From Promethearchaeota archaeon (GTDB lineage Archaea; Asgardarchaeota; Lokiarchaeia; Sigyniarchaeales; SOKP01): a stretch of 12,943 nt of DNA. Within the stretch, counting starts at the first letter, position 1; each line of letters starts with the position of its first letter. The DNA lies in NCBI GenBank assembly GCA_029838195.1, contig JALGVJ010000062.1, positions 1-12,943 on the forward strand. The letters are read 5' to 3'. Position numbers and translations under genes: made by a program. The notes under the pieces are model-generated. The model was given only the letters and a program-made list of their open reading frames with translations. It was not told the DNA's origin and searched no databases. Of the stretch, positions 1 through 12,943 are shown in pieces.

Positions 1-601
1 CATCAATGAACATTTTCCCACGTCCTTCCGGTGGTAAGTCCTCATGATACCCTTCCTTTAAAATGAACATAATTGCAGCCAGGTTTCCCGCCTTGAAGGG
101 AGTTAAAATACATTTTTGAAGAAAAGATCGAGCAGAATCATCTCTCAAATCGATTAATTTCCGTAAAATATCAATGTCCCGCTCGATTTTGGAATAAGCA
201 TTATCAGAATTTTCATAGGTTTTAAAATCTTTGAGTATTTTCTTTTTTAAGTTGGGATTGACAATACTGAAAATCTCTCTACGCTTTTCTGTTGTTAAAT
301 AGACGTAATACTTCTCATATATAATGAACTCAATTTCATCCAAGTTTCCTGTCTTGAAGAGAGTTAAAATACGTTCTTGAAGAAAAGATCGAGCGGACTC
401 ATCCCCCAACTCGATTAATTGCCGTAAAATATCAATATCCCGCTTGATTTTATCTTTAACATATTTATAATGATAAAGATTTATGTAGGTTTCAAAGTCT
501 TCTACTATTTTCTTTTTTAATGCAGGATTGGCATCAATGAACATTTTCCCACGTCCTTCCGGTGGTAAGTCCTCATGATACCCTTCCTTTAAAATGAACA
601 T
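1..601 (-). CDS. Continuation (shifted frame) of the tandem-repeat protein; partial, runs off the left edge
   Basis: Not in the ORF track. Manual translation from ATG at 601-599 is open to position 1: MFILKEGYHEDLPPEGRGKMFIDANPALKKKIVEDFETYINLYHYKYVKDKIKRDIDILRQLIELGDESARSFLQERILTLFKTGNLDEIEFIIYEKYYVYLTTEKRREIFSIVNPNLKKKILKDFKTYENSDNAYSKIERDIDILRKLIDLRDDSARSFLQKCILTPFKAGNLAAIMFILKEGYHEDLPPEGRGKMFID. It carries the same repeat as ORF 589..2280. Confidence 0.85.
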   Translation of the reverse strand, partial: MFILKEGYHEDLPPEGRGKMFIDANPALKKKIVEDFETYINLYHYKYVKDKIKRDIDILRQLIELGDESARSFLQERILTLFKTGNLDEIEFIIYEKYYVYLTTEKRREIFSIVNPNLKKKILKDFKTYENSDNAYSKIERDIDILRKLIDLRDDSARSFLQKCILTPFKAGNLAAIMFILKEGYHEDLPPEGRGKMFID

Positions 602-1625
602 AATTGCAGCCTTAAAATACATTCTTGAAGAAAGGATCGTGCGGATTCATCACCCAAGTCGATTAATTTCCGTAAAATATCAATGTCCCACTTGATTTTA
701 GAAGCATCACGAGAATTTTCATAGGTTTCAAAATTTTCTAACATGTTCTTTTTTAATTCGGGATTGGCATCAATGAACATTGTCCCACGCCTTTCCGCTG
801 GCAAAACCTCATAAAATTCATTCTTTAAAATGAAATAAATTGTGGCCAAGTTTCTTTCCTTGAAAGGGGTTAAAATACATTCTTGAAGAAAAGATTTTAC
901 GGATTCATCCCCCCAGCTGATCAATTGCCGTAAAATATCAATATCCCGCTTAATTTTATCTTCAATATAATAATAATTTTTGTGGGTTTTAAAATCTTCT
1001 AATATGTTCTTTTTTAAGTTGGGATTGGCATCAATGAACATTTCCCCGCGCCTTTCCGCTGGCAATACCTCGTAAATTTCATTCTTTAAAATGAAATTAA
1101 TTGCAGTAAGGTTTCCTGCCTTGAAGGGGGTTAAAATACTTATATGAAGTAAAGATTGAGCGGATTTATCCCCCCAGCTGATCAATTGCCGTAAAATACC
1201 AATGTCCCGCCTGATATAATAATCACCACCAGAATTTTCAAGATCGTTAAGTATTTTCTTTTTTAATTTAAGATTTGCTTCAATGAACATTTCCACACGC
1301 CTTTCCACTGGCAATACCTCATAAAATTCATTCTTTAAAATGAACATAATTGCATCCAGGTTTCCTGTCTTGAAGGGGGTTAAAAGACATTCTTGAAGAA
1401 AAGATTCCGCGTATTGATCACCCCATTTGATTAATTTCCGTAATATATCAACGTCCTGTTTGATTTTAGAATCATATTCATAATTTTTCTTATAAGTTTC
1501 AAAATCTTCTAACATGTTTTTTTTTAATTCGGGATTGGCATCAATGAACATTGCCCCACGCATTTCTGCGGGCATTACCTCGCAAAATTCATTCTTTAAA
1601 ATGAACTCTATTAGCTCGAAATTTC
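1..1625 (-). repeat. Coding tandem repeat array, unit ~249-270 bp (83-90 aa), at least 6.5 units
   Basis: The anchor catcaatgaacat (MFID) or its variant starts at 1, 262, 532, 768, 1029, 1278 and 1539. Spacings are 261, 270, 236, 261, 249 and 261 bp, all multiples of 3 except the deletion-bearing unit. Positions 1-80 are identical to 532-611. Confidence 0.95.
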
Positions 1626-2280
1626 TTTGGTTAAATACCTCTATAATGCTTTTCCAAAATAAAAGTTTTGTACGCAATTCTTCCCGATTAATGAAGGGAG
1701 ATAAAATATAGGCTCCAGGCCCTTGAGGAAGGACATTTTTTAGGTTTGTTCTATTCAACAAGTAATACAAGAGCAATATTAGCCCTTTTTCTATTGTAGC
1801 CCTGACGAGTTCTTTACGGTCCATCTCGTTCAAATAATCAAGATAATGATTTTTGAGGAGATATTGAATTACCGTTTTATGATTACTTAAAAATCTGGAA
1901 ATGATCTCCCTTTTAAACGCCTCCTCTGCCTTAGGATCTCCGGCATCTGCTAATTCCTTCAATAGAGGAAAGGCAAGCGTCCGGTGTAATAAGCGGGTGT
2001 CATAATCGTGTTCCGCCCAGACTTGGAGATTGGAACAATGGCCCCAAAATTCAGTTTCCGGAGGGATATTAAACTTGCTTCTGTTTCCCTCCATGGAACG
2101 ATCTAATCGTTCAGCAGCCTCATCAATGGATTGGAGCTCATCAAATGTGCTGACTTTCTTAACCGGGATGTCTAATAAAAGGAACTTACATTGTCTAAAA
2201 TTTTTTCCAGCAATGTAGATGTTAGTCTTGTTATTTATTAATTTAAGCGTTAAATATTCATTAACCTTAAATTCTTTCAT
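589..2280 (-). CDS. Protein with Lokiarchaeia-type conserved N-terminal domain plus alpha-helical tandem repeats; truncated by a frameshift (possible pseudogene or split gene)
   Basis: 563-aa ORF. The N-terminus EFKVNEYLTLKL...FRQCKFLLL...SIDEAAE...EFWGHCSNLQVWAEHDYDTRLLH...LAFPLLKELADAGDPKA resembles the N-terminal domain I recall from expanded Loki LRR-domain proteins. Four repeats follow, then an out-of-frame tail RLQLCSF*. Confidence 0.85.
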   Translation of the reverse strand: MKEFKVNEYLTLKLINNKTNIYIAGKNFRQCKFLLLDIPVKKVSTFDELQSIDEAAERLDRSMEGNRSKFNIPPETEFWGHCSNLQVWAEHDYDTRLLHRTLAFPLLKELADAGDPKAEEAFKREIISRFLSNHKTVIQYLLKNHYLDYLNEMDRKELVRATIEKGLILLLYYLLNRTNLKNVLPQGPGAYILSPFINREELRTKLLFWKSIIEVFNQRNFELIEFILKNEFCEVMPAEMRGAMFIDANPELKKNMLEDFETYKKNYEYDSKIKQDVDILRKLIKWGDQYAESFLQECLLTPFKTGNLDAIMFILKNEFYEVLPVERRVEMFIEANLKLKKKILNDLENSGGDYYIRRDIGILRQLISWGDKSAQSLLHISILTPFKAGNLTAINFILKNEIYEVLPAERRGEMFIDANPNLKKNILEDFKTHKNYYYIEDKIKRDIDILRQLISWGDESVKSFLQECILTPFKERNLATIYFILKNEFYEVLPAERRGTMFIDANPELKKNMLENFETYENSRDASKIKWDIDILRKLIDLGDESARSFLQECILRLQLCSF

Positions 2281-2356
2281 GATTTAATTGTCTTTTTAAT
2301 TCAAATCCGTTAATTATTCTTTGACAGTAAATATTTAAATTTATTGGTATTTAAAT

Positions 2357-3079
2357 TTATTTATCGAGATTTTTTCTTAAATGCGTTTTAGTTTCAATGA
2401 AATTAATTTTTTCAAGAAAGGGGGTTCTTTTAGATTTCAATAGTCGGGGATTCACGCCTCCTAAACAACCGGCTTTCTTCGAAAGGACCGGTGTATCATA
2501 AATCCTAAAAAGCGAAGCTAACAGGATGAATTCATTACTAATAGCTGGCTCCTCCTCATTGTAAAAATCACAAGTTATGAAAACGTCCGGCTTTTCAATT
2601 ATGTGGAGCAAGGCACTAAGAATTGCCCTTCGACGGGCTAAAAGATCTGTATTATCATACACGATCATGTAGGATTCGTATTCCGGTAATTTCGCAAGAC
2701 GAGTTTGATCAATAACATCTAAATACATTTTATTTCTCATTCTATAAAACTTAAACACGAGTTGTTTGCTATTTTTTTCTTGACCCTCGCTCAATTTAGA
2801 GAAAAACTCCTCATAATACCTGTAAGCACTCACGAATTTCCTAAAAAGCAACGGATGAGCATCTTTCATCTTACTAAAGAAAATCCTATAAAGAGAGATG
2901 TCTCGAACGTCCGTACAAAATTTGTTTATCTTTCCCTTTTCCGAATGATGAAACAAAAATGTAGCGATTATTTTACCAAAATACTCGGGATTTTCAATTA
3001 TTTCCAACAATTTATCGCGTTCTATTCTCACGATTATTAACTCTTCTTTACCTTCACTCGCTCCTTCACTAAATTTCAA
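2357..3079 (-). CDS. Hypothetical protein; frame may really begin at ATG 3208, with an internal TGA at 3110-3112
   Basis: 240-aa ORF with TTG start and protein-like composition, no motif recognised. The same frame upstream reads MIEQFNKELIDPNRYNAYTEESEKTGDIVHAI*DAYFGRSNLILKFSEG. Confidence 0.7.
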   Translation of the reverse strand: MKFSEGASEGKEELIIVRIERDKLLEIIENPEYFGKIIATFLFHHSEKGKINKFCTDVRDISLYRIFFSKMKDAHPLLFRKFVSAYRYYEEFFSKLSEGQEKNSKQLVFKFYRMRNKMYLDVIDQTRLAKLPEYESYMIVYDNTDLLARRRAILSALLHIIEKPDVFITCDFYNEEEPAISNEFILLASLFRIYDTPVLSKKAGCLGGVNPRLLKSKRTPFLEKINFIETKTHLRKNLDK

Positions 3080-3298
3080 TATAAGATTTGAGCGGCCAAA
3101 ATACGCATCTCAAATAGCATGCACAATATCTCCCGTTTTTTCACTCTCTTCAGTATAAGCATTATATCTATTGGGATCAATCAATTCTTTATTGAATTGC
3201 TCGATCATGTTTTCGCTTATTTCAAGCAACTAATAAAAAATAAATAAAATCAAATCCTATTTCCATATCAATCATCATCGGTTTTTATTGGGTAATTT

Positions 3299-3306
3299 TT
3301 TATAAT
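3299..3306 (+). promoter_or_regulatory. Putative archaeal TATA box for the dehydratase-like/activase operon
   Basis: TTTATAAT about 45 nt upstream of ATG 3350 in the divergent intergenic region. The AT-rich background lowers specificity. Confidence 0.4.
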
Positions 3307-3349
3307 ACAACGTGTTAATAAATAAAAAAAGATACGCACGCTAGTTCAA

Positions 3350-4540
3350 ATGAAAATCAGTTTTCCAAATATGGGTCCAAATTGGGTCGCGTTTAAATCA
3401 TTATTCACTGCTCTTGACCCAAATATCGAAGTCATCTTGCCTGACCCTACGAATCGAGAGGCCATTAAAATTGGTGTCAAGCACAGTCCGGAATTCGTAT
3501 GTTTTCCTTTTAAAGCGACTTTGGGGGATTTTGTTTCTGCTATAAAAAAGGGTGCGGATACTTTAGTAATGGCAATAGACTGTGGCCCTTGCCGGTTTGG
3601 GTTTTATCACGCCGTTCAAGAACGTCTCTTGCATGACATGGGCTATAAACACGTGCGGGTTATTCCTTTAGATCAAGCGGACTTGCTGGAATTCCATTGG
3701 GTAAAAACCCTTTATGAGGTCTCACCGCCGAAAAATAAACTCGCATTGTATTCCGGCATGGTAAGAGCCGTCATCGTCTTCTTGAAAAAAGCAAAACTAT
3801 TAAGCGACATCCAGACTGCTGAAGGTATTTTCCGAGCTTACGAGCGAAATCAAGGAGATACAACGGAAACGGTAAAAAATTTATTGATTAAATTAGATGA
3901 GGCAAATACACTAAAAGAGTTACGAAATTTTAAGAAAGTAATCAAGGAAGAATTCAATAAAATTGATGTCGACAAGACTAGAAATCCTTTAAAGGTGGCA
4001 ATCGCCGGAGAAATTCACATTAGCTTGGAAACTTTTGTTAACCTAGATATTAGACGAAAATTGGGAGAACTAGGTGTTGAAATTCACCAGAATTTGTGCC
4101 TCTGGGATTGGGTCGCCCATAAATTTCACTTGAATTTTCATCGAAAATGGTTGGAACACTTGGCAAAACCGTATGTTCCCATGGACATTGGTGGCGAATG
4201 TTATTGGGTAATCGGCGAGTACATTGACCGGGCAAGAAGTGGCTTTGATGGATTCGTTCACGTATATCCATTTACCTGCATGCCGGAAGTCACGGCTCGC
4301 ACTATCATTACGAATCGGTTAAAAGGAATTTATGATCTTCCCGTTATATTCTTTTCTTTTGATGAGCATTCCGGAATGGAAGGTTTTAGAACAAGATTAG
4401 AAGCTTTTGTGGATTTAATGACCACCCGAAGAGCACATTTAAAAAATAAGGAGAAAGAGGGAAAAGAAAGCTCAACTCCTGAATTTGATATTGGAAATCA
4501 TTTCTATAAAGAATGCGTGCAATTAATTAATGCCAAATGA
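3350..4540 (+). CDS. 2-hydroxyacyl-CoA dehydratase-like Fe-S protein ('CoA protein activase'/COG3581-like; PlsR-type reduction-dehydration domain class)
   Basis: Motifs MKISFPNMG, SPEFVCFPFK, GADT, DCGPCRFGFY, KVAIAGEI and GFDGFVHVYPFTCMPEV...FSFDEHSGMEGFRTRLEAFVD match the family pattern, with dispersed Cys ligands. Overlaps the downstream activase gene by 11 nt. Confidence 0.85.
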   Translation: MKISFPNMGPNWVAFKSLFTALDPNIEVILPDPTNREAIKIGVKHSPEFVCFPFKATLGDFVSAIKKGADTLVMAIDCGPCRFGFYHAVQERLLHDMGYKHVRVIPLDQADLLEFHWVKTLYEVSPPKNKLALYSGMVRAVIVFLKKAKLLSDIQTAEGIFRAYERNQGDTTETVKNLLIKLDEANTLKELRNFKKVIKEEFNKIDVDKTRNPLKVAIAGEIHISLETFVNLDIRRKLGELGVEIHQNLCLWDWVAHKFHLNFHRKWLEHLAKPYVPMDIGGECYWVIGEYIDRARSGFDGFVHVYPFTCMPEVTARTIITNRLKGIYDLPVIFFSFDEHSGMEGFRTRLEAFVDLMTTRRAHLKNKEKEGKESSTPEFDIGNHFYKECVQLINAK

Positions 4541-5579
4541 AGAGGAAACAAGCATGGTTGAAATTACGGAAGAGAATGTAGAGGTAAAAGAAACTAAAAA
4601 AGAAGCTTTCCTCGGAATTGATGTGGGAAGCGTGAGCGTGAAATTTGTACTGATGGATATGGAGGGCAACGTGTTGACCAGTGTTTTCTTACGAAATAAA
4701 GGCTCACCAATTGAGTCCGTAAAAGAAGGAATGGAACAACTGCGACAAAAAATCGAATCGGAGAAAATTTTACAACAATATGAGATAAAAGCTTGTGGAA
4801 CCACCGGCTCTGCTCGTTATTTAACAAAAGCCGTAGTAGGTGGTGATCTAGCTAAAACTGAGATCATAGCTCACGCAGTTGCCACGCAAAGCGAATATCC
4901 TGACGTTAGAACGATTCTTGAAATTGGTGGGCAAGATTCCAAAATCATCATCTTGCGAGATGGTATCATCGTGGATTTCGCCATGAATTCAGTATGCGCT
5001 GCTGGCACGGGTTCCTTTCTTGACCATCAAGCCTCCAGATTGGGTATCCCCATCGAAAAATTTGGAGATTATGCACTTAAATCGAAAAATCCCGTATCTA
5101 TTGCAGGCAGATGTACTGTATTTGCTGAATCAGATATGATACACAAACAGAATGCGGGTTATTCAAAGGAGGACATTATTGCGGGACTCTGCGACTCGCT
5201 TGTAAGAAATTACTTGAATAACCTGGCAAAAGGCAAGGAGTTGGAAGAACCCATTGTTTTCCAAGGAGGGGTTTCGTTTAATAAGGGAATCGTGAAGGCA
5301 TTTGAGAAGCAATTGGGCGTGAAAGTATTGGTCCCGAAGCATAATGTCTTGATGGGGGCTTTAGGAATGGCAATTTTATCACGGGATTATTATTTAGAAA
5401 ATGGCATGAAGACAAATTTTAGGGGGTTAAACGTGGGAGAATTAAATTTTGTAACATCAGCGTTCTATTGTGGAGATTGCCCGAATAATTGCGAAATAGT
5501 TCAAGTGCGGTTATCTGAGGAGGATAATAAGGTCATAGCGCGCTGGGGTTCTCGTTGTGGAAAATGGGAGGTGTTTTAG
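4530..5579 (+). CDS. Acyl-CoA dehydratase activase (BadF/BadG/BcrA/BcrD ASKHA ATPase, [4Fe-4S] 'archerase')
   Basis: GIDVGSVS (phosphate-1), GTTGSAR, EIIAHA, EIGGQDSK (phosphate-2), NSVCAAGTGSFLD, GRCTVFAESD and FQGGVSFN, plus a C-terminal CGDCPNNC...RCGKW Cys cluster. Confidence 0.95.
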   Translation: MPNEEETSMVEITEENVEVKETKKEAFLGIDVGSVSVKFVLMDMEGNVLTSVFLRNKGSPIESVKEGMEQLRQKIESEKILQQYEIKACGTTGSARYLTKAVVGGDLAKTEIIAHAVATQSEYPDVRTILEIGGQDSKIIILRDGIIVDFAMNSVCAAGTGSFLDHQASRLGIPIEKFGDYALKSKNPVSIAGRCTVFAESDMIHKQNAGYSKEDIIAGLCDSLVRNYLNNLAKGKELEEPIVFQGGVSFNKGIVKAFEKQLGVKVLVPKHNVLMGALGMAILSRDYYLENGMKTNFRGLNVGELNFVTSAFYCGDCPNNCEIVQVRLSEEDNKVIARWGSRCGKWEVF

Positions 5580-5601
5580 CATGGGAGGTGTTATAGCATG
5601 G
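5564..5601 (+). repeat. 17-bp tandem duplication containing a Shine-Dalgarno GGAGGTG
   Basis: atgggaggtgttttagc (5564-5580) followed by atgggaggtgttatagc (5581-5597) and atgg; one mismatch between copies. Confidence 0.9.
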
Positions 5602-5804
5602 TAGAAAGAATTAAAGAGTTTTTAGACCAGATAGAAGATTTAGGAAAGGAAGTAATGGAAACCCTCCAGCATCGGGCGAAATTAAGGACAATATTTGATA
5701 TATTCACGGAGAAAGTAATTCCAGCTTTCGTGTCAGAGAAGGATTTAAAGGAGTATTATGAGAAGCGCATGGAAGAGTTGAATGATTTCATTGATCGATT
5801 GTAG
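5598..5804 (+). CDS. Small acidic, helical hypothetical protein (68 aa), probably co-transcribed with the activase
   Basis: Strong SD (GGAGGTG) 7 nt before the ATG, 18 nt after the activase stop; E/K/L-rich amphipathic pattern. Confidence 0.8.
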   Translation: MVERIKEFLDQIEDLGKEVMETLQHRAKLRTIFDIFTEKVIPAFVSEKDLKEYYEKRMEELNDFIDRL

Positions 5805-6147
5805 AAAGAAAAGATCATTAATAGAAAATCTTTTTATTGAAGGTTCGTAATTTATATTTTACACGTGAGTAGTTTTTGAATTTTTAAAACAAACCTAAAT
5901 CCGCAAGTGTAATTCGGGTGGCATGGAATAATCATCTCAAGGATAAAGAAGATAACTGATTTAAGTAATATTTATCATAATATTAAATATTAAGACGGAT
6001 CATATTAGTTTTCGATTTAGAATCTTTATAAAAGATGCAATAATTAAAGTAATGGATAATTTAACCATGTTTTTCAAGAGTGGTAAGTAGACCGAAATTT
6101 TTCAAGTAATTAAATAAATAAAAATAAGAAAAACAAGTACGAAAGAC

Positions 6148-6852
6148 GTGATTCCAATGGTAGAAACTTCAGAAGTTTCGAAAAATGAGAATAAAATAAA
6201 CACAAAGGAGCTATTAGGCGATGTATTTTATGGAGCTGTGAAAGGAATTGGGGGATTGGCACTGAAACTTTTCACGAATTTAGAAATAGAGGGAAAGGAA
6301 AACATACCGTTAAGGGGCAAGGCAATCTTAACCACGGTGAGTAAAAATGTTATTCGAGATTTATTAATTATTAGCCAGGTTTCGGGGCGAAAAATTCATT
6401 TCATGTTAAATCCAAAGTTAATGCGTCATCAGATTGCGGGTCCCGTGTTGAAATCGCTTGGCATGATTCGAAGTACCGAGAGCAAGGACGATACGGAGCC
6501 AATTGATAATGTATTTAGAATCTTGAATGAAGAAGGGGATTTAGTGGCAATGACTCCGGAAGCAAAGTTGGATCGTGAGACTAAAATCAAATCCATGGCT
6601 GCCATAATTAAATTTGCCGTGGCAGCGGATGCACCCATCATTCCCATTGCCGTGGTACGGAAGAAAACGAAATTATTTAACATGGTGAATTCAAATGGAT
6701 TTAAGGTTAAAGTAGGGAATCCCTTGCCCCTGGATAAAAAACTAAATCGAGATAAGTATCGAAGTCAGAGATATGAAATTGCCGAAGATATCTTGAATAT
6801 AATCGAATCTCTTGAAGAAGAAGAGGAATTGGAAGAAGAAAATAATAAATAA
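6148..6852 (+). CDS. Lysophospholipid acyltransferase (PlsC/LPLAT)-fold protein with degenerate catalytic motifs
   Basis: EIEGKENIPLRGKAIL, RKIHFM, GPVLKSLGMI, VAMTPEA (FPEG equivalent), AVAADAPIIPIAV and VKVGNPL follow the PlsC motif order. The HxxxxD motif reads TTVSKNVIRD with no His. The start may be ATG 6157. Confidence 0.8.
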   Translation: MIPMVETSEVSKNENKINTKELLGDVFYGAVKGIGGLALKLFTNLEIEGKENIPLRGKAILTTVSKNVIRDLLIISQVSGRKIHFMLNPKLMRHQIAGPVLKSLGMIRSTESKDDTEPIDNVFRILNEEGDLVAMTPEAKLDRETKIKSMAAIIKFAVAADAPIIPIAVVRKKTKLFNMVNSNGFKVKVGNPLPLDKKLNRDKYRSQRYEIAEDILNIIESLEEEEELEEENNK

Positions 6853-6874
6853 TGTATTTAAATTAAAAAATTGA

Positions 6875-7165
6875 TTGTTGAGTGATATTCTCATGGAGGG
6901 AAAGAACCATTTAAATAATGAAAATAATACCCCAACTAATATAGAAACGATTGAACAAGGAAAATTTATTAAAGAACCTTTAAATAATTCGAACGAAGTC
7001 AAAAAATTATTTACAGAATTAGATGTGGACGAACCGATTGGCGAACTTTTTTATAATTCGGTAAAAATTATTTTTGATACGGGATTTCATTTAGTGAAAC
7101 GGCTAAATTTTGATTTCATCGCAGAGTCTATTGAAAAAGCGGAAGAAGATCAAAAAAGCCGGTAA
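6875..7165 (+). CDS. Hypothetical protein (~90-96 aa)
   Basis: ORF 22 nt downstream of the acyltransferase-like gene on the same strand; in-frame ATG at 6893; acidic composition; no motif recognised. Confidence 0.65.
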   Translation: MLSDILMEGKNHLNNENNTPTNIETIEQGKFIKEPLNNSNEVKKLFTELDVDEPIGELFYNSVKIIFDTGFHLVKRLNFDFIAESIEKAEEDQKSR

Positions 7166-7416
7166 AAAAAATATTTTTACTCATGGTTCTTGATTTAAGG
7201 GAAACTAATTATTTTTTTAATGAATCGTTTGCTATTTCTTTTCGAAGAAGGGGGAGAAGAAATGAGAGGGTGAAAGAGGATCAAAAAAAATTCGGATGAA
7301 TTCATTTTATTAGATTTAGAGCATGCAAAAATAAATTAAATGCTTTATTCTTCCACCAATAACAAGAATGATGAGAGTAGGGGGTTAAAGAAGAATAAAA
7401 AAATGAATTATGATAA

Positions 7417-8160
7417 TTAATATTGCTTCGATTCGATAACTTCTTGGATAATTCTATTTTTAATCCATTTTGGTAAAACGAATCCATAATAAAATAAAAT
7501 GGCACTAGACGCTAATACGATCCTGCTAAATATCAAAAAGAGTCCTTGTGAAGCAAATAAACCATCCCAAATCGCTCCAATCGTATAAGAACAAACTGCT
7601 ATCAACAAGATTTTCCCTTTCCATTTAATTTCTATATTCGTACTTTTCATGGCAGTAAGAGAAAACATGAAACCCGTTATTATGAAGATTCCCAGTACTG
7701 TGAGGAAGTAGCCTAATATGAAGGGTTGATTGATAGAATCTACAGGACTTACTTCGATTGCTATTACGGAAGGTTCTGTAAATAGGAAATATAAAAATAT
7801 TACCAAGAAGATAGCTTGACTGATAGTTGCGATGATTACTACAATTTTTTGTTTATTTTCGTAAGTGAACCCTGTAAAGGCTGCTAACCAAGCAATTAAA
7901 CCAACGGGAACGAAAATGGTTGATATGAAATAAATTGTGGGAATGTTTAATCCATTTCCCGTGAAAAGAGCAAATAAGAAGGAAGCAGTATGACCCCACC
8001 ATGGTTCGCTCATTGCTATCCATGTAATTCCCACGTAAATTAATGTGTTTTGTCTATATTTCAAGTATTTTTGTAAGAACATGATACCTACCATGATGGA
8101 TATTGCTACAAAAATTAACTCTAAAAACCCGTTAATAATTTCATTTGGTTGTAAGGCCAT
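7417..8160 (-). CDS. Stand-alone seven-transmembrane membrane protein (HisKA_7TM-like / Loki-type 7TM)
   Basis: 247 aa with seven hydrophobic segments separated by short basic loops (KYLKYRQ, YENKQK, KWKGK) and a C-terminal GFVLPKWIK. Confidence 0.8.
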   Translation of the reverse strand: MALQPNEIINGFLELIFVAISIMVGIMFLQKYLKYRQNTLIYVGITWIAMSEPWWGHTASFLFALFTGNGLNIPTIYFISTIFVPVGLIAWLAAFTGFTYENKQKIVVIIATISQAIFLVIFLYFLFTEPSVIAIEVSPVDSINQPFILGYFLTVLGIFIITGFMFSLTAMKSTNIEIKWKGKILLIAVCSYTIGAIWDGLFASQGLFLIFSRIVLASSAILFYYGFVLPKWIKNRIIQEVIESKQY

Positions 8161-8225
8161 TCTTAAAAATTTGTTTGATATAATTAGAATAAATTAAATA
8201 TATGATTAAACATGGAAAAATAATA

Positions 8226-8240
8226 CATATAAATTTTCAC
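8226..8240 (-). promoter_or_regulatory. Putative BRE-TATA promoter of the 7TM gene
   Basis: Minus strand reads GTGAAAA-TTTATATG (purine-rich BRE directly before a TTTATA box), about 66 nt upstream of ATG 8160. Confidence 0.45.
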
Positions 8241-8519
8241 ATTTTAAAAAAAAAAAATTTTAAAGAGTGTTGGAAATGAAAAAAATACATGATTTGAGAA
8301 AAAGTGAAAATGGTACTTAAAACATGTTAATTAATTCTCTTATTTTAATGGTAAATTTCGATCAACTCATTCAAAAACCGTCTGAAATTGATAAAGGAAG
8401 TTTTTAAATTCCATTATTAACCGTCTAAAGCGAAAAATAGTCTATATTCTCGAGTGAGAGAAAAATTGAAGTTTGAGATTAATATCTCCCAGAAAATGAC
8501 AATTTATTTTCTATTGTTG

Positions 8520-8672
8520 TCAAATTTTAAGTAAATCTTCTACTCTCCTCCGAATGGCGTCTATGATGAATTCAGAATGAGAGCGGTATCCTAATTCCTT
8601 CTTTTCCTCAATGATCTTTAGAACGGTTTCCACTAAATTTTCTGGTATCCGAACTGTTCTATAATTATTCAT
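8520..8672 (-). CDS. Ribbon-helix-helix (CopG/MetJ/Arc-type) DNA-binding protein, 50 aa
   Basis: Not in the ORF track. Manual translation: MNNYRTVRIPENLVETVLKIIEEKKELGYRSHSEFIIDAIRRRVEDLLKI*. Alternating beta-ribbon RTVRIP, helix A, a G-Y-x-S-x-S-E-F-I turn and helix B (DAIRRRVE) fit the RHH pattern. Confidence 0.88.
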   Translation of the reverse strand: MNNYRTVRIPENLVETVLKIIEEKKELGYRSHSEFIIDAIRRRVEDLLKI

Positions 8673-9345
8673 ATTTTCCAAATTTTGAAAGAAGTCTCAA
8701 TAAAGGATGAGATTATTAAAAATTGCATTTTTAAGAACTAATTACAATATCCCGTTATTCATAAAAATATATGACAAAATTAATAGTTTTTTATTTTAAT
8801 TTGTAAGAGTTTATTTTAATGGCAATCCTCAATTGTACTCCGAATTAATGAATTTTTAGGCACGATTCTTTATTTTAAAGCAAATCTAATATCATGTATA
8901 TCGATTTTTGTTCATATCATTTCTTTCCATGGAAAAAATTGGAAGAATTAAATAAGATGAAAAAATAGTTGCATTAAACACGTGTTCCAATCGAGTTAAA
9001 ATATCTTCAAACTCAGCCAATAATCCCCTAAAACGATAAAAAGTAAAAAATCAAGGTAATTTTCTTGATAGGATAAAATTAGCACTAAAAGAGTAATTTA
9101 AAAAATAGTTATAAATTATTAGAGAAATAATCTAATTTTTTCATTATAATACTTATCCAATCTCATGATTAGAAGCATGAAAACAACACTTTTAGTAATT
9201 TTTATCTTTAAGATTAGGATAAGAAAATATAATTTATAAGGAACGATAAAATATTATACATATTATTGTTGTATATTTAAATCAAACATGACATGAATGC
9301 AAGGACAAGGTTGCCGAATAGTTTTTAAAAAGAAAAGGGATAAAG

Positions 9346-10920
9346 ATGATAAATTTCTCTGCAAATGAGGTAATATCTCAAGATTTCAAGAAACTCTTGA
9401 AAAAAATACCCTCGCCAGCGTATTTATGGAAAAAAACCAAAAATAATGATTTTATTCTAATAGAATATAATAAAAAAGCAGAAGATATTATAAGAAGAAG
9501 AATTCGAACTTGGATAAATAAAGGTGCGGATCAACTTTTAAAAGAAAAGCCAGAAATGAGAGATGCTATGTTAGCTTGCTTTGAACAGAAAAAAGATTTT
9601 GTAAAAAAAGTAGAATTTTCTCTAAGATTTTTTCGATTCAAAAAATATTTTTTAGTAAATTTTCGATTCATGCCTCCTGATATGATATTAGTTTATATAG
9701 AGGATCTCGTAGAGCAAAAAAAAATAATTAAAAACCTCCTTAAAGCGAACAAAAAACTAAAATATATTAATGCTGAATTGGAGAAAATTTTAGATTTCAT
9801 TCCCGTACGAGTTTTTTACAAGGATAATAATAATCGAATTATTCGGGTGAATCGGCGATATAGCGAAGATTTAAACATGAAAAAAGAAGATTTAGAGGGA
9901 AAGAGCTGTTTTGAATTATATCCTAAAGAAATTGCTCTTAAATATTGGCATGATGACTTGGAAATCATGAATACCGGATGCGCAAAATTAAATTATGAAG
10001 AGCCGTGGATTTCGCCAAAGGGGAAACGTTGGGTATTAACCAGTAAAATTCCTTTTCTATACAGTAAAAATAATATAATTGGTGTTATCGGATTTGCGGT
10101 AGATATCACGGAGCAAAAATTTTTAGAAAACGAATTAAAAAAATCTCGAGATCAACTGAAGCAAGTCAATGAAAAACTACTTCAGGTAAAAGAAGCTGAA
10201 ACAAAATATCGAAAGGCATTTGAGCACCTTTCCTTTTACAAGGATTTGGTGTTTCATGATATTAATAACATTTTTAATAACATGCATTTATCTGCCCGCT
10301 TGCATGAAGAAAAAATTAAATCAACCATAATAACTGAGGAGATTAAAAAATTCCCTCAATCTATCATCGAACAAGTTATTCGAGGGATGAAATTAATTTC
10401 AAATGTACGAGCAATTTTAAACATGAAAATTCAAGAAATACCTTTACAAGAGGTTGATCTTATCCTATTGTTATCTAATGCGTTGAACTTCATTGAAGCA
10501 TTTTTTCAACATCGTACAATAAATATCACTACGCAATATTCCAAGAAAAAATACATTGTATTAGCAAACGAACTGCTACAAGATGTTTTCGAAAATTTAT
10601 TAATTAATGCCATTCATCATAATCAAAATGAAATTGTCCAAATTGAAATTGTCATTACCGAAATTACTGAAGAAAGTAAAAAGCACGTGAAAATGGAGTT
10701 TAAAGATAATGGAATGGGCATATCGGAAGAACTAAAGAAAAACCTTTTCGTAATGACACCCTCGCAAGATATTAGAGAAAGAAAAGCTAAGGGGTTTGGT
10801 CTAAAACTTGTAAAAAAATTAATGGATATTTACAATGGAAAAATTATCGTGGAAGATCGCATTAAAGGCAAGCCTTCAGAAGGGACTAATTTTATCCTCT
10901 TCATACCTGCTTTGAGTTGA
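9346..10920 (+). CDS. Cytoplasmic PAS-domain sensor histidine kinase
   Basis: N-terminal PAS-like domain, coiled coil, then PAS/PAC (LDFIPVRVFYKD...VNRRY...GKSCFELYP...GFAVDITEQK). H-box FHDINN, N-box FENLLINAIHH, G1 DNGMGI, G2 KGFGLKLV, terminal GTNFILFIP. Confidence 0.95.
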   Translation: MINFSANEVISQDFKKLLKKIPSPAYLWKKTKNNDFILIEYNKKAEDIIRRRIRTWINKGADQLLKEKPEMRDAMLACFEQKKDFVKKVEFSLRFFRFKKYFLVNFRFMPPDMILVYIEDLVEQKKIIKNLLKANKKLKYINAELEKILDFIPVRVFYKDNNNRIIRVNRRYSEDLNMKKEDLEGKSCFELYPKEIALKYWHDDLEIMNTGCAKLNYEEPWISPKGKRWVLTSKIPFLYSKNNIIGVIGFAVDITEQKFLENELKKSRDQLKQVNEKLLQVKEAETKYRKAFEHLSFYKDLVFHDINNIFNNMHLSARLHEEKIKSTIITEEIKKFPQSIIEQVIRGMKLISNVRAILNMKIQEIPLQEVDLILLLSNALNFIEAFFQHRTINITTQYSKKKYIVLANELLQDVFENLLINAIHHNQNEIVQIEIVITEITEESKKHVKMEFKDNGMGISEELKKNLFVMTPSQDIRERKAKGFGLKLVKKLMDIYNGKIIVEDRIKGKPSEGTNFILFIPALS

Positions 10921-10975
10921 TTAAAAATAAATTAATCCGGTTTGTTTTTACAAATAATTTTATTAATTATTCTTA

Positions 10976-11914
10976 TTATCTATTTTTTTGATTATAATTA
11001 ATCATGAGCACGGCAATTAAGACCACTAATCCACCAATAATATTTCCCATTTTCACGATTTCTTCTATATTTAAAAAATAAGAAAATAATAAAGTAATAA
11101 ATGGTTCCACGTAAAGGAATGAGGCCACGTTTGAAGAGCTTAACGTTCTCTGGGAATTTTGCCAAATAAAATACCCTAAAACATAACATGCGGGTCCTAA
11201 ATATAAAGCACTAATTATCACCACCCAATTTAACCCTTGCTTAAAAAAGAAGAACAATTCTCCATTTAAATAAATGTATAAAAATAATTCTATAGCCCCA
11301 AGATAAGCAATATATTTTAACATCATGTTAGTTCCATGATTTTGCATCAATTTTTTTGTAAGCATGGTATAAATTGCCCAAAATAGAGGAGTGAGAAGTG
11401 CTAAAAAGATTCCTAAAAAGTTGGACGAGTTAGGATTTAATGTGTTTATATCCCCTCCCGTGACTAAAAAAAAGCCGCCTATTGAAGCCAAGAGAAACCC
11501 CAAGGATTTTAATTTATTTAACTTTTCTTTAAAAAAAATTAAAGAAAAAATCGCTATAAAAACGGGAGAAAGCAAGCAGACGAAGAGGGCCGGCAAGGAT
11601 GGGCCAATGAGTTGGATTGCATTATATTGAGAAAGAAAAAATAAAACAACGCCAAATTGAGTGGCTAAAAAGAGTAAAATCCATTCTTTACCATTAAATT
11701 TTTCATTTTGAAGGGATTGTAGTTCACTTGAATTATTATTTTTTCTTAAAAAAAATGAATAAATATCAACCAGCAAGTACAAAATGGATGAGACGAGAAA
11801 TCTATAGAAAGCAATTACCATTGGAGGAATATAATTAATCGCAATGTTCACTACTATGAAAGAAAATGCCCACATGTTAATCATGAGAATTAATAATAAA
11901 TATATGGAAAGCAT
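10976..11914 (-). CDS. EamA/DMT superfamily transporter
   Basis: 312 aa, about 10 TM segments in two EamA repeats; motifs WAFSF, PPMVIAFYRF, SPVFIAIFSLIFFKEKL, WAIYTML and ASFLYVEPFIT. Confidence 0.93.
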   Translation of the reverse strand: MLSIYLLLILMINMWAFSFIVVNIAINYIPPMVIAFYRFLVSSILYLLVDIYSFFLRKNNNSSELQSLQNEKFNGKEWILLFLATQFGVVLFFLSQYNAIQLIGPSLPALFVCLLSPVFIAIFSLIFFKEKLNKLKSLGFLLASIGGFFLVTGGDINTLNPNSSNFLGIFLALLTPLFWAIYTMLTKKLMQNHGTNMMLKYIAYLGAIELFLYIYLNGELFFFFKQGLNWVVIISALYLGPACYVLGYFIWQNSQRTLSSSNVASFLYVEPFITLLFSYFLNIEEIVKMGNIIGGLVVLIAVLMINYNQKNR

Positions 11915-11992
11915 GATATTGAATGAAGAACCGATTGATTTTAATTAAAGTCGAGTTTTTTAACCCTTAACTGGAGAAAGATTAATTGATTT

Positions 11993-12000
11993 TTTATAAT
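11993..12000 (+). promoter_or_regulatory. Putative TATA box in the 127-bp divergent EamA / GTPase-like intergenic region
   Basis: TTTATAAT about 42 nt upstream of TTG 12042; also reads TTATAAAA on the minus strand toward the EamA gene. Confidence 0.35.
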
Positions 12001-12041
12001 TAATTAAAGAATTTAGTTTTATTGAATGGAAGGAAGACCCC

Positions 12042-12680
12042 TTGAAAAAAATTACGTTTGGTCTTAAGTTTGGAATTATCGGAAAATCGAATGTTCCGAG
12101 AGAACGGTTTAGAAATTATCTAAAAAACATTAGCATTGAAACGAAGCAAGGATCAAAAGATCCACGGGGAGTTGCGGAGAAATACCTCATGCTTTATTCC
12201 TCCATTCCATTAAGCATTACTCTCCATGAAGAATCGACAATCGATTCGTTTCTTGATATTCATGCGAATCTAACTTCCTTGGATGCCTTGCTATTATTCT
12301 TATCTATGGAACAAAAAAATAATTTACATGATTTTGATTTCCACGCGTTAAAAAAAATAGAGGATTATTATAATTTTAAGGGGATTGATGTATTAATTGG
12401 CATGAACATTTTACCTCCGGATAATGGTGATAATCAAGTAGAGCTATCTAATATTATATTAAACGAAGATTTAATAGATAAAGCCAAATCATTAGATGTA
12501 CTATATTGTTTCGAAATTACCAAGGAGCCCGAGGATTTTCAAGAAATTTTGGATGAAATTCTTAGTTTTTTCTTACTGAAATTTAAAATCTCAAGCCCGG
12601 AAATATACAAACAAGCAAAAAATTATGGATTAGCCCTTAAAAAGAAAAAAAATTCCTTGCGAACTAAAGTTCGCTTCTAA
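12042..12680 (+). CDS. Small-GTPase (Rab/Ras)-fold-like protein with degenerate G motifs (putative pseudo-GTPase)
   Basis: LKFGIIGKSNVPRE aligns with KxxxIGDSxVGKS/T; LSITLHE with klqiWD; LDALLLFLSM with adgvllvyDi; VLIGMNIL with vlvGNKxD; AKSLDVLYCFEIT with a..g..y.EtSA. Length and motif spacing fit a small GTPase. Confidence 0.6.
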   Translation: MKKITFGLKFGIIGKSNVPRERFRNYLKNISIETKQGSKDPRGVAEKYLMLYSSIPLSITLHEESTIDSFLDIHANLTSLDALLLFLSMEQKNNLHDFDFHALKKIEDYYNFKGIDVLIGMNILPPDNGDNQVELSNIILNEDLIDKAKSLDVLYCFEITKEPEDFQEILDEILSFFLLKFKISSPEIYKQAKNYGLALKKKKNSLRTKVRF

Positions 12681-12812
12681 TCACTAAAATTTTTTCCTTT
12701 AATTATAAGATGGATTATATCAAGAAAAAAAAATATGAGGTAGCAAATTAATCTCAGTTACCACGCTCCAGCTCTAAGATTGGCGACAAAACCACCAAAA
12801 AGTTGAAAAAAC

Positions 12813-12943
12813 ATGACGAGCCATTATAAATATATTAATGAATCGAAAAATTGTGAACTGGACGAGCTGGCATCGGATATAATCTTCCAATATTCTGAAG
12901 AAGTAATAAGACAGCTAAGAAACCAATTAAGCGCTGCCATGCG
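12813..12943 (+). CDS. Partial ORF running off the right edge, function unknown
   Basis: ATG at 12813, open for 43 codons to the window end: MTSHYKYINESKNCELDELASDIIFQYSEEVIRQLRNQLSAAM. Confidence 0.5.
   Translation, partial: MTSHYKYINESKNCELDELASDIIFQYSEEVIRQLRNQLSAAM

Follow-up and report, generated by a model that had tools for sequence, protein, structure and literature searches.

Organization of the locus

The window, i.e. the whole stretch of 12,943 nt that was analyzed, contains five co-oriented open reading frames (ORFs) at positions 3350–7165, here called g1–g5. The initial annotation had described five co-oriented genes with a 343-bp gap between the first three and the last two. 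All ORFs were present on the plus strand, and the gap was confirmed by reading the sequence. The features are as follows:

3350–4540, plus strand: g1, 396 aa, predicted Red2 module, equivalent to PlsR, of a split Fe-S reductase of the PlsA/Ger class
4530–5579, plus strand: g2, 349 aa, predicted ATP-dependent activator, BcrAD_BadFG/HgdC type, Act2-like
5564–5601, plus strand: 17-bp tandem repeat, 2.2 copies, 95% matches (Tandem Repeats Finder)
5598–5804, plus strand: g3, 68 aa, conserved, helical and acidic, of no known family
5805–6147, no strand: g3–g4 spacer, 343 bp, AT-rich, with a T-run near the g3 stop
6148–6852, plus strand: g4, 234 aa, PlsC/LPLAT fold, catalytic His of HX4D absent
6875–7165, plus strand: g5, 96 aa, TTG start, small fast-evolving ORF 3' of g4

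The g1 and g2 genes overlap by 11 nt. The 17-bp repeat covers the stop codon of g2 and the start codon of g3, and a GGAGGTG ribosome-binding-like motif is doubled in it. The T-run lies ~30 nt downstream of the g3 stop, within the spacer, which matched no family in an Rfam search. The length of the spacer is unusual, the g3–g4 gap being 20–106 bp in ten relatives, and it is possible that in this genome it comprises a terminator and a separate promoter for g4–g5. The window holds only half of the system, namely the downstream part of a proposed cluster of lokiarchaeial lipid genes.

The reductase subunit and its activator

The g1 product matched DUF2229 (PF09989) with 36 bits over an N-terminal stretch only (Pfam). 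No full-length match to HGD-D (PF06050) above the gathering cut-off (28.4 bits) was obtained; the observed match scored 23.1 bits and covered only residues 297–355 in the C-terminal tail. When the g1 family profile was compared with the ~1400-aa proteins of Act1-Act2-Red1-Red2 architecture, it aligned to Red2 along the whole length of g1, over 345 columns (hhalign, E 2.3e-58), and more weakly to the Red1 segment (E 5.3e-27). Residues C51, P53, C81, R82, G220, and C310 were invariant in an alignment of 118 family members, and C51, C81, and C310 aligned to C1085, C1120, and C1376 of the fused-type A1. The best PDB folds for the AF2 model of g1 (pLDDT 94.6) were HadC (3o3m_B), DCCP (7yyl/6eno), MbdN, and BzdO, with TM ~0.5 and 12–14% identity. 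The label "dehydratase-like", given to g1 earlier, holds at the superfamily level only. The g1 product is predicted to be the Red2 subunit ([4Fe-4S], three-Cys) of an unfused PlsA/PlsR/Ger-class enzyme, an assignment that rests on pairwise and profile comparisons, identity to Red2 of the fused proteins being 20–25%.

The g2 product matched PF01869 (160 bits) and TIGR00241 (195 bits), and its PDB sequence matches were MbdQ (5.7e-39), HadI (1.2e-36), and HgdC (1.7e-33). It aligned to Act2 and the tail of the fused proteins with 34–45% identity. The bridging-cluster cysteines C156 and C195 are located in the CAAGTG and GRCTVF motifs, which are invariant in A1, and the C-terminal four-Cys tail (C314, C317, C321, and C343) corresponds to the invariant C623, C626, C630, and C649 of A1. 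Residues 303–634 of a fused Listeria protein were 34% identical to g2 (E 3e-57), with the Cys tail aligned as well. The gene is therefore predicted to encode the ATP-hydrolysing activator of the split reductase, in which the activation module is a single gene, as opposed to two fused domains in the PlsA/Ger class.

The partner locus

The initial annotation had proposed a split archaeal PlsA/Ger-type locus with a PlsC-fold neighbour. Its architecture and synteny stood, but the system is not complete in the window: Red1 and the active acyltransferase are encoded on another contig (C67) and are not among the five genes. Red1 (C67:860–1921) matched the full DUF2229 (PF09989) with 162 bits and has conserved cysteines C61, C99, and C284. 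Its neighbours are a double PlsC-type acyltransferase, which keeps both HX4D motifs (NHRSHLD and NHNSEWD), and a HAD hydrolase (phosphatase); an MFS_2/GPH transporter gene sits between the double acyltransferase and Red1. The only PF01553 domains in this genome are those of the double acyltransferase and g4, i.e. in the two loci of the system. The genome also holds YhhN (lysoplasmalogenase family) genes, seven genuine HGD-D genes (130–297 bits), and only two activases, g2 and one beside a canonical HGD-D pair.

Comparison with known enzymes

The ~1400-aa fused proteins could be mapped module by module: g2 onto Act2 and the tail, the C67 Red1 onto Red1, and g1 onto Red2. Against the 1475-aa Listeria monocytogenes protein WP_014600632.1, the three were co-linear (g2, E 3e-57; Red1, E 2e-23; g1, E 2e-7 with 21% identity). 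Both pls orthologues and plasmalogens have been reported in Listeria (PMC9702350). Features of the PlsA/PlsR/Ger class found here include an activation domain with bridging cysteines, Red1, a three-Cys Red2, and the Cys-rich Act2 tail.

The PlsA/PlsR system of Clostridium perfringens, encoded by a single gene in Enterococcus and Listeria, has four modules, two activation units plus Red1 and Red2 (PMC12838417 Fig. 8). It resembles the present system in the Act2 Cys tail, in the three-Cys motif of each Red module, and in PlsR being a separate Red2 protein like g1. It differs in that the present system, from an archaeal host, consists of three unfused proteins, has a single activase gene in place of two fused domains, and follows the gene order Red1, Red2, Act. 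The present genes also lie amid those for acyltransferases and are accompanied by an additional 68-aa protein. Identity is low (Red2 ~21%, Red1 ~26%, Act ~34%).

The published domain string of Ger (Thermotoga maritima Tmari_0479; Desulfatibacillum alkenivorans), BBDHDDH (PMC13159169), fits Act, Act, Red1 (D+H), and Red2 (small D, H). Ger homologues have been reported in Lokiarchaeota (PMC13159169), and the hosts are strictly anaerobic in both cases. Ger is one ~1400-aa polypeptide, whereas the split type, to which the present system belongs, is a separate, divergent paralogous subfamily with ~21–25% identity to fused forms that can co-occur with them.

Dehydratases and reductases of the HadBC/HadI, HgdAB/HgdC, benzoyl-CoA reductase, and DCCP/DCCP-R types share the superfamily fold with g1 and the activator, as well as the use of ATP to drive electrons into Fe-S clusters that are held by Cys ligands. 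The 2-hydroxyacyl-CoA dehydratases, benzoyl-CoA reductases, and DCCP differ from g1 by the low identity and TM score given above, by its HGD-D score below the cut-off, and by the partner, which is here a DUF2229 Red1.

The His-less PlsC-fold protein and the small proteins

The g4 product matched PF01553 (40.6 bits), and Foldseek matches of its model were LpxM (5kn7), PlsC (5kym_A, TM 0.52), GPAT, and PatA. Its start is more likely ATG 6157, giving 231 aa, because homologues are 226–237 aa long. The motif TTVSKNVIRD aligned to GNHRSHL-D of the neighbouring acyltransferase, the His being replaced by Ser65. The catalytic His at the HX4D site was absent in 33/33 g4 homologues; Ser, Ala, or Thr takes its place, and one residue is inserted before the Asp. 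Residues D71, R108, and E138 were invariant among the 33. The likeness to PlsC/LPLAT proteins (e.g. T. maritima PlsC, PDB 5KYM) comprises the fold, the motif-II Arg, the motif-III Glu, and a motif-IV-like PIIPIA, whereas the HX4D His is lost and FPEGTR reads TPEAK. Since the His is replaced and FPEGTR is degenerate, g4 is probably not an acyltransferase.

The g3 protein was 58–74% identical across 10 relatives (mean column identity 77% in an 11-sequence alignment), and searches of Pfam and NCBIfam gave no matches to it. In relatives with the cluster it was always positioned between g2 and g4, and it was not found in a genome that lacks the reductase block (G083, see below); g3 travels with that block. 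Conservation of g5 was limited to a core of ~25 residues in six genomes (IG[DE]LFY.S.K..FD.G., with F59, F67, D68, and G70 invariant in the alignment), and tblastn gave weak matches in four relatives. No similarity was found when g5 was compared with g4. The g5 gene may alternatively start at ATG 6893.

Synteny and distribution

Linkage of the PlsC-like gene in related genomes had been set as a test beforehand and was found: the gene is syntenic with the reductase pair in most relatives. Red1 adjoins g1 in relatives, and two genomes (G040 and G104) carry a contiguous cluster of HAD, double acyltransferase, Red1, Red2, Act, g3, and g4, which g5 sometimes closes in relatives. The cluster is rearranged and still linked in three others (G019, G030, and G113). 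In a second family (f2), the order is acyltransferase, acyltransferase, Red1, Red2, Act, and in G031 of family f16 an acyltransferase adjoins Red1. Despite rearrangements, the acyltransferase–reductase linkage was thus present in at least five genera of family f1, in f2, and in G031. The 100% complete genome G083 retains HAD, double acyltransferase, g4, and g5, and no orthologues of Red1, g1, or g2 were found in it, so the association of g4 and g5 with the acyltransferase persists there in the absence of the reductase genes.

Among the other Asgard families, f5, f2, and f24 have fused ~1400-aa forms, which were not found in the organism's own family; ~706-aa Red1-Red2 fusions also exist. Split and fused forms co-occur in families f2 and f5 and in a Clostridia MAG, so the two forms may differ in function. 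In family f5, split systems occur, and the nine genomes searched contained no PF01553 domains. No acyltransferase neighbour was seen in the bacterial split operons checked, and an acyltransferase was located within 3 kb in 2/80 fused bacterial loci.

Proposed function

The best explanation of the two loci, to which we give about an even chance, is a split PlsA/PlsR/Ger-class ester-to-ether lipid cluster with a double acyltransferase. The double acyltransferase would make acyl-ester glycerolipids. An Act dimer would spend ATP to deliver a low-potential electron to the clusters of Red1/Red2. There the ester carbonyl at sn-1 would be reduced, perhaps with dehydration, yielding an alk-1-enyl or alkyl ether in the manner of PlsA/PlsR and Ger. 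Ester-to-ether chemistry of the split reductase is what we infer by analogy with these enzymes. The g3 protein may serve as a reductase accessory, and g4 (with g5) would bind or present lipid rather than transfer acyl groups. Several observations count against the lipid reading: the low identity of g1 to Red2 of the fused proteins, the co-occurrence of split and fused forms, the split systems of f5 where PF01553 is absent, the scarcity of acyltransferase neighbours at the bacterial loci, and G083, which keeps the acyltransferase, g4, and g5 and in which no reductase orthologues were found. In addition, the T-run-containing spacer parts g3 from g4 here, and lipid analysis of a cultured Lokiarchaeon reported archaeal lipids only, although ester lipids may escape the method used (PMC13400652).

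Alternatively, the system could be a split ATP-driven reductase or dehydratase with Fe-S clusters, from the same superfamily, whose substrate is not a glycerolipid ester (a different carbonyl, for example, or a small molecule as in DCCP), which we regard as possible, though rather unlikely. The acyltransferase neighbours would then reflect a different shared pathway or a lineage-specific accident kept by descent, and related genomes are non-independent samples. The wide occurrence of the split subfamily without acyltransferase neighbours, its co-occurrence with fused forms, its presence in f5 where PF01553 is absent, and the g1 fold, equally far (TM ~0.5) from HadC, DCCP, and benzoyl-CoA reductase subunits, are consistent with such a substrate. 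The linkage across f1 genera, f2, and G031, the confinement of all PF01553 domains of the genome to the system, and the co-linearity of the four modules with PlsA/Ger-type proteins, Act2 Cys tail included, argue against such a substrate.

Lipid salvage or degradation is improbable. Scavenged bacterial lysolipids would be taken up or re-acylated and their ester bonds reductively catabolised, with no role in membrane building. Aas (acyl-ACP-phospholipid acyltransferase), which re-acylates lysolipids, is among the best NCBIfam matches of both g4 and the double acyltransferase, and the archaeal-lipids-only result for the cultured relative would fit. The transporter beside Red1 and the YhhN genes would fit too, but the transporter is missing from the cluster in relatives; the distribution of YhhN over the phylum does not follow that of the system (f1 6/15, f12 16/17), and an ATP-consuming reductase is costly compared with a hydrolase for ester cleavage.

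An ordinary 2-hydroxyacyl-CoA dehydratase with its activator in amino-acid fermentation, the PlsC-like gene being adjacent by chance, shares superfamily-level fold likeness between g1 and HadBC and an activator resembling HadI and HgdC, but is very improbable, as it is contradicted by the Red2-type profile match and sub-threshold HGD-D score (23 bits) of g1, the Act2-type g2 with its Cys tail, the canonical HGD-D operons with their own activase elsewhere in the genome, and the synteny of the PlsC-like gene in most relatives. Grouping of the pair with amino-acid-fermentation dehydratases was an outcome that the initial annotation had named as refuting its proposal, and the comparisons went the other way.

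Significance

An open question is how eukaryotes, with their fatty-acid lipids, arose from an archaeal host whose lipids were isoprenoid ethers. In Asgard archaea, homologues of PlsC and PlsY have been reported (PMC6737245; PMC13400652) separately from fused Ger homologues (PMC13159169), and a literature search found no paper describing PlsC, a split reductase, and a pseudo-PlsC as one conserved cluster. We tentatively propose, at somewhat less than even confidence, that a dedicated archaeal cassette allows Lokiarchaeia to produce alk(en)yl-acyl glycerolipids of non-isoprenoid kind (plasmalogen/plasmanyl type). The cassette would combine a double acyltransferase of PlsC type, a split ester reductase of three subunits with a 68-aa accessory, and a His-less PlsC-fold lipid-presenting protein. 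Five to eight genes are a set small enough for anaerobic expression in E. coli, and the natural three-protein version of PlsA/Ger lends itself to mechanistic and structural work. Lipidomics and transcriptomics of cultured Lokiarchaeia can also be used to track the cluster, so that speculation about a mixed membrane would give way to direct experiment. The cluster would represent a concrete, though unproven, set of genes by which close relatives of eukaryotes may make ether lipids that are not isoprenoid.

Gene content of the window

The window is one entire contig (C18, 12,943 bp). The source genome comprised 4.5 Mb in 94 contigs, with 96.6% completeness and 7.9% contamination, and the closest protein matches were named Promethearchaeota or Lokiarchaeia. 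The five open reading frames (ORFs) at 3350-7165 were present on the + strand as the initial annotation described:

3350-4540, +, g1, partial DUF2229 match with a sub-threshold HGD-D tail
4530-5579, +, g2, strong BcrAD_BadFG/TIGR00241 activase, overlapping g1 by 11 nt
5598-5804, +, g3, without family match
6148-6852, +, g4, PF01553
6875-7165, +, g5, without family match

The 343-bp gap between g3 and g4 was confirmed; it is AT-rich and, as read from the sequence, carries a T-run shortly 3' of the g3 stop. The same spacer measured 20-106 bp in ten relatives, and its length here is therefore a local peculiarity of this genome. The g2 stop and the g3 start both fall within a 17-bp tandem duplication at 5564-5601 (ATGGGAGGTGTT[T/A]TAGC), and a GGAGGTG motif resembling a ribosome-binding site is repeated within it. 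The Rfam search of the window matched zero families. This included the stretch at 8197-9345 (~1.1 kb, 25-26% GC), in which the sole ORF of at least 50 aa was one of 53 aa (8520-8681).

Module identity of g1 and g2

Relatives of g1 were sought among 1.8 billion representative proteins, and 1696 were recovered, mostly stand-alone and ~360 aa long. Some were ~700-770 aa; g1 matched their C-terminal half, and their N-terminal half was a full DUF2229 with an HGD-D tail (Pfam). Proteins of ~1400 aa were found by a search for longer relatives, and BLAST against them gave a clean four-module map.

Modules of the ~1400-aa proteins and their counterparts in the source genome (BLAST)
Act1: g2 residues 27-300, 28-45% identity
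Act2: g2 residues ~10-347, including the Cys-rich tail, 33-45% identity
Red1: DUF2229 protein on contig C67, 23-32% identity
Red2: g1, mostly near full length, 20-25% identity

The same architecture has been described for Ger (domain string BBDHDDH; PMC13159169) and for PlsA/PlsR (Act1, Act2, Red1, Red2; PMC12838417). The genome-contig scan gave metagenome-assembled genomes (MAGs) only, and the named anchor was a 1475-aa Listeria monocytogenes protein from the plasmid collection (WP_014600632.1). It aligned part for part with g2 (Act2 and tail 34%, E 3e-57; Act1 29%), the C67 Red1 (residues 667-996, 26%, E 2e-23), and g1 (residues 1032-1419, 21%, E 2e-7). Listeria has been reported to have pls orthologues active under anaerobiosis (PMC9702350).

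In profile-profile comparison, the g1 family scored far better against Red2 segments (E 2.3e-58, 345 columns) than against Red1 segments (5.3e-27), and g1 was therefore assigned to Red2 rather than Red1. Judged from these alignments, the window very probably encodes two subunits of an unfused enzyme of the PlsA/PlsR/Ger class, Red2 (g1) and the activator (g2), with the Red1 subunit encoded on C67. This split type forms a subfamily of its own. PDB sequence searches with g1 and with g4 returned zero matches, as did an Atlas feature search with g3.

The cofactor sites were conserved across the modules. Residues C51, C81, and C310 were invariant in the g1 family (118-sequence alignment), and the Red2 module of the fused proteins has its three invariant Cys at the aligned positions. 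Three invariant Cys (C61, C99, C284) were also found in Red1. In g2, both bridging-cluster Cys are kept, as are four Cys of the tail; all are invariant in the fused family. The predicted g1 model (pLDDT 94.6) matched HadC, DCCP, and benzoyl-CoA reductase subunits only at TM ~0.5 and 12-14% identity, which places g1 on a distinct branch of the superfamily.

An ordinary 2-hydroxyacyl-CoA dehydratase had been named as the alternative for this gene pair. The HGD-D tail of g1 is sub-threshold, and seven genuine HGD-D genes (130-297 bits) lie elsewhere in the genome, on contigs C1, C8, and C34. There were only two activases, g2 and a second adjoining the HGD-D pair on C1; DUF2229 was found only in g1 and in C67:860-1921. 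With genuine dehydratase genes and a separate activase elsewhere, the alternative is very unlikely.

The second half of the cluster

The gene cluster is larger than the window, which holds one half of it. The following were found near Red1 on C67:

MFS_2 transporter
569-aa protein, two PF01553 domains, TIGR00530 157 bits
HAD-IA hydrolase

Each PF01553 domain of the 569-aa protein (hereafter the double acyltransferase) showed a complete HX4D motif (NHRSHLD, NHNSEWD) together with a PEGT block, and in the whole genome PF01553 was found only in this protein and g4. The transporter (MFS_2/GPH, C67 locus 2105-3523; MelB-type symporters belong to the same broad family) lies between the double acyltransferase and Red1 in this genome only.

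In two relatives (G040, G104), the HAD, double acyltransferase, Red1, g1, g2, g3, and g4 genes were contiguous on one strand, and in three others (G019, G030, G113) this gene set was interrupted by insertions of 1.4-4 kb. Two genomes from a second family of the same taxonomic order (G089, G094) had acyltransferase, acyltransferase, Red1, g1, g2 in that sequence, and an acyltransferase adjoined Red1 in a genome of a further family (G031). The g3 protein was 58-74% identical among relatives and always positioned between g2 and g4. The suggestion that the PlsC-like gene was adjacent by chance is contradicted by this synteny.

No overlap was found when the C67 ends were compared for joining with those of the window contig. 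The left end of the window sits inside a 261-bp tandem-repeat gene, and this repeat probably broke the assembly. Two - strand ORFs at 2-2280 (2-622, partial, 207 aa; 589-2280, 563 aa) are built of ~261-bp (87-aa) tandem repeats, with 3.9 copies at 78% match in 612-1605. A homologue (40% identity, 162 aa) was present in the 4-kb insertion splitting g1 from g2 in G113 (L005 11534-11992), so the gene recurs at cluster breakpoints. On the other side, ~4-6 kb beyond g4, an EamA-family transporter (10976-11914, -) was also found in G113 and G083 (51-53% identity) as part of a loose conserved neighbourhood; in the source genome a PAS histidine kinase (9346-10920, +) lies between it and the cluster.

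Distribution of split and fused forms

Fused ~1400-aa forms were found in Asgard families f5, f2, and f24, co-occurring with split sets in f2 and f5, and none were found in the family of the source genome in the survey across Asgard families. It is probably these forms that an earlier study recorded as "Ger homologues in Lokiarchaeota" (PMC13159169). In a Clostridia MAG, a fused gene coexisted with a Red1-Red2-Act operon that had no acyltransferase nearby. Split locus P0270 likewise had no acyltransferase among its neighbours, and an acyltransferase lay within 3 kb in only 2/80 fused bacterial loci. In f5, split systems were present and PF01553 was found in 0/9 genomes searched; in f14, f22, and f25, PF01553 occurred without DUF2229.

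Other arrangements were observed in some relatives. Directly upstream of g1, G109 (L004 9521-12632) and G113 (L005 14012-17138) carry a further split set of paralogues, arranged Red1' (42%), Act' (52%), Red2' (40-42%); the source genome is without it. A third arrangement of modules consists of ~980-aa open frames whose matched stretch is BcrAD_BadFG plus DUF2229 (Act-Red1 fusion; L006 404-2383 in G113:C38, and G008:C90:126016), in some relatives at a distance of a few kb from Red1.

Two genes of the YhhN (lysoplasmalogenase) family were present in the source genome (C22:27562-28149, C19:26483-27022). As a marker of vinyl-ether lipids, YhhN was dropped as support, being common across the phylum with a distribution that does not track the reductase.

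The acyltransferase-like protein g4

Comparison of the predicted g4 model with known structures gave an LPLAT fold. Alignment with the active domain next door placed Ser65 of g4 at the position of the catalytic His, with one residue inserted before the Asp and TPEAK in place of FPEGTR. A His at the catalytic site was found in 0/33 family members, while R108, E138, and D71 were invariant and mean column identity was 75%. The loss across the family suggests a conserved pseudo-acyltransferase or a protein of altered chemistry. Conservation of g5 was limited to a short core; the idea that it is a piece of a duplicated PlsC N-terminal region was rejected (BLASTP E 18).

Orthologues of Red1, g1, and g2 were sought in G083, a relative with a 100% complete genome, and none were found; the HAD, double acyltransferase, g4, and g5 genes were still adjacent. 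An unrelated 204-aa ORF with a PICSSCK motif (L018 8066-8680) lies there between g4 and the double acyltransferase, at the site where g3 and the reductase genes would be expected. From this gene content, g3 goes with the reductase genes, and g4 and g5 stay with the acyltransferase. Complex prediction for g1 (1-370), the C67 Red1, and g3 with g4 (39-226) as the partner scored 0.00, which gives no answer and is evidence neither way.

Function

The lipid-remodelling role initially proposed was partly supported, by its PlsA/PlsR/Ger-class modules and by the synteny of the PlsC-like gene. Its casting of g4 as the reductase partner was not supported; the gene content of G083 links g4 with the acyltransferase rather than the reductase. 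PlsC/PlsY in Lokiarchaeota (PMC6737245; PMC13400652) and Ger homologues in Asgard archaea (PMC13159169) have been published; no description of the joint cluster, the split three-protein archaeal form, g3, or the His-less PlsC was found in the literature search. PMC13400652 cites the sole published lipid study of a cultured Lokiarchaeon as having found archaeal lipids only, with a method caveat. That result, the separate subfamily of the split type, its co-occurrence with fused forms, and the split loci and families with no acyltransferase limit how far a function can be read from the homology. By analogy with the PlsA/PlsR and Ger enzymes, it is plausible that vinyl or alkyl ethers would be formed by the enzyme from acyl esters that the neighbouring double acyltransferase would supply.
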